From NCBI GenBank assembly GCA_943787795.1, contig CALSNU010000006.1, positions 448,001 through 512,000 of the forward strand: 64,000 nucleotides of DNA, given 5' to 3'. The notes beneath the pieces are model-generated. The model was not told where the DNA came from. It did no database searches and saw only the letters and a list, made by a program, of their open reading frames with translations. The position numbers were made by a program, and so were the translations under genes. Positions 1 through 64,000 of the stretch are shown piece by piece. How positions within the stretch are numbered: position 1 is the stretch's first letter; every line of letters starts with the position of its first letter. This DNA comes from an uncultured bacterium (GTDB lineage Bacteria > Planctomycetota > UBA1135 > GCA-002686595).

Positions 1-1432
1 TGTTGCTCGGGCAAATGGACCCGTCGGGGCGGATCATCTGGACCCGCGGGCACAGCCCCCAATAGTCGTGGCAGGTCACCACGGTCGCGAGCCCTCGACC
101 GCGGGCGATTTCCACCAGTCGCGCAGAGAGGTGAATGAGATGCTGGAAGTGCACAAGGTCGGGCCCGACTCGGTCGAGTACCTGGCGGAAGGCCGCCTCC
201 GGCCCCTCCTTGACGAAGCTCTCCTTGAGGCTCGCGTGGTCCAGCCGGTGGGTCATCCGGAGCACACGGAGCCCCTCGAACTCGTCCTCCCGGAGGGTGA
301 ACTCGGGCTCGTCCCCCACGGCTGGCGCTCGCGTCAGGATGGTCACGTCATGCCCCCGACGCTTCATCTCCTGCGCGAGGTTGAGGGTGTACACCTCCGT
401 CCCCGCCCAGGTGTCGGGCGGGAACCCGTGCACGACGTAGAGCAGCCGGAGCTTGCCGTCCTCGCGCATCCGCGTCGGCGGCCTGCGCCGCGCGGTGCGG
501 CCGCCGTCGTGCAACCCGCGAAAGGCCGCCTCCCGCAGCTCACGGCCCCTGACCAGGAGCGCCGCCGACTCCTCCGCGCGGAGCTCCAGCGCCTCGATCG
601 CCGCCGCGTCCTCGGAGCTGAGTCGCACCGACAACACGGCCACATCCTTGGGGCTCGCGACGCAGATGCGGTCCAGCCACTCCGCGTTGAACTCCGCGTC
701 CACCTTGGCCCGTGCGTAGGTCTCGGACGCGTCGTAGTCGTGGCTGTGCTCCACCACCGCCACGTCGTCGTAGACCACCGTGAAGCCCGCCTCCAGGAAC
801 GCGCGGGCCATCAAGATGTCTTCGCCGAAGGGGGTGCGAGGGAAGGGGTGACGCTCCCACAGCTCGCGCCGGAACGCAGACGCCACGTCGTTGAAGTTGT
901 AGAGCAGTCGCCGCTCGTGGGGCCCCATGGCCTCGTACACGTCCGGCGGCGGCAGCCGGGTCTCCTTGCGCCCCGCCGCGTAGCCAGGGTCGCCCGCGCT
1001 GAAGATCTTGGTCAGCGCGTCCGCATCCGGGCGCGGGACGTTGCGGCAGTAGGCCGCCCCGACCGTGGGGTCCTCGAAGTTACGGACAAGGTCGGCGAGC
1101 CAGGACGGCCCGCCGGGGATCGCGTCCTGGGTCAGGAATACCATCAGCTCGCCCCGTGAGCGCGCCGCGAGCAGGTTCCGGGTGTCCCCGTGATCAAACT
1201 CGACCCCGTGGATCCGCTCACGCCGGAGCGGCACGGGGAAGCTCGCCGCGCGGTCGCTCAGGAGCTCCCAGGTCCCATCCGTGGACCCTGAGTCGATGGC
1301 GAGGAAGTCCCACGCGACGTCAATCTGCTGCGCGGCGAGCGCGTCGAGGACTCGCTCCAGGAACTCCATCCCTTGCCAGGTGGGCATGAGCACCGAGATG
1401 CGCGGCAAGGTCAAGTCGTTGGAGATCGTCAC
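1..1432 (-). CDS. Fused glycosyltransferase (N-terminal GT2/GT-A plus GT4/GT-B), truncated at the window edge
   Basis: Absent from the ORF track because it runs off the edge. Manual translation from GTG 1432 gives LPRISVLMPTWQG...FLAIDSGSTDG (GT2). The same frame later gives LRLLYVVHGFPPDTWAGTEVYTLNLAQEMKRRGHDVTIL and DLVHFQHL...VVTCHDYWGLCP (GT4 N-domain). Confidence 0.85.
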   Translation of the reverse strand, partial: MTISNDLTLPRISVLMPTWQGMEFLERVLDALAAQQIDVAWDFLAIDSGSTDGTWELLSDRAASFPVPLRRERIHGVEFDHGDTRNLLAARSRGELMVFLTQDAIPGGPSWLADLVRNFEDPTVGAAYCRNVPRPDADALTKIFSAGDPGYAAGRKETRLPPPDVYEAMGPHERRLLYNFNDVASAFRRELWERHPFPRTPFGEDILMARAFLEAGFTVVYDDVAVVEHSHDYDASETYARAKVDAEFNAEWLDRICVASPKDVAVLSVRLSSEDAAAIEALELRAEESAALLVRGRELREAAFRGLHDGGRTARRRPPTRMREDGKLRLLYVVHGFPPDTWAGTEVYTLNLAQEMKRRGHDVTILTRAPAVGDEPEFTLREDEFEGLRVLRMTHRLDHASLKESFVKEGPEAAFRQVLDRVGPDLVHFQHLIHLSARLVEIARGRGLATVVTCHDYWGLCPRVQMIRPDGSICPSN

Positions 1433-1442
1433 GGGAAGAGCC

Positions 1443-2462
1443 TCAGGACATGCCGGCGGACGCCGCGCTGGACAGGTTGAGGTCCAGGGCACCGCTGCGG
1501 CGCACCTCGGACCAGTCGTCGCCGCCGCCGCGGCTCCCCACGTATTGCCCGAGCACCTGCGCCGCCCTGAGGAACGGAGCTCTCACGACGTCCGCGAGCC
1601 GGAAGCCGTGCTTGGCCATGAACCTGAGATCTCGAGAGAGCTCGAAGGCGAACCCGCGCAAGGCAGAGGGCAAGCCCGGCCTCACCTCGAACCCGTGGAA
1701 CTCACGGTGAAAGACCGCGTCGATGCGATAGCGATCAAACGCCGCGCGCGGGCCGTACCGGTGGGCGTGACGAACCGAGGCGCCTCCCGCGTGATGAATG
1801 GCATGACCGCTCGCCATGGCTCGCGCCGCCCAGGCGAAGTCCTCACCGAAGGGAACCTCGGGGAAGGGCACCTCCGCCAGCACGCTGGCGCGGATGCAGC
1901 TCGCCACATTGTTGAAGCGCAGCAGGGACACGCGCTCTGGCCCGGACATCAGACCGTAGTCCGACGGGGTGGACCACCGCCGGGTCTCGGAGCGCGGTGA
2001 GGCCTCAGGAGAGTCCGCCACCGTCCGCGCCGTCAGCGCGTCATCGCCCTCGTTCGAGAGGACGCGCGCGGTGACCCCCGCGATGGTCGGGTCGCTGAAC
2101 GGCGCCACCATCCGGGTCACGAAGTCCTCACCCAAGGGGAGCGCATCCTGAGAGAGGAAGATCAAGAACTCACCGCCCGCCCGCTCCGCCAGCGCGTTTC
2201 GGGTCCGGCCGTGACCAAACTCCGATCGCGGAATGACGGTCACCTCGAAGCCAGCCTCACGGAGGAGCCCAACGGAGCCGTCCTCGCTCGAGGAGTCGAT
2301 GGCGAGGCACTCCAGCGTCCCGTCGAAGCGCTGCTCCGCGAGCGCCGGCAGCAGCCGGCGGAGATCCGCTTCACCGTCACAGGTGGGGATCAAGATGGAG
2401 ACCTTCGGGAACGGCATCTGGAGAAATGGGGAGAACTCCCCTGCCTCAAGATTATCGAGCAC
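1443..2462 (-). CDS. Glycosyltransferase family 2 (rhamnosyltransferase-like)
   Basis: VSILIPT, IDSSSEDGS, FGHGRTRN, FLSQDA, FNNVASCIR and FGEDFAWA motifs. Confidence 0.88.
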   Translation of the reverse strand: MLDNLEAGEFSPFLQMPFPKVSILIPTCDGEADLRRLLPALAEQRFDGTLECLAIDSSSEDGSVGLLREAGFEVTVIPRSEFGHGRTRNALAERAGGEFLIFLSQDALPLGEDFVTRMVAPFSDPTIAGVTARVLSNEGDDALTARTVADSPEASPRSETRRWSTPSDYGLMSGPERVSLLRFNNVASCIRASVLAEVPFPEVPFGEDFAWAARAMASGHAIHHAGGASVRHAHRYGPRAAFDRYRIDAVFHREFHGFEVRPGLPSALRGFAFELSRDLRFMAKHGFRLADVVRAPFLRAAQVLGQYVGSRGGGDDWSEVRRSGALDLNLSSAASAGMS

Positions 2463-2531
2463 TCAGGGCCCCGGACCCCAACTCAATCCTGCGATCGCCC
2501 GCGGCATCGGGGCCCGCAGCGGGCCCGTGCC

Positions 2532-3485
2532 TCAGGCCCGATCACACAGCTCACGGAAGTTGCATCCCGAGCACTCGTAGCCCGCGCGGTCTTCGGCGAC
2601 CATCGGGAAGTCCTCGGGGTCACCCTTGGAGCCGTCCGCGTCAAAGTGGACGGCCCGCATCTCGTCGATCGAGCTCTCGATTTGGGCCAGGGCAGACTCG
2701 AGGACATCGTCAGAGACCTGGACCTCGCTGACCTCTCCGCTGAGGAGATAGACGTCCGCTGCCGTGGTGCTCCTCGGGTCCACGCCCCAGTAGTCACGCG
2801 CGTAGAAGGCGTAGATCTCGAGCTGAAAACGATCTCCGTCCGCCGGCCGTCCCGTCTTCCAATCCAAGATGCGGACCGTGCCGCGCTCCCCCGAACCACG
2901 GGTGGAGTCCCAGTACGCAAAGTCCGGGATGGCGAAGACCTTCGTGTCGAAGAGCTCAAACGTGCTCATTTCCTCGCAGGCCAGCCAATCACCCGGCTGG
3001 GACTCACGGGCGGACTCGAGCTGTGGGTCCTCAAAGAAGGCCTTGAGGCAAGCCGTGATGCGCTCCACGTATCGCTTCCCGTAATCACCCGCGGCCCCCG
3101 ACGTCTCGTCGATCCGCTCCTCGCCGTAGTGGTGCTCGGCCAACCGCACGAGCTTGGCGGGCTTGGCCTTCCAGGCTCCATCACGCGACTCCTTGTACCC
3201 CGCGCGTAGCTGCTCAACGGCCCAAGCCGTCGCCTCGTCCAGGGACCAGGGCAGGCCTTGATCGCGCCGTGCGAAGTACTCCGCGACCGCGCGGTGCACG
3301 ATGTCCCCCGCCAGCATCGGCATGCGGGTCATCTTCTTGAGCAGGTAGGCCTTGCGTCGGTCTGGGTCGGCGTTGCGGCCCCAGCCCTGCCACGAGAGGT
3401 AGTAGAGGTAGTAATAGCGCCTGGGGCAGGCCGTGAACGACCGCGCCCTCGACGCCGACCATGAGAGCTCATGAACCAATGCCAT
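2532..3485 (-). CDS. PD-(D/E)XK nuclease family protein (RecB/AddB/Cas4-like) with four Cys (probable Fe-S cluster)
   Basis: Start set at ATG 3485 (MALVHELSWSASR). Motifs: CPRRYYY, GDIVH, IPD...ILDWKTG, QLEIYA and C-terminal CSGCNFRELC. Confidence 0.85.
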   Translation of the reverse strand: MALVHELSWSASRARSFTACPRRYYYLYYLSWQGWGRNADPDRRKAYLLKKMTRMPMLAGDIVHRAVAEYFARRDQGLPWSLDEATAWAVEQLRAGYKESRDGAWKAKPAKLVRLAEHHYGEERIDETSGAAGDYGKRYVERITACLKAFFEDPQLESARESQPGDWLACEEMSTFELFDTKVFAIPDFAYWDSTRGSGERGTVRILDWKTGRPADGDRFQLEIYAFYARDYWGVDPRSTTAADVYLLSGEVSEVQVSDDVLESALAQIESSIDEMRAVHFDADGSKGDPEDFPMVAEDRAGYECSGCNFRELCDRA

Positions 3486-3610
3486 TGCGTCATCCAGAAG
3501 AGCCCTTCGACCGCGCTGAATCAAGGAACGCTCCGTTTCCTCGCCCCGCCAGGGCAGGGCCCGCTCTCCGCCCTTGCTGCCCCTCTGAGCGTGTGGCCCT
3601 GTCAAGCTCC

Positions 3611-3660
3611 CCACCCCTGCCACCCCTGCCACCCCTGCCGCACCTGCCGCACCCGCCGCC
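3611..3660. repeat. 9-bp tandem repeat (CCACCCCTG drifting to CCGCACCTG), about 5 units
   Basis: Read directly from the sequence; intergenic, upstream of the nuclease. Confidence 0.8.
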
Positions 3661-3729
3661 CAGGGCTCGGCCAAGGCATCATCAAATGGAGGCCGCAGCA
3701 GGGGAGCTCCGGCCGAGGCTGGCCGCCCG

Positions 3730-5134
3730 TCAGCTCGCCTTCGAGGGCAGCGCGGACGGCGGCCCCTCGTCAGCGCGCACCTGAACCACGCCGCCGGCCG
3801 CGGAGAGCCGGCGCTCGTCGTCTCCCTCGGCGGTGATCAGCTGCACCGGGGCGCGCCACAGCCCCTCGATGGTCTTCAGCACCTGCGCGGCCTCGTCGAG
3901 CTTGAGGTCCCTCCCGTCGTGGTGGTGGCGCAGGGTGAGCTCGCGGCTCCCCCCGCCCGCGACGTCGACCAGCTCGATCCGGGGCTGACCGGCCCACGCC
4001 AGGGAGCGGAGCAGCTCCTGCTTCACCGCCACGTGATCACGGGTGCCGATCCGGGCACCCTCTCCGGAGCGGTGTTGCTCGGAGACGAAGAGCGCCGAGC
4101 GCTGGATGAACTCCTCATCCATCACCTCGTCCACGAAGGACACGTCGTTGTGCACCGCTCGGAGCCGGAAGAGATCCAGGCCCAGGTGCTCGGCGTGCCG
4201 AAACAGCTCGATCCCGAGCTTGTATGGGTTGAGCTGGCCGGGCGCGGCCTGGGTCGCGGACGAGTGGCAGTCCGCGAACTCGACGAGCTCCGACGGATCC
4301 AGTAGCCCCCCTGTGAGCAGGCGGCTGTGCCAGAAGGACGCCCAGCCCTCGTTGATGATCTTGGTCAGGCGCTGGGGAAGGAAGTACTCGGCCTCCGCCG
4401 CGACGATCCCGAGCACGTCTCGCTCCCAGTCCTCTAGCTCCGAGTGCTCGGCGATGAACGTCAGCAGGTCGAACGTCGGCAGCTCCGGCGCCACCGGCCC
4501 CGGCGCAGCCTCCGCCCCACCCATGACGAGCCGCAGGCTGGCGCGGCTGCGCTCCACCTGACTGGAGCCCGCCGGCGCCCCTCCCCGTGCAGCCCGGCTC
4601 TGAGCAGCTCGATATCGACGCTGCGGGCCGTGCGGGTCCATCAGCGGCTCGAGGCTCAGCGCCACGTCAAGGAACCGCTCCACGCGATCCTGGCCATGCC
4701 GCTCCACGTGCTCCTGGATCCGACGCGCGTGCTCCTCAAAGCGGTCCAGCATGTGACGCTCGGTCGGAGCGAACCACGCGTTGTGACGGAAGAAGTCCGC
4801 GTGCCCGAACACGTGCGCCATCACGAGCTTCTGCTCCATCAGGCTGTTGGAGCGGACGAGGTAAGCGATCGTGGGGTCGTGATTGACCACGAGCTCATAG
4901 ATCTTCGACAGACCCCACTCGTGCCCCTTCGCGAGCCGCTCGTACTCCATCCCGAAGCGCCAGGATGGGTAGCGCGTCGGGAAGCCCCCATAAGCCGCGA
5001 CCGCGTTCACGTCCGCCGCATCGAGCATCTCGAACACCACCTCGAAGAAGCTCAGGCCGGCGTCGGTCGCCGCGGCCCTCGGCGCGCTGCGCCTCACGCA
5101 TGAGACGGGGCGTGAGTGAGGGGCCAGAGACCAT
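3730..5134 (-). CDS. spoVR: SpoVR family protein with an apparent +1 frameshift near 5077
   Basis: AAYGGFPTRYPSWRFGMEY, KIYELVVNHDP, MAHVFGHADFF, TKIINEGWASFWH and NPYKLG motifs. The N-terminus from ATG 5134 lies in another frame. Confidence 0.9.
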
Positions 5135-5138
5135 GCGA

Positions 5139-6257
5139 TCAGCGCCCCTGCCCGAGGAAGGCCTTGATCGCGCGCGGGATCCCGGAGCGATCGTCCACGC
5201 CCGCCGTGACGAGGGCGGTCTCCTCCGGAAAGGCGGTGTCCAGGTCCTTCTTGAACTGGCCGGACCCGTAGGCGCTCTTCACCTGCCCGTAGCAGAACTG
5301 GTTCACACGAGGGAGCAGCTCATCCCGCACGAGAGAGACGCACCGGTCGGTGTCACGGGCGCTCCAGTTGTCCCCGTCGGAGTAGTGGAACGGGTAGATG
5401 TTGAAGTCGTCGGGGTGATAGCGCTCCTTGATCAGGTCGAGGCAGAGCTCGTACGCCGAGGAAATCTTGGTCCCCCCGGACTCCCGCAGGTGGAAGAAGG
5501 TGTCCTTGTCCACGACCTTGGCGGCCGCGTCGTGGACGATGTACACCACCTCAAGGTTGCGATACTGGCTGCGCAGCCACGTATCGATCCAGAACGCCTC
5601 GATGCGGACGATGTCCTTCTGCTCGCGCCCCATGGACCCGGAGACGTCCATCATGTGCATGATCACCGCGGACGACTCGGGGCGCGGCTTGGGCTTCAAC
5701 GCCCGGTAGAGGTGGTCCTCGCGGATCGGCGTCACGACGGGGCGCTCCAGGTCGAGCTCCCCGGCCGCGATGGTGCGGACGAGCGCACGACGGAACGTCC
5801 GACGGAAGTGCCTCAGCGACTGCGGCCCTTGCCCTCGAATCCCGCTCCATTGGCCGCCGCTGGCGTCCAGCTCATCGCGCCCACGGGGCAGGATGTTCGG
5901 GAGCCCGAGCTCCTCCCCGAGCATCGAGGCCAGCTCCTCGAGCTCGACCTCCGCCTCGAGAATGTGGGTCCCCTCCTGCTCGCCCGCGCCCCCGGCGCCG
6001 CCGTCCGCCTCCCCATCGCGCCCGTCCGCGGCGTCGCCCACCTCCCCGGGCCCCTGCCCGACCCCGCCATCATTCGAGCCGAAGCGAAAGCGAGGGAGCT
6101 CGACGGAGGGAACAGGAACCGAGACGACACGGTCCCCGCGCTTCCCGATCAGCTCCGAGGAGGCGAGGTACCGCTGCAGGTCCTCGCGGATCCGGCCACG
6201 CACCACCTCCTTGAAGCGCGCGCGGTCACGGTCGATCCTGTAGATCTGTCCGCCCAT
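5139..6257 (-). CDS. DUF444 / YeaH-YhbH family protein (vWA-like)
   Basis: MMDVSGSM, ESGGTKISSAY and YPFHYSDGDNW motifs; lies between prkA and spoVR. Confidence 0.92.
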   Translation of the reverse strand: MGGQIYRIDRDRARFKEVVRGRIREDLQRYLASSELIGKRGDRVVSVPVPSVELPRFRFGSNDGGVGQGPGEVGDAADGRDGEADGGAGGAGEQEGTHILEAEVELEELASMLGEELGLPNILPRGRDELDASGGQWSGIRGQGPQSLRHFRRTFRRALVRTIAAGELDLERPVVTPIREDHLYRALKPKPRPESSAVIMHMMDVSGSMGREQKDIVRIEAFWIDTWLRSQYRNLEVVYIVHDAAAKVVDKDTFFHLRESGGTKISSAYELCLDLIKERYHPDDFNIYPFHYSDGDNWSARDTDRCVSLVRDELLPRVNQFCYGQVKSAYGSGQFKKDLDTAFPEETALVTAGVDDRSGIPRAIKAFLGQGR

Positions 6258-6266
6258 GGGTCCCGG

Positions 6267-8423
<2,157 letters not shown>

Positions 8424-8817
8424 GATCGGGGTGCCTCCGGGAAGGAGCGGCGGGGAGCCGCCCTGTCAGGAGATCGGAGCCGTCCCGGGACCAGCATGAA
8501 TGGATCTGGGATCCCCAACGGCGGGGCCAGGCGCTCCGCTCACGCGTCACAAGACCGCGACGCGCGATCCCAACCTGAGATTGCTCCGCGCCTCGAGCCG
8601 GGCCGCCCCGACCACAAGCAGCCGTCCTCTCGAGTCGAGCGATCCCTCCGACTTCGGACGTACCGCGACCCGGGCCAAAGGGGCAGAGCCCGGGGCAAGG
8701 GGAGTCCACCGCACCAGGACCTCGCGCACCGAAGTCGACCTGGCCGGATACACAGCGAGGGTGTGCGCTGCGCGCGGCTGCCTGCGTAGAACTCCACGTA
8801 TAGAACTCACTGCAATC

Positions 8818-8926
8818 GGCTCTCTGCGCTGGGCTCTCTGCGCTGGGCTCTCTGCGCTGGGCTCACTGCGCTGGGCTCACTGCGCTGGGCTCACTGCGCT
8901 GGGCTACTTGTGCTGGGCTCTCTGCG
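8818..8926. repeat. 14-bp tandem repeat GGCTC(T/A)CTGCGCTG, 7 units plus a partial unit
   Basis: Read directly from the sequence; intergenic between smc and prkA; no spacers. Confidence 0.95.
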
Positions 8927-8992
8927 TCGGGACGCGACGTCCGTTTGCACCGCGCGAGGTTCGACCGCGGCCCGGACTCACGGCCCCGATAC

Positions 8993-9086
8993 CCATCAGG
9001 TCGCGGGGTCCATCAGGTAGCGGGGTCCATCAGGTCGCGGGGTCCACTCAGGTCGCGGGGTCCCTCAGGTCATGGAACCCATCAGG
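8993..9086. repeat. 17-bp tandem repeat CCATCAGGTCGCGGGGT, 5 units plus a partial unit containing the smc stop codon
   Basis: Units start at 8993, 9010, 9027, 9044, 9062 and 9079. Confidence 0.92.
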
Positions 9087-12000
9087 CCTCGTCGGCCACG
9101 GGCTCCACGCTGGGCTCGTCAGCCCCTTCGCTTGCAGGGGGCTCCACCGCCGAGGCATCCGGCCGGTGGACCGTGAGTTCCTTGACCGGCTCACCGGATT
9201 CGTCGAGGTCACCAGGTGCACCTGGAAGGGGCTCCGCGCCGGCCTCCCGGTCACGGGACTTGCCGGTGGACTCGGGGGCAAACTCGTCGATCTCGTCGAG
9301 CTCTACCGCCACGAATCGCGACACGCCCTTGACCTGCATCGTGACTCCGTAGAGCGCCTGAGAGGCGGCCATGGTGCCCTTGTTGTGGGTCACCACGATG
9401 AACTGGGTCGACTTGCGGAAGCGCTCGAGCATCCCGAGGAAGCGGTCGATGTTCGCGTCGTCCAGCGCCGCGTCCACCTCGTCCAGCACGCAGAAGGGGC
9501 TGGGGCGCGCCTCGAAGACGGCGAACAGCAGCGCCAGCGCCGTCATGGTCCGCTGACCACCCGACAGGAGCCCGATGGCGAGCAGCTCGCGACCCGGCGG
9601 GCGCGCGACGATCTCCACCCCAGCCTCGAGCACGTCCACCCCCTCCTCGAGGCGGATGTCGGCCTTGCCCCCGCCGAAGAGCAGGCGGAAGATCTGCTGG
9701 AAGTTACCGCGGACCTCCTCGAACGTCTCCACGAAGAGGCGGCGGCTCTCCTCGTCGATGGTGCTGATGGTCTCGCGCAGGGCGCGTCGCGCCTCGGCCA
9801 GATCCGACGCCTGGGTCTCGAGATGCTCCAGGCGCGAGCCGACCTCTTCGAGCTCGTGCACTGCCTCCACGTTGACCGGCCCGAGACGGTCCAGCTGCGC
9901 GCGCACGGCGGCGACCTCCTTCTCGAAGGCCTCGAGCTCGTCGCCCGGCATGATCTCGGCGGCCTCCACCGCGAACGCCTCGCGGAGCGCAGCCTCGTCG
10001 ATGCCCAGCTCCTCATCCGCCCGGCCGACCACCTCGCGCTGGCCGATCTCGGCCGCCTGGGCCTCCATGCGCTGGTTCGCGAGCGCTTCAGAGCTCCGAT
10101 CGAGCTCGCCCTGCACGGCCTCGGATTCCCGGCGGATCTCCGTGATGCGCTGGGCGCCGCTGCGCTCGTCCTCACGGAGGCGCTCGAGGCGCTCACCGAG
10201 CTCCGTCTGCTGCTCGGTCAGCACGTCGGAGTCGGCATTGATCTTCTCGATGTCCGAGCGACCCTCGTCTGCGCTGGCGCCATAGGTCTGGACCCGGCCC
10301 TTGCTCCGGTCGATCTCGGCCGCGGTATCCGTGATGAGTCGATCGAGGTCGCTGATGCGCTGCTCGAGCCCGGAGGACTCCGCCGTGGCAGAGGTCAACT
10401 CGACCTGGGCGCGGCCCTCCTCACGCTGAAGGTCCTCCCGTTCGGCTTCGAGCTGGCGACGCCCCTTCTCCATCTGTTCGAGCCGGGCATTCTCCGCCTC
10501 GAAGGCCTCGGCTGCTTGCTCCTTACGAGCGGACGCCTCCTGGAGATCCGACTCGACGCGCGCAAGCTCGCCCTGGGCCTTCGCGCGCTCCTCGCCGTGG
10601 CTCTCGAGGGCGGACTCAAGGTCCGCCAGGCGCGCGGTGCTCGAGACGACGAGCGACTCCGCCTCGCCGTGGGCCTCGACCGCGGCGTCCCGGGCCTCCG
10701 TGGAGGCCGCGAGCTGAGCCTGCAGCTCCGCGACGGCGGCTTCCGACTGCTGGATCTCGGTGTCCTTCTGCTCGATCTCGGCGGCGAGCTTGGCGATGGA
10801 GCGCTCGAGCTCCGCTGCGCTGGAGCGCCTCCCCACGAAGCCCTGGCTCAGCTCACGGTGGCCGCCAACGAGGCCCGCGGCGTCCACGAACTCGCCCCGC
10901 GGCGTGACAAATCGCCAGCCGGGCTCCCGCCCGACCAGATCGAGCGCGAGGTCGAGGCTGGAGACCACCACCACATCACAGAAGAGCGCGTGGACCAGCG
11001 GCCGCATGGACTCGTCGCACTGGACAAGATCCCCGAGTCGGCCCTCGACGCCGGCGCCGAACCGAGCGAAGAGCGCGAAGTCAGAGGGCGGCGGACAGTC
11101 CGGAGCGCCGACGCCGGGCGGCACGACCACGCCGACCTGCCCCACCTGCTCTGACTCGCACCAGTCCACGATTCGACGGGCCACGTGGGCGTCCCGTGCC
11201 ACGAGGGCGTGGGCTCTCTCGCCGAGCACCGCGTCGATGGCGCGCGCCAGGCGTGTGTCTGCGCGGAGCTGGTCCGCGACCAGGCCGAGGAGGTCGTCCT
11301 GATGGCAGGGGCCGCCGGCCTCACCGGCCGCCTCCAGGACCCGGCGAGCGCCCCCCGACAGGTCCTCGAGCTCTCGGTCCCGATCCATGAGGGCCTCGAC
11401 CTTGCTCTGCAGCCCGGCGCGCTCCACCCGGAGGCCAGAGCGCTCGGCGCGCCCCCTCTCAAGGCCTTCGCGCCCTGACCCGAGGTCGGCGCGGACGGTC
11501 TCCAGAGAGCGATCCGCGCCCTCGAGCACCGACACCGCCGACTCGAGCGACCCCTGCGCCCCGAGCAACGTCTCCTGGACCTCGCCTGCCTGGGTCTCCG
11601 AGCGCTCGAAGCGCTCCGTGACACGGGCGAGCCGCTCGGTCATGGGCGGGATCGCCTCCCGCAGGTGAACGATCTTGTTCTCGCTCGCGGTGCGCTGGTG
11701 CAGCGTATCCAGCACCCGCTCGTTCTGCGCCTCGACCTCGACCCGCAGCTGCTTGTACGTCTTCCCGAGCTCCCGGCTCTGGGACGTCAGGCTGGTCGCG
11801 CGCTCTTCGGCAGCGCGAGTTCGCTCGCGGAGCGCGTCGATCTCGCCGGTGATCCGAGCGAGCTCTTCTTCTCGCTCGGTGAGCTGGACGCCGAGGGCAG
11901 CGGCGCGCTCGGTCTCCTCCTCGGTGCTCGCCGTCCAGGACGCGATGCGCATGGCGAGCTGGCTCTTGCGCTCCTCGAGGGCCCGCAGGTCCCCCGAGAT

Positions 12001-12879
12001 CTGACCGACCTCGGCGCTGACGGTGCCGAGCTCGGCCACCACCGTGCTCCGCTCGGCCTCGCGCTCCTCGATCCCCTCCTCACACTCAGAGCGGCGTTGG
12101 CGGAGGCCCTCGACCCCGCCCTCGAGCTCCTCGATGGCCGGCCTCAGGACCTCGAGGCTGCCCTCTGCGGCGAGCAGGCGGTGGGAGAGCAGGCGGGTCC
12201 GCCCGGTGGTCCACTCCGCCTTGGCGGTGACGTACTTCTCGGCCTTGGTGGCCTGGATCTTCAGGGACCGCACCCGGCTCCGGAGCTCCCCCATCAGATC
12301 GTCCAGCCGCTCCACGTCCTGCTCACAGCGCTTCAGCCGGAGCTCGGTCTCGTGGCGACGCTGGCGGTAACGACTGATGCCAGCGGCCTCCTCGAAGATC
12401 GCGCGGCGCTGGGCGGGGTTGGCCGAGAGGACCGCGTCGATGCGGCCCTGCTCCAGCACCGAGTAGCCCCGGCTCCCCAGGCCCGTATCAAAGAGCAGGT
12501 CCTTGACGTCCTTGAGGCGCACCCGCTGGCCGTCGATGAGGTACTCCCCCTCGCCGCTGGCGTACAGCCGACGGCTGATGGCGATCTCGGGGCCACGCTC
12601 CTCGAGCACCCCCTGATCGTTGTCGAGCACCATGGTGACCTCGGCGGTCCCCATGCCAGGGCGGCTCGCGGACCCCTTGAAGATGACGTCGGTCATCCCC
12701 GAGCCCCTCATGGAGGTGGGCCGCGTCTCTCCGAGCACCCAGCGGACGGCGTCCACCACGTTGCTCTTGCCGCAGCCATTCGGGCCGACGATGCCCGTGA
12801 GGGTCGTCTGCCCGAAGTCGATGACGGTCCGATCGGCGAACGACTTGAAGCCGAAGAGCTCGAGGCGTTTGAGACGCAT
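9082..12879 (-). CDS. smc: Chromosome segregation protein SMC
   Basis: FKSFAD, Walker A GPNGCGKSN, long coiled coils with a hinge, LSGGQ signature, Walker B FCVLDEVDAALD and VTHNK. Confidence 0.97.
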   Translation of the reverse strand: MRLKRLELFGFKSFADRTVIDFGQTTLTGIVGPNGCGKSNVVDAVRWVLGETRPTSMRGSGMTDVIFKGSASRPGMGTAEVTMVLDNDQGVLEERGPEIAISRRLYASGEGEYLIDGQRVRLKDVKDLLFDTGLGSRGYSVLEQGRIDAVLSANPAQRRAIFEEAAGISRYRQRRHETELRLKRCEQDVERLDDLMGELRSRVRSLKIQATKAEKYVTAKAEWTTGRTRLLSHRLLAAEGSLEVLRPAIEELEGGVEGLRQRRSECEEGIEEREAERSTVVAELGTVSAEVGQISGDLRALEERKSQLAMRIASWTASTEEETERAAALGVQLTEREEELARITGEIDALRERTRAAEERATSLTSQSRELGKTYKQLRVEVEAQNERVLDTLHQRTASENKIVHLREAIPPMTERLARVTERFERSETQAGEVQETLLGAQGSLESAVSVLEGADRSLETVRADLGSGREGLERGRAERSGLRVERAGLQSKVEALMDRDRELEDLSGGARRVLEAAGEAGGPCHQDDLLGLVADQLRADTRLARAIDAVLGERAHALVARDAHVARRIVDWCESEQVGQVGVVVPPGVGAPDCPPPSDFALFARFGAGVEGRLGDLVQCDESMRPLVHALFCDVVVVSSLDLALDLVGREPGWRFVTPRGEFVDAAGLVGGHRELSQGFVGRRSSAAELERSIAKLAAEIEQKDTEIQQSEAAVAELQAQLAASTEARDAAVEAHGEAESLVVSSTARLADLESALESHGEERAKAQGELARVESDLQEASARKEQAAEAFEAENARLEQMEKGRRQLEAEREDLQREEGRAQVELTSATAESSGLEQRISDLDRLITDTAAEIDRSKGRVQTYGASADEGRSDIEKINADSDVLTEQQTELGERLERLREDERSGAQRITEIRRESEAVQGELDRSSEALANQRMEAQAAEIGQREVVGRADEELGIDEAALREAFAVEAAEIMPGDELEAFEKEVAAVRAQLDRLGPVNVEAVHELEEVGSRLEHLETQASDLAEARRALRETISTIDEESRRLFVETFEEVRGNFQQIFRLLFGGGKADIRLEEGVDVLEAGVEIVARPPGRELLAIGLLSGGQRTMTALALLFAVFEARPSPFCVLDEVDAALDDANIDRFLGMLERFRKSTQFIVVTHNKGTMAASQALYGVTMQVKGVSRFVAVELDEIDEFAPESTGKSRDREAGAEPLPGAPGDLDESGEPVKELTVHRPDASAVEPPASEGADEPSVEPVADEA

Positions 12880-12944
12880 GCAGAGAGGTCGTGTGGAGCA
12901 GGAGCGGGGGTGCGCGCTGAGAGACTGTCAAATCCCACCCGCAG

Positions 12945-15155
12945 TCAAAAGAGAGACTTCCCGCCCTCCCTGGATCCGGAATGGGGGCCTGCCCCACGAT
13001 GGGCTTGAAATTGCCTCCAGAGCTCGAATCGGGGCGTTTCGGCGCCTCCGACCCCTGCGGCATCGGGGCCGGGCGTCGACCTGATTTCTGGGGCCGAGGG
13101 GCCCCCGGCGTCCCCGGTCCCAGGGAAGAGTCCCCCCGCGGGTGAGGTCTCGAACAGGGTGGCGAGCCCTCGAGCCCGGCCAGGCCCCTCCTGAACCGCC
13201 TGCAGATCCGTCCCTCCGAGTCCGCTCACCAGGCCCCCGTAGGCCTCCACGCGCTCGGCCTCGGGCCGAGGCATGTCCTCGAAGAGGCGGGCCTGGGTGG
13301 GCCCCTCACCGGGCGCATCCGCCGCGGCAAAGCGCTCCGCCGCGGGCCGCCGGAACGCCCCCGAGACCTCCACTTGGAGCTCTGCCATCCGCCCCAGCCG
13401 CGCCCCCGCGTCCCGCAGGACCCCCAGCACCTGCGCGCCCTGATCCGCCTTGGCGGCCCCGTCCCCGAGGATCCGCAGCGCCTCGTGGAGCCCGACCGGC
13501 ACCAGCAGATGGACGGCTCTCGAAGCGATGAGCTCCCCGTGACGCTGCCGGGCCTCCCCCTGAAAGCGCGCCAGGGCACCGCTCGCCTCGACCGCTGTGG
13601 CCACCCGCTCGAGCAGCAGCTGGAGGAACCGCTCCTCTCGCCACGGGCCCGCCAGCCGGGCGAGTCGCGGCAGGTTGATCGCGACCGCGGAGGCCACGGC
13701 CAAGGGCCCTCGCTCCCGGCGGCGGCGGTGGCAGCCCGGCCCCACCCAACGGACCCCCTCTGGCGCCCAGACCGGCACCAGATGTCCAGACCCAAGGAGC
13801 GCCTCGGCCGCGGCCAGGGTCTCGGCTCGAACCTCGCCCCGGGGCGCCGCCGCGATGGCGTCCTCGACCTCCGCGAACGTGGCGTGGACCTGGACCGCCG
13901 CCCCGCCGTCTGCCGCCGCCCGGCCAAGGCACCGAATGAGGCGCCCCGCGGCGACCCCTCGCTTCCCCCCGAACCGGGCCACCCCGAGCGAGCGGCCCGA
14001 CGCCTCCGCTGCGGCGCCAAGGCTGCAAAGGAGATCAACCGCCGGGGCCTCGCGCCGCTCGAAGGAGGCACCGCCCGGCTCCATGACGGTGGCCAGCGCC
14101 CCCGCGAGGTCCTCGATGAAGAGACCGCGGCCCGCGTCGCGGAGCGCAACACCGACCCGCCGGACCAGGCGAAAGGCGCCGCCGCGCGCCACCGGCTCAC
14201 CGCCCCCGAGCAGGGCAGCCGAGAGCGACAGGGAGAGGACTCGGTGGGGCGCGCTCGCGCCCATCACGTGAAGATCGCCCCGTCGGTGCGCCTCGGCGCT
14301 CTCGGACGAGAGCACGTCCTGAAGCGCCCAGCGCTCGATGAGCGCCTCCCCCGAGACCTCGTCGAACGCCCTGCGCTCCGCTCGATCGCTCCAGGCGCAG
14401 GGGCCGGGGACCCGGTCCAGTTGATCCGGCCGGCTCCCATGGAGCGCAGCCGTGAGCTCCCGGCGGGGCAGCCCGACTGCCTCGTGCTGACGGAGGGCGC
14501 CCTCGAGACCGGCCTCAAGAAGCGCATGGTTCACGAGCTCGCGCACCAACCCGCCGGTCACGCGTCGGAGGGTGGTGCCGCTCAGGAAGGTCTCCACCCG
14601 GGCGGCCACCGCCGTGGCCTGCTCGGCGCCCAGCCCCGCCTCCTCCACGAGCCCGGAGGCCACCCGCCCGGGGTCAAACGGCCGGGATCCGTCTCGGCCC
14701 TCGACCACGGGCAGCCGCGCGGCGCCGATCGAGGGCGCGCTGCTCCGACTCTCCCTCAGGACCTCGCGTGCCCGGGCACGCCGGTCCCTCGCAAGAATGA
14801 ACTCCCGGGCCACATCCGTCTGCCCAAGCTCCACCAGCGCACGCTCCACCATCCCCCCGACCTCGGCGGGATCCACGTGGGCAGGGCGCCGCTCCCCATC
14901 GCTGGGGAGCGAGAACCTGACGATGTCCACCACCTCATCCACGAGGGCAGAATCAGCCGTCCCGGCCGCCACGCGCGCGCGCTCGACGCTCTCACGGAGG
15001 CGAGCCTCTTCGAAGGGCTCCACCGATCCAGGGAGCCGAGCGGCGGGCTCACCGAATGCAGCCGACGAACCGCGCCAAACCGGCGACGGTCCCATGGCGA
15101 CCGGGGGCGTCGCGTCCACGCCCTCGGAGCCAAACAGCCCCTCTTCCACGGACAT
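12945..15155 (-). CDS. Degenerate anaerobic ribonucleoside-triphosphate reductase (NrdD)-like protein with two ATP-cones; no glycyl-radical motif
   Basis: Two ATP-cone-like segments followed by NrdD-like barrel motifs (AEAHRRGDLHV, AINLPRLA, VGLHEAL, AAERFAAAD). No C-terminal CxxC/CxxC ribbon or RxxGY. Directly downstream of nrdR. Confidence 0.72.
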   Translation of the reverse strand: MSVEEGLFGSEGVDATPPVAMGPSPVWRGSSAAFGEPAARLPGSVEPFEEARLRESVERARVAAGTADSALVDEVVDIVRFSLPSDGERRPAHVDPAEVGGMVERALVELGQTDVAREFILARDRRARAREVLRESRSSAPSIGAARLPVVEGRDGSRPFDPGRVASGLVEEAGLGAEQATAVAARVETFLSGTTLRRVTGGLVRELVNHALLEAGLEGALRQHEAVGLPRRELTAALHGSRPDQLDRVPGPCAWSDRAERRAFDEVSGEALIERWALQDVLSSESAEAHRRGDLHVMGASAPHRVLSLSLSAALLGGGEPVARGGAFRLVRRVGVALRDAGRGLFIEDLAGALATVMEPGGASFERREAPAVDLLCSLGAAAEASGRSLGVARFGGKRGVAAGRLIRCLGRAAADGGAAVQVHATFAEVEDAIAAAPRGEVRAETLAAAEALLGSGHLVPVWAPEGVRWVGPGCHRRRRERGPLAVASAVAINLPRLARLAGPWREERFLQLLLERVATAVEASGALARFQGEARQRHGELIASRAVHLLVPVGLHEALRILGDGAAKADQGAQVLGVLRDAGARLGRMAELQVEVSGAFRRPAAERFAAADAPGEGPTQARLFEDMPRPEAERVEAYGGLVSGLGGTDLQAVQEGPGRARGLATLFETSPAGGLFPGTGDAGGPSAPEIRSTPGPDAAGVGGAETPRFELWRQFQAHRGAGPHSGSREGGKSLF

Positions 15156-15167
15156 CCGATGCTCCGG

Positions 15168-15737
15168 TCAGGACCCGTCGCGAGTCTCGGTCTGCGGCTC
15201 GGAATCCGGGGGACTGGCGGCCTGCCGATCCCCTGAACGGTCGCCCGGCTGCCCATCGAGAACCGGGTCGTCCAGGCCCTCGACGTCTTCGTCGAGGATG
15301 GTCTCCAGCTCGGACATGAACTGCCCCACGTCCTTGAACTCGCGGTACACGCTGGCGAAGCGAACGTAGGCCACCTGGTCGAGCTGGCGCAGCTCGTCCA
15401 TCACCAGTGAGCCGATGACCGAGCTCGGGACCTCTCGGTCGTACTCACCCTGACACCGCCCCTCGACGCGCATGACCGCCTCCTCGATGTCCGCCATGGA
15501 CACGGGCAGCTTCTCGCACGCCCGAAGCATCCCGTGGAGGATGCGGTCGCGGTCAAAGCGGACGCGCTCCCCGTTCTTCTTGATCACCCTGAGCGGGCTC
15601 TCCTCGATGCGCTCGTACGTGGTGAAGCGCATGAAGCACTCGAGGCACTCGCGGCGCCGCCGGATCACCACGCCATCCGCGGACGTCCGTGAGTCGACCA
15701 CGCGGTCGTCGTCGGAGGAGCAGCGGGGGCACTTCAA
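15168..15737 (-). CDS. nrdR: Transcriptional repressor NrdR
   Basis: From TTG 15737: KCPRC...VVDSR...IRRRRECLECFMRFTTYE, an ATP-cone, and DQVAYVRFASVYREF. Confidence 0.96.
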   Translation of the reverse strand: MKCPRCSSDDDRVVDSRTSADGVVIRRRRECLECFMRFTTYERIEESPLRVIKKNGERVRFDRDRILHGMLRACEKLPVSMADIEEAVMRVEGRCQGEYDREVPSSVIGSLVMDELRQLDQVAYVRFASVYREFKDVGQFMSELETILDEDVEGLDDPVLDGQPGDRSGDRQAASPPDSEPQTETRDGS

Positions 15738-15813
15738 GGGGGAGATCGGGCCGATGGCCCGGGGAACGAGTGGAGCAAGCCCAAAGGGGCGTGTCAACGA
15801 GGACCGGCCACCC

Positions 15814-17346
15814 TCACTTCCCGAGGCAAAACTGGGCGAAGATCCGGTCCAGGAGGTCCTCTGGCGTCGTACGCCCCACGACGCCGTCCAGGGCGTCCGT
15901 GGCGCAGCGGAGGTCCTCCGCGACCTGATCCAGGGGGGCTCCGCCCCCCGACTCCCCTCCAAGCAGCCCCTGCCGCGCCATCTGGAGGCCAGCGCGAGCC
16001 TCCTCCAGCGACTGCAGGTGCCGCGCCCCAAGGCCCAGCGCCCCCGGATTCCCGGCGGCGTCCTCGTTGGACTCCAGGAGGGCCAGCGCCGCCCGGTCGA
16101 GCGCCTCAAGCCCGTCGCCGCTCGCGGCGCTGATCGCGACCCAGGCGTCCGCGCGCTCACGCAGCCCCCACGGAGGCTCCGGCGCCGCCCCCTTGAGGTC
16201 CGTCTTGTTCCAGACCAGCAGGACGGGCGCGCCCTCGGCTTCGAGGCTCGGCAGCGCCGCCCCCGCAGCGTCAACCACCGTGACCAGAAGGTCGGCGCTG
16301 CTCACCAGCCGGGCGGCGTTGGACTCGGCGATCCGGTCAGGGTCGTCCGCGTCCCGCTCATCTGTCTTTCTCTCCGCTGTATCTCTCTCCGCTGTATCTC
16401 TTCCCGCTGGGCCCAGCTCATTCGCCGCACCACCTTCGCCGCGCCGCCCCAGCGCAGCAACATCGGAGGCCCCCACGCCGCGAGCTCCGTCGCGATCCAC
16501 CACGCCGGCGGTATCGACCAGCTCCAGGATGCGATCCGGGCTGAGACGCCACTCCGCATGCTTGGCGTCGCGGGTCGTCCCCGCGAGGTCACTCACGAGC
16601 GCCCCGCCGCTCGCCTCTGCCGTCCTGCCGGAGGCGAGGCGGTTGAACAGCGTGCTCTTGCCCGCGTTGGGCGCCCCGGCGAGCACCGCCCTGCCCGCGC
16701 GTCCCGTCGCCATCCGGGCGCGCTCCCACCCGAGCGCCGCGTCGAGCCCGGCCGCCACGTCGCTCGCCATGCGCTCGAGCTGCCGGGTTGGGACGTGGCC
16801 CGTATCCGCCTCGTCGAAGTCCAGGCTGGCCTCCGTCAGCGAGCGAAGCGCCTCGAGCCCCGCGCGGAGCTCCCCGAGCCGACGCTCGAGCCCGCCCGCC
16901 AACAGAGCCGAGGCCGCCCGCCGCTCGCTTCGGGTTCGCGCCTGAACGAGCGCCAGCACACCCTCCGCGCGGGTCAGATCGATTCGACCGTTCTCGAAGG
17001 CTCGGCGGGTGAACTCTCCCGGCTCGGCGAGCGTCGCTCCAGCCGAGAGGACACGCTCGAGCGCTCCCTGGGCCAACGCGGGGTGCCCCGGGAGATGGAG
17101 CTCGAGGACGTCCTCAGCCGTGAACGAGCGCGGTCCGGGCATCCAGACCGCGAGGCACGGCAGCGCGCCAACCCCGTCGTCGAACAGGGCCTCGTGGGCC
17201 CCGCGCCGATCGAGCTTCAGGGGTCGACCGCTCGCGTCGGTGCAGCACTCCGCCCCCAAGCGTGCAGCCCGGGGGCCAGAGACACGCAGCACCGCCCGCC
17301 GGCCCGCACCGGCTGACGAGGCGATCGCCGCGATGGTCGAGCTCAC
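15814..17346 (-). CDS. mnmE: tRNA modification GTPase MnmE (TrmE)
   Basis: TIAAIAS, PRSFTAED, AEPGEFTRRAFENGRIDL, GAPNAGKS, GTTRD, DTAG, NKTD and C-terminal FCLGK. Confidence 0.96.
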   Translation of the reverse strand: MSSTIAAIASSAGAGRRAVLRVSGPRAARLGAECCTDASGRPLKLDRRGAHEALFDDGVGALPCLAVWMPGPRSFTAEDVLELHLPGHPALAQGALERVLSAGATLAEPGEFTRRAFENGRIDLTRAEGVLALVQARTRSERRAASALLAGGLERRLGELRAGLEALRSLTEASLDFDEADTGHVPTRQLERMASDVAAGLDAALGWERARMATGRAGRAVLAGAPNAGKSTLFNRLASGRTAEASGGALVSDLAGTTRDAKHAEWRLSPDRILELVDTAGVVDRDGARGVGASDVAALGRRGEGGAANELGPAGRDTAERDTAERKTDERDADDPDRIAESNAARLVSSADLLVTVVDAAGAALPSLEAEGAPVLLVWNKTDLKGAAPEPPWGLRERADAWVAISAASGDGLEALDRAALALLESNEDAAGNPGALGLGARHLQSLEEARAGLQMARQGLLGGESGGGAPLDQVAEDLRCATDALDGVVGRTTPEDLLDRIFAQFCLGK

Positions 17347-19424
17347 CGCTTCTTACGGCCCCCGCCTCCACGGGCCTGCCCACCCTTGCGCTGCGCCTCC
17401 TGCTGCGCCACGGCCTGCTTCTGCAGGTTCTCCAGCTTCTCCATCCAGCGCGACTTCTTCTTCGGCTGCTCCGATTCGTCGAGGGGCCAGATCCTGCGGA
17501 TGACCGTGTACTCCATGATCCCGAACGCGCTGGTCGTGATCATGTAGAGGGAGAGCCCCGCGGCGTAGTTGTAGAGGAAGACGCCGAAGAGGATCGGCAT
17601 CCACATCATCATCTTCTGCATCTGCCGCGCCTGCTCGTTGTCCGTCGCCGGCTTGGGCACGACCTTCTGCTGCCCGATCCACAGCACGACCATCAAGATC
17701 GGCAGGAGGTTGAAGTACTCGATCGGCCCGATGATGGGGACCGGCAGATCGATGCGCATCAGCTGGTCCGGCTGAGACAGGTCCTTGATCCAGCCGAGGA
17801 AGGGCTCCTGTCGCAGGTCGAATGAGACGCGCAAGGCGCTGAAGAGCCCGAAGAAGATCGGGATCTGGAAGAAGACCGGGAGACAGCCCCCGATGGGCGG
17901 CATGGCGCCCTCCTCCTGGAAGATCCGCGCCTGCTCCTGACGGAGCCGCTTGGGGTCGTCCTCGTACTTCTTCTTGATCGCGTCGATCTTCGGCTGGACG
18001 CGCTTCATCTTCGTCGCGTGCCGCGCCATCGACGTCTGCATGCGCCGGTTCAGGGGGAAGAGGAGGCTCCGCACGCAGAGGGTGAGGATGATGATCGCCA
18101 CGCCCCAGTTGCCCACGACCCCGTGGAGGAAGTTGAGGAAGCCGAGGATCACGCTCGCGACCCCGTCGAAGAAGCCGAGATCCTCGCGCTGCACCTGCTC
18201 GACGATCGGCGCGAAGGGATCCTCGGCGCCGAGCCAGCGCGCTGACTTCGGTCCGTAGTAAGCGCTGAATTCGACGGCCGACGAGGCCCCCTGGCTCGCC
18301 GTGGTGAGCTCGAGCACGCCCTCGACCATGACGTCCTGGAAGCCCTCATCCATGGCACCGCCGTCCATGACCCAGTCCGGGTCCCAGAGGGCCCCCCAGT
18401 TGGCCTCCGAGAGCACCGCTCGCGCTAGGTCGTTGGAGGGACGCGCGAGCATCATGAAGTACTTGTTGTGCGTCCCGAGGAACCCGATCTCCGAGCGACC
18501 GCCGGAAACGAGCGCGCCGGTCCGTGGTTGACCTTCGGGATCGAGCAGATGAACGGAGAGCTCGCCCCCGCTCGCCGCGGCCACCGCGTTGGGCTCCTGA
18601 TAGAAGCTGTCCTGCCCCTCTGCTCTCATCCCGACCGACGTGAGGAACCCGAGCGTCGCCCGCTTCCCGGCCACCGCCGCCGTCGTGCTCTCGACCGCCA
18701 AGGCGACCTCGAGCTGGAAGGCCTCGGAGGAGTGGCGAATGGTCTTCACCAGGGTCAGCCCGCCCGCGTCACGGTGAGTGAACTCCACCCCATCATCCAG
18801 CAGACGGTGCTCCCAGTGGACGGTGGTGAGATCGGAGACCAGCAGCTCTCGGGCCGAGATCTGCGGCCGAACCATGAACGTCTGGAGGGTCTGCTCATGC
18901 GTCACCGCGGGCTGCACCACGGCGACCTGATTCTCCCGCTCCTGGCGCTGCTCGTCGCTCAACCCCTCCGCGATGAAGAAGTCCGCCAGGCGGATCTCCG
19001 CCACGCTTCCGCCGAGGCTGTCAAACCTCACGAAGGCGCGCTCGGTCGACCCGGGCGCGCCCAGCTCGATCCAGTCGGACCAGGGCTCCACCGCCGCCGC
19101 TTCCTGGAGCTCCGACTCGCCCTCCATCGGGGCGACCTCCTCGGACCCAGCAACAGAACCAGCAGCAGAACCAGCAGTGGACCCATCGGCCTCCCCTACG
19201 CTCGCCGCCTCCTCCAGGTCCTGCCCTGAGGACGCCGCCTCCGCTGGAGCCGCGGCACCAGGGACGACATCCGCCGCCCCGCTCGCCTCTCCGGTTGCGA
19301 CCTCGGCAGCCGTACCCTCGGCGCCCACGTCGGTCGGCGACGGGGGACCTTGGATGGCTTCCCATCCGAAGAGGATGAGGAAGCACAGAACGAGAGCCAG
19401 CGGGAGACGCTTCTCCATACCCAT
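17343..19424 (-). CDS. yidC: Membrane protein insertase YidC
   Basis: MEKRL...N-terminal TM, a periplasmic domain, GNWGVAIIILT, GGCLP..QIPIFFG, FLGWIKDLSQPD and GLSLY. Confidence 0.96.
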   Translation of the reverse strand: MGMEKRLPLALVLCFLILFGWEAIQGPPSPTDVGAEGTAAEVATGEASGAADVVPGAAAPAEAASSGQDLEEAASVGEADGSTAGSAAGSVAGSEEVAPMEGESELQEAAAVEPWSDWIELGAPGSTERAFVRFDSLGGSVAEIRLADFFIAEGLSDEQRQERENQVAVVQPAVTHEQTLQTFMVRPQISARELLVSDLTTVHWEHRLLDDGVEFTHRDAGGLTLVKTIRHSSEAFQLEVALAVESTTAAVAGKRATLGFLTSVGMRAEGQDSFYQEPNAVAAASGGELSVHLLDPEGQPRTGALVSGGRSEIGFLGTHNKYFMMLARPSNDLARAVLSEANWGALWDPDWVMDGGAMDEGFQDVMVEGVLELTTASQGASSAVEFSAYYGPKSARWLGAEDPFAPIVEQVQREDLGFFDGVASVILGFLNFLHGVVGNWGVAIIILTLCVRSLLFPLNRRMQTSMARHATKMKRVQPKIDAIKKKYEDDPKRLRQEQARIFQEEGAMPPIGGCLPVFFQIPIFFGLFSALRVSFDLRQEPFLGWIKDLSQPDQLMRIDLPVPIIGPIEYFNLLPILMVVLWIGQQKVVPKPATDNEQARQMQKMMMWMPILFGVFLYNYAAGLSLYMITTSAFGIMEYTVIRRIWPLDESEQPKKKSRWMEKLENLQKQAVAQQEAQRKGGQARGGGGRKKR

Positions 19425-19480
19425 GGTGGGAGTGACGTTGGGGTGATCCCCCGAGGGGGACGAAAGGATGGATTGGCCGA

Positions 19481-20293
19481 TCAGCGCCCGTTGGCGAGCC
19501 GTTCAGCCAGGAATTCGGGCAGCGCCTCGACGGCGAGGATGGCCGCCGCCGCGCGCTCGTGGTCGTACTTCGCACGCACGAAGGTCACGTTACGTCCGTC
19601 GAAGAGGACGTAGGAGAGCCGCGGGTCGCCGTCTCGCGGCTGTCCGACGGAGCCGACGTTGACGATCGCTCGGTTGCTATCGAGATCGCCGAGGTCGTAG
19701 GGACCGCACGCGTCCCCCTCGCTCTTGGGCACGAAGTAGGCCCCGTCTTCGAAGAGCACCACCGGCACGTGGCTGTGCCCGATGAAGCAGATGGATCGGC
19801 TCATGGCACCGAAGAGAGCCCTCATCTTCTCCCGATCCTTGATGTCCCGAGGGACCACGTACTCCCGCACCGGGTCCCGCGGCGAGCCATGGGCGAACAT
19901 CGCGATCGAGTCCGTTCCGCTGGCCTCGAGGTCGCCGATGAAGTCCCAGTAGGCGTCAGCGCGACCTGGATCCCGGCTGACCTCCTCCCGCGTCCACTCG
20001 ATGGCCGCGCGTGCCTTCGGGTTGAAGTCATCGGCGCTGAAGAGCAGGGCCTCCTCGTGATTGCCCTTCAGGCAAAGGCCGGGCTCGAGACCCTCACCTT
20101 CGCCGGAGGGCGAGGGGACACAGCGCTGCATCACAGCGTCCAGACACGCGCGAGGCTCGGCGCCGTACCCCACCATGTCCCCCAGGCACACGAACCGCTG
20201 CACACCTCTCTGCTGAGCGTCAGCCAGGCAGGCCTCGAGCGCCTGCCGGTTGCCGTGCAGGTCGCTGATGATCGCCGTGAGGGGGTACGTCAT
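19481..20293 (-). CDS. Calcineurin-like metallophosphoesterase
   Basis: SDLHGN, GDMVGYG, GNHE, HGSP, GHSH and NVGSVGQPRDG motifs. Confidence 0.92.
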   Translation of the reverse strand: MTYPLTAIISDLHGNRQALEACLADAQQRGVQRFVCLGDMVGYGAEPRACLDAVMQRCVPSPSGEGEGLEPGLCLKGNHEEALLFSADDFNPKARAAIEWTREEVSRDPGRADAYWDFIGDLEASGTDSIAMFAHGSPRDPVREYVVPRDIKDREKMRALFGAMSRSICFIGHSHVPVVLFEDGAYFVPKSEGDACGPYDLGDLDSNRAIVNVGSVGQPRDGDPRLSYVLFDGRNVTFVRAKYDHERAAAAILAVEALPEFLAERLANGR

Positions 20294-20384
20294 GGGGGCT
20301 CCAGACCAGCGCGCCGCTGAACTGAGGCAGAAGTATCGGGACCCGTCGCCCCCACGGCAACCTCGCGTCCAAGGACCTTCGGCC

Positions 20385-21773
20385 CTACGCCTCGAAAGAC
20401 CCTGCCCCCTGGCTCGGCCCGGAGTCAGGCTCCGGCGACCTCCCGAAGGGCGAATCTGATCGCGACCCCGTCCGTGACCCCCTCAGCGATCCCGTGAGGG
20501 GGTGGGAGTGCCGGCCCTCCGGCCCGGGCTCCGCCGCGACCCGCTCGTCAGCAGCCTTGCGCCCCACCTGGTCCTCCGCGGGCAAGGTCGCCTGCGGCGC
20601 CTCTTCGCCATCCGGCGAGATGATGGAGGCGGTTGGGGCCAGATCCTGAGCGGGGTGGGCAGGGGCGGAGCCGCCAGCCCGCCTCCGGACAACCGTCCAG
20701 CGGGGAGTACTCGGGGCCGCCTGTCCCTCGGCGCCCCACTCGTCCTCCCACTGGGCTCCCCCCTCGCCGGCTCGCGAGCCCGCGGCAGCCTGGATCAGGC
20801 CATCGCCGGACCGATCGGGGCCGGCGCGGTACACGGGCGGGCCCCCTTCGACGGGCTGAGCGGCCGACGGCCCCGTGAAGCCCCGGGTCAACCTGACGGC
20901 GAGGGCGTAGAGCGCCGCACTCACGGCGAAGCCTGCCCAGCCAGGCCATGCTTCACCGAAGACGGATTGAACGGCGAGCGGGGGCGCCACCAACAGCACG
21001 ACCACCAGCGCGGAATCGACCGGGCTCAAGCCGATCGCCACCAGGCGGTTGCCAAGGTGGGTCCGGTCGCCCTCCCAGAAGGGCGCCCCGCGCGACAGGC
21101 GACCGATGACCACACGACCCGCGTCAAGGAGCGGAACAAGGAGCAGCCAGGCCGCCCCGGGCGTCACCGCCACCGCCACGCCGAGCAGGTGAGTCCCCGA
21201 GTCGCCGAGCATGGTCATCGGCACCGACTCTCTGAACGTCTTGCGCCGCCGAAACAGGATGTTGAACGGCAGGTAGCCGCCCACCGCGGCCGCCAGCGCG
21301 GGCGCCCCCGGTCCGAGCGCGACGCAGCAGGCCGTGCCCGCCATCGCGTCCGCATGATCGAACAGGTTGACCGCGTTCATGGCGACGAGCGCCACCGCTG
21401 CGATCGTGAGGAGCTCCACGGCGCTGTGATCCTGGAAGCCTGGACCCGGGGCCATGACCAGGAGCGTCGCCACGGTGATCTGGCCGGCGAGCTTGACGGC
21501 GGGACTCAGACCACCCCGCCTCACGTCGTCCACCAGCCCGAGGAGGAACGCCCCTGCCAGCGCGGGCCAGGGCAGGAACAGCGTGGGATCCAGCCGGTCC
21601 GCGACGATCATGGCGCCCAGGATCGCGGCGCCTCCGACCACGGGGATGTCCGCCACGCCGGGCTTGCGGTGCTCCAGACCCTCCCTGCCATCGAACCAGC
21701 CGAGCGCCGGCGCAGCCAGCACCAGCCCGGCCGTCAACAGGACCGCAACCGTGAAGGCGATGAACGCGATCAC
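20385..21773 (-). CDS. MraY/WecA-family polyprenyl-phosphate HexNAc-1-phosphate transferase with a low-complexity C-terminal tail
   Basis: PVVGG, LGLVDD, KLAGQ, MNAVNLFDHADAM, MLGDSG and PF.GDRTHL motifs in a multi-pass membrane protein. Confidence 0.82.
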   Translation of the reverse strand: MIAFIAFTVAVLLTAGLVLAAPALGWFDGREGLEHRKPGVADIPVVGGAAILGAMIVADRLDPTLFLPWPALAGAFLLGLVDDVRRGGLSPAVKLAGQITVATLLVMAPGPGFQDHSAVELLTIAAVALVAMNAVNLFDHADAMAGTACCVALGPGAPALAAAVGGYLPFNILFRRRKTFRESVPMTMLGDSGTHLLGVAVAVTPGAAWLLLVPLLDAGRVVIGRLSRGAPFWEGDRTHLGNRLVAIGLSPVDSALVVVLLVAPPLAVQSVFGEAWPGWAGFAVSAALYALAVRLTRGFTGPSAAQPVEGGPPVYRAGPDRSGDGLIQAAAGSRAGEGGAQWEDEWGAEGQAAPSTPRWTVVRRRAGGSAPAHPAQDLAPTASIISPDGEEAPQATLPAEDQVGRKAADERVAAEPGPEGRHSHPLTGSLRGSRTGSRSDSPFGRSPEPDSGPSQGAGSFEA

Positions 21774-22489
21774 GGCCGTGCCTCCGTGGAGATGGCCCCA
21801 TAGAGGCCCTCGCGCTGGATCACCTCCAACACGCCCTCGGGCAACTCCGCGCCCGAGAGGCGCCCTGCCGCGATCTTGCCGCGGAGCTCGGTGGCGCTCC
21901 CAGGGAACGGGGGCAGCCGCATGAAGCCAAGGCTCAGCCGCTCCACGAGGTGCGCCGGGAGCCTCCCCTCGAGGGCTGCCAGGTGCCCATCAGGCGTCCC
22001 TTCACGCCATGCGACGATGGGCTGCGCGATCGACAGGACCTCCTCGGCCTCCCGCCACCCGGGGAGGCCCGGCAGGTTGTCGCTGCCCAGAATCATGAAG
22101 AGCTCGGCGCCCCCGCCGGCGCTCTCCTGGCGGGCCATGTCCCGCAGGGTATCGACCGTGAATGAGGTCCCCGCGCGTCGGAGCTCTGCGTCGGAGACCT
22201 CCCATCGCGCATCCCCCGCCGTCGCGCACCTGAGCATCGCAAGTCGGGCACCCCCTGGCGCGAGCGCCTTGCCCAGCTTGTGCGGGGGGGTCGCCGCGGG
22301 CATGAAGATCACCCGATCCAGCCCGAAGTGCGCGCATGCCCTGCGGGCCACCTCCAGGTGGCCCTTGTGAACAGGGTCAAAGGACCCTCCAAAGAGGGCG
22401 ATCCGCGGACTGACGGGCACAGATGAGGGCTGTTGGGTGAGGGCAGGGAGGAGGCGCTGTAACTGGCGTGCCCCTCGACGATAAGGCAA
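21770..22489 (-). CDS. nadD: Nicotinate-nucleotide adenylyltransferase (start may lie about 75 nt downstream)
   Basis: LFGGSFDPVHKGH, PPHK, SFTVDTL, ILGSDNL, SATELR and IQREGLY. Confidence 0.95.
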   Translation of the reverse strand: MPYRRGARQLQRLLPALTQQPSSVPVSPRIALFGGSFDPVHKGHLEVARRACAHFGLDRVIFMPAATPPHKLGKALAPGGARLAMLRCATAGDARWEVSDAELRRAGTSFTVDTLRDMARQESAGGGAELFMILGSDNLPGLPGWREAEEVLSIAQPIVAWREGTPDGHLAALEGRLPAHLVERLSLGFMRLPPFPGSATELRGKIAAGRLSGAELPEGVLEVIQREGLYGAISTEARP

Positions 22490-22783
22490 GCAGCGCCCGA
22501 CGGGGGACGCGGGATAGAGGGCGAGCCCCCATCTTCCCAGTTCGACGCCGTCGCGCGCGGTTTCTGCCCCATGCCTTGGGCCCGATTCTCTGGACTTCCT
22601 GGATCACTCCCCCCAAACTGTCGGACCTGGGAAGGCGTGCGTGTCCGCACTGGACGCTGGCCCCGCATTCCTTGCCCTGACTCTCCCGCCCCGGCGCCCG
22701 CCAACGGACACCTCGGCGAATCACCCCTGAATTTGCTGCCGCCTCCCGAGGCGGCGCCATTCCAAACGTCCGAACCGGACCCC

Positions 22784-23215
22784 ATGACGATGACGCGCCC
22801 CAACGCTCTCGCCTCTGCGAACAACCTCCGCCGCGCTGGCCTCGCCCTCGCCGCTGGTCTCCTCGCCACGTCCTGCGCCTCCAACACGGGCGACAAGATC
22901 AACGACCACTGGCGTATCGCGTCGATTCAGCCGCGCGTGGTGCGCGCCGCCACCGGGTACGACCCCTCAGAGGTCGCCACGTACGGCGAGTATCGGAGCA
23001 GCCAGTGGAGCGGCTTCGGACTCACGTTCCAGCGGCACATCATGGCCTACAACCCCACCAATCCCTTCCAGGCCGGCCCGACCAAGCCGGATGATCGCGA
23101 GTGGACGATTCCGGCCAACCCTTACGCCGACGGCGGCGACGACGTCCAAGGCGAGGACGAGGCCATGACCGAGGTTGAAAAGGCTGCACTCTCCTCCCTC
23201 GGCTACGCCAACTGA
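22784..23215 (+). CDS. Hypothetical lipoprotein
   Basis: From ATG 22784: a basic/hydrophobic leader ending in the lipobox-like LLATSC; acidic C-terminus. Confidence 0.7.
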   Translation: MTMTRPNALASANNLRRAGLALAAGLLATSCASNTGDKINDHWRIASIQPRVVRAATGYDPSEVATYGEYRSSQWSGFGLTFQRHIMAYNPTNPFQAGPTKPDDREWTIPANPYADGGDDVQGEDEAMTEVEKAALSSLGYAN

Positions 23216-23457
23216 GGCCGAGTCGAGCGAGCCTGAACGGCTCGCTCTAGCTGGGCTTGGCGCCGATCCCCCCCAACTGGATTCCCTCCCGGGCTCGCCG
23301 CCGGCCTCGCTGGCCCCACCCCGGCTCTGCACTGACCCAAGGGTCGGATGGGGCCGTCTGGGAGTGCGCCGAGGCGTAGCGTGAGCCGCTTCAGTGCGGG
23401 CTCACGAGGCCCAAGCTGAGAGTTCAACCGGGAGCCCATCCGAGGGTCCCCAACCAG

Positions 23458-24414
23458 TCACCGCGCGGATCGCATCCGCGCGGTGATTTCATGGGCCACG
23501 TCGTCCGGGCGCGGGTCCAACCACTCGATCTCGAACTTGCGGAACCAGGTGCGCTGGCGGCGGGCGAACTGTCGGGTCCGGAGCGCGATCTCGTCCAGTC
23601 CGTCCTGGAGTGAGAGGTCACCTGCGGCGACCGCAGCCGCAGCTTCGTAGCCGAGCGCCTGGGACGCAGAGGGGCCAAGCCCGGAACCGGACAGGACGCG
23701 CGCCGCCTCCTCGGGCCAGCCGGCGCGGAGCATCTCACCTGTCCTCTGGCGAATCCTGCGATCCAACTCGTCCACTGGAAGGTCCAGGCCCACGATGACC
23801 GCGCGCTTCTCCCTGGCGGACGGGCCGTCGCGCCACTGGCTCTGGTGTGCGCTCATGGCCTCTCCGGTCTGCCGCCAGACCTCAAGGGCCCGCACGGTCC
23901 GGCGCCGATCGTTGACGTGGATCCGCTCGGCGGAATCGGGGTCCACCGCTGCGAGCTCCGCGTGAAGCACACAGTCCCCTTCACGCTCCGCCCGCGCCAT
24001 CAGCGTCGCCCGCAGCTCGGGGTCCGACGGAGGGCCGTCGAACACCCCACGCAGCAGCGCTGCGAGGTAGAGCCCGGTGCCCCCCACGAAGAGCGCAGAC
24101 GACCCCCGACCCTCGAGCTCCAGGAGCGTCTCCTCCACCAGGCCAAGGTATGCCTGGAGGTCAAAGCGCCCCTCGGGCTCGGCCACATCGACGAGGTGAT
24201 GGGGCACCTGAGCGCGCTCCTCGGTCGTCGGCTTCGCCGTCCCGATGTCCAGCCCGCGATAGACCGTCATCGAGTCCAGCGCGATGATCTCCGCCCCCAG
24301 CGTCTGGGCTACCTGCAGGCCCAGCCCGGTCTTACCGGACGCCGTCGGCCCCACGAGGAAGCGCAGCGGGACCCGGTCCAGGACGTGTTCTTCGGCCTCA
24401 CCTTCGGGGTTCAT
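23458..24414 (-). CDS. miaA: tRNA dimethylallyltransferase
   Basis: GPTASGKT, DSMTVYRGLDIGTAKP, PHHLVD, VGGTGLY, QALGY and TRQFARRQRTWF. Confidence 0.97.
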   Translation of the reverse strand: MNPEGEAEEHVLDRVPLRFLVGPTASGKTGLGLQVAQTLGAEIIALDSMTVYRGLDIGTAKPTTEERAQVPHHLVDVAEPEGRFDLQAYLGLVEETLLELEGRGSSALFVGGTGLYLAALLRGVFDGPPSDPELRATLMARAEREGDCVLHAELAAVDPDSAERIHVNDRRRTVRALEVWRQTGEAMSAHQSQWRDGPSAREKRAVIVGLDLPVDELDRRIRQRTGEMLRAGWPEEAARVLSGSGLGPSASQALGYEAAAAVAAGDLSLQDGLDEIALRTRQFARRQRTWFRKFEIEWLDPRPDDVAHEITARMRSAR

Positions 24415-24492
24415 GGAGGAATCGTAAGCCTTCCGGGTGCAAGGGGTCGGTCGTGCTGGAACTAGGCCAGGTGGAAGGCGACGATCTGTGCC

Positions 24493-25656
24493 ATGGACCG
24501 TGTCTTCTCGCTCGCCCTCGCTCTCGCGCTCTCCGCCCACGCCTCGGCTGCGCCCCTCGCAGCAGCCGCGGCCTCACCCCAGGATACGCCGCCGGCGCTT
24601 CCGCCTGCCCTGGAACGCCCGGCCAGCCAGGCCTCCGCCGACCTCGCCTCCGACGGAGAGGTCGCCGCGCCCGGAAGGGTCCCCGGGGACACCGAAGAGG
24701 GGGCGCGCGCCCTCTGGAGCCAGCTCGCCGGGAGCCTCTCCGTGGACGACGGGACCCCCGCCGCCGACGCGCCTCGCGCCTTCGAGCTGGAGTTCGATGT
24801 GCGCAGCCGTCAGGCCTCGGGCACCCAGAACTTCAGCGCGAGATTCCACTACCTCGACGAGGGGCCGGGCCTCGTACGCGGGGTCGTGCTCGACGACCAA
24901 CGAGCGGAGCGGAGCACGCAGATGCGCGGCCTCGATGACCGAGGACGGCTCCAGTACTGGTATCGCAAGGTGAGCGGTGAGGGGCAGACCGACGGGTGGG
25001 AGTCCCTGAGGGGTCGTGACTCCAAGGAGAGCCGCGCCGAGATTGACAGCTGGGCCGCCATCTCCTTCGACATCGCCCGCCTGACGCGACCCTCGAGCTT
25101 CCGCATCCTCTCCCTTCGGGAGCGCGTGCTCCTGCCTGCGGAGGACGGGGCGTCGCCGCTCACTCTCCGCTTTGACGGCGACCCGCGCGGGGTGGTCCTC
25201 CCCGGCACCGACATCGAGGGCGTCCGCGACGGGCGCAAGCAGCCCATCAGCGCCCTCTGCTCGGGCCTGAAGTGGCTCGAGCTCCAGACCCCGGACTTCC
25301 GTGACTTCCGCGAGCTCAACGGACGCATGCCGAAGGCGCGGCCGTACCGGCTGGTCTTCGGCCTGGACCCCGCCTCGGGTCGCCCGCAGGTCGTCCTCGT
25401 CGCCCCTGGGACCGAGGGCCCGCTCCAGGTCCCTGGTGCGGTCCTGGTCCAGAGCACCGAGTGGCTGCTTCACCCCGAGGGCGCCGCTCCGCGCGACCAG
25501 AGCTGGCTCCCCGGACGCTTCTTCGCCTACGAGACCCTCGGCGCCGGGCCCGACCCCCAGGCCCTGCGCTTCTCCGACGTTCCCCGCGCGGACCTCTACT
25601 TCGTGGACGGCAACATGAGCGCCGAGCTCGACCCGGCGTTCTTCCGCCCTCGCTGA
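24493..25656 (+). CDS. Secreted hypothetical protein
   Basis: Sec-type signal peptide (SLALALALSAHASA) and GC3-biased codons; no family recognised. Confidence 0.7.
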   Translation: MDRVFSLALALALSAHASAAPLAAAAASPQDTPPALPPALERPASQASADLASDGEVAAPGRVPGDTEEGARALWSQLAGSLSVDDGTPAADAPRAFELEFDVRSRQASGTQNFSARFHYLDEGPGLVRGVVLDDQRAERSTQMRGLDDRGRLQYWYRKVSGEGQTDGWESLRGRDSKESRAEIDSWAAISFDIARLTRPSSFRILSLRERVLLPAEDGASPLTLRFDGDPRGVVLPGTDIEGVRDGRKQPISALCSGLKWLELQTPDFRDFRELNGRMPKARPYRLVFGLDPASGRPQVVLVAPGTEGPLQVPGAVLVQSTEWLLHPEGAAPRDQSWLPGRFFAYETLGAGPDPQALRFSDVPRADLYFVDGNMSAELDPAFFRPR

Positions 25657-25762
25657 GCCGCCCCCAACGGTCGCCCGGCTCTCCTGCCTGAGCCAAACGA
25701 CCTCGAAGCTCGACCGACGCCAGCTCCACCTGCACCGCGCGTTCTGCCCCGCGCGCCACTCG

Positions 25763-28161
25763 ATGAGAGATCACCGCCTCGCCCTCCTCACGCTCGTCCT
25801 CGGCCTCGCCCTCGGCGCCATGCTCGGATCCCTGGCCGGGCGTGAACCCGTCCTCGCCTCACCGCAGCTCTTGCCGCACGCCGAGGCCCCAGGACCCCTC
25901 TCCGAAGGCGCCCCTGCTGCTGAGCCCCTGCCCCGCTGACCCTCTCGGGCCGCCGCGCCGCCGCCAGGGCGAGCTCGCCCTCACCGGCTGCGCTTCAAGC
26001 ATCGGCTGAGGAGGCGACTCGCGGAGCGCTGGCGCGCCTTGACGTCGTGCCCCGCGTGGCGGAGGGCCCTGAGGAGACAGGGGTGATCACCGGGCTGGTG
26101 ATCGACCGGGCTGGCACTCCGATCAGCGGCGTCCGGGTGGTAGCCAGCCGCTCCAACTCGGCGAGGTCGGTCCGCACGGATCTGGGAATCGGCAGGGAGT
26201 GGCCGGGTGCCAGGACGCTCACCGACGAGCTCACCGAACAAGCCGTGCAGCTCGCGGCCCAACGTGCTGGACAAAGGACCACCCTCACCGACGACGCGGG
26301 GCGCTTCAGGATCGCCGAGATCGGTGACGGGACCTACCGACTCGAGGCCTTCAAGGAGGGCGTGGAATTCAAGCACGCCGGGGCCGACTATGGCCGTCAC
26401 GGCGGCCGCTTCTGGCGGGCGAGCGGCACCAGTGCCCGGATCATCGGGACGCCGACTCAGTCCGTGCACCTCGATGTTCGACTGGAGGACGGCACGGCCC
26501 TTGACGAGGCCAAGGTCGAGGCCGGGTACGAGACAAGAGACCCGTTCCATCCCGGATTCATCGAATGGACGAGGGGAGCCGCCGCCCTGCAGGTGAGCTC
26601 GAGGCCCGGGAGGATCCGAGCCCTCGCGCACGGGCCCAACTCCTCCAAGCTCAGGGGCGCCCCGCACGAACTTGCCTCCGAGTGGGTCTCGTTCGGGCCT
26701 GGCGCCCCGCAGCGGGACCCCGTCCTCCTCGAGGTGCGGCCGCGGGGTCTGCTCGGCGTTCGGGTCGAGGTCGAGGATGACACCGCCTCGATCCTCGACC
26801 ATCAGATCAACGTCAGGGTCGAAGGTCCCCACGGCGACGTCGGTGAGCTGATCGCCAGAGCGGCGCACTGGTGGTTCGAGGGGGTCTCTCCCGGTCAGTT
26901 GACGATCAAGGCGCGCTGTCAAGGCCAGGCCGAGGACATCGCCTCAGCGACCGCGAGCTTCGACGGGCGTTGGGGCACCGAGCGGCTGGCTGTCGACGTT
27001 CCAACGCCGGTCATCGTGAGCTGCATCGGGCCCGATGGAGCGCGCCCATGCGACGTGACATTCAAGCTCCAGGGCCCGGAGGCGCGCTTCAGCCTTGAGG
27101 CTCAACTTCGGGCCCCCGGTGAATACGCCGTGGCCGTGACGCCGCGGCTGCAGCAGATTCGCGAGGTTGAGCGACTCGTCTCCGCATCCCCGGGCACCCA
27201 GCCCGACGTGAGGGCCAATTGCACGCTGGTCGGCCAGTCAGACCTCCTCGGGGAGGTGCACGCTCCCGTCACCGAGGAGACGTCGACGGTCACCCTGGCC
27301 TTCGACTCGCCGGCCTCCCTCTTGCTGACGATCCCCGTGGACGCCCCCACGGACTTCCGCGCCCAGCTGGAGGGCCGAGCAGACGGCGGGGTGGACAGCG
27401 AGTGGAGGCACGTGAGCCGCTATCGCGGTCGCTCGGGCCAGCGAGTCCCCCAGACGTTCGCGGCCGATGGATCGCTACTCCTGACGGGCCTCCAGCCGGG
27501 CTTGCATGTCGTCACCGTCAGCAGCGCATGGGGGCGCTCCTATGGCTTCTCCGGTGAAGCCGACTTCCCCAGGGACCCCATCACGGTGACGGCGGCTCTC
27601 TCGATCCAGGCCGGGGAGAACGTCCACGAGGTCACGATCCCTGAACGGTTCGAGCTCCAGGTCCACGCGCCGGATCACCCGGTCGGGACCCAGCTGCGCC
27701 TGCGGTCTACCGACCCGTCACCCGGAAGGGACGACATCGCTGAGCCTCACCGATCCGTCCTCGATGACCAGCACGGGGCGGTCATCGAGCGCGTCCCGCG
27801 AGGCACCTACTCGCTGCTAGTGAACTGGCGGGACGGCAGCTCCCGACGGGAAGTCACGGTGCCCGGACCGGCGATCACCCTCAAGCGAACGGAGCTGCGC
27901 GGGTTCAGGATCACGAGAGTTCGCCCCGGCGGCCTCGCCGTGTCCGCCGGCCTGCGGAATGGCGACCTCCTGGTTGAGGTCGATGGGCAGCCGGTGGACT
28001 CCAGGTCCATGGAGCGGTTGAGACTCGATGTGGGGCGGCGCCAGCCGACGCTCACGGTGGAGAGGGACGGTGCGCGCCACGAGCTGCAGCTCGGCCTCGG
28101 CGACCCGGGGGAGCCGGCCTATGGGCAGCTCCGAATATACTTCGAAGCCGTCGAGGACTGA
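25763..28161 (+). CDS. Membrane-anchored protein with a carboxypeptidase-regulatory-like domain and a C-terminal PDZ domain; apparent frameshift at about 25925-25934
   Basis: GVITGLVIDRAGTPISGVRV...TDDAGRFRIAEIGDGTYRLEA and the PDZ segment ITRVRPGGLAVSAGLRNGDLLVEVDGQPV. A hydrophobic leader MRDHRLALLTLVLGLALGA starts at ATG 25763 in a different frame. Confidence 0.75.
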
Positions 28162-28167
28162 GAGCGC

Positions 28168-30117
28168 TCAGGTCCTGTGGAAGGCCTTCTCCAGGTCCGC
28201 CAGGGTGAACTTCACCCGGGTCGGCCGGGCATGCGGGCAGGTCTGGTCCATGCCCGCGTCGCGGGCGCGCTCGAGGAGAGCGCGGATCGAGGACTCGTCC
28301 AGGGTGTCCCCCGCCATGATCGACGAGCGGCAGGAGGTGCGGTGCAGGACCTCCTCCTGGACGTCCTCGGCGTCGGGGGCCTTGCCCGTACGGGCGATCA
28401 CGTCCACCACGTCCCGGACGATGCCCTCGGGATCCGGGCGGCGGATACGCGCAGGCAGTCCGTGCACGGCCACGGTCTTGTCGCCGAAGGGCTCCAGCTC
28501 GAGGCCGATCCGGCGAAGGGCGTCCTGGTGAACGGTGATGAGCTGCACGTCGGCCTGGGTGAGGTCCACGAGCTCGGGCGTCAGGAGCCGCTGCACCTCC
28601 ACCTTGCCCGCCTTCACCTCGCGCCGTAGCTCCTCGAAGGTGAGCCGCTCGTGCAGGGCGTGCTGGTCGATGATCTCGAAGCCGTCGGGCACGGCCCGCA
28701 GGATGTAGGTGCGGTCCACCTGGATGTAAGGGCCGCGGAGATCGTCCACCGTGGCCCACTGATCCCCGGGCGCCCCACCGCCGCCGAGGGCCTCCTCGGA
28801 TGCAGGCCCTTCGAGCGAAGAACCTGGTGCCCCGAAGGCCGCGGAGGGCACGCCCTCGCGGGGCGGCACCTCCCGCACGATGTAGCCCTCAGCCACCGCG
28901 CCGCTGCCTGCGCCGCTTGACCCTTCGGGCCTGGGGATCCAGGCGCCCGCGGCCCCCGCGCCGCGCGGCCCAGGATCGGGCAGGGTCTCGCGCTGCATCG
29001 GCCGACCCTCGCGGCGGCGCAGGCGGTCGATCATGGACTCCCCCGGCGTGGCCATGTTCGTGCGCATGACCGCCTCCTTCAGGGCGTTGACCAGGAAACC
29101 GAAGAGCGAGCGCTCGTCCCGCAGCCGCACCTCGCTCTTGGCGGGGTGCACATTGACGTCCACCGACTCGGGGTCCATCCAGAGCTGGAGGAAGCCCACC
29201 GGCTGCAGCCCGTCGATGAGCACGCCGCGGTAGGCGTCCTTGAGCACCCGGGTCAGGACCTTGTCCTTCATGGGCCGCCCGTTGAGGAACCACATCTGGC
29301 GCCGCGCGTCCCGGCGACCGAAGCGCGGCGGCGCCACGTAGCCCGTGATGCGCGTGGACCCCATGGAGGCCTCCACCGGCTCGAGCTCGGAGGCGAGCTC
29401 GTCCCCGAAGACCCGCCGGATGCGGGCCAGGAGGTCCATGCCAGACTCCACGTCGAACACCCGCCGGCCGCCGTGCATGACCACAAAGCCGATGCCACCC
29501 TGCCCGGTCTCGTCGGCGGGGTGCGCCAGCGCCACGCGCTGGACAATCTCGGTGCAGCGGGAGAGCTCGGTCTGCTCGCGCTTGAGGAAGCGCCTGCGCG
29601 CAGGCGTGTTGAAGAAGAGGTCGCGGACCTCGACGATGGTCCCCTCCGGCATGCCTGCCGGAGTGATCTTGCCGCGGCGCCCGCCCTCCTCGGTGATCTC
29701 GGCGCCCACGTCGGCGCCGCGGGGCCGCGAGCGGATCGAGCAGCGCGCCACCGACGCCATGGACGCGAGCGCCTCCCCGCGGAACCCCAAACTCGCGATG
29801 TGGTCAAGGTCCTCGGGCGTGCGGAGCTTGCTGGTGGCGTGGGCCTCGAAGGCCAGGGCCAGGTCCTCGGGGATCATGCCGAGGCCATCGTCGGTCACGC
29901 GCACCATGCGCATCCCGCCCTCCTCGAGGTCGATCTGGATACGCGACGCCCCGGCGTCGATGGCGTTGTCGAGCAGCTCGCGGACGACCGAGGCCGGCCG
30001 CTCGATGACCTCCCCGGCCGCGATCTGGTTCCGGACGACCTCGGACAGGACGGCGATGCGCCCGCCCTCAGGCACGGTCTCGTTGGCGGCTTCCCTCATG
30101 CCCCCATGGTAGTTCAC
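28168..30117 (-). CDS. mutL: DNA mismatch repair endonuclease MutL (alternative start ATG 30099)
   Basis: NQIAAGEVIERPASVV, HATSK, LGFRGEALAS, DVNVHPAKSEV, DQHALHER, QRLLTP and CPHARP. Confidence 0.97.
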   Translation of the reverse strand: MNYHGGMREAANETVPEGGRIAVLSEVVRNQIAAGEVIERPASVVRELLDNAIDAGASRIQIDLEEGGMRMVRVTDDGLGMIPEDLALAFEAHATSKLRTPEDLDHIASLGFRGEALASMASVARCSIRSRPRGADVGAEITEEGGRRGKITPAGMPEGTIVEVRDLFFNTPARRRFLKREQTELSRCTEIVQRVALAHPADETGQGGIGFVVMHGGRRVFDVESGMDLLARIRRVFGDELASELEPVEASMGSTRITGYVAPPRFGRRDARRQMWFLNGRPMKDKVLTRVLKDAYRGVLIDGLQPVGFLQLWMDPESVDVNVHPAKSEVRLRDERSLFGFLVNALKEAVMRTNMATPGESMIDRLRRREGRPMQRETLPDPGPRGAGAAGAWIPRPEGSSGAGSGAVAEGYIVREVPPREGVPSAAFGAPGSSLEGPASEEALGGGGAPGDQWATVDDLRGPYIQVDRTYILRAVPDGFEIIDQHALHERLTFEELRREVKAGKVEVQRLLTPELVDLTQADVQLITVHQDALRRIGLELEPFGDKTVAVHGLPARIRRPDPEGIVRDVVDVIARTGKAPDAEDVQEEVLHRTSCRSSIMAGDTLDESSIRALLERARDAGMDQTCPHARPTRVKFTLADLEKAFHRT

Positions 30118-31268
30118 CGGCCCCTGGATCGAGAGCCCGAGCCGCCACTCGAGCCGCGCCAGCGCAGGGCGAGCTGCATGAAGTCCGTGGCGTCCACCTG
30201 AACCGAGGAGCGGGAGCGCCGCTCAAGGCGGGCGAAGTCCTCCAGCATGGGCTTCCAGGCGCCAGGGGCCCGGGCCCCCATGCGCCGCTCGAAGGCGTCC
30301 ACGGCGGGCTTGGGCCCGCGCACCCCGGCGGCGGCCGCCGCCGCGGAGACCCCGCGGCCGGCCTCGAGCTCGCCGGCGCCGCGCACCGCCTCCCGCAGCT
30401 TCGCGGAGACCGCGGTGCTCAGCTGCGCGACGATGCCGCTCTGGTCGAGGGTCCGGCTCCCGTCCCGCTGGACCGCGCCGCCGGAGAAGAGGGTCTCGAT
30501 CCCCACGGCGGCCTTGCGGACATCGCCCGCGACGAGGGACTCGGCCACGTCCCAGACGGACGCGCTGCTGTCCCAGGTCACGAGCTCCTGGATCGCCTCC
30601 GAGCCGCGGCCCACCAGCCCCTTGAGTCGATCCTCGATGGCGTTCAGGTCGTTGCCCGTGGCCGCCACCACGTAGTAGGCCTCGGCGCTATCCAGCTTGA
30701 CCCCGAGGCTGCGGGCGCGGGCGCCGCACCACTGGACGAGCTCTGTGTTCCTCGGATCAGGGTTCCACGGGGGCGGGGTGTCGTAGAGCCGGCGGCACCC
30801 GACGATGGGACCCTCGGCCTCCTTGACCGCCTTGGCAAGCGCGTGGTCGGCGCGCAGCTTGTCCGCGGAGAGCACAATCGCGCCCGGGCTCGCCGACTTG
30901 ATCCAGGCCAGCATGGCGTCGCGCACCGCCGCAGAGAACGCGGAGGCGCGGTCGACCACCACCCGCTCGGCGTGGTGCAGCACCACGCAGCGTGAGGCTT
31001 GAAACAGCGCCCCCGTGGAGAGGTCATCCACCAGGCGGCCGGCGGAGTAATCCGGGTCCAGCGGATCATGTCGACAGACCTCCAGGCCGTCGGCGCGGGC
31101 GCGTTCGCTCAGCGCGCGCACCCCGCGCTCGCGAAAGTAGGCCTCGTCGCCGCGCAGGATCGACACCCGCGGCAGCCCCTGCGCGATGCGATGCTCCAGC
31201 TCCCGGAGGGCGTCCTCGGGATTGGGATCCCTCGGCTTCTTCTTGCTTGCCTTCTTCTTGCGCGCCAT
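30114..31268 (-). CDS. holA: DNA polymerase III delta subunit (HolA)-like protein
   Basis: ILRGDEAYF, LSTGALFQASRCVVL, WCGARARSLGVKLD..A..VV...GNDL and SVWDVAESL; size and layout fit HolA. Confidence 0.75.
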   Translation of the reverse strand: MARKKKASKKKPRDPNPEDALRELEHRIAQGLPRVSILRGDEAYFRERGVRALSERARADGLEVCRHDPLDPDYSAGRLVDDLSTGALFQASRCVVLHHAERVVVDRASAFSAAVRDAMLAWIKSASPGAIVLSADKLRADHALAKAVKEAEGPIVGCRRLYDTPPPWNPDPRNTELVQWCGARARSLGVKLDSAEAYYVVAATGNDLNAIEDRLKGLVGRGSEAIQELVTWDSSASVWDVAESLVAGDVRKAAVGIETLFSGGAVQRDGSRTLDQSGIVAQLSTAVSAKLREAVRGAGELEAGRGVSAAAAAAGVRGPKPAVDAFERRMGARAPGAWKPMLEDFARLERRSRSSVQVDATDFMQLALRWRGSSGGSGSRSRGR

Positions 31269-32147
31269 TCAGCCCACAGCGTCGCCCGAGCGGAGCGCCA
31301 TGTCGAGGGCCAGCCCGAGGAAGAGGGCCACGCCGACCCACCCGTTGATGGTGAAGAACGCCACGTCGACCCGGCTCAGGTCATCCTCGCGCACCAGGCT
31401 CTGCTCCCAGCACAAGAGCCCCACGGCCGCCGCGCAGCTGACCCAGAAGACCAGCCCGGTATCCGCCCGCCACGCCAGGAGCGCCAGGGAGAGGGCCGTG
31501 AGGGCGTGCAGCAGGCGCGACACCCTGAGGGCGCCGCCCACACCCAGCTTGGCGGGGATCGAGTGCAGCCCGCGCCCAGCGTCGAACTCAGCGTCCTGGC
31601 AGGCGTAGATCAGGTCGAAGCCCGCCACCCAAGTCCACACCGTGCAGAACAGCAGCAGCACCGGGACCAGGTCGCCCGAGAAGTCGCCCCGGACCGCGAT
31701 CCACGCCCCGAGGGGGGCCAGCCCGAGAGCAAGGCCCAGGACCAGGTGTACCGCGGCGCTGAAGCGCTTCACATAGCTGTAGCCAAGGAGCACCGCCAAG
31801 ACCGCGGGAGAGAGCCAGCCCGCGAGTTGGTTCAGGGTGAACGCGCCAGCGACGAAGACGCCCGCGGAGACGACCACCAGTCCGCGGGCGTACCCCACGG
31901 CCAGCGCGCCACTGGGTAGCTCCCTCCCGACGGTCCTCGGGTTCGCGGCGTCGATGTCTCGATCCACGAGCCGGTTGAAGGCCATCGCCGCGGTGCGCGC
32001 CGCGACAGCGCACAGGACGATCAACGCCAGGGTCCGGAGCGACGGCGGACCGCCCGCCGCCAACCATGCGCCCATGAGCGCGAAGGGCAGCGCGAAGACC
32101 GAGTGGCTGAACTTGACCAGCGACAGGGTGGCGGCGACCCGACTCAC
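31269..32147 (-). CDS. UbiA-family polyprenyltransferase (MqnP-like, menaquinone)
   Basis: KFSHSVFALPFA, ARTAAMAFNRLVDRDIDAANPRT, YSYVKRF and GFDLIYACQD. Confidence 0.92.
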   Translation of the reverse strand: MSRVAATLSLVKFSHSVFALPFALMGAWLAAGGPPSLRTLALIVLCAVAARTAAMAFNRLVDRDIDAANPRTVGRELPSGALAVGYARGLVVVSAGVFVAGAFTLNQLAGWLSPAVLAVLLGYSYVKRFSAAVHLVLGLALGLAPLGAWIAVRGDFSGDLVPVLLLFCTVWTWVAGFDLIYACQDAEFDAGRGLHSIPAKLGVGGALRVSRLLHALTALSLALLAWRADTGLVFWVSCAAAVGLLCWEQSLVREDDLSRVDVAFFTINGWVGVALFLGLALDMALRSGDAVG

Positions 32148-32857
32148 TGGGCCGCCCCGCCGGATGGTCCTCTGGCCCCCTCGCTCTCCGGGGGCGACGT
32201 CCCCGGATCGCCCGAGGGCTCCTCGAGCCCGCCCCAGCGGGCACCCACGTCCTGGACGACGCCCAGGCGATCGAGGGCCTTCCCGACCACGTGCGCCACG
32301 AGGTCATCGATGCTCTTCGGGAGGTGATAGAAGCCCGGCATACACGGGAGCACGATCCCGCCGAGCCGCACGGCGCGCAGCATGTTCTCCAGATGGATCT
32401 CGGAGAGCGGCGTCTCACGGGGCATCAGCAGCAGCCGCCGGCCCTCCTTCAGCGCCACGTCCGCGGCTCGCTCCACGAGGTTCGAGCTGAAGCCCGCGGT
32501 CACTCGGGCCAGCGTTCCCATGCTGCAGGGGGCGATGATCACGCCGCCGGTGAGCGACGTCCCGGAGGCCGCGGGGGCCTCGATCGCGTCGCTCGTGAAC
32601 ACGCGGACCCGGGCCTCCCATCCGGCAGGAAGCCCCGCCCCTCCGAGCCAACCCGGCAGCGCCTCGAGCAGCCGCTCGCCCCGGACGCCCGCCTCCACGC
32701 CCAGCTCGTGCCGCAAGACCTTGCAGCCCGCCTCCGTGATCGAGAGGTCAACCTCGCAACCAGCACGGAGGAGCTCGATCACGAGCCGCTCCGCATACGC
32801 GTGACCGCTCCCGCCCGTGAGCCCGACGAAGTACCTGAGGGGTCGATCTGCAGTCAT
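32144..32857 (-). CDS. ubiX: Flavin prenyltransferase UbiX
   Basis: VGLTGGSG, APAASG, APCSMGTL, RAADVALKE, RETPL and PGFYH.P. Confidence 0.93.
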   Translation of the reverse strand: MTADRPLRYFVGLTGGSGHAYAERLVIELLRAGCEVDLSITEAGCKVLRHELGVEAGVRGERLLEALPGWLGGAGLPAGWEARVRVFTSDAIEAPAASGTSLTGGVIIAPCSMGTLARVTAGFSSNLVERAADVALKEGRRLLLMPRETPLSEIHLENMLRAVRLGGIVLPCMPGFYHLPKSIDDLVAHVVGKALDRLGVVQDVGARWGGLEEPSGDPGTSPPESEGARGPSGGAAQ

Positions 32858-33702
32858 GGCGAACTGGGGAGGGCGCCGACCAGCAGCGCGAGGTTGAAGA
32901 ATGCGTGGGACCAGGCCGCGACGCCGAGGCCCCTCCAGAGGAAGAGGGCCGCCAGGAGGATGCCCGCGGTGGCCCGCCAGGTGAAGACCGCTGCATCGTA
33001 GGCCTCGCCACCCGGGCCGAGCCAGCCCGTGAAGGCCTCCAGGTGGAAACCTGCGAAGAGCAGGGCGGACCCCACCGACGCCACCGTCACCGCCCCCAGC
33101 CTCGCCGCGCCGGGGGCCGCGCCGAGCCAGGTGAAGAACTGCCGGCTCAGGAGCCAGAGGACGGAGAGCGCGCCGAGGCGAAAGACGATCTCCTCATAGG
33201 CGGCTCCGCCCATGACAAAGCCGGCGCGGGCCGCCGTCGGGCCCGAGGCGCTCCCGACGCTCAGCGTCATGGTCCCGACGTAGGGAGAGGCCACCTCCGC
33301 GGCCGCGAAGAGCACTGGCCCGAGCACCAGCGACCCGAGCGCCCCCTCGATGAGTGTCCTCGCAAAGCGCGGCGCGAGCGCTGCTCCCTGCTCACGGCGA
33401 ACCTGTAGCTGGAACGACACCAGCGCAGCGACCGCCAGCACACCAACGATCACCCGGCGAGCATCCACCACATCGGCGGCCCCCAGTCGCTGGAACGGAG
33501 AGAAGAGAATGGCCTCGGCCACCGCCCGCGGGTGCCCCGGTTCACCAGGGCCCGCAAACTCGTAGGCGATGAACAGGGGGAGCATCGCCAGAAACCCAAA
33601 GGAGACGCCCCGCGCCGGGCCGTCCACCCGCAACGAGAGCACCTTGGCCTGGGACACCGGCTCGTCCTCGAACTCCTCGTCGTCCTCCTCGTAAGTGGCC
33701 AT
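32854..33702 (-). CDS. CPBP (CAAX/Abi-family) intramembrane glutamic endopeptidase
   Basis: From ATG 33702: AAYEEIVFR, SALLFAGFH and AWSHAFFN motifs in a multi-pass membrane protein. Confidence 0.85.
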   Translation of the reverse strand: MATYEEDDEEFEDEPVSQAKVLSLRVDGPARGVSFGFLAMLPLFIAYEFAGPGEPGHPRAVAEAILFSPFQRLGAADVVDARRVIVGVLAVAALVSFQLQVRREQGAALAPRFARTLIEGALGSLVLGPVLFAAAEVASPYVGTMTLSVGSASGPTAARAGFVMGGAAYEEIVFRLGALSVLWLLSRQFFTWLGAAPGAARLGAVTVASVGSALLFAGFHLEAFTGWLGPGGEAYDAAVFTWRATAGILLAALFLWRGLGVAAWSHAFFNLALLVGALPSSP

Positions 33703-33709
33703 ACTCCGC

Positions 33710-34486
33710 TCAGCCTCGCGCGTCCGGCATCTGGGTTTGCGGGGGGACGACACCGTGGTGAATGCAGGCGATCCCGCGCCAGAGCCGCTCAAAGCCGCAG
33801 TCCACCAGCCCGTCGGCCTCCATCTCTTCCTGCAGCTGCTCCGGACCCGGCCAGCCCTGCACCGTGTCGTCCAGGTAGTTGTAGGCCGCCCGATCCCCGG
33901 AGAGCGCCCCGCCAATTCGCGGCAGGACATGCTCGAGGTAGGCGCGATAGATTCGGCCGAAGGCGTCCTTGCGAGGCATGCTGAACTCGAGCACGAGCAC
34001 CCGTCCCCCAGGACGGACCACCCGCGCCATCTCGCGGAGGCAGCGGCGCCGGTCCGCGACATTGCGGAGCCCGAAGGCGATCGTCGCGGCGTCTGCCACC
34101 GACCCTCCGATCGGGAGATCAAGGCCGTCCCCCTGGAGCCAGGCCACCGCTCCCCCCCTCTCGCGATCCTTGGAGGGCGCGATCGCCACCATCTCGTAGG
34201 TGAAGTCCACCCCCACCACCTGGGCTCCGGCCTTCGCAAAGAGCAGCGCGAGGTCTCCGGTGCCACACGCCACGTCCACCACCGTGGCCCCCGGCCCAGG
34301 AGAGCCCGCAGCGGCCATCACCTTGCGCCGCCAACTGCGGTCCACGCCCCCCGAGAGCACCCGGTTCGCGAGGTCGTATCGCCCGGCGATCCCGGCGAAC
34401 ATCGAACGGACTGCGGCGGGATCCGGCAAGGAAGGGTCGGGGAGGAAGAGGGAACGAAGCGGGCGCGGCCCAGTCGGCACAGACAC
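33710..34486 (-). CDS. ubiE: Menaquinone/ubiquinone C-methyltransferase UbiE/MenG (possible TTG start at 34429)
   Basis: VRSMF..IAGRYDLAN, DVACGTGD, IAFGLRNV, RVVRPGG and YNYLDDTV. Confidence 0.94.
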   Translation of the reverse strand: MSVPTGPRPLRSLFLPDPSLPDPAAVRSMFAGIAGRYDLANRVLSGGVDRSWRRKVMAAAGSPGPGATVVDVACGTGDLALLFAKAGAQVVGVDFTYEMVAIAPSKDRERGGAVAWLQGDGLDLPIGGSVADAATIAFGLRNVADRRRCLREMARVVRPGGRVLVLEFSMPRKDAFGRIYRAYLEHVLPRIGGALSGDRAAYNYLDDTVQGWPGPEQLQEEMEADGLVDCGFERLWRGIACIHHGVVPPQTQMPDARG

Positions 34487-34488
34487 CC

Positions 34489-34530
34489 AAAAATGAGGGC
34501 TGCGCCCGCGATTCGCTCGCGGACGCAGCC
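34489..34530 (-). terminator. Probable Rho-independent terminator of the large lipoprotein gene
   Basis: The minus strand reads GGCTGCGTCCGCGA-gcgaa-TCGCGGGCGCAGCC followed by CTCATTTTT, about 70 nt after the stop codon at 34603. Confidence 0.7.
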
Positions 34531-34602
34531 GGGATTCTCAGGCCCCGGAGGAACCGGGTGGATGCCTACGAAAGGGACGGACGGGCGCGGAGCCCCGGTC
34601 CA

Positions 34603-37600
34603 TCACTGTCGCCAGTAGTCCGCGAGGAGCGTCACCTGCGGGACCGGCACCGACTGGATGCCGGGCAGGTAGGGGTTGGTGTCGAATCGCGGAGTACCCG
34701 TCGCGCCGAGGGCGAGGACGTCGATCACGCCGCTGCCACCGATGGGGTTCGGGACCGAAGCGAACAGGAAACGAGGCTCCGAGGTGTTCAGACCGCCACC
34801 GCCGATGAGTCGGTAGGACGACTTGCTGTTGGCCGGAATCGGCGAGCCAGCGCTGAACGTGTTGGACGGGCCCGGGACACCGCCGAGGTTGCGCTGGTTA
34901 TCGAAGGCGATGTCCAGAGGGATGCCCGAGAGTTGGCCCAGGGCCTGACTCAGGGACAGCGGCACACCGTATTGGAGGTCGCGGAAGTTCGCGTTACCGA
35001 CGCCGATCTGCGTCAGGGGGATCTGGCCGGCGATCGCGCTCTCAATCCGGAGGCGAGAGATCGCGCCGATGCCGAGGTTGCCGGGGTTACCGGTGGTCAC
35101 GTCGATCGGGCCCTCGTGGACCACGTAGACCGATCCATCGAGGTTGATCGGGTCGATCTGGATCTGCTTGGGCGCCTGGAAATCGAAGGGAAGAATGCCG
35201 ACGACGTCGTCGAAGCCCCAGCCGTTCACGCCGTTCGGACCGGACTCGAAGAGCGCGACGGTACCGGAGCGGTTGAGGGCGTAGGCAAAGTACACGCCTC
35301 GCTGGAAGGAGAAGCCGAGCATCCGCGGGGTGATGCAGACCTCGAACGGGCGGTTCAACTGCGAGTTGATGGTCCGTCGCACGTCGAGCGACGACGCGGC
35401 GATGATCGACATCGTGTTGCTGAGCTCGTTGGTCACGAGGATGTCCTCGTTGGTGGGCTCGAAGGCAATACCGCGGGGCGAGTTGCCCACCTGGATCGTC
35501 CGGATCACCTGGTGGAACTGCGCCGACTGCGGATTGATATCCACGAAGGTCACCGTGTCCGCCAGCTGGTTGCTGATCGCCAGCAGGTCGATGTTCGGCC
35601 CCATGGCCATGGACGTGGGGTCAGGGACCGCGATGCGGTCGATGACCGTCATCCGGTTCGAGTTGAACACGACGATCTCGCTGCGCGGACGGTCTGCCAC
35701 ATAGAGGAAGTGACCGATCTGCTGACGCATCTGGTACTGCGTGCAGTTCTGCGATTGGGTCTGCCCGAAGCTCGGCCCGAGGAAGAACAGGTTCTGCTCG
35801 AGGGTCAGCAGGCCCGAGGGCGGCGTGTTCGTCGCCGGGATCGGGAACGGGTTGCCCGAGACCAGCAGGTTGTTCGTCAGGGTGTCGATGGACGTCGGCT
35901 CGTTGCCACCGATGAAGGGCGACACGCACTGGGGCGGGAAGGCGAGCGTCGGAGGGTTGGGGTGCGGCGCCCACGAGATGATGTTCTCGTAGCCAGGGCT
36001 GATGCCGCCGAACTGGTTGACCTGCGCCGGAGCGAGGGTGTTGGGTTGGTTGCCCTGGACCGACGCGATGACCTTGAGACCATCGAGCGCGCAGACGTTG
36101 CCGCCGCCGGCCTGGCAGCCGAAGGGCGGGGGCGCGTTGCGGAGCGTGCCGTCGAGCGCGTGGCCGATGTGAATGTCCGTCACCGTGCTGATCAGCGGCG
36201 CGCGAACGATGAGGTCCTCCAGGCTGCTGTCCTTGACGAGCGTGAAGACGCCAGCGGAGCCACCGTTCACCGTGCAATCGCCCGGGTTCAGAAGCGGACG
36301 GATCGTCGGGTTCTGCGTGACGTTCTGGTCGTAGGGGAACCGAGACTCACCCTCGAGCGGGTAAGGCTGCGAGGACACCGGGTTGCCCGTCGACTGACCG
36401 AAGCCATTGAGGTCGAGCACCGAGATTCCGGGAGAAGCACCGCTCCGCGCGACGTAGATCGTGTCCGGGGCGACGGGGGCGTTCACGAGGCCGGGACCTT
36501 CGCCCGTCTCGAAGAAGCTCGTCGTCCCGAGGGAGTTCACGTTGGGCTGGAAGCCGCCGACGCCGTTCGGCGTCTGGGCGAAGTCCTCAATCTGATCGGT
36601 CGCCAGGTTGATGTCCACCCGCGAGAAGGTGCCGCAGGTCTGGAACTCCGGACCCTGCCCGGGGAACGAGAAGCCGGGGAAGATCTGATACGTGGACAGA
36701 TCGAACGGGCTCACCGGAAGCGCGGTGAAGGGCATCACCGTGATCGACGTCGGCGGACCGAACGTGACCTGGAAGGCTGAGGAGAGCGAGGGCGGGTTCA
36801 CACCAGCGATCTCGCCCACCGAGTAGGGCTGAACCGGCTCGGTAAAGCTCACGCGGATCGCCGTCTGGGGGTCCACATCGACCTCCCCATTGGTGGGTGT
36901 GATCAGCGGTGCCGACGTGGGCGGCGGCTCGGTGATCACCTCCGGAGACAGCGTGTCGCTGCCCACCGTGGACGAGGCGAGGACGGGATCCGACAGGGTG
37001 CGGCCGTTCGTGGCAAGGAGCGCCTTGCTGGCCGAGAAGCGGATCTGGACGTTCGCGGGGAACGTGTTGAAGCTGTTGAGGTCGTTGTCGTCGTCCGCCA
37101 CAAACACGATGGTCTTGTCCGACACAAGATCAGCGGCGTTGGGAACGAAGGAGTTCACACCGGGGAAGCCGTTCGCCTCCGGGACGAGTGCGAGGAGGAA
37201 GCCAGGGTTGGCCGGGTCTTCCTCGACCCAGGGCACGAGGTTGAGCTGCGGCGGGTTACCGGTCGCCGGCCCCACCAGCGTCTTGCCCCCGATGAACACC
37301 CGACCGCTGGCCGGCAGGGAGGCGCCGCTGAACGGGTTCAGTGTCGTCACACCCACAGCGCCCGAAAGGGTCGGGCTCGACGGGCTCGGATTCACCACCG
37401 ACTCCGGGTCGATCACCTGGGTGAAGTTGGCGTAGATGTAGTGGTTCCCCGGCTCACCGTTGGGGAGCGTTGCCGTCGGCTCGAAGAACGGCGTCGGCAA
37501 GATCGGGTTGCTCCGCGTCACGTTATCGACGATGTCTTCCATCGTGCGGATCGCGATGATCTGACCCGTCGGAGCACCCGTCGAATCCAGCTGCGGGACG

Positions 37601-37824
37601 CGGTGTGGCAGCAGCGGTCCGAAGCCGTTGCCGACCTCGTTCAGGCGCAGCAGTGCGCCAGAGCCGGAGACACCGTCCTGGGACGCCTTCCCGCCGCCGC
37701 ACCCTGCGACCAGGGCGGTGATGGCGAGTCCCGTGGCGAGCGTGCGAGCGATGGGCCGAGAATCGGCCGCGCCAGCGGATTTGACTTCTTCGTGCATGAA
37801 GAGCATCGGGGGGGTTGTTGCCAC
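34603..37824 (-). CDS. Large surface lipoprotein with an Ig-like (Big_5-type) domain and a YVTN-like beta-propeller
   Basis: Lipobox LVAGC-GGG; ITPTNGEVDVDPQTAIRVSFTEPV; propeller blades TIQVGNSPRGIAF and ILVTNELSNTMSII; rich in N/P/S/T/G. Confidence 0.75.
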   Translation of the reverse strand: MATTPPMLFMHEEVKSAGAADSRPIARTLATGLAITALVAGCGGGKASQDGVSGSGALLRLNEVGNGFGPLLPHRVPQLDSTGAPTGQIIAIRTMEDIVDNVTRSNPILPTPFFEPTATLPNGEPGNHYIYANFTQVIDPESVVNPSPSSPTLSGAVGVTTLNPFSGASLPASGRVFIGGKTLVGPATGNPPQLNLVPWVEEDPANPGFLLALVPEANGFPGVNSFVPNAADLVSDKTIVFVADDDNDLNSFNTFPANVQIRFSASKALLATNGRTLSDPVLASSTVGSDTLSPEVITEPPPTSAPLITPTNGEVDVDPQTAIRVSFTEPVQPYSVGEIAGVNPPSLSSAFQVTFGPPTSITVMPFTALPVSPFDLSTYQIFPGFSFPGQGPEFQTCGTFSRVDINLATDQIEDFAQTPNGVGGFQPNVNSLGTTSFFETGEGPGLVNAPVAPDTIYVARSGASPGISVLDLNGFGQSTGNPVSSQPYPLEGESRFPYDQNVTQNPTIRPLLNPGDCTVNGGSAGVFTLVKDSSLEDLIVRAPLISTVTDIHIGHALDGTLRNAPPPFGCQAGGGNVCALDGLKVIASVQGNQPNTLAPAQVNQFGGISPGYENIISWAPHPNPPTLAFPPQCVSPFIGGNEPTSIDTLTNNLLVSGNPFPIPATNTPPSGLLTLEQNLFFLGPSFGQTQSQNCTQYQMRQQIGHFLYVADRPRSEIVVFNSNRMTVIDRIAVPDPTSMAMGPNIDLLAISNQLADTVTFVDINPQSAQFHQVIRTIQVGNSPRGIAFEPTNEDILVTNELSNTMSIIAASSLDVRRTINSQLNRPFEVCITPRMLGFSFQRGVYFAYALNRSGTVALFESGPNGVNGWGFDDVVGILPFDFQAPKQIQIDPINLDGSVYVVHEGPIDVTTGNPGNLGIGAISRLRIESAIAGQIPLTQIGVGNANFRDLQYGVPLSLSQALGQLSGIPLDIAFDNQRNLGGVPGPSNTFSAGSPIPANSKSSYRLIGGGGLNTSEPRFLFASVPNPIGGSGVIDVLALGATGTPRFDTNPYLPGIQSVPVPQVTLLADYWRQ

Positions 37825-38806
37825 CGGGTGAGAGCCCGGTGACGTACGGCCTCGAGGGCCGAACAGTCGGAGTGGAGGACCGCTCCCGGTGGCGCCGAGA
37901 GCGCCGAGGAAACGGTTGGAATCTGGGGGTGCGCGAGAGGGAGTCCAACTCCCGTGCCAGCTAACCCATGAGCGGTGCGCCCAAGGGGTCGGCTCGCAAG
38001 CGCAACGGACTGATCAACATCAGCTTCACCCTGCGGTTACGAACGACACGCGCGATTTGAAAAGAGCCCTCTAGCCGCCCCCATCGTGGGAAGGGACGGC
38101 CGTGCAGTGTGCGGAATCGTTGCACTCGAACGCCCCAAGAGGCCCTCGGATGGTCTGGAGCGCACACTTGGCGGCACGCCCAGACCGGCGATTCCCGATG
38201 TAGTTTGGGAATGCAAATGGGTGGTGTCAAGGCAGGCTCTCCGTCTGCCCCAAAGCCGTGGAGAGGCTCTTTTCGGGCACCCAGGCCCGGCTTTTGCCCG
38301 GATCGCACGATTGGGCCTCTCAGCCCGGCTCCCTGGCCGAAGGGGCCGTTCGGTCCACCGAGGCCGTCGCGGAGTCCGCCGCCGGGGCAATCGCCGCGGG
38401 GCCAAGCCGGGAGGGGGCAGGCCGGTGGCCCAGGGAGCGAGCCCAGGGAGCGAGCCCAGCGGGCAGGACCGGGGAGCTGACCTGGGCGAAGGAGCCAGGG
38501 AGGACCGACCCAATGCAGAGGCCCGTCCCGCAGGCCCAGCGAGGCGCCCCGAAGCACGACGACCTCCGACAAGGAGCTGCGGGAGCGCCACGCTGCAGGA
38601 ATGCTCCGCTGTGCGAGAGGCGGCGGCGGAGGCGCCTCCAGCAAGGCAGCCCACCGCATGTTCTTCCGTCGGGTCCCCCGGAAGGGTCGCCACGGGTGCT
38701 CGGCGGGGTGCCCCCGGGCGAGGCGCCGCGGGATCCACCCGCCAATGCCACCGTCGAGTGACCTGCCTCCTTCGCTTGCGGCGCGCGACGCGCTATCCTC
38801 GGGGCC

Positions 38807-39960
38807 ATGAACGGCGGGGGATTGAATCAGGAGGGCGGGCCGTCGCAGCAAGGCAGCCATGCAATGCCCCCGACGCCCAAGCCTGATCAGCCAGGCGCAT
38901 CCGGCGATCACGTTTTCAACCCCTCGGCGCTTGAGGACCTGGGCACGCCCGGCTCCAGGGGAGGCTCGGCGCCGGAGCGCATCACCGAGGTCGGGCTCCG
39001 CCCGGTGGCGCTGGCGGAGTTTGTGGGCCAGGGCGGGGTCGTCGAGAACCTCAGGGTCCACCTCGACGCCGCCATGGAGAGGGAAGAACCGCCGGATCAC
39101 GTCCTGTTCAGCGGCCCTCCCGGGCTCGGCAAGACGAGCCTCGCGAGGATCATGGCCGGCGAGCTGGGCACCAGCCTCCAGCCCACCTCCGGGCCAGCCC
39201 TCGACAAGCCTCGGGACCTGGTCGGCCTGCTGACCAGCTTGAAGCGCGGCGACGTCCTCTTCATCGACGAGATCCACCGCCTCCCCATCGCCGTCGAGGA
39301 GTACCTCTACACCGCGATGGAGGACTTCCGGGTGGAGATGACCCTGGACAGCGGCCCTCACGCCCGGATCCTCCCGATCGAGCTGGAGCCCTTCACACTC
39401 GTGGGCGCGACCACCAGGGAGGGACTCCTGTCCGCCCCCTTCCGCGCTCGCTTCGGGCTGTCCCTGCGACTGGACCCCTACCCGGCGCTGGAGCTCGAGC
39501 AGATCGTCCGGCGCGCCGCGGGCATCCTCAAGGTGCGGATCGACGACGAGGCCGCGGCCATCCTCGCGGCTCGTAGCCGCGGCACCCCGCGCATCGCCGG
39601 CCGCTTCCTCAAGCGCGTGAGAGACCGTGCTCAGGTCGACGGTAACCGCGCGATCGATGCGGACCTCGCCGAGGCGACCCTGCGAAGCATCGGGGTGGAC
39701 GGACACGGGCTCGAGGAGATGGACCGAAGGATCCTCCGATGCCTCGCGGATCACGCCCCGCAGCCCGCCGCGCTCAAGACCATCGCCGCGGTGATCGGCG
39801 AGATGGAGGACACCATCGAGGATGTCTTCGAGCCACACCTCCTGCGCTCTGGGTTTCTCCGCAAGACGCCACGTGGGCGGGTGATCACGGAGCAGGGACT
39901 GCAGCTGATTGGCGCCGAGCCCCCCATGGCACCGGAGCAGGGCGGCTTGCCCTTCAGCAC

Positions 39961-39964
<4 letters not shown>
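38807..39964 (+). CDS. ruvB: Holliday junction branch migration helicase RuvB
   Basis: LRP..L.EFVGQ, GPPGLGKTSLA, LFIDEIHRL, GATTR, RGTPRIA, EPHLL and TPRGR. Confidence 0.97.
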
Positions 39965-41408
<1,444 letters not shown>

Positions 41409-41412
<4 letters not shown>

Positions 41413-42641
41413 CCTCTCCCTCCGACGCCGCTGCCCCCTCGGGCGAGCTGCCGTCCTCAAGCCAGGCGGGCTTCGCCTTCCAGGTCGAGGCCGCTGCCCC
41501 CGGAGATCCCGAGGCCAAACGAGCCCGCGTGGGGCGCTTCTCCACGCCGCACGGCGACGTTCAGACGCCGGCCTTCATGCCCGTGGGGACCCGCGGGACC
41601 ATCAAGGGCGTGCTCCCCCGCGACATCGGCGAGGTGGGATCGACCATGATCCTCGCCAATACCCTTCACCTGCATCTGCGCCCCGGCGAGGAGGCGGTGG
41701 CGGCCCTCGGCGGCCTCCATCGCTTCATGTCCTGGGACGGCCCGATCCTCACCGACTCCGGCGGGTACCAGGTGTTCAGCATGGCGGACATCTCCACCCT
41801 CGACGATGACGGCGTCACGTTCAAGTCCATCGTGGACGGGGACCGGATCCGCCTCACCCCCGAGCGCGCCATCCAGATCCAGCAGCGGCTCGGCCCGGAC
41901 GTCTACATGGCCTTCGATCATTGCCCGGCCGACCCGGGGGATCGCGCCGGGGTGACCGAGGCCACGGACCGCACCCACCGCTGGCTGGAGCGCTGCGTGG
42001 AGGTCTACCGCCAGGCCGGCGGCGTGGAGGGATCCGGTCAGGCGCTCTTCGGCATCGTTCAGGGTGGAGCGTTCGAGGATCTCCGGCGAGCCAGCGTCGA
42101 GGCGGTCGCGAGCCACGACCTCGTGGGCAACGCCATTGGCGGCGTCAGCGTCGGAGAGGACAGAGAGGCCATGCGTGTCGCGGTGGAGGCGGCCGCCCCG
42201 GCGCTGCCCGCTGACCGCCCGCGCTACCTCATGGGCGTCGGCACCCCGCGCGACTTCTTCGATGCCATCGCCGCGGGCATCGACCTGTTCGACTGCGTGA
42301 CCCCGACGCGCCACGGCCGAACCCATCAGGTCTGGACGAGCCGCGGCCGCGTCAACCTTCGCAACGCCGGCTGGAAGACCGTCGACGCGCCCCTGGACCC
42401 GATCTTCCGCGCTCCCCACGTGGCCGACGTCCCCGTGGGCGTCCTGCGCCACCTCTGCCTCTCCAACGAGATGCTCGGCGCCACCTACCTGTCGCTCCAC
42501 AACCTCCACCTGTTCCACGAGCTGATGCGGCTCATCCGCGAAGCCATCCCGAAGGGCGAGCTCTCCGCCCTGCGCGACCACTGGGTCCCGCGCCTCGAGC
42601 GAAGGCTCACCCCGGACGAATTCCTCGCCGGCGACTTCTGA
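41409..42641 (+). CDS. tgt: tRNA-guanine transglycosylase, zinc-site Cys motif absent
   Basis: TPAFMPVGT, ILANTLHL, TDSGGYQVFS, FGIVQGG, GGVSVGE, YLMGVG, DCVTPTR and LHNL. Confidence 0.96.
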
Positions 42642-42823
42642 TCCGCGCGGCCTCGCGCCGCAGCTCCCCGCCTGGGCGTTGATCGATCCCTGCCCCCGGC
42701 ACCGGATGCCCGCCCGAGAGAAGCTCGATCGAAACGGGCTAGGTCGGCAGCAGCCAGGTCGCGAGGCGCTCCGTGTGAGAGGCCCGGTTGCCAACGGCTC
42801 CGTCTCCCAGCGGCCGGGGCCCA

Positions 42824-42956
42824 TCGGCCGGGCTCCCAGCGGTCGGGCTCCCAAGCGACGGCTCACACAGCGGCCATATACACAGCGGCCGTTCACACAG
42901 CGGCCAGTCCCACAGGATCCAGTCCCAAAGGATCCAGTCCCCTGGGGCCCGGTCCC
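42824..42956. repeat. Drifting tandem array with a period of about 15 bp (e.g. CACACAGCGGCCATA, CCCACAGGATCCAGT)
   Basis: Neighbouring units are similar while the ends of the array differ; intergenic between convergent genes. Confidence 0.75.
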
Positions 42957-43150
42957 TCCGCGGTCCGGCACCTCTGCGGTTCGACACTCCAAGGGTCCGG
43001 CCCCCCTGCCGTTTGGCACCCTTTCCGTCTGGCACCCCTGCCGTCTGGCGCCCCAACAGCACGGCGGACCCACCGCTGGGCCATGTCGCATCAGGGGCTG
43101 GTTGTGCGCGCAGCCCCCATCCGGAACTGGAGACCTCGCCCGCCGCAGGC

Positions 43151-43324
43151 TCAGCGCCCCTTGTAGTCCGGGCAGGTGCGTGCGTTGGGGCGCTCCGGCC
43201 GCCGGCACGCGTCGCCGTAGTCCCACTTGCAGCGATCGCAAAGGTAGCCGCCGCCGCCGCCCCCACCGAGGCGCGAGAAGAGCGCCCGGAAGGGCGCGAG
43301 GAGCATGCGGAGCAGCGAGCCCAT
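43151..43324 (-). CDS. Small 57-aa four-cysteine protein (putative metal-binding)
   Basis: Manual translation: MGSLLRMLLAPFRALFSRLGGGGGGGYLCDRCKWDYGDACRRPERPNARTCPDYKGR. GC3-biased codons; starts 52 nt after the upstream gene on the same strand; shorter than any ORF in the track. Confidence 0.75.
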   Translation of the reverse strand: MGSLLRMLLAPFRALFSRLGGGGGGGYLCDRCKWDYGDACRRPERPNARTCPDYKGR

Positions 43325-43376
43325 CGGAGCGATTAGCGCCAGGCGCTGACCTGCGAAGGTCGACGCCTGGCTCGGA

Positions 43377-44582
43377 TCAGCGGCGCGCGGAGCTACCCGC
43401 GAGAACCTCGATGCGACCGATGTCGATCACCGGCGGCGTCGCGCCGGTGGTTGCGGTCGCCATCACGAACGGCTGGATCTCCACGCCGAGGATGCCAAGG
43501 TCATGTCCCTCGAAGAAGGAGAGGTCATACCGTCGCGAGTTGCAGACCACCTCGGCCACGGTCTCTCCGGCGAAGGAGAGGAACCACGCCTCGCGCCCGT
43601 CCACCGTCTTTAGCTCGAGCCACCCGCGCTCACGGAAGCGACCCTGAAGGGCGGAGGCCCGGGCTTCGCGGGTCTCGAGGTACGCGTTGACCTTCGACAG
43701 CTCGGCGTCGTGCTTGAGAGCCTGGTGATTGACATCCTCACGCAGGCTCGCGAGCTCCATGCGAGCGACCGCGGTCCGGTGACGGGTGCGCGCGTTCTGG
43801 AGCGTGATCGTCCCTTCCGGGGCGGACGCGATCACGGCGTCGTACGCCACGACGACGCCGCGCCAGTCCTCGGAGGTCGGGGACCGAAGCTCGATCACGC
43901 GATCGAACTCCGCGTCAGCCTGGGTGAGCTGAAGGGCGGTCTCCTCGGTGATCGTGGGCACGGCGACCTTGCGCTGGGTCGACTCGGACTTCGCCGCTCT
44001 GGCCGTACTCTTCTTGGTCGGCAGGGGCACAGCCGCCGCCTTCCACGCCACGCCGCCCTCGGAGCGATCCACGGGCGTGAGCAGGGACGCCTCGACCCAC
44101 GCTCTCGTGTTCGCGGGCGCCTGGATCAGGACCCAGTCCTCCCCAAGCGAAGCCGCCTTGTTCGCGCGCTTCAGCAGCTTGACCCGCTGACCGGCATTGA
44201 GCTTGGACGAGCGCAGCGGCATGGCGCCGGGGGCAAGGTCCGGGCTCGGACGCATGTTCACCCGCGACCCCGAGACCACGAGGACCCCTTCGACGCTGGT
44301 GGGCTGCAGGTACTTGCCGAAGACCCACACCGGGAACCCGCCACCGACCTCGACCTCCCGGAAGGGAGGGATGCCCTGGCTGGTGGAGAAGGCGCGCACG
44401 ATGGCGCCCGCCTCGACCTCGATGAAGGAGGAGCCGTTGCGGTCCGGGAAGTTGCGGATCGGCGCGGTTCCCGTGGTCCGATAGAACTCGCCGTCCTGCG
44501 CGGGCGCGGAGGCGGATGTCGGCTGTGCGAATGCGAAGGCCGTGGCGAGGATCGCCGCCACGGCGAGGATGCGGTGCTTCAT
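43377..44582 (-). CDS. Secreted protein with two SH3-like domains and a coiled-coil C-terminus
   Basis: Signal peptide MKHRILAVAAILATAFAFA; SH3-like segments IRNFPD...VWVFGKYL and VNMRPSPD...WVLIQAP...AWVEASLL; RBS GGGGA upstream. Confidence 0.75.
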   Translation of the reverse strand: MKHRILAVAAILATAFAFAQPTSASAPAQDGEFYRTTGTAPIRNFPDRNGSSFIEVEAGAIVRAFSTSQGIPPFREVEVGGGFPVWVFGKYLQPTSVEGVLVVSGSRVNMRPSPDLAPGAMPLRSSKLNAGQRVKLLKRANKAASLGEDWVLIQAPANTRAWVEASLLTPVDRSEGGVAWKAAAVPLPTKKSTARAAKSESTQRKVAVPTITEETALQLTQADAEFDRVIELRSPTSEDWRGVVVAYDAVIASAPEGTITLQNARTRHRTAVARMELASLREDVNHQALKHDAELSKVNAYLETREARASALQGRFRERGWLELKTVDGREAWFLSFAGETVAEVVCNSRRYDLSFFEGHDLGILGVEIQPFVMATATTGATPPVIDIGRIEVLAGSSARR

Positions 44583-44880
44583 GTTGGATTCCCCTCTCTG
44601 ATACCCCTCGATGCGCGGGCCCCGACACGTGCGGTGCGGAGGGATAGGGACCCGAGCGTGAACAGAGGCGCGACCTGCGCCTCGCGGTGAACTCTAGAGA
44701 TCGGAGACACCCCATTCCAGCCACAGCAGCCGGTCCTGGGACGCCTTCGGGGGCCTGCGGACCGCCGGAGCCCCCCCAGAGGAGGCTGGCCGCAGGATTT
44801 TGGGGCCCAGGACTCCCCCTCGGGGGCTGGATGCGAGCCGGGAGGGGGACTAATCTTTCGGCGCCCAAGGGGGTGTCACC

Positions 44881-45264
44881 ATGCGAGAGTTCCTTCGAGC
44901 CAAGATCCACCGCGCCACCGTGACGGAGGCCAACCTCGATTACATGGGCTCCGTGACCATCGACTCCGAGCTGATGGAGCGCGTCGACATCCAGGCCTAC
45001 GAGAAGGTCCTCATCGTGGACAACACGAACGGCGCCCGCCTCGAGACCTACGCCATCCCCGGTGAGCCGGGGTCGGGGGTGCTCTGCATCAACGGCGCCG
45101 CCGCGCACCTCGTCAACGCTGGCGACCAGGTCATCTTGATGGCCTTCAGCTACGGAGACGCGGCGGGGAAGCCCCGACAGATCCTCGTGGATGAGCGCAA
45201 CGCCTACGTCCGTGAGATCGAGCCCGCCGAGCGCGGCGTCATCGAGCCGACGCCGGCCCCCTGA
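44881..45264 (+). CDS. panD: Aspartate 1-decarboxylase
   Basis: [17 protein letters not shown] (G/S self-cleavage site), NGARLETY and INGAAAH. Confidence 0.97.
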
Positions 45265-45296
45265 GCTCGAACGGCCCGCCTTGCTGGTCCCAGGGG

Positions 45297-45470
45297 GCCC
45301 CGGCCCACGGCCCGGCCCACGGCCCGGCCAAGATCAACGCCAAGACCCCAGGCCGCTGACGTCCGGTTCGCCTGGCTCCGGCCCGCGGAGATTCGGCCCG
45401 CTGAGATTGGGCCCGCGGAGGTTCCGCCTGCTGAGGTTCGGCCTGCTGATGCCTGGCTCGCCGAGGCCTA
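45297..45470. repeat. Degenerate 12-bp then 15-bp period tandem repeats
   Basis: CCCGGCCCACGG about 2.5 times, then about 5 GGCCCGCGGAGATTC-like units, between convergent panD and larC. Confidence 0.65.
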
Positions 45471-45488
45471 GCTTGCCGCTCCACCGGC

Positions 45489-45557
45489 GCTCGAAGGACG
45501 CGGCGCTCGAAGGACGCGGCGCTCGAACGACGCGACGCTCGAAGGACGCGGCGCTCA
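45489..45557. repeat. 16-bp tandem repeat GCTCGAAGGACGCGGC, 4 units, running into the larC stop codon
   Basis: Units start at 45489, 45505, 45521 and 45537, followed by GCTCA. Confidence 0.93.
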
Positions 45558-46847
45558 GGCGGGCCCGGCACGCGCGGCCTCTGCGACCGCGAGGGCGTGG
45601 GCCTCACGCAGCGGAATGTCCAGGTGGCGCGCGAGGCGCACCGCATCGTCGTGCTCGCAGAACAGATCCCGCTCGCCCTCCGGGCTCCGCCCGGCGTAGG
45701 GCGGACGAAGGCGCTCCTTGACCCGGAGCTCGACCCCGTCCACGGTCACCTTGCGGGTGCGGCGTCCAGCCTCGATCCGCTGGGCGGCCGACCAGCGCAC
45801 GCCGAAGGTCGACGAGCGCTCAAAGAGCAGGGCCGCCATCGCCGGACGCTGCTCAGGCCGAACCAGCGCCGTGAGCACGACGCCGGGCCGGTCCTTCTTC
45901 ATGAAGATCGGGGCCGTCCATACCTCCAAGGCCCCCGCCCCACGCAGCCCCGCCACGAGATCCCCGATCGCCTCCGCAGACATGTCGTCGAGGTTCACAC
46001 GGACCTCCTCGACGTCTCCATCGACGTCACCGATGTCGCCGCCGCGCTCTCGAGACTCGGAGGCTTCCCCGAGCTGGACCCGAAGCAGATTGGGCGGCCC
46101 CTCCTTCGGGTCGCGGGTGCCCGCGCCGTACCCCACCCGCTCGACCCTCCACTCCTGCGAAGGGAGCTCGAAGGTGGAGACGCCGTCACCTCGTCCGAGC
46201 GCCCCCATCTCGGCCAGTAGCGCAGCGCCCGTCGGGGTGCAGCGCTCGCCCCCACCGCCGCCCACGCGCTGAGGTAGCCCGCGCAGGAGCTCGGCGGTCG
46301 CGGGCGCGGGGACCGGCATCTCCCCGTGGGCGCAGGTGACGGTGCCGGCGCCAAGGATCGGGGGAGAGATGTAGACGCGGCCGACGTCGAGACGGTCCAG
46401 CGCGAGGGCTGCGCCCCCGACGTCCACCAGCGTGTCCACGGCCCCGACCTCGTGGAAGTGCACCTCCTGGGGACTGCACCCGTGCACGCGGCCCTCGGCC
46501 TCCGCAATGCGCGTCAGCACCCGCACCGCGAAGTGCCTCGCCCGCGCGGACAGCTTCGACCGCCCGAGGATCAAGGTCAGGTCAGCGAGCCCGCGGTGCG
46601 GGGCCTGGCCCGTCTCGGGCGTCCGGACGTCGAGGTGCTTTCCCGAGAGGGAGCCTCTCCAGACCGTCTCCGACGCGAACGCAGCCTCCCCTGGCAGCAG
46701 GTCCTCAGCGAACTCGACGAGGTCCTCGAGTTGAAAACGGGGATCCTCGAGACCCAGCAGCCCTGCGAGGAACATGTCCCCCGCCATCCCCCCGAAGGGC
46801 TCCACGAGGAGCATCCCGCCCCCTTGATCCACGTCTGCGCTTGCCAT
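45555..46847 (-). CDS. larC: LarC-family nickel insertion protein (nickel-pincer cofactor biosynthesis)
   Basis: GGMAGDMFL, AEAEGRVHG, VHFHEVGAVDTLVD, HGEMPVPAPAT, TPTGAA, GYGAG, NLDD and MKKDRPG. Confidence 0.92.
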   Translation of the reverse strand: MASADVDQGGGMLLVEPFGGMAGDMFLAGLLGLEDPRFQLEDLVEFAEDLLPGEAAFASETVWRGSLSGKHLDVRTPETGQAPHRGLADLTLILGRSKLSARARHFAVRVLTRIAEAEGRVHGCSPQEVHFHEVGAVDTLVDVGGAALALDRLDVGRVYISPPILGAGTVTCAHGEMPVPAPATAELLRGLPQRVGGGGGERCTPTGAALLAEMGALGRGDGVSTFELPSQEWRVERVGYGAGTRDPKEGPPNLLRVQLGEASESRERGGDIGDVDGDVEEVRVNLDDMSAEAIGDLVAGLRGAGALEVWTAPIFMKKDRPGVVLTALVRPEQRPAMAALLFERSSTFGVRWSAAQRIEAGRRTRKVTVDGVELRVKERLRPPYAGRSPEGERDLFCEHDDAVRLARHLDIPLREAHALAVAEAARAGPA

Positions 46848-47037
46848 GCCGATGAGGGTAACCCGTGGGCCCAGGCGCCGTGCCATCCGAACCCGCCCGC
46901 GGCCGCTCGCCGGCATCGCCAAGGGGTTTCGCCGAGGGGTTTCGCCAAGGCGTCTCGCCGAGGAGACCCGACCCGGAGGTCGGTCATGGAGACCGCCCCC
47001 CCCGGGAGCAGGCTTCTTGCTTGGCCCTCTAGCCCGG

Positions 47038-47076
47038 CCGGCTAGATCGGCCGGCTAGATCAGCCGGCTAGATCGG
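47038..47076. repeat. 13-bp tandem repeat CCGGCTAGATC(G/A)G, 3 units
   Basis: Read directly from the sequence; intergenic between comF and larC. Confidence 0.9.
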
Positions 47077-47123
47077 CCCACGAGGTCGAGACAGCGGTTC
47101 AGTACGGACGATCCGGGCGGCGA

Positions 47124-48305
47124 TCAGGCCCGGGCCAAGGCCAGGACCCGAACCCGCCCAGCCCCCGCTGCCCTGAGAGTTCGCGCGCAGGCGTCCGCGG
47201 TCGCCCCGCTGGTGAGCACATCGTCCACCAACCACACGTCGGCGCCCCCCAGCGGACGCCCCTTGAAGCGAAAGGCCCCGCGGACGTTGCTCCTCCTGGT
47301 CGCCGCGCCCGCGGAGCCCTGGGCCGGCGTGGCGCGGCGCCTGCGGAGGACGGACGCGGCGCGCCCGACGCCCCGGAGCTCGAGCTCGCGCGCGAGGAGG
47401 CGCGGGGGATCATGTCCGCGCTCAAGGCTGCGCGACACATGCGAGGGCACGGGGACGAGGAGGTCAAAGGGGCCGGGCCCCATGATCCCGGGTGCTCGCG
47501 CCTCGCCTCGGTTTCGGCGTCGACCCCCGCCGTGAACTCTGCCGTGAACTTTGCCGAGCTCTTTGCCGAGCTCTTTGCCGAGCTCTCTGCCGAGCGGCTG
47601 GCCACAGGCCCCGTCGCTCGAACGGGCCTCCTTTGGGCCGGCCAGGGGCTCGGCGGACGCCGCCAACCTCGAGGCGCGTCCGGCCCGACCAGGGACGCCC
47701 CCCGTCTCGGCAGCGGTCCCTTCGGAGGGCTGTTCCGCCATCACCTGATCCATCACCTGATCCAGGGCCTGCACCATCGCCTGGGCCAGAGGCGCAGCAA
47801 GATCTCGCCGGCCGCCGTGCTTGAAGGCGAGGATCGCACCGCGGACCGCGACGTCGCTGTAGGGAAAGGGCGCGACCACGCTGGCGAACGCGGGGCTCCA
47901 CCTTCGGCAGCCGGCGCATCGCGTGCCGCCCGCCATCCCAGGCGGGAGACGCCCAGCGCACCGCCCGCACCGTGGGCCCGCGAGGCCCGGCCTGAGCTGA
48001 TGGGATGGGCACCACGCCGCAGGCTCAAGAGTCGGCCCAAGAGTAGGTCCAGCAGCAGGCCCACCAGCAGGCCCAGCAACAAACTCAGCAGCAAACTCAG
48101 CAGCAGACTCAGCAGATGTCGCAAGAGCCGCAGCAGCAGAGCCTTCATCCGGGGCCAGCCTCCCCGACCCCGTGCCACCCAGCACTCGGGACCAGCGCGC
48201 ATCGGGGACCGCTGGCGAAGGATCCACCCCCCGCCCGCAGAGCCAGCACCTCGCAGGCCAGACCCCCTCGGTGAAGTCGGTCCAGAGGTCCCTCGCGATG
48301 CCCAT
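47124..48305 (-). CDS. comF: ComF-family double-zinc-ribbon phosphoribosyltransferase with repeat-derived insertions
   Basis: WPARCWLC, CGRCA, CAGC, AILAFKHGG, LVPVP, RRSNVRGAF and LVDDVLTSGAT. Confidence 0.88.
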   Translation of the reverse strand: MGIARDLWTDFTEGVWPARCWLCGRGVDPSPAVPDARWSRVLGGTGSGRLAPDEGSAAAALATSAESAAEFAAEFVAGPAGGPAAGPTLGPTLEPAAWCPSHQLRPGLAGPRCGRCAGRLPPGMAGGTRCAGCRRWSPAFASVVAPFPYSDVAVRGAILAFKHGGRRDLAAPLAQAMVQALDQVMDQVMAEQPSEGTAAETGGVPGRAGRASRLAASAEPLAGPKEARSSDGACGQPLGRELGKELGKELGKVHGRVHGGGRRRNRGEARAPGIMGPGPFDLLVPVPSHVSRSLERGHDPPRLLARELELRGVGRAASVLRRRRATPAQGSAGAATRRSNVRGAFRFKGRPLGGADVWLVDDVLTSGATADACARTLRAAGAGRVRVLALARA

Positions 48306-48324
48306 GCTCGCAGGACGAATCAAC

Positions 48325-48385
48325 CGAGCCGTGGTGTCGAGCCGTGGTGTCGAGCCGTGGTGTCGAGCCGTGGTGTCGAGCCGTG
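48325..48385. repeat. 13-bp perfect tandem repeat CGAGCCGTGGTGT, 4 units plus a partial unit
   Basis: Read directly from the sequence; about 20 nt upstream of the comF start. Confidence 0.95.
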
Positions 48386-48524
48386 AAGCCGAGCCCGATC
48401 CATCACCCTGGGCGTCACGCGCCCCTTGGCCTCGAGAGCGCCGCTTGGCCCTTGGAGCGGCCCGGGAGCCCAGAGCGTGACCCGTGGCAAGACCCAGGCG
48501 AGGACGGGCAGGCCTCGGGTCCCC

Positions 48525-49181
48525 TCAGATCGCTTCTTCGGCGGCCTCGAGGTCGAAGTCCTCGGGGAGCCCGCGGGCGATCCCGAGCTGGGTCACGCCG
48601 CGACGCTCGGCCGGGGCGCGCTCCTCCGCGGGGGCCTGCTGAGGGAGGCCCGTCTCTCGGATGAGGCGGCCCACGTAGTCCTCAACGGTGTCGTCCTCGC
48701 TCGACTCGACTCCGAACAGGTCCCCGACCTCGCGGGCCATGGTGGGCTCGGCGCGGAAGTCCCTGGGGTTCTGGTTGAAGTACTCCCGGACGTAGCGGCG
48801 GAAGGCCCAGACCGACCACCACCAGCCGCTGAACAGCAGGGCGATCGCGGCGGCGACGATTACCCCCACCCAGACCATGTTGAGCGGAGGCCCCTCGGGG
48901 CCCGCCGTCCTGAACTGCCCCACCAGCTGAAGCCCGAAGCCCGTCAGCAGGAAGGCGAACCCCAGGGTGGTCTGGACTCGGTTGTAGACGTACTCGCGCA
49001 CCGACTGCAGCCGGCCGTAGCTGCGCCCGAAGTAGCGAGCGACGAGCGAGCGGGGGTGCTCGAAGAGGGTCGAGTTGGCGATCAAGAAGGCGCCAATGAT
49101 GCAGAGGACCAGGCCAAGAGAGGTCCAGTCGGCGGCCCCGAAGAGGTCGTCGTCAGGGCGGATCAGGGCCAGGATCAACAT
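48525..49181 (-). CDS. Hypothetical membrane protein (about 3 TM)
   Basis: From ATG 49181; three hydrophobic segments and GC3-biased codons. Confidence 0.7.
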   Translation of the reverse strand: MLILALIRPDDDLFGAADWTSLGLVLCIIGAFLIANSTLFEHPRSLVARYFGRSYGRLQSVREYVYNRVQTTLGFAFLLTGFGLQLVGQFRTAGPEGPPLNMVWVGVIVAAAIALLFSGWWWSVWAFRRYVREYFNQNPRDFRAEPTMAREVGDLFGVESSEDDTVEDYVGRLIRETGLPQQAPAEERAPAERRGVTQLGIARGLPEDFDLEAAEEAI

Positions 49182-49341
49182 GGGGGAAAGGTAGAACCCC
49201 GAACGGGGCGGGGCAAGCGAGGGCACAAAAAGGCCCAGCAGACGGGATCCCAGGGGGGCTCGACTGGCTCCGGGGGGGAGTCGCTTGAAGTGAGGACCGG
49301 CCGGGAACAAGCTTCAGGCGGGCATCCTGCCCCACAAGCCC

Positions 49342-50118
49342 ATGAAGATCCACGAACCGAACGCTGAGCTGACCGCGCGACAGGACTGGACCGACGGGCT
49401 GGCGACCTTCTCCGTCCGCCCCCTGGACTGGGAGTTCCCGTCCTTTGTCCCCGGCCAGTTCACCAACCTCGCGCTGCCCGAAGGCGAGGACTGGGACACC
49501 GAGACCGGCGCCAACATCCGGCGCGCATATTCGATCGCGTCCGTCCCAGGCGCCGAGACGGTCGACTTCTTCATCCGGCGCGTGGACGGCGGAGCCCTGA
49601 CCCCGAAGCTCTTCGAGCTCCCCATCGGCGGCAAGCTCTTCCTCGAGCCGCGCTGCGCCGGCCACTTCACCCTCGCCGGCGCCACCGACAGCGAGGACCT
49701 CATCCTGGTGGGTACCGGCACCGGCGTGGCCCCCTACCGGCCCATGCTGCTCGACCGCGCCTCCCGGGAACGCTTCGGCCGCACGATCATCCTCTACAGC
49801 GACCGGTACGTCCGGGACCTCGGCTACGTGGAGGAGTTCCGCGAGATGGAGGACGAGAGCTTCCGGTTCTTCCCGACGATCACCGGGGAGGAGCCCGCCG
49901 ACGCCTGGGATGGGCTGCGCGGTCGGGTCAACAAGTTCCTCGACCCCGAGGCCTTTGAGGCGCTGACCGGCAAGCCGCTCAGCCCCGATCGTTGCCAGGT
50001 CTTCCTCTGCGGTAACCCGCAGATGATCGTGGACGTGCAGGAGAAGCTCTCCCCCCTTGGCTTCCAGCGACACCGCAAGCGAGACCCGGGCCAGCTCCAC
50101 ATGGAGAAGTACTGGTAG
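49342..50118 (+). CDS. fpr: Ferredoxin--NADP+ reductase
   Basis: FVPGQF, RRAYSIAS, GGALTPKL, GTGTGVAPY, CGNPQMI and C-terminal EKYW. Confidence 0.93.
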   Translation: MKIHEPNAELTARQDWTDGLATFSVRPLDWEFPSFVPGQFTNLALPEGEDWDTETGANIRRAYSIASVPGAETVDFFIRRVDGGALTPKLFELPIGGKLFLEPRCAGHFTLAGATDSEDLILVGTGTGVAPYRPMLLDRASRERFGRTIILYSDRYVRDLGYVEEFREMEDESFRFFPTITGEEPADAWDGLRGRVNKFLDPEAFEALTGKPLSPDRCQVFLCGNPQMIVDVQEKLSPLGFQRHRKRDPGQLHMEKYW

Positions 50119-50142
50119 GGAAAGGCGTCCTGCCGACGGACC

Positions 50143-51621
50143 TCAGCGGGGCACGAGGAGCAATCGGGGACCGATGGGCGCGCCCGTCGGAGGGACCACC
50201 GGCTTCTGGCCGGCGATCGCGCCCGAGTCGAGCCGCTCCTCGACCCGGTAGTTCCGGGTGAGCGCATCCAAGCTGGCCCAGACACTCAGCTCCACCCCGA
50301 GCACGATCGCGGCGAAGCGGCGCCCGTCCAGGCTGGCGGAGAGGTCCTCGAAGAACACCTCTGCCTCCTCGCGCTCCCGGCTCTTGAGCAGGTCCGCGAT
50401 CGCCATGGCATGGACCCCACCGGGCCCCCGGCCGTCGATGGACCCGTGGGGCTGCCAGACCGGGCCCTCTATTGCGCTGACGCGCTCATCGAGCTCCGCG
50501 AGCCGAGCCTGCTCCGCATCCCCAGGCAGGGCCGCGCCGGGGTGACAGAGGATCAGCCACGGGAACAGCGCGAGCGCCAGCGCCGCGGCCACCCGAGGCC
50601 GCACCGTGGCCGCGCGTGCCGCGATGGGCCCCGCCGCCCAGGCCAGGGCCAAGGCCGCCGGGAGCAAGGTGTTCCGGTATCCCCCTTCGTGGGCTCGGCC
50701 AGCCCAGGCGACCGCGACCAGCGCCAGCAGACTGCACCACTCCGCAGGGTGCATGGGCTCCGAGGCCGGGGCCCCGCGGGGCGCGCGGCTGGCTAGCCAC
50801 GTGAGGACCAGGAGCGGGGCCCAGGCGAGCAGGAGGTCCGGCAGGAAGCCCACCGCTGCGGGCCTGTTGAGGGGGCTCCCGGCGAGCACCGAGAACACAT
50901 GAAACCCGAACCACCCGTCGGTGGAACGCTCCAGGGCGAGGACGGCTCCGGTGAGCACGACGGCAGCAACGAAACCCGCCGCCAGCCCAGCGGCGCGCGA
51001 ACCGCGCCGCACGCAGAGCCCGACGATCAACCCCACCAGCGGCCCGAGGGCGGTCTGCTTGGCGAGGACCGCCGCGGCCCCCAGCAGCCCCGCCGCCGCG
51101 CCCCAGGCGGGCCGCCCTGCCAGCGACCGGGGGGAGGTCCCCACCAGCATCGACGCCGCCGTCAGGGCCAGGGCGAGGGAGTCCACCCGCGCGATCAGCG
51201 TCCAGGTCCCCGTCCAGCCGTCGGCGGCCACGAACAGGCCCGCCCCCATGAGCCCCGCGGCCAGGCCGGCGCGCCTGCGCCCCGCCAGCACCAGGCTGGC
51301 GAGCGCGAGCATGAGCGAGAGGGCCGAGACGGACCGGAGGTCACTCAGCGCACCGCCTCCCCCGCCGATGAAGAGGGCGCCGAGCCAGTGGAAGAGCGGC
51401 GGGTATGGGAAGGCGGTGAAGTCCACCGAGGGCTGCTGGTAGACCGGTAGCCCCTGAGCCGCCCGTGACGCGTGCTCGAACATGGCGGACTCCTGCCACT
51501 CGAGCGCGAAGGGGTATTGGATCCAATCCTGAGCGCCGAGCCACCAGAACGTCAGCCACGCCACGGCAGCCGCAGCGCCTAGCCTGACCGCCAGGGGGGG
51601 AGCGGCTTGTTCGGGCTCCAT
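50143..51621 (-). CDS. Multi-pass membrane glycosyltransferase-like protein (GT-C / ArnT-PMT-like)
   Basis: YPFALEWQE, FPYPPLF, ARVDSL and LAKQT motifs with many TM segments. Confidence 0.65.
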   Translation of the reverse strand: MEPEQAAPPLAVRLGAAAAVAWLTFWWLGAQDWIQYPFALEWQESAMFEHASRAAQGLPVYQQPSVDFTAFPYPPLFHWLGALFIGGGGGALSDLRSVSALSLMLALASLVLAGRRRAGLAAGLMGAGLFVAADGWTGTWTLIARVDSLALALTAASMLVGTSPRSLAGRPAWGAAAGLLGAAAVLAKQTALGPLVGLIVGLCVRRGSRAAGLAAGFVAAVVLTGAVLALERSTDGWFGFHVFSVLAGSPLNRPAAVGFLPDLLLAWAPLLVLTWLASRAPRGAPASEPMHPAEWCSLLALVAVAWAGRAHEGGYRNTLLPAALALAWAAGPIAARAATVRPRVAAALALALFPWLILCHPGAALPGDAEQARLAELDERVSAIEGPVWQPHGSIDGRGPGGVHAMAIADLLKSREREEAEVFFEDLSASLDGRRFAAIVLGVELSVWASLDALTRNYRVEERLDSGAIAGQKPVVPPTGAPIGPRLLLVPR

Positions 51622-51627
51622 CGCGGC

Positions 51628-52602
51628 CTACTCGAAGGAGGCCGTCGCGGAGTACTCTCCCTCGAAGTACTGGACCTGCTTCACGGACTGGTCCCCCATG
51701 GTCTGGGTGTTCGAGGTGTTCATCTCGACGTCCGCCTCCATCTCCATGGAGATGGCGATGCCGGCCTCCATGTTCCAGAGCAGGGTGCCGGAGACGTCAA
51801 AGGAGAACTCGAAGCCCTGCTGGAGCTCGAGCCCCTCAGGGGCCCCCTCGGGAGTCTCGCGGTCGAGCTCGATCTCCGTGTCCACGACCCCCTCGAAGAC
51901 CACCTCGGCGACGCCGTCCTCGATGGACTTGAGGGTCACCTCGAAGTCCCCGCTCAGATTGTCCTCGAACTGCTCACCGAACTCGTTGTCGTCGTCCGAC
52001 TCATCCTCCGAGTCGATCTTGAGGTCACCGGAGGGAGACGTGATGAGCGTGAAGACCTCCGCCTCGACCTCCCAGCTGTCGCCCACCTCGACCTCCTCGC
52101 CAGGGAACATGAAGAGGAAATCCGCGTCGCCCTCGAGGTCCTCGAGCAGGTCCTCGTCCCCTTCCTCGTCTTCACCAAAGGCCGCGGCATAGACCTCCTC
52201 GTCGGCGTCCCAGGCGAACACCACCGTGACCCCCGTGAGCTCGCTCTCACCCTCGGTGGCCTCCTCGCCCCCCTCGCCGTCCGGCATGCTCACCGTCTGG
52301 GTGCTGGAGTCCTCAAGGGTGTCGAAGGTCCGGGCAATCTTGGTCCCGCGTCCGTCCTCCACGGCGAGGTACTCGTCCGTGAACACCACCAGCTCGTTGT
52401 CCTCGATGGTCACCTCGGGGAGCTGATCCTCGGGGACCTCTTGCTCCTCGTCGCCGAACTCGATGCTGATGCTCTGCAGCTCCATCTTGAGGGCGTTCTC
52501 GTAGGTCTTCGTCACCTTGGTCCCGGCGTCCACCGCCACGGAGGGCGTGTCTGAAAGGAAGAGCGCAGGAGCGAGGAGAGCGAGGGCGAAGGCTTGATGC
52601 AT
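51628..52602 (-). CDS. Highly acidic secreted hypothetical protein
   Basis: Signal peptide followed by a very D/E-rich sequence with a beta-strand pattern. Confidence 0.75.
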   Translation of the reverse strand: MHQAFALALLAPALFLSDTPSVAVDAGTKVTKTYENALKMELQSISIEFGDEEQEVPEDQLPEVTIEDNELVVFTDEYLAVEDGRGTKIARTFDTLEDSSTQTVSMPDGEGGEEATEGESELTGVTVVFAWDADEEVYAAAFGEDEEGDEDLLEDLEGDADFLFMFPGEEVEVGDSWEVEAEVFTLITSPSGDLKIDSEDESDDDNEFGEQFEDNLSGDFEVTLKSIEDGVAEVVFEGVVDTEIELDRETPEGAPEGLELQQGFEFSFDVSGTLLWNMEAGIAISMEMEADVEMNTSNTQTMGDQSVKQVQYFEGEYSATASFE

Positions 52603-52724
52603 CGGGGCTGCGAAGGAGATTCGATCTAGATGAGCGCGCCGCGGAGCGCGGGGCGGCGTGAGGCCAGATGGTAGCCTCGCTCGGCCGCCAGCCTCTCGGT
52701 CACACGCGAAGATTCCCGGGGCGA

Positions 52725-54482
52725 TCAGATGCGCGCCTGGAGCGTGTAGAGGCGGTGGTAGCGCCCCTCCTGCGCCATAAGATCGCCGTGCCGTCCGCGC
52801 TCCACCACCTCCCCGTCCTCGATGACGAGGATGAGGTCCGCCCGCTGGATCGTCGAGAGCCGGTGCGCGATGACCAGGGTCGTGCGGCCCGCGAGCAGCT
52901 CGCCGAGGGACTCCTGGATGAAGGACTCGCTCTCCGTATCGAGGCTGCTGGTGGCCTCGTCGAGGAGCAGCACCCGCGGGTCAGCCAGCAACGCCCTCGC
53001 GATCGTCACACGCTGCTTCTGCCCGCCAGAGAGCTTCACCCCGCGCTCCCCGATGATCGTGTCGAGGCCCTCCGGCATCCGGTCCGCGAACTCGGTCACG
53101 TGAGCGCGCCGCGCCGCCTCTACGACCTCCTCGTCGCTGGCGTCCGGCCGGGCGAAGAGCAGGTTCTCGCGGATCGTCCCGTCGAACAGGAACTCATCCT
53201 GCAGCACGAGGCCGAGCTGACTCCGGTAGCTCGCGAGCTCCACCGTTCGCAGGTCGACGCCGTCTACGAGGACGCGCCCTGCATCAGGGGACAGGAACGA
53301 CACGGCGATGGACGCGAGGGTGGACTTGCCGGAGCCAGAGCTCCCCACCAGCGCCACCACCTCGCCCGGTTGGACCTCGAAGTCGATGCCCTTGAGGACG
53401 GGCTCCCCCTCCTCGTAGGCGAAGCTCACGTCTTCGAAGCGCAGGTGCCCGCTGATTCGAGGCATGACCTCCACACGCAGGGGGTCGTCATCCTCGCCAG
53501 GCTGCTGCAGCAGCTCGGCCGTGCGATCGAGCCCGGCGAAGGCCTCGGTCATCTGGGTGCCGATGTTCGCCATCTGGATGATGGGCCCGATCAGCAGCGC
53601 GAGGAACAGGGTGAAGCTGAACAGCTCACCGACTGTCATCTGCTCCGACAGGATCTCCCGCCCTCCGTAGCCGAGGATCACCACGCTGGCGACCCCCACA
53701 AAGAAGGTGCCCAGGGAGGTCACCGCCGCGGTCGTGGTGAGGGTCGACCTGACGTTCTCGAAGATGCGCATCACCCCGGCGCGGAAGATGTCGTTCTCCC
53801 GGGCGAGGGCGTGGAAGCCCTTGATGATGCGGATCCCCCCGAGGGACTCCGTCAGGCGTCCGGTGACCTCGGCCTGGAGCTTCCCGCGCTCCCTGAAGGC
53901 CGGGCGCAGCCGCTTGAACGCCAGAGACGACACCACAGCGAACAGCGCCATGGGGACCAGGGCGAGCGCCGTCATGGCCACGTTGATCTTGAGCAGGAAC
54001 ACCATGGCGATGATCGCCGTCAGGATCCCGCCCACCAGCTGCACCAGCCCCGTGCCCACGAGGTTGCGCACGCCCTCCACGTCGTTCATCACCCGCGAGA
54101 CGAGCTCTCCGGAGCGCGTGTCCTCGAAGCGCCGCACCGGGAGGCCGAGCACATGCTCATGCACCTCCGCGCGCAGCTCGGCGATGAGCAGCTGCGCCTC
54201 GACGCTCAGGAGCTTGGTCAAGGTGAACGACGAGATCGCCTGGATGGAGGTGGCCGCCACCAGCCCCAGCAGGATGGGCATCAGGAGCCCCTCGGCCCCG
54301 CCAGCCAGCACGTCGTCGATCAGGTAGCGGGTCGACGCCGGCAGCACCATCCCCGAGGCGCGGTTGACGGCGATCAGCACCAGGCCGAGCAGCACGAGGC
54401 GTCGCCTGGGCCAGATGATCTTTCGGAAGGCCTCCCTGAGGCTCGAGGCGCTGATCTTCTTCTTGTTTCCTTGGGGCTTCAT
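52725..54482 (-). CDS. ABC exporter, fused permease/ATPase (MsbA/MdlB-like)
   Basis: From ATG 54482: a TM domain, GSSGSGKST, LSGGQKQR, LDEATSSLD and IAHRLST. Confidence 0.95.
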   Translation of the reverse strand: MKPQGNKKKISASSLREAFRKIIWPRRRLVLLGLVLIAVNRASGMVLPASTRYLIDDVLAGGAEGLLMPILLGLVAATSIQAISSFTLTKLLSVEAQLLIAELRAEVHEHVLGLPVRRFEDTRSGELVSRVMNDVEGVRNLVGTGLVQLVGGILTAIIAMVFLLKINVAMTALALVPMALFAVVSSLAFKRLRPAFRERGKLQAEVTGRLTESLGGIRIIKGFHALARENDIFRAGVMRIFENVRSTLTTTAAVTSLGTFFVGVASVVILGYGGREILSEQMTVGELFSFTLFLALLIGPIIQMANIGTQMTEAFAGLDRTAELLQQPGEDDDPLRVEVMPRISGHLRFEDVSFAYEEGEPVLKGIDFEVQPGEVVALVGSSGSGKSTLASIAVSFLSPDAGRVLVDGVDLRTVELASYRSQLGLVLQDEFLFDGTIRENLLFARPDASDEEVVEAARRAHVTEFADRMPEGLDTIIGERGVKLSGGQKQRVTIARALLADPRVLLLDEATSSLDTESESFIQESLGELLAGRTTLVIAHRLSTIQRADLILVIEDGEVVERGRHGDLMAQEGRYHRLYTLQARI

Positions 54483-54735
54483 GGGGCGGCGGAAGCCTAA
54501 CAGCGCGCCCGCCCCGCCGGGGCTAGACTCCGTGCCCATGCCCTCGCCCAGCCACGATCCCCGCGCCGCCTTCCCCGGCGACGCGGCCCCCAGCGACGCG
54601 GCCTCCCGGCCCGGCGATCGAGCACCCGGCAATAAGGTTCACCCAGGTCGTGGGGCGGCGGGCTCCGAAGACCCCTCAGCCGAGGAACCTGAGGCGACGG
54701 GCGCCGCGACGTCTGAGGCAGAGCGAGGCGATCAC

Positions 54736-55488
54736 GTGACGCGTGACCTCCCGAGCGACCGGGTCGAGGTCTGGGTCCTGAGCCCCGAGGACTTCGGGCA
54801 ACAGGACGCACGGGCCGACCACGCCCACCTCTTGTCCGCCGCGGAGCAGGCCCGCCACGCCCGCTTCCACGGAGACCGCCTGCGGCACGACTTCCTCATG
54901 GCCCGCGCCCTCGTGCGACGCACGCTCTCCCGCTACGAGGACGTACCACCGGAGGACTGGAGCTTCGAGATTGGCTCCCACGGCAAGCCCTCCGTCGCCG
55001 CCAGCCACGGCAGCCGCCTGCGCTTCAACCTCTCTCACACCCGGGGCCTGATCGCCTGCGCGGTGCGGCTCGACGAGGAGGTGGGGCTCGACGTGGAGAC
55101 GAGCGCGCGCCGCAACGACATCGTGCGCATCGCCGACCGCTTCTTCTCGGCCGAGGAGGTCCGCGCCCTCCACGCGCTCCCCGTCGCCGAACACCGCGCG
55201 CGCTTCTTCACCTACTGGGCCCTCAAGGAGGCCTACATCAAGGCCCGCGGCCTCGGCCTCGCCATTCCCCTCGGCGCGTTCACCTTCCGCCTGGACTCCG
55301 CGGGACCGATCGAGATCGCCCTCGACCAGCGCATCACCGAGGATCCCGGCGGCTGGCGCTTCCATCACCGCTGGGCCACGGACGTCCACAGCCTCGCCGT
55401 CGCCACCCCGCGCTCGACGGCGAGCCTCGAGGTCCACCTCCAATGCGCACGGGGACTGGTCGCGGGCATGGACGGAGACCCGGCGTGA
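54736..55488 (+). CDS. Sfp/HetI-type 4'-phosphopantetheinyl transferase (start uncertain; ATG 54538 possible)
   Basis: GKP, FNLSHT, VGLDVE and FFTYWALKEAYIKARGLGL. Confidence 0.93.
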   Translation: MTRDLPSDRVEVWVLSPEDFGQQDARADHAHLLSAAEQARHARFHGDRLRHDFLMARALVRRTLSRYEDVPPEDWSFEIGSHGKPSVAASHGSRLRFNLSHTRGLIACAVRLDEEVGLDVETSARRNDIVRIADRFFSAEEVRALHALPVAEHRARFFTYWALKEAYIKARGLGLAIPLGAFTFRLDSAGPIEIALDQRITEDPGGWRFHHRWATDVHSLAVATPRSTASLEVHLQCARGLVAGMDGDPA

Positions 55489-55695
55489 TCTCCACAGCCG
55501 GGCTCGGCCCCGCGCCCGCGGCAGGCCCCGCCGCAGGCTCCGCCTCCGCAGGGCTAGAGGCCGGGCCACGGGGCGCAGCGAGCGACCACCGCGAGCCCCG
55601 CTGAACCGAGCCGCGGGCCCAACGTCCGGCCGGCTTCAGAGCGCAGGCCATCACGTCAAGGCACGGCACCGCGACCCGTCAACGAGCGATTGAGG

Positions 55696-57255
55696 TCAAC
55701 GGATCTTCTCGTCGGGGAGGGCGGTGCCGATTCCCTGGTCGAGTGGCATCGGGTCGCCCTCGGGCGAGATGCCGACGGCCTTCATGGCTCGCTCCAGGCG
55801 CGCCTGCATGTCCTGCGCGGCGGCCGCGAAGGCGGGGTCGGCGATGAGGTTGTGGCGCTCGGCGGGGTCGGACTGGAGGTCGTAGAGCTCCGCCATGTGC
55901 CGATCCGGGCCGCCGTCGCCGTGCGGATAGCGGATGTACTTGAAGCGATCCCCGCGCACGGCGCGCACGTTGGGCGTGTAGGGGAACTGCTTCTCGTAGT
56001 TGTAGTGGTAGAGCCACTCCGTGCGCCACGCGGGCGGCGCCGCCGAGATCAGCGGACGGACCGACCGACCGTGAATGGCCTCCATCGGCTCCGCGCCGGC
56101 CGCGTCGAGGAGGGTGGGCGCCAGGTCGGTGGTCAGGACCTGCTGAGGGATGCGGATCGGCCCGGTGTCCTGGGTCCAGGCCGGATAGCGGATCAGCATC
56201 GGCACGCGGATGCTCGCCTCGTGGGCCGTGCGCTTGTCGACCATGCCGTGCTCTCCCTCGAGGAGGCCGTTGTCCCCGAGGAACACGATCATCGTGTTGT
56301 CCAGCTCGCCGGACTCCTCCAGGAAGTCGAGCAGTCGCCCGACGCTATCGTCCACCGAGAGAATGGTCCCCCAGTACGCCCGCACCATGCGGGCGAAGTC
56401 CACCACGCCGCGCGCCGTGTCGTCGGGGAACTCCTTTCGCCAGTCGAAGAGTGGTCCGTAGATCCCATGCCACGTGGAGAGACGCTGCGTGATCCACTCC
56501 GGCTTCGAGGAGAGGTCGAAGGAGGAGTGCGGGTAGCCGACCTCCACGTGGTCGAAGGCGTGGGCGTACTTCTCCTCCGGGAAGTAGAAGCTGTGGGGTG
56601 CCTTCTGGCCGATCATCAGCATGAACGGCGCCCCGCTCTCCTCGGCCGCGCGCTGCTGGGCCGAGATCCAGGCCAGCGACATGTCGGTGACCACCGTCGT
56701 GTAGTAACCCGGCACCACGCGGCGACCGGCCCCATTGAAGTTGAACTCGGTGTCGAAGTACTTCCCCTGCCCCTTGTGGGTCACGAAGTGATCGAAGCCC
56801 GGTCGGGGCTCGTCGCTCCCCTCCCCCATGTGCCACTTCCCGATATAGGCCGTCTCGTACCCCGCCTGCTGTAGCCGGCGGGGGAAGCTGTCGAGGTCGA
56901 CGGGGTAGTCGGTGAAGTTGTTGGTCACGCCATGGGCGTGGGCGTAGAGCCCGCTCAGGAGCGTGGCCCGGCTCGGCGAGCACAGGCTCGTCGTGCAGAA
57001 CATGTTCTCGAAGTAGATGCCCTCGCTCGCCAGCCGATCGATGTTGGGCGTCTCGAGGTGCGGGTGGCCGGCACACGAGAGAGCGTCCCAGCGGATGTCG
57101 TCGCAGAGCATGACGATCACGTTCGGCCGCTCTGGCTCGGCGCTCGCTTGGCCGAGGCAGGGGCTCGCCAGCATGGAGAACGCCAGCGCGGAGGCGGCCA
57201 AGAGAACGAGCGGCCGGAGCTGGAGCGGGCGAGGCTGAAGTCGGTGGTCTGACAT
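55696..57255 (-). CDS. Secreted formylglycine-dependent sulfatase (GlcNAc-6-sulfatase-like)
   Basis: [41 protein letters not shown] and [11 protein letters not shown]; signal peptide. Confidence 0.95.
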
Positions 57256-57280
57256 GTCGTGCGGGGCAGTGGTTCCCCAG

Positions 57281-57345
57281 GCCTGATGCAAAGGGGCCTG
57301 ATGCAAAGGGGCCTGATGCAAAGGGGCCTGATGCAAGGGGGCCTC
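57281..57345. repeat. 15-bp tandem repeat GCCTGATGCAAAGGG, 4 units
   Basis: Read directly from the sequence, just upstream of the sulfatase start. It produces the HQAPL x4 N-terminus in the ORF track. Confidence 0.95.
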
Positions 57346-57511
57346 AGGAGAGGGAGCCCGAGGAGAGGGGGCGGGCGCTCCAAGCTAACAGCCCCCCCCG
57401 AGCCGTGGGCGGGAACAGGCCACCGCGCCCCTCGCCAACGCGCCCAGTGGCCGTGACAAGACCACAGGCCTTCCCGGGCATCGACTACGGTTCTGTGCTG
57501 AGGCTCACGCC

Positions 57512-58244
57512 ATGGAATCAAGTCAACCGCAGAAGCGATGGGTGCACGGCAGGAGCGAGCCCTTCGTCATGATGGCGTGGCAGTTGTCCCTGCTGCTGGC
57601 GCTCAGGAACATCGTCGCGCACCGGTCGACCGAGGGCGTCCACAGCGACCTCCATCACGCGGCCAGCACGGTCCTCACCAAGATCGCGCCCGTCGCGGTC
57701 CCGATCTTTCTCCTGCTGGTCGGATCGGCCTTCGCCCTTCGCTGGATGGGGAAACGGGACCGCGTGGTCCTTGACGTTCTAGGCTGCTCGCTCATCCTGC
57801 GGACCATCGCGGGCTTCATCGCGCTCAAGGTCCTCATCCTGAATCCCCTCCAGGGGGACTCGCTCCTGCTGCGCCAGTTTCTCTACTTCATGCCCTCGCT
57901 GATGATCGGCTGGGGCTGGATCTACTGGCGGCTGGATCTACTGGCGGCTGGATCTACTGGCGGCTGGATCTACTGGCGGCTGGATCAGGCCGCGCGCCTC
58001 AAGGGCAAGCAGCTGCTGCTCTTCCCTGAAGATCTCGATCGCGGCGAGGTGCCGAGGGAGCCCCTCCGGGCCTTCGACGACGACTACCACTCGGCGATGG
58101 TGGCCTTTATCTTCGAGGTCAGCAAGGTGGACCCGTTGAACCGGCCAATGAATGAAGTTCCTCTTCCTCATCAACGCGGCGATGATGCTCGACCTGGTGG
58201 GTCTCGTCCTGACCCAGGCCATCGGACTGGCGAGCGGGAGCTGA
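57512..58244 (+). pseudogene. DUF1345-like membrane protein disrupted by a 4-nt duplication and carrying a 16-bp repeat expansion
   Basis: GWIYWRLD...LLFP...AFDDDYHS...FEVSKVDPLNRPM, continuing in another frame as KFLFLINAAMMLDLVGLVLTQAIGLASGS* (TGA 58242-58244). AATG is duplicated at 58147-58154. Confidence 0.62.
57914..57986 (+). repeat. 16-bp perfect intragenic tandem repeat GGCTGGATCTACTGGC, 4 units plus 9 nt
   Basis: Units start at 57914, 57930, 57946 and 57962, with a partial unit at 57978. Confidence 0.97.
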
Positions 58245-58486
58245 CCGGAGGCGTCGCCACCCCTTCGGGCCTCGACCCGCTGCGCCGCGGGCTCAGCCGC
58301 CGGCCAGGAGATGCGCGAGCGACGACTCACGCTCAGGCACAGCCCCACCCGCACCATGAAGCACCTCGCCTACGCCCAACGTGTCCCAAGGTTCGGCGGC
58401 GTAGGCGCGAACATGGCGGTGCCCGCTGACCCCAGGAGGCCGAAGCGCGCTTCCCTTCTGCTGGAGAGCCTGGCCGGAGTGTCGAC

Positions 58487-60112
58487 GTGAAGGCGCTCTG
58501 GATCACCTTCATCGCGGTCGCCACCTTCGGGTCGCTGTACCCCTTTGACTTCGACCTCGCGGGGCCCCCTGGTGGCCTGTTCAGGGCCCTGATCGACGCC
58601 GCGTCGGCCAGCACCAGCCGCGGAGATGTGGCGGGCAACTTCATCCTGTTCCTGCCGATCGGCTTGTTCAGCATGCTGGCCATGGACCCGCGCCACGGGG
58701 CCTGGGCTCGCTTCCTGCGCGCGGGCGCGATCTCTGTCGCCGTTGCGGCCGCCCTCCAGCTCCTCCAGCTCTTCCTTCCGTCGCGCGACGCGAGCCTCGC
58801 GGACGTGGTCTGGAATGCCGCGGGGCAGGCCGCAGGGGCCGCGCTCGCTGTGCTCGCTGCGCTCAGCCAGCGGGAGACCTCCCCCATGAGGAGGCGACTG
58901 GGTCGCGCGGCCCTGTTGCCGCTGGCCCTCATCGCCGCCTGGCTGGCTTATCGCCTGGTGCCCTACGTGCCGTCGATCGACCTGCAGGCCTTCAAGGACA
59001 GCCTGAAGCCGATCCTCAACGACCCGCTCGACCCGCTGGCGTGCAGCCGGGATGCAGCGGGGTGGACGCTCACGGCGTTCCTGCTCCGCGAGGCGTGGTC
59101 CGGCGCCCGCATCGATCGCTTCCTCCCGCTCCTGCTGGCCTCGGTCTTCGCGCTGGAGATCCTGATCGTCTCCAACGGGATCGACCGCGCGGACCTTGTG
59201 GGAGCGGCCGTCGCGACGGCCCTCTGGTTCGGGGCGCTGGGGCGCATGCCGAGGCCGGAGTGGGCCCTACTGGCGCTCCTTGCGGGCACGATCGCCGTGG
59301 GCGGGCTCTCGCCGCTCACCGTGCGAGCCGAGGTCGCGCCCTTCCAGTGGATGCCCTTCAGCGGGTTCCTGGGGGGATCGATGTACCTGAACGCTCAGTC
59401 CGCGCTGGAGAAGACGTTCCTCTACGGCAGCCTCGTCTTCCTCGCGCAGCGGGTGCTGCGCGGCCGGACGCGCGGAACCGTCGTCGCCATGGCCTTCGTG
59501 GGCCTGATCGAGGTCTCGCAGACCAGGCTCATCGACCACAGCCCGGAGATCACCGACCCGCTCCTCGTCCTGCTGGCCTCCCTGGCCATCTTCATCCTCG
59601 AGCGGGAGGACGCGGCGCGGGCCGCCGCCCCACCGGCGGTCCAGCCTCCGGGCCCGAAGCCTGAGGCGACCGCCCCGCTCGCCGCGGCGATCAGACCGCC
59701 CCGAGCGCGGCGCCAACAGATCCACGCCACGCCCGACTGGGCTTCGCTGGACCTGACGTTGCCGCCCAGTCAACACGAACAGCTCGCTCAGCTTGCGGAG
59801 AGCCGGGGCGTGAGCGTCGCCGGCACCGCCACGCAGGTGATCACCCACTCGCTGGAGAGGGGAAGCCTCGGCGCCAAGCGGGAGCCCCCTGGCCTCGATG
59901 CACCCAGCGCCAGATCCGCACAAGCAGGACCTGCCGATGCGTCCCCCGGCGCCAGAGAAGGCCAGGGAGCTGGGGGCTCGATCGCGATCACCGTCCGCCT
60001 GCGGAAGGACCACCTCGAGAGCCTCACCCGACTCGCTGAAGGCGCTGGGGTGAGCGCGTCGGAGGTGGCCGGCGCGATGATCGAAGCCGCGCGCGCCCGC
60101 GCCGACCGCTGA
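58487..60112 (+). CDS. VanZ-family multi-pass membrane protein with two C-terminal ribbon-helix-helix-like domains
   Basis: GSLYPFDF, DVAGNFILFLPIG, LQLFLPSRDASLADVVWN and a second VanZ-like unit (IEVSQ...EITD), followed by two strand-helix-helix-like segments. Confidence 0.8.
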   Translation: MKALWITFIAVATFGSLYPFDFDLAGPPGGLFRALIDAASASTSRGDVAGNFILFLPIGLFSMLAMDPRHGAWARFLRAGAISVAVAAALQLLQLFLPSRDASLADVVWNAAGQAAGAALAVLAALSQRETSPMRRRLGRAALLPLALIAAWLAYRLVPYVPSIDLQAFKDSLKPILNDPLDPLACSRDAAGWTLTAFLLREAWSGARIDRFLPLLLASVFALEILIVSNGIDRADLVGAAVATALWFGALGRMPRPEWALLALLAGTIAVGGLSPLTVRAEVAPFQWMPFSGFLGGSMYLNAQSALEKTFLYGSLVFLAQRVLRGRTRGTVVAMAFVGLIEVSQTRLIDHSPEITDPLLVLLASLAIFILEREDAARAAAPPAVQPPGPKPEATAPLAAAIRPPRARRQQIHATPDWASLDLTLPPSQHEQLAQLAESRGVSVAGTATQVITHSLERGSLGAKREPPGLDAPSARSAQAGPADASPGAREGQGAGGSIAITVRLRKDHLESLTRLAEGAGVSASEVAGAMIEAARARADR

Positions 60113-60375
60113 CTCTGCGGGCACCGGTGGCCGTTCCCGGGAGTGAGCGGCAGCTCGACACCAAGAAGACCCAGGAATGGGCAGGGTCCGGATGACCGGC
60201 TCACCCGGACTCGACCTCCTCGAGGAAGGGCGCGCAACGGCGGACCCCCTGTCCTCCGACCCGTGGAGCCCAAGCAGCCGCCCTGGAACTTGACCGTGCA
60301 TTCGCAGGACCCGCCGCCCTCTTGAGCGCTACGCTCGGGTTGAGCGATCCGGCGAGCCCTGCCCTCCCGAGCGCC

Positions 60376-61533
60376 ATGACCATGGAAGACCCCAAGATGC
60401 CCCCCCGCATGCAGATCGGCGAGGGCCGGATCAGCGGCGCCGTCTCGATCGTCTTCGGCGCTATCGCCCTGGGCGGCGTGCTCTGCTTTCACTTCCCGGA
60501 GTTCCTCACGACGCCTGAGTTCAGGGCGCAATACGACGAGGGGGTCCTCCGCGGGATCCTCCTCGGCTGCATCTTCCTGACCTACGCCTGCGCGCTACGG
60601 AGCCTGATCGCCAACGCCAGCAAGCGCACGGGTCTCATCGGCGGGGCGCTGGCCACGGCCTCCCTGCTTCTGGGCGGCGCGGGCGTCGAGGTCGACGCGG
60701 TCCGGGAGACGGGCTTCTACCTGAGCCTCGACTGGCTGCTCCTGGACCTCATCGCCATGGCCCTGGTGTTCGTGCCGCTGGAGCTGTTCTTCCCGAAGCG
60801 CGCCGATCAGACCCGCTTCCACCCGGAGTGGCGCACCGACCTCGCCTACTTCGTCATGGCCCACCTGTTCGTCCAGGGCATCGCCGCCATGAGCGAGCGG
60901 CCGGTCCGGCTCTTCTTGACCGGCTTCGCGGACAGCCTGGACGCCCTTCGTGCGACGGTCGGAGGCCTCCCCTTCGCGCTGCAGCTCTTCCTGGCGCTGC
61001 TGACCACGGACCTCTTCCAGTACGCGCTCCACCGCACGTTCCACGCGGTGCCGCTGCTCTGGAGGTTCCACGCGGTCCACCACAGCACGCGGTCGATGGA
61101 CTGGCTCGCGGGCTCGCGCCAGCACCTCGTGGACGTCGTCGGAACGCGCATCTTCGTCTACCTGCCGCTCTTCGTCCTCGGATTCTCGCCAGGCGTTTTC
61201 TACACGTACGTCGGCATCGTCGCGATCCACGCCGTGCTCAACCACACGAACGTGCGCCTGCGCTACGGGCTGCTGGAGTGGCTCATCGTGTCCCCGCGAA
61301 TCCACCACTGGCACCACGCCCACGACCCCGCGGCGTACGACAAGAACTTCTGCGTCCACTTCTCCTGGATCGACCGCCTCTTCGGCACCTACTACGCGCC
61401 CGGGGACGAGTGGCCCGAGCGCACGGGCCTGGACGACGCCGCCTTCCCCACGGGCTTCCTCGCCCAGCAGGTCGACCCCTTCATCCGGGACCCCTTCGCC
61501 GGAGACCCCACCGGCCCCCGCTCGACCCGCTGA
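60376..61533 (+). CDS. Sterol desaturase / fatty acid hydroxylase family protein
   Basis: His boxes HRTFH, HAVHHS, NHTN and HHWHH; WIDRLFGTY. Confidence 0.92.
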   Translation: MTMEDPKMPPRMQIGEGRISGAVSIVFGAIALGGVLCFHFPEFLTTPEFRAQYDEGVLRGILLGCIFLTYACALRSLIANASKRTGLIGGALATASLLLGGAGVEVDAVRETGFYLSLDWLLLDLIAMALVFVPLELFFPKRADQTRFHPEWRTDLAYFVMAHLFVQGIAAMSERPVRLFLTGFADSLDALRATVGGLPFALQLFLALLTTDLFQYALHRTFHAVPLLWRFHAVHHSTRSMDWLAGSRQHLVDVVGTRIFVYLPLFVLGFSPGVFYTYVGIVAIHAVLNHTNVRLRYGLLEWLIVSPRIHHWHHAHDPAAYDKNFCVHFSWIDRLFGTYYAPGDEWPERTGLDDAAFPTGFLAQQVDPFIRDPFAGDPTGPRSTR

Positions 61534-61560
61534 CGGCCGCGGCGCGCGACGCCCCGGGCG

Positions 61561-62991
61561 TCAGTCGCCCAGCACGCGATCCAGCCACTGGAAGGCCGCC
61601 GGGAGCGCCTCGGCGACGATCAGGAGGTGCTCGGTGCCCGGCTCGATCACGAGGCGCCGGTCGGCCTCGCCGCTGCCCTCGAGGGAGGCGTGGAGCGCCT
61701 CGACCCCGGAGCGCCCGAAGTCACGCTCCCCGGCGGTGGCGTAGAGCGGGACCGCGGACCAGGGCGCGGGGTCCCGCTGGGAGCTGCCGCCGCCCATGGC
61801 CACGAAGGCGCGGTAGGCCTCAGGGCGCTTGGACACGAGGCGCTGCCCGACGCCCGCGCCCATCGAGTGCCCCATGAGCAAGACCCGCTCCCGGTCGAAG
61901 GCCAGGCGCTCCTCCAGGCCGTCCAGGACGGCCTCCGCAGAGGTCCCCAGCGGGCTCACTCGAGGGGCCACCATGAGCCACCCGCGCTCCTCGCAGAGCC
62001 GCGCCGCGAGGCCAGCGCCGTAGGCGTCGAAGAACATGTTCTCGCTGCCCCCCATCCCGTGGAGGGCGACCACGATGGGCCCGGGGCGCGCGGGGTCGTA
62101 GCTCGACGGAACGAGGAGTCGAACCGACGCGGCCCGTCGCCCCACGGGCACCGAGAGCCAGTGCTGTCCCCGAGCCTCGGCGCCGAACCAGGGCTCCCCC
62201 TTCGCCGCCGCGGCGGACATGGCCTCGGCCTCGACCAGCAGTCGCGCGGCGGGGAAGTCCGTCTCCTCCGTGGAGCCCGCCGCGAGCGACTCCAGCAGCT
62301 TGAGCCGCGCCTTGAGGGTCCGGGCCTCCAGCGCGGGCGCCTCCTCGGAGAGCGGCTGCGCCAGGGCATCGAGCCGCTCCCGTACTCGGGGCACACGGGC
62401 CAGCGTGACGGCCCGCGCCACGGGCTCCCCGGCCCCGACACTCAGCGACACGTCGAGCACGAGGTCTCCCTCCGGCGCCCCGGTCGGGTCCGGCCACTGG
62501 AAGGTCACGGTCGTGGACGGGTCCGGGCCGAGCTGGACCTGCTCGGGTCCGACAAGGTGAACGCCCTCGCATCGCACCGCCACCGCGAGGGCCGACGCGG
62601 GCCTCTCGCCGTAGAGCCACCCGATCACCAGGTCGACTCCGGGCTCGGCGGCGTCGACGAGCCGGCGGCCGGGGTGCACCCTTGCCGCGTCCAGCGGGTG
62701 CACCGCGTCGCGGCCCTGGAGGGCGGCGAGGGCCTCCCCCATGGAGGCCCCCACGGCGGCGCTCTCGAACCGGAAGAAGCGCTGTACAGCCTCCTCGACG
62801 TGGGGCAGCGCCCGGCTGCGACGCTCGGGGTCGTCGGTGCCCATCCAGGCCTCCTCCACGGCGCGCGTCCGCCAGGCGAGCTCCGCCCGCAGCGCCGGGT
62901 CCTTCTCCACCGCCGGGCCAGGGTCGTTGGGAGGGGCGACGCTGACGCCGAGGGCGCCCAGCACGAGAGTCGGGAGGAGGAGGGTGATCAC
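61561..62991 (-). CDS. Secreted alpha/beta hydrolase (esterase/peptidase-like)
   Basis: From GTG 62991: signal peptide, VALHGMGGSE, nucleophile elbow GHSMGAG, GERD and terminal EH. Confidence 0.85.
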   Translation of the reverse strand: MITLLLPTLVLGALGVSVAPPNDPGPAVEKDPALRAELAWRTRAVEEAWMGTDDPERRSRALPHVEEAVQRFFRFESAAVGASMGEALAALQGRDAVHPLDAARVHPGRRLVDAAEPGVDLVIGWLYGERPASALAVAVRCEGVHLVGPEQVQLGPDPSTTVTFQWPDPTGAPEGDLVLDVSLSVGAGEPVARAVTLARVPRVRERLDALAQPLSEEAPALEARTLKARLKLLESLAAGSTEETDFPAARLLVEAEAMSAAAAKGEPWFGAEARGQHWLSVPVGRRAASVRLLVPSSYDPARPGPIVVALHGMGGSENMFFDAYGAGLAARLCEERGWLMVAPRVSPLGTSAEAVLDGLEERLAFDRERVLLMGHSMGAGVGQRLVSKRPEAYRAFVAMGGGSSQRDPAPWSAVPLYATAGERDFGRSGVEALHASLEGSGEADRRLVIEPGTEHLLIVAEALPAAFQWLDRVLGD

Positions 62992-63238
62992 GGCCCCATC
63001 CTGCGCCCCGGACGCCCCCCGGGGAAGGCTGCCTCGGCCGCAGCGGGCCGTCCACCTCCGTGGCCCGAGCGCGGAAGGTCCAAGTCCGGCGTGTTTCGGG
63101 GCAAGGACGTGGGCCCGAGGGGGCACCTTACAACCCCCGCATTCCGGCCCGATTCGCTGCAATGGACCGGCACCAGCACCGTACGGGTGCCATGACCCGC
63201 CGCGGCGGGTCACCCCATCCGCTTCCAGACGACCCGCC

Positions 63239-63601
63239 ATGAACACGCTCCGCCTCACCTGCGTCGCCCTCGCTCTCCTCATGCTCCCCGCGTGCCTCGT
63301 CACGAGCGGCTCGAAGAAGGAGTCCACCGGAACCCATGTCAGCGCCGAGACCCTGACCCAGATCACCGAGGGGGAATCCGAATCCTTCGTCGTCGAGCTC
63401 CTCGGGGAGCCAAGTCGCCGGATCCAGAAGGCCGATGGCGCCGTGCTCCTCGCCTGGGACTGGGAGCGCACGGTCTCCCGCCAGGGGGCCGTCCTGCTCG
63501 TCTTCGCGGGCGGCAAGGAGGACAAGCAGCGGGCCACCACCTGGGTCCGCCTCGATGAAGATCAGGTGACCCGGGTCTGGCAGGACAACGCCGAGCAATA
63601 G
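63239..63601 (+). CDS. Small lipoprotein, SmpA/OmlA (BamE)-like domain
   Basis: Lipobox LPAC; LTQITEGESESFVVELLGEPS; C-terminal VRLDEDQVTRV. Confidence 0.7.
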   Translation: MNTLRLTCVALALLMLPACLVTSGSKKESTGTHVSAETLTQITEGESESFVVELLGEPSRRIQKADGAVLLAWDWERTVSRQGAVLLVFAGGKEDKQRATTWVRLDEDQVTRVWQDNAEQ

Positions 63602-63840
63602 GCCCCCGCGCGCCGGCGCCAGGGGATCCCTGGCGACGAAACTGCGGCGGCGGGGATACTGCGATGGGGCTGCGGTGACAGCCGGGCGGTGTACCCTCCG
63701 GGGCACTGACGAGACCTCGCCATCGCCCGCCGGACCCGATAGCCTCGCCCTCCCCGCGCCGCTCCGCCCAACGACGGCCTCCTGCGTGGAGGTCCGCTCC
63801 GGTCCCCAGCGGCCGGCCCCTCCCTGGGCCCGCCCGCAAG

Positions 63841-64000
63841 ATGCCCTCCCCAGCCCAACGAAGCACGCTGAAGCGCATCGCGCTCCTCGCAGCCCTCCTG
63901 TCGACGTTGGCCGCCGTCAGCCTCGGCGTGTTGGTGCTCCGCTGGAAGCGCGACATCGCGAGGGAGCTCGACGCGATCGTGGCCTCGGGCGCTCCGTTGA
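63841..64000 (+). CDS. N-terminus of a membrane-anchored hypothetical protein (runs off the window)
   Basis: MPSPAQRSTLKRIALLAALLSTLAAVSLGVLVLRWKRD..., open to the edge. Confidence 0.55.
   Translation, partial: MPSPAQRSTLKRIALLAALLSTLAAVSLGVLVLRWKRDIARELDAIVASGAPL

Follow-up and report, generated by a model that had tools for sequence, protein, structure and literature searches.

What is a protein kept for when it has the build of a ribonucleotide reductase (RNR) but has been stripped of its chemistry? The question is raised by a 736-residue protein, here called pseudo-NrdD, whose gene (P0001, 12945..15155) lies on the minus strand, as do all features located below, of the window, the whole stretch of 64,000 nucleotides that was analysed. 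The protein consists of two ATP-cone folds and a dead class III RNR barrel. Its upstream neighbour at 15168..15737 is nrdR, encoding a canonical repressor (TIGR00244, 193.7 bits, above the cut-off), and its downstream neighbour at 9082..12879 is smc. The initial annotation, made from the letters alone, had read a 736-residue frame separated by 12 nt from nrdR and by 65 nt from smc, with all three genes on one strand; the ORF coordinates bear this out, and each peptide it quoted is found in the translation. Of the span it gave, 12945..15737, the start holds, but the end is the TTG start of nrdR, and the frame itself ends at 15155. The closest named genomes are those of two cultured strains, Saltatorellus ferox (L016) and Engelhardtia mirabilis (L047). 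Marine metagenomes contain DNA of the locus; parts of the gene also turn up on contigs of two metatranscriptome runs, which, however, cover nearly every other bin as well and may hold DNA.

Pseudo-NrdD descends from an intact two-cone NrdD. The Pfam search recovered the ATP-cone in two stretches (E 1e-11), and both the search and the structure model confirm the two cone segments that had been proposed initially. The Pfam match to NRDD was weak (residues 489–539, E 0.0033, under the cut-off), and the barrel was then secured by profile and by fold. A profile of distant relatives matched the S. thermophilus NrdD at E 4e-36, and HHalign gave a collinear alignment to an intact two-cone NrdD from Planctomycetota (probability 100, E 7e-51). 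The structure model, computed from 87 sequences, has a mean pLDDT of 86.8. In line with what the initial annotation expected, its top matches in Foldseek are class III RNRs, with 9D3X (S. thermophilus NrdD) at E 6e-12, and 414 residues align to 4CON (T. maritima NrdD) with a Z score of 20.9 and an rmsd of 3.9. By both approaches, residues 227–721 (12993..14477) form an alpha/beta barrel of the RNR type, and specifically that of NrdD. The clusters returned from the ESM Atlas were all ATP-cone/NRDD, mainly from Planctomycetota. Pseudo-NrdD thus shares its barrel fold and ATP-cones with the class III NrdDs (9D3X, P. copri 8P2S, 4CON and intact two-cone proteins of the SHS/CCR type, e.g. that of locus L108), and its gene sits after nrdR as does that of the intact planctomycete two-cone enzyme. 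It differs from them in lacking HxHD, SHS, the NxN flap, the radical Cys, the Zn site, the glycyl loop and NrdG, in having lost the contacts of cone 1, and in having acquired a QxxLF motif.

Judged by its sequence, pseudo-NrdD is dead as a reductase. HxHD and the NxN flap are described as the substrate motifs of class III enzymes (PMC11226230; roles of NrdD motifs also in PMC9531940), and the thiyl-radical Cys as the second Cys of SCCR, equivalent to MGCR of T4 (PMC4493059). In the HHalign alignment, the ancestral HIHD has become HVMG, YCSSHS has become VLSLSL and ACCR has become GCHR, and the connector holds no Asn for the NxN flap. A CxxC pair and RxxGY were sought in the protein and neither is present; the Zn/glycyl domain is absent. 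What persists of the finger loop is a relic (residues 468–477, 13725..13754; GPGCHR vs ancestral ACCR by HHalign and alignment), in which Arg477 is invariant. The radical position is taken by His476, and none of the 87 sequences has a Cys there. The preceding Cys475 was considered as a surviving radical Cys, being invariant in the first 16 sequences, and was rejected: its counterpart in the ancestral CCR is the first Cys, and in the wider set of 87 sequences the position is Cys in 47, the other 40 having L, V, I, A, G or T. The initial annotation, which had seen no Cys near the H.HDL region, was thus right about the radical position itself and overlooked the finger-loop Cys475, while its statement that the CxxC metal site, RxxGY and NrdG are missing agrees with the sequence and genome searches. 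Within the genome (84.9% complete), no NrdG was found (the highest TIGR02495 score was 47 bits, where the cut-off is 131), nor any NRDD match, and nrdG is missing from the locus across the family as well.

We rejected a frameshift that conceals the Zn/glycyl tail. The C-terminal tail is likewise missing from 15 relatives of similar length (36–80% identity), and the gene shows no insertion or deletion in contigs of four public runs. Nor is this a single copy decaying among intact orthologues, since the dead form is common to the relatives from 68 genomes (at two of these family loci, L068 and L074, the gene is broken in the assembly). The profile search retrieved 301 representatives at E < 1e-30, and no C-terminal RxxGY was seen among the top hits of at least 580 aa. 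Annotation sources nevertheless name the relatives ‘ribonucleoside-triphosphate reductase’, which makes the family an annotation trap.

Could pseudo-NrdD still be an enzyme, either served by a glycyl-radical protein in trans or performing a new chemistry with Cys475? Stand-alone glycyl-loop genes do exist in family f41 (4 of 4) and in one f83 genome, and Cys475 is kept in all 11 closest sequences. However, no separate glycyl-loop gene was found with the query used, either in this 84.9%-complete genome or in eight family genomes, which led us to reject the trans arrangement. Moreover, the genome has RNRs of its own, as the check proposed with the initial annotation brought out: it encodes class I NrdAB, with matches to the NrdR-box consensus upstream, and a second RNR barrel that is read as class II. 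A class I/II barrel was likewise found in 36 of 40 relatives searched, the four without one being those of f41. Taken with the missing NrdG, the lost substrate motifs, the constant absence of Cys from the radical position and the replacement of Cys475 in 40 of 87 sequences, this makes a surviving enzyme hardly credible.

That pseudo-NrdD is a pseudoenzyme kept by selection is, by contrast, near certain. Against four close loci, dN/dS is 0.18, 0.25, 0.23 and 0.28 (Nei–Gojobori; approximate, as dS is 0.7–1.0), indicating purifying selection, with 0.14–0.23 in the barrel and 0.07–0.22 in cone 2, and with 0.07–0.08 and 0.12–0.18 for the neighbours smc and nrdR. The retained pseudoenzyme of NrdD origin proposed at the outset is therefore upheld by fold, by catalytic loss, by these ratios and by the occurrence of dead copies across 39 families sampled from the phylum. 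One could argue instead for a slowly decaying relic, whose frame is maintained chiefly so that translation can proceed along the operon into smc. Its dN/dS does exceed that of smc, and at 40 further nrdR loci, taken from genomes with weak hits or none, the gene is eroded to 550, 480, 380, about 200 (two cones) and 136 aa (one cone). Cone-only genes of 136–209 aa occur in f2, f65 and f84, and in four families (f30, f32, f35 and f39) the loss is total and nrdR adjoins smc. Since erosion runs to complete loss, the gene is dispensable in some lineages; the series also suggests that the cones are the last part to go. Nevertheless, the low ratios in the barrel and cone 2, the confidently predicted fold and the presence of a new invariant motif within a loop otherwise free to vary leave little room for a relic at this locus.

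That motif, QARLF at residues 621–625 (13281..13295), is of the type that binds the beta clamp and lies in what is probably a flexible loop, residues 621–630 being coil in the model (pLDDT 63) with variable flanks. Among 77 aligned family proteins, Gln621 is found in 76, and Leu624 and Phe625 in all, which makes these the top-ranked columns between flanks that vary; the 77 are the 87-sequence alignment minus the 10 most distant, motif-less sequences, which were set aside after that was seen and two of which end like proteins of sister family f4. Of 68 loci chosen through other motifs, 65 have QxxLF (the misses are one QSTFF variant and two broken assemblies), as do all 7 genomes that represent the family in the phylum sample. 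The background is 50 in 836 long ORFs (6%), and the neighbours at the same loci seldom have the motif (nrdR 0/67, smc 1/65, mnmE 2/58, yidC 1/51). Its spacing to the fixed Asp613 and Tyr639 ranges over 4–14 and 10–68 residues; the ancestral loop has a fixed length of 20–21 residues in the 16 copies that still match RxxA..D..YYTN. The clamp consensus is QL[S/D]LF, of which positions 1, 4 and 5 are the most important (PMC3919608), and it is these positions that are fixed in QARLF. The genome encodes an ordinary beta clamp, DnaN, whose clients carry QSSMF (DnaE), QLGLF (MutS) and QKTLF (DinB); by the pattern used, no such motif was found in its MutL. The consensus is also given as QxxLF, and in PolA2 such a sequence, carried by an unstructured loop within an inactive domain, is read as a clamp motif (PMC12926913). 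Pseudo-NrdD thus resembles DnaE, MutS, DinB and PolA2 in motif form, in the fixed positions and in placement within a loop that is probably flexible, with the difference that those clients act on DNA whereas its own clamp binding is predicted from the motif. QxxLF, the best-conserved functional signal here, had no place among the signals listed initially.

On this basis, we read pseudo-NrdD as a probable non-catalytic adaptor that would dock on the beta sliding clamp through the QARLF loop, and we put the odds at about even. Two further LF motifs, both without a Q, lie at its ends: KSLF at the C-terminus (12948..12959), and EGLF at residues 5–8 (15132..15143), in an N-terminal extension that is disordered in the model. 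Both belong to the part of the family with a degenerate cone. Thus, a terminal [ST]L[FY] is found in 16 of 24 cone-degenerate vs 0 of 40 cone-intact family loci (these being kin, not independent events), and an N-terminal EGLF-type motif in 11 of 24 vs 0 of 40.

Does the position of the gene reveal a partner? The initial annotation had suggested NrdR as a partner or a link to SMC, and the gene order is indeed constant in the family, with nrdR upstream at 67 of 67 and smc downstream at 66 of 67 loci with the respective flank. A search of the phylum gave matches in 238 of 301 genomes, counting weak ones to the cones alone. Our sample took in 116 of the 150 matching places listed, with 180 more beyond, and 10 truncated, frameshifted or second copies were left out. 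The remaining 106 copies comprise 12 that are intact, six with SHS and CCR but without RxxGY, and 88 (30 families) that are dead. Intact copies are accompanied by nrdR in 12 of 12 cases, by nrdG in 10 and by smc within about 4.4 kb in six; for the dead copies the figures are 76, 12 and 74 of 88, the 12 without nrdR in the fetched flank including all 11 of f54. Since intact copies carry nrdR, nrdG and smc nearby, the ancestral block was nrdR-nrdD-nrdG-smc. The position between nrdR and smc is therefore inherited, predates the loss of chemistry and is no evidence of partnership, the more so as some lineages lose either link; we rejected synteny as proof. How often chemistry was lost is harder to read: the gene tree of the copies joins long branches, and an SMC+NrdR tree from a quick search (48 rows, no more than two per family) gives four changes of catalytic state on a weak backbone.

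The same data bear on the view that pseudo-NrdD is a scaffold for SMC-ScpAB, or for another partner with a hydrophobic pocket, and that QxxLF contacts a different protein from the clamp or else packs against the barrel. The constancy of smc downstream would suit it, as would family-specific invariant residues elsewhere in the protein (ARRAGPWRE 497–507, LGDG 563–566 and Arg205). However, smc was already linked to the gene in the ancestral block, and around the 68 family loci yidC and mnmE show the same constancy as nrdR and smc. SMC is short of no subunit, because ScpA and ScpB were both found in 15 of 15 genomes searched, and an invariant Gln is typical of clamp motifs. Therefore, we consider such a scaffold improbable.

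The cones themselves raise the possibility of a nucleotide sensor, in which they bind ATP/dATP and act on NrdR by cone–cone contacts, or on SMC. In the S. thermophilus enzyme (StNrdD), the nucleotide contacts of the cone are K19, R20, K31, Q79, Y98, Y101 and R105 (PMC12662201). We added the conserved R102 to obtain an eight-position signature. At these positions cone 1 of pseudo-NrdD (residues 43–135, 14751..15029) reads PLRGFARR, as opposed to KRKQYYRR in intact NrdD: the fold is kept, the equivalents of K19, R20, Q79 and Y101 are lost, Y98 is Phe, K31 is Arg and R105 is retained. A subclade that includes S. ferox shares the Gly at the Q79 position. Cone 2 (residues 146–225, 14481..14720) has strongly conserved helices and no KRDG hairpin, which the alignment shows to be lacking already from intact NrdD of the ancestral type. 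Nucleotide sensing by pseudo-NrdD is thus doubtful, because the protein and its subclade have lost the ATP/dATP-binding residues of the cone, and the (d)ATP sensing envisaged initially finds no support in either cone. Elsewhere the contact set is kept, in 17 of 18 intact-type copies, 44 of 107 dead copies and 40 of 64 family loci (four truncated or broken loci were left out of this count), and by their sequences family members with an intact cone may still sense nucleotides. The persistence of the cones as the last remnant in f2, f65 and f84 and of nrdR directly upstream also speak for a sensor. The link to nrdR is, however, as old as the intact enzyme and absent from the 12 dead copies mentioned. 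Furthermore, NrdR, an ATP-cone protein without catalytic function encoded next door, has what pseudo-NrdD lacks, a Zn-ribbon DNA-binding domain and an intact cone, and is a canonical sensor in its own right, with boxes upstream of nrdAB. Near nrdR of this operon no NrdR boxes were found, the window holding 44 matches to the consensus vs 34 expected. For pseudo-NrdD, we regard a sensor as unlikely.

QxxLF, then, outlasts the nucleotide contacts of the cone, and clamp-type motifs recur in other dead lineages. They lie at the C-terminus in 20 copies (f54 11/11, f47 2/2, f70 2/2, f79 1/1, f13 3/3, f16 1/1), none of which retains the cone signature; in 11 others (f55 6/6, f89 2/2, f36, f63 and one of f27 that is probably chance) they lie between the cones. 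By eye, the f36 motif is xP[TS]LFDD in 4 of 4. Only 1 of 18 catalytically equipped copies has one. Because the positions differ between dead lineages, the motif was gained separately, and in the quick SMC+NrdR tree the motif-bearing groups stand apart with motif-free relatives in between. A wider form of the adaptor reading, which we offer tentatively, is that dead NrdDs of Planctomycetota were recruited to the clamp several times, via barrel loop, inter-cone segment or C-terminus, such that intact-cone family members would be direct ATP/dATP sensors on the clamp, connecting nucleotide pools with the fork, and the present subclade a constitutive, multivalent adaptor.

Mechanistically, the QARLF loop would dock pseudo-NrdD on DnaN, a contact that we infer from the motif. 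In relatives with an intact cone 1, ATP/dATP might gate this contact; in the present subclade the gate appears to have been lost, and the two LF motifs at the disordered ends might add grip, both of which we suggest with less confidence. The dimer of the old enzyme may be kept. As a guess, pseudo-NrdD at the clamp would compete with or recruit other clients, and such action could help couple replication to chromosome organisation.

Having favoured the clamp, we would note what speaks against it. First, no clamp-type motif is found in 69 of 107 dead copies, and some families (f4, f23, f24, f25, f52 and f77) are without one altogether, so that clamp binding cannot explain the retention of the dead gene across the phylum. 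Second, Leu624 falls at an ancestral hydrophobic position, the V of VxG in intact NrdD, and part of its conservation may therefore be structural. Third, the LF motifs at the two ends have no Q, and related genomes are non-independent samples. Fourth, in other families the gene is cut down to one or two cones or is gone altogether, a pattern suggesting that the cones persist longest.

We found no such protein in the literature, and no RNR-fold protein with a clamp-type motif, in our searches; RNR databases or subscription journals may mention one. In the available part of the Saltatorellota preprint (10.1101/817700), neither ‘ribonucleotide’ nor ‘SMC’ occurs. The cytomegalovirus proteins UL45/M45 derive from class I RNR. 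They are described as inactive homologues of the RNR large subunit and, like pseudo-NrdD, exemplify a catalytic RNR subunit retained for its protein contacts after its chemistry had gone (PMC5469499). They are, however, viral and act on host signalling, whereas pseudo-NrdD is bacterial, class III and chromosomal. New here are the internal QARLF motif, the occurrence of such motifs at three positions, and the disappearance of cone contacts from this subclade.

The retention of a core enzyme without its chemistry over much of a phylum points to a second job, and the clamp motif makes that job testable in pseudo-NrdD. S. ferox, with the motif and a degenerate cone, and E. mirabilis, with the motif and an intact cone, bracket the question. 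Should binding be confirmed, the clamp would carry an RNR fold, a result relevant to the long-standing problem of communication between the supply of nucleotides and replication forks: a former producer of DNA precursors may now serve as an adaptor at the replication fork.

Loss of the catalytic parts of NrdD, the class III RNR, appears in several forms among the planctomycetal families sampled. In family f80 (loci L113 and L131), the glycyl position reads RIADY, with Gly replaced by Asp, and the Zn site is retained; judged from sequence, this state would be an early stage of inactivation. Remnants of 136–209 aa that consist only of ATP-cone sequence lie immediately 3' of nrdR in f2 (L259–L261), f65 (L290) and f84 (L295). 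The dead NrdD of f54 (L189, L196, L198, L201, L202, L209–L211, L214, L216 and L217) keeps its Zn ribbon, ends C-terminally in GQKSLF-like motifs and has no adjoining nrdR; an unnamed ORF of ~510 aa precedes smc in this family.

In f36, f55 and f89, a gene for the activase, nrdG2, is retained with its CxxxCxxC motif between the dead NrdD and smc (L150, L152, L156, L160, L162, L163, L170, L174, L178–L180 and L206). Searches of these nrdG2-bearing genomes for a second NrdD, and for a glycyl-loop gene, found neither. nrdG2 is thus presumably an orphan activase.

In the genome holding the window (G000), NrdR-box matches with 0–1 mismatch to the consensus occur upstream of the class I nrdAB (C4:552057–552156); near nrdR itself, no match to that consensus was found. 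Downstream of smc, the window carries genes of 718 and 372 aa (5139–8423, minus strand), which may encode a kinase of the PrkA type together with the DUF444 protein that partners it. The 718-aa gene follows smc in 16 of the 68 loci of the pseudo-NrdD family, as counted within the fetched flank.

A different arrangement was seen in f41 (L124–L127) and f83 (L114), together with L296–L300. None of the four f41 genomes has a class I or II RNR, and their single NrdD retains the SHS, CCR and Zn sites, with nrdG also present, and lacks RxxGY. An RVVGY...W sequence instead terminates a separate gene of ~110 aa, located outside the NrdD locus (4/4 f41 and 1/2 f83 genomes). Pyruvate formate-lyase has a spare-part protein, which the ~110-aa protein resembles in that the glycyl radical would be supplied in trans. 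NrdD and the ~110-aa protein likely constitute a split class III RNR in these genomes, whose glycyl radical would be provided in trans.
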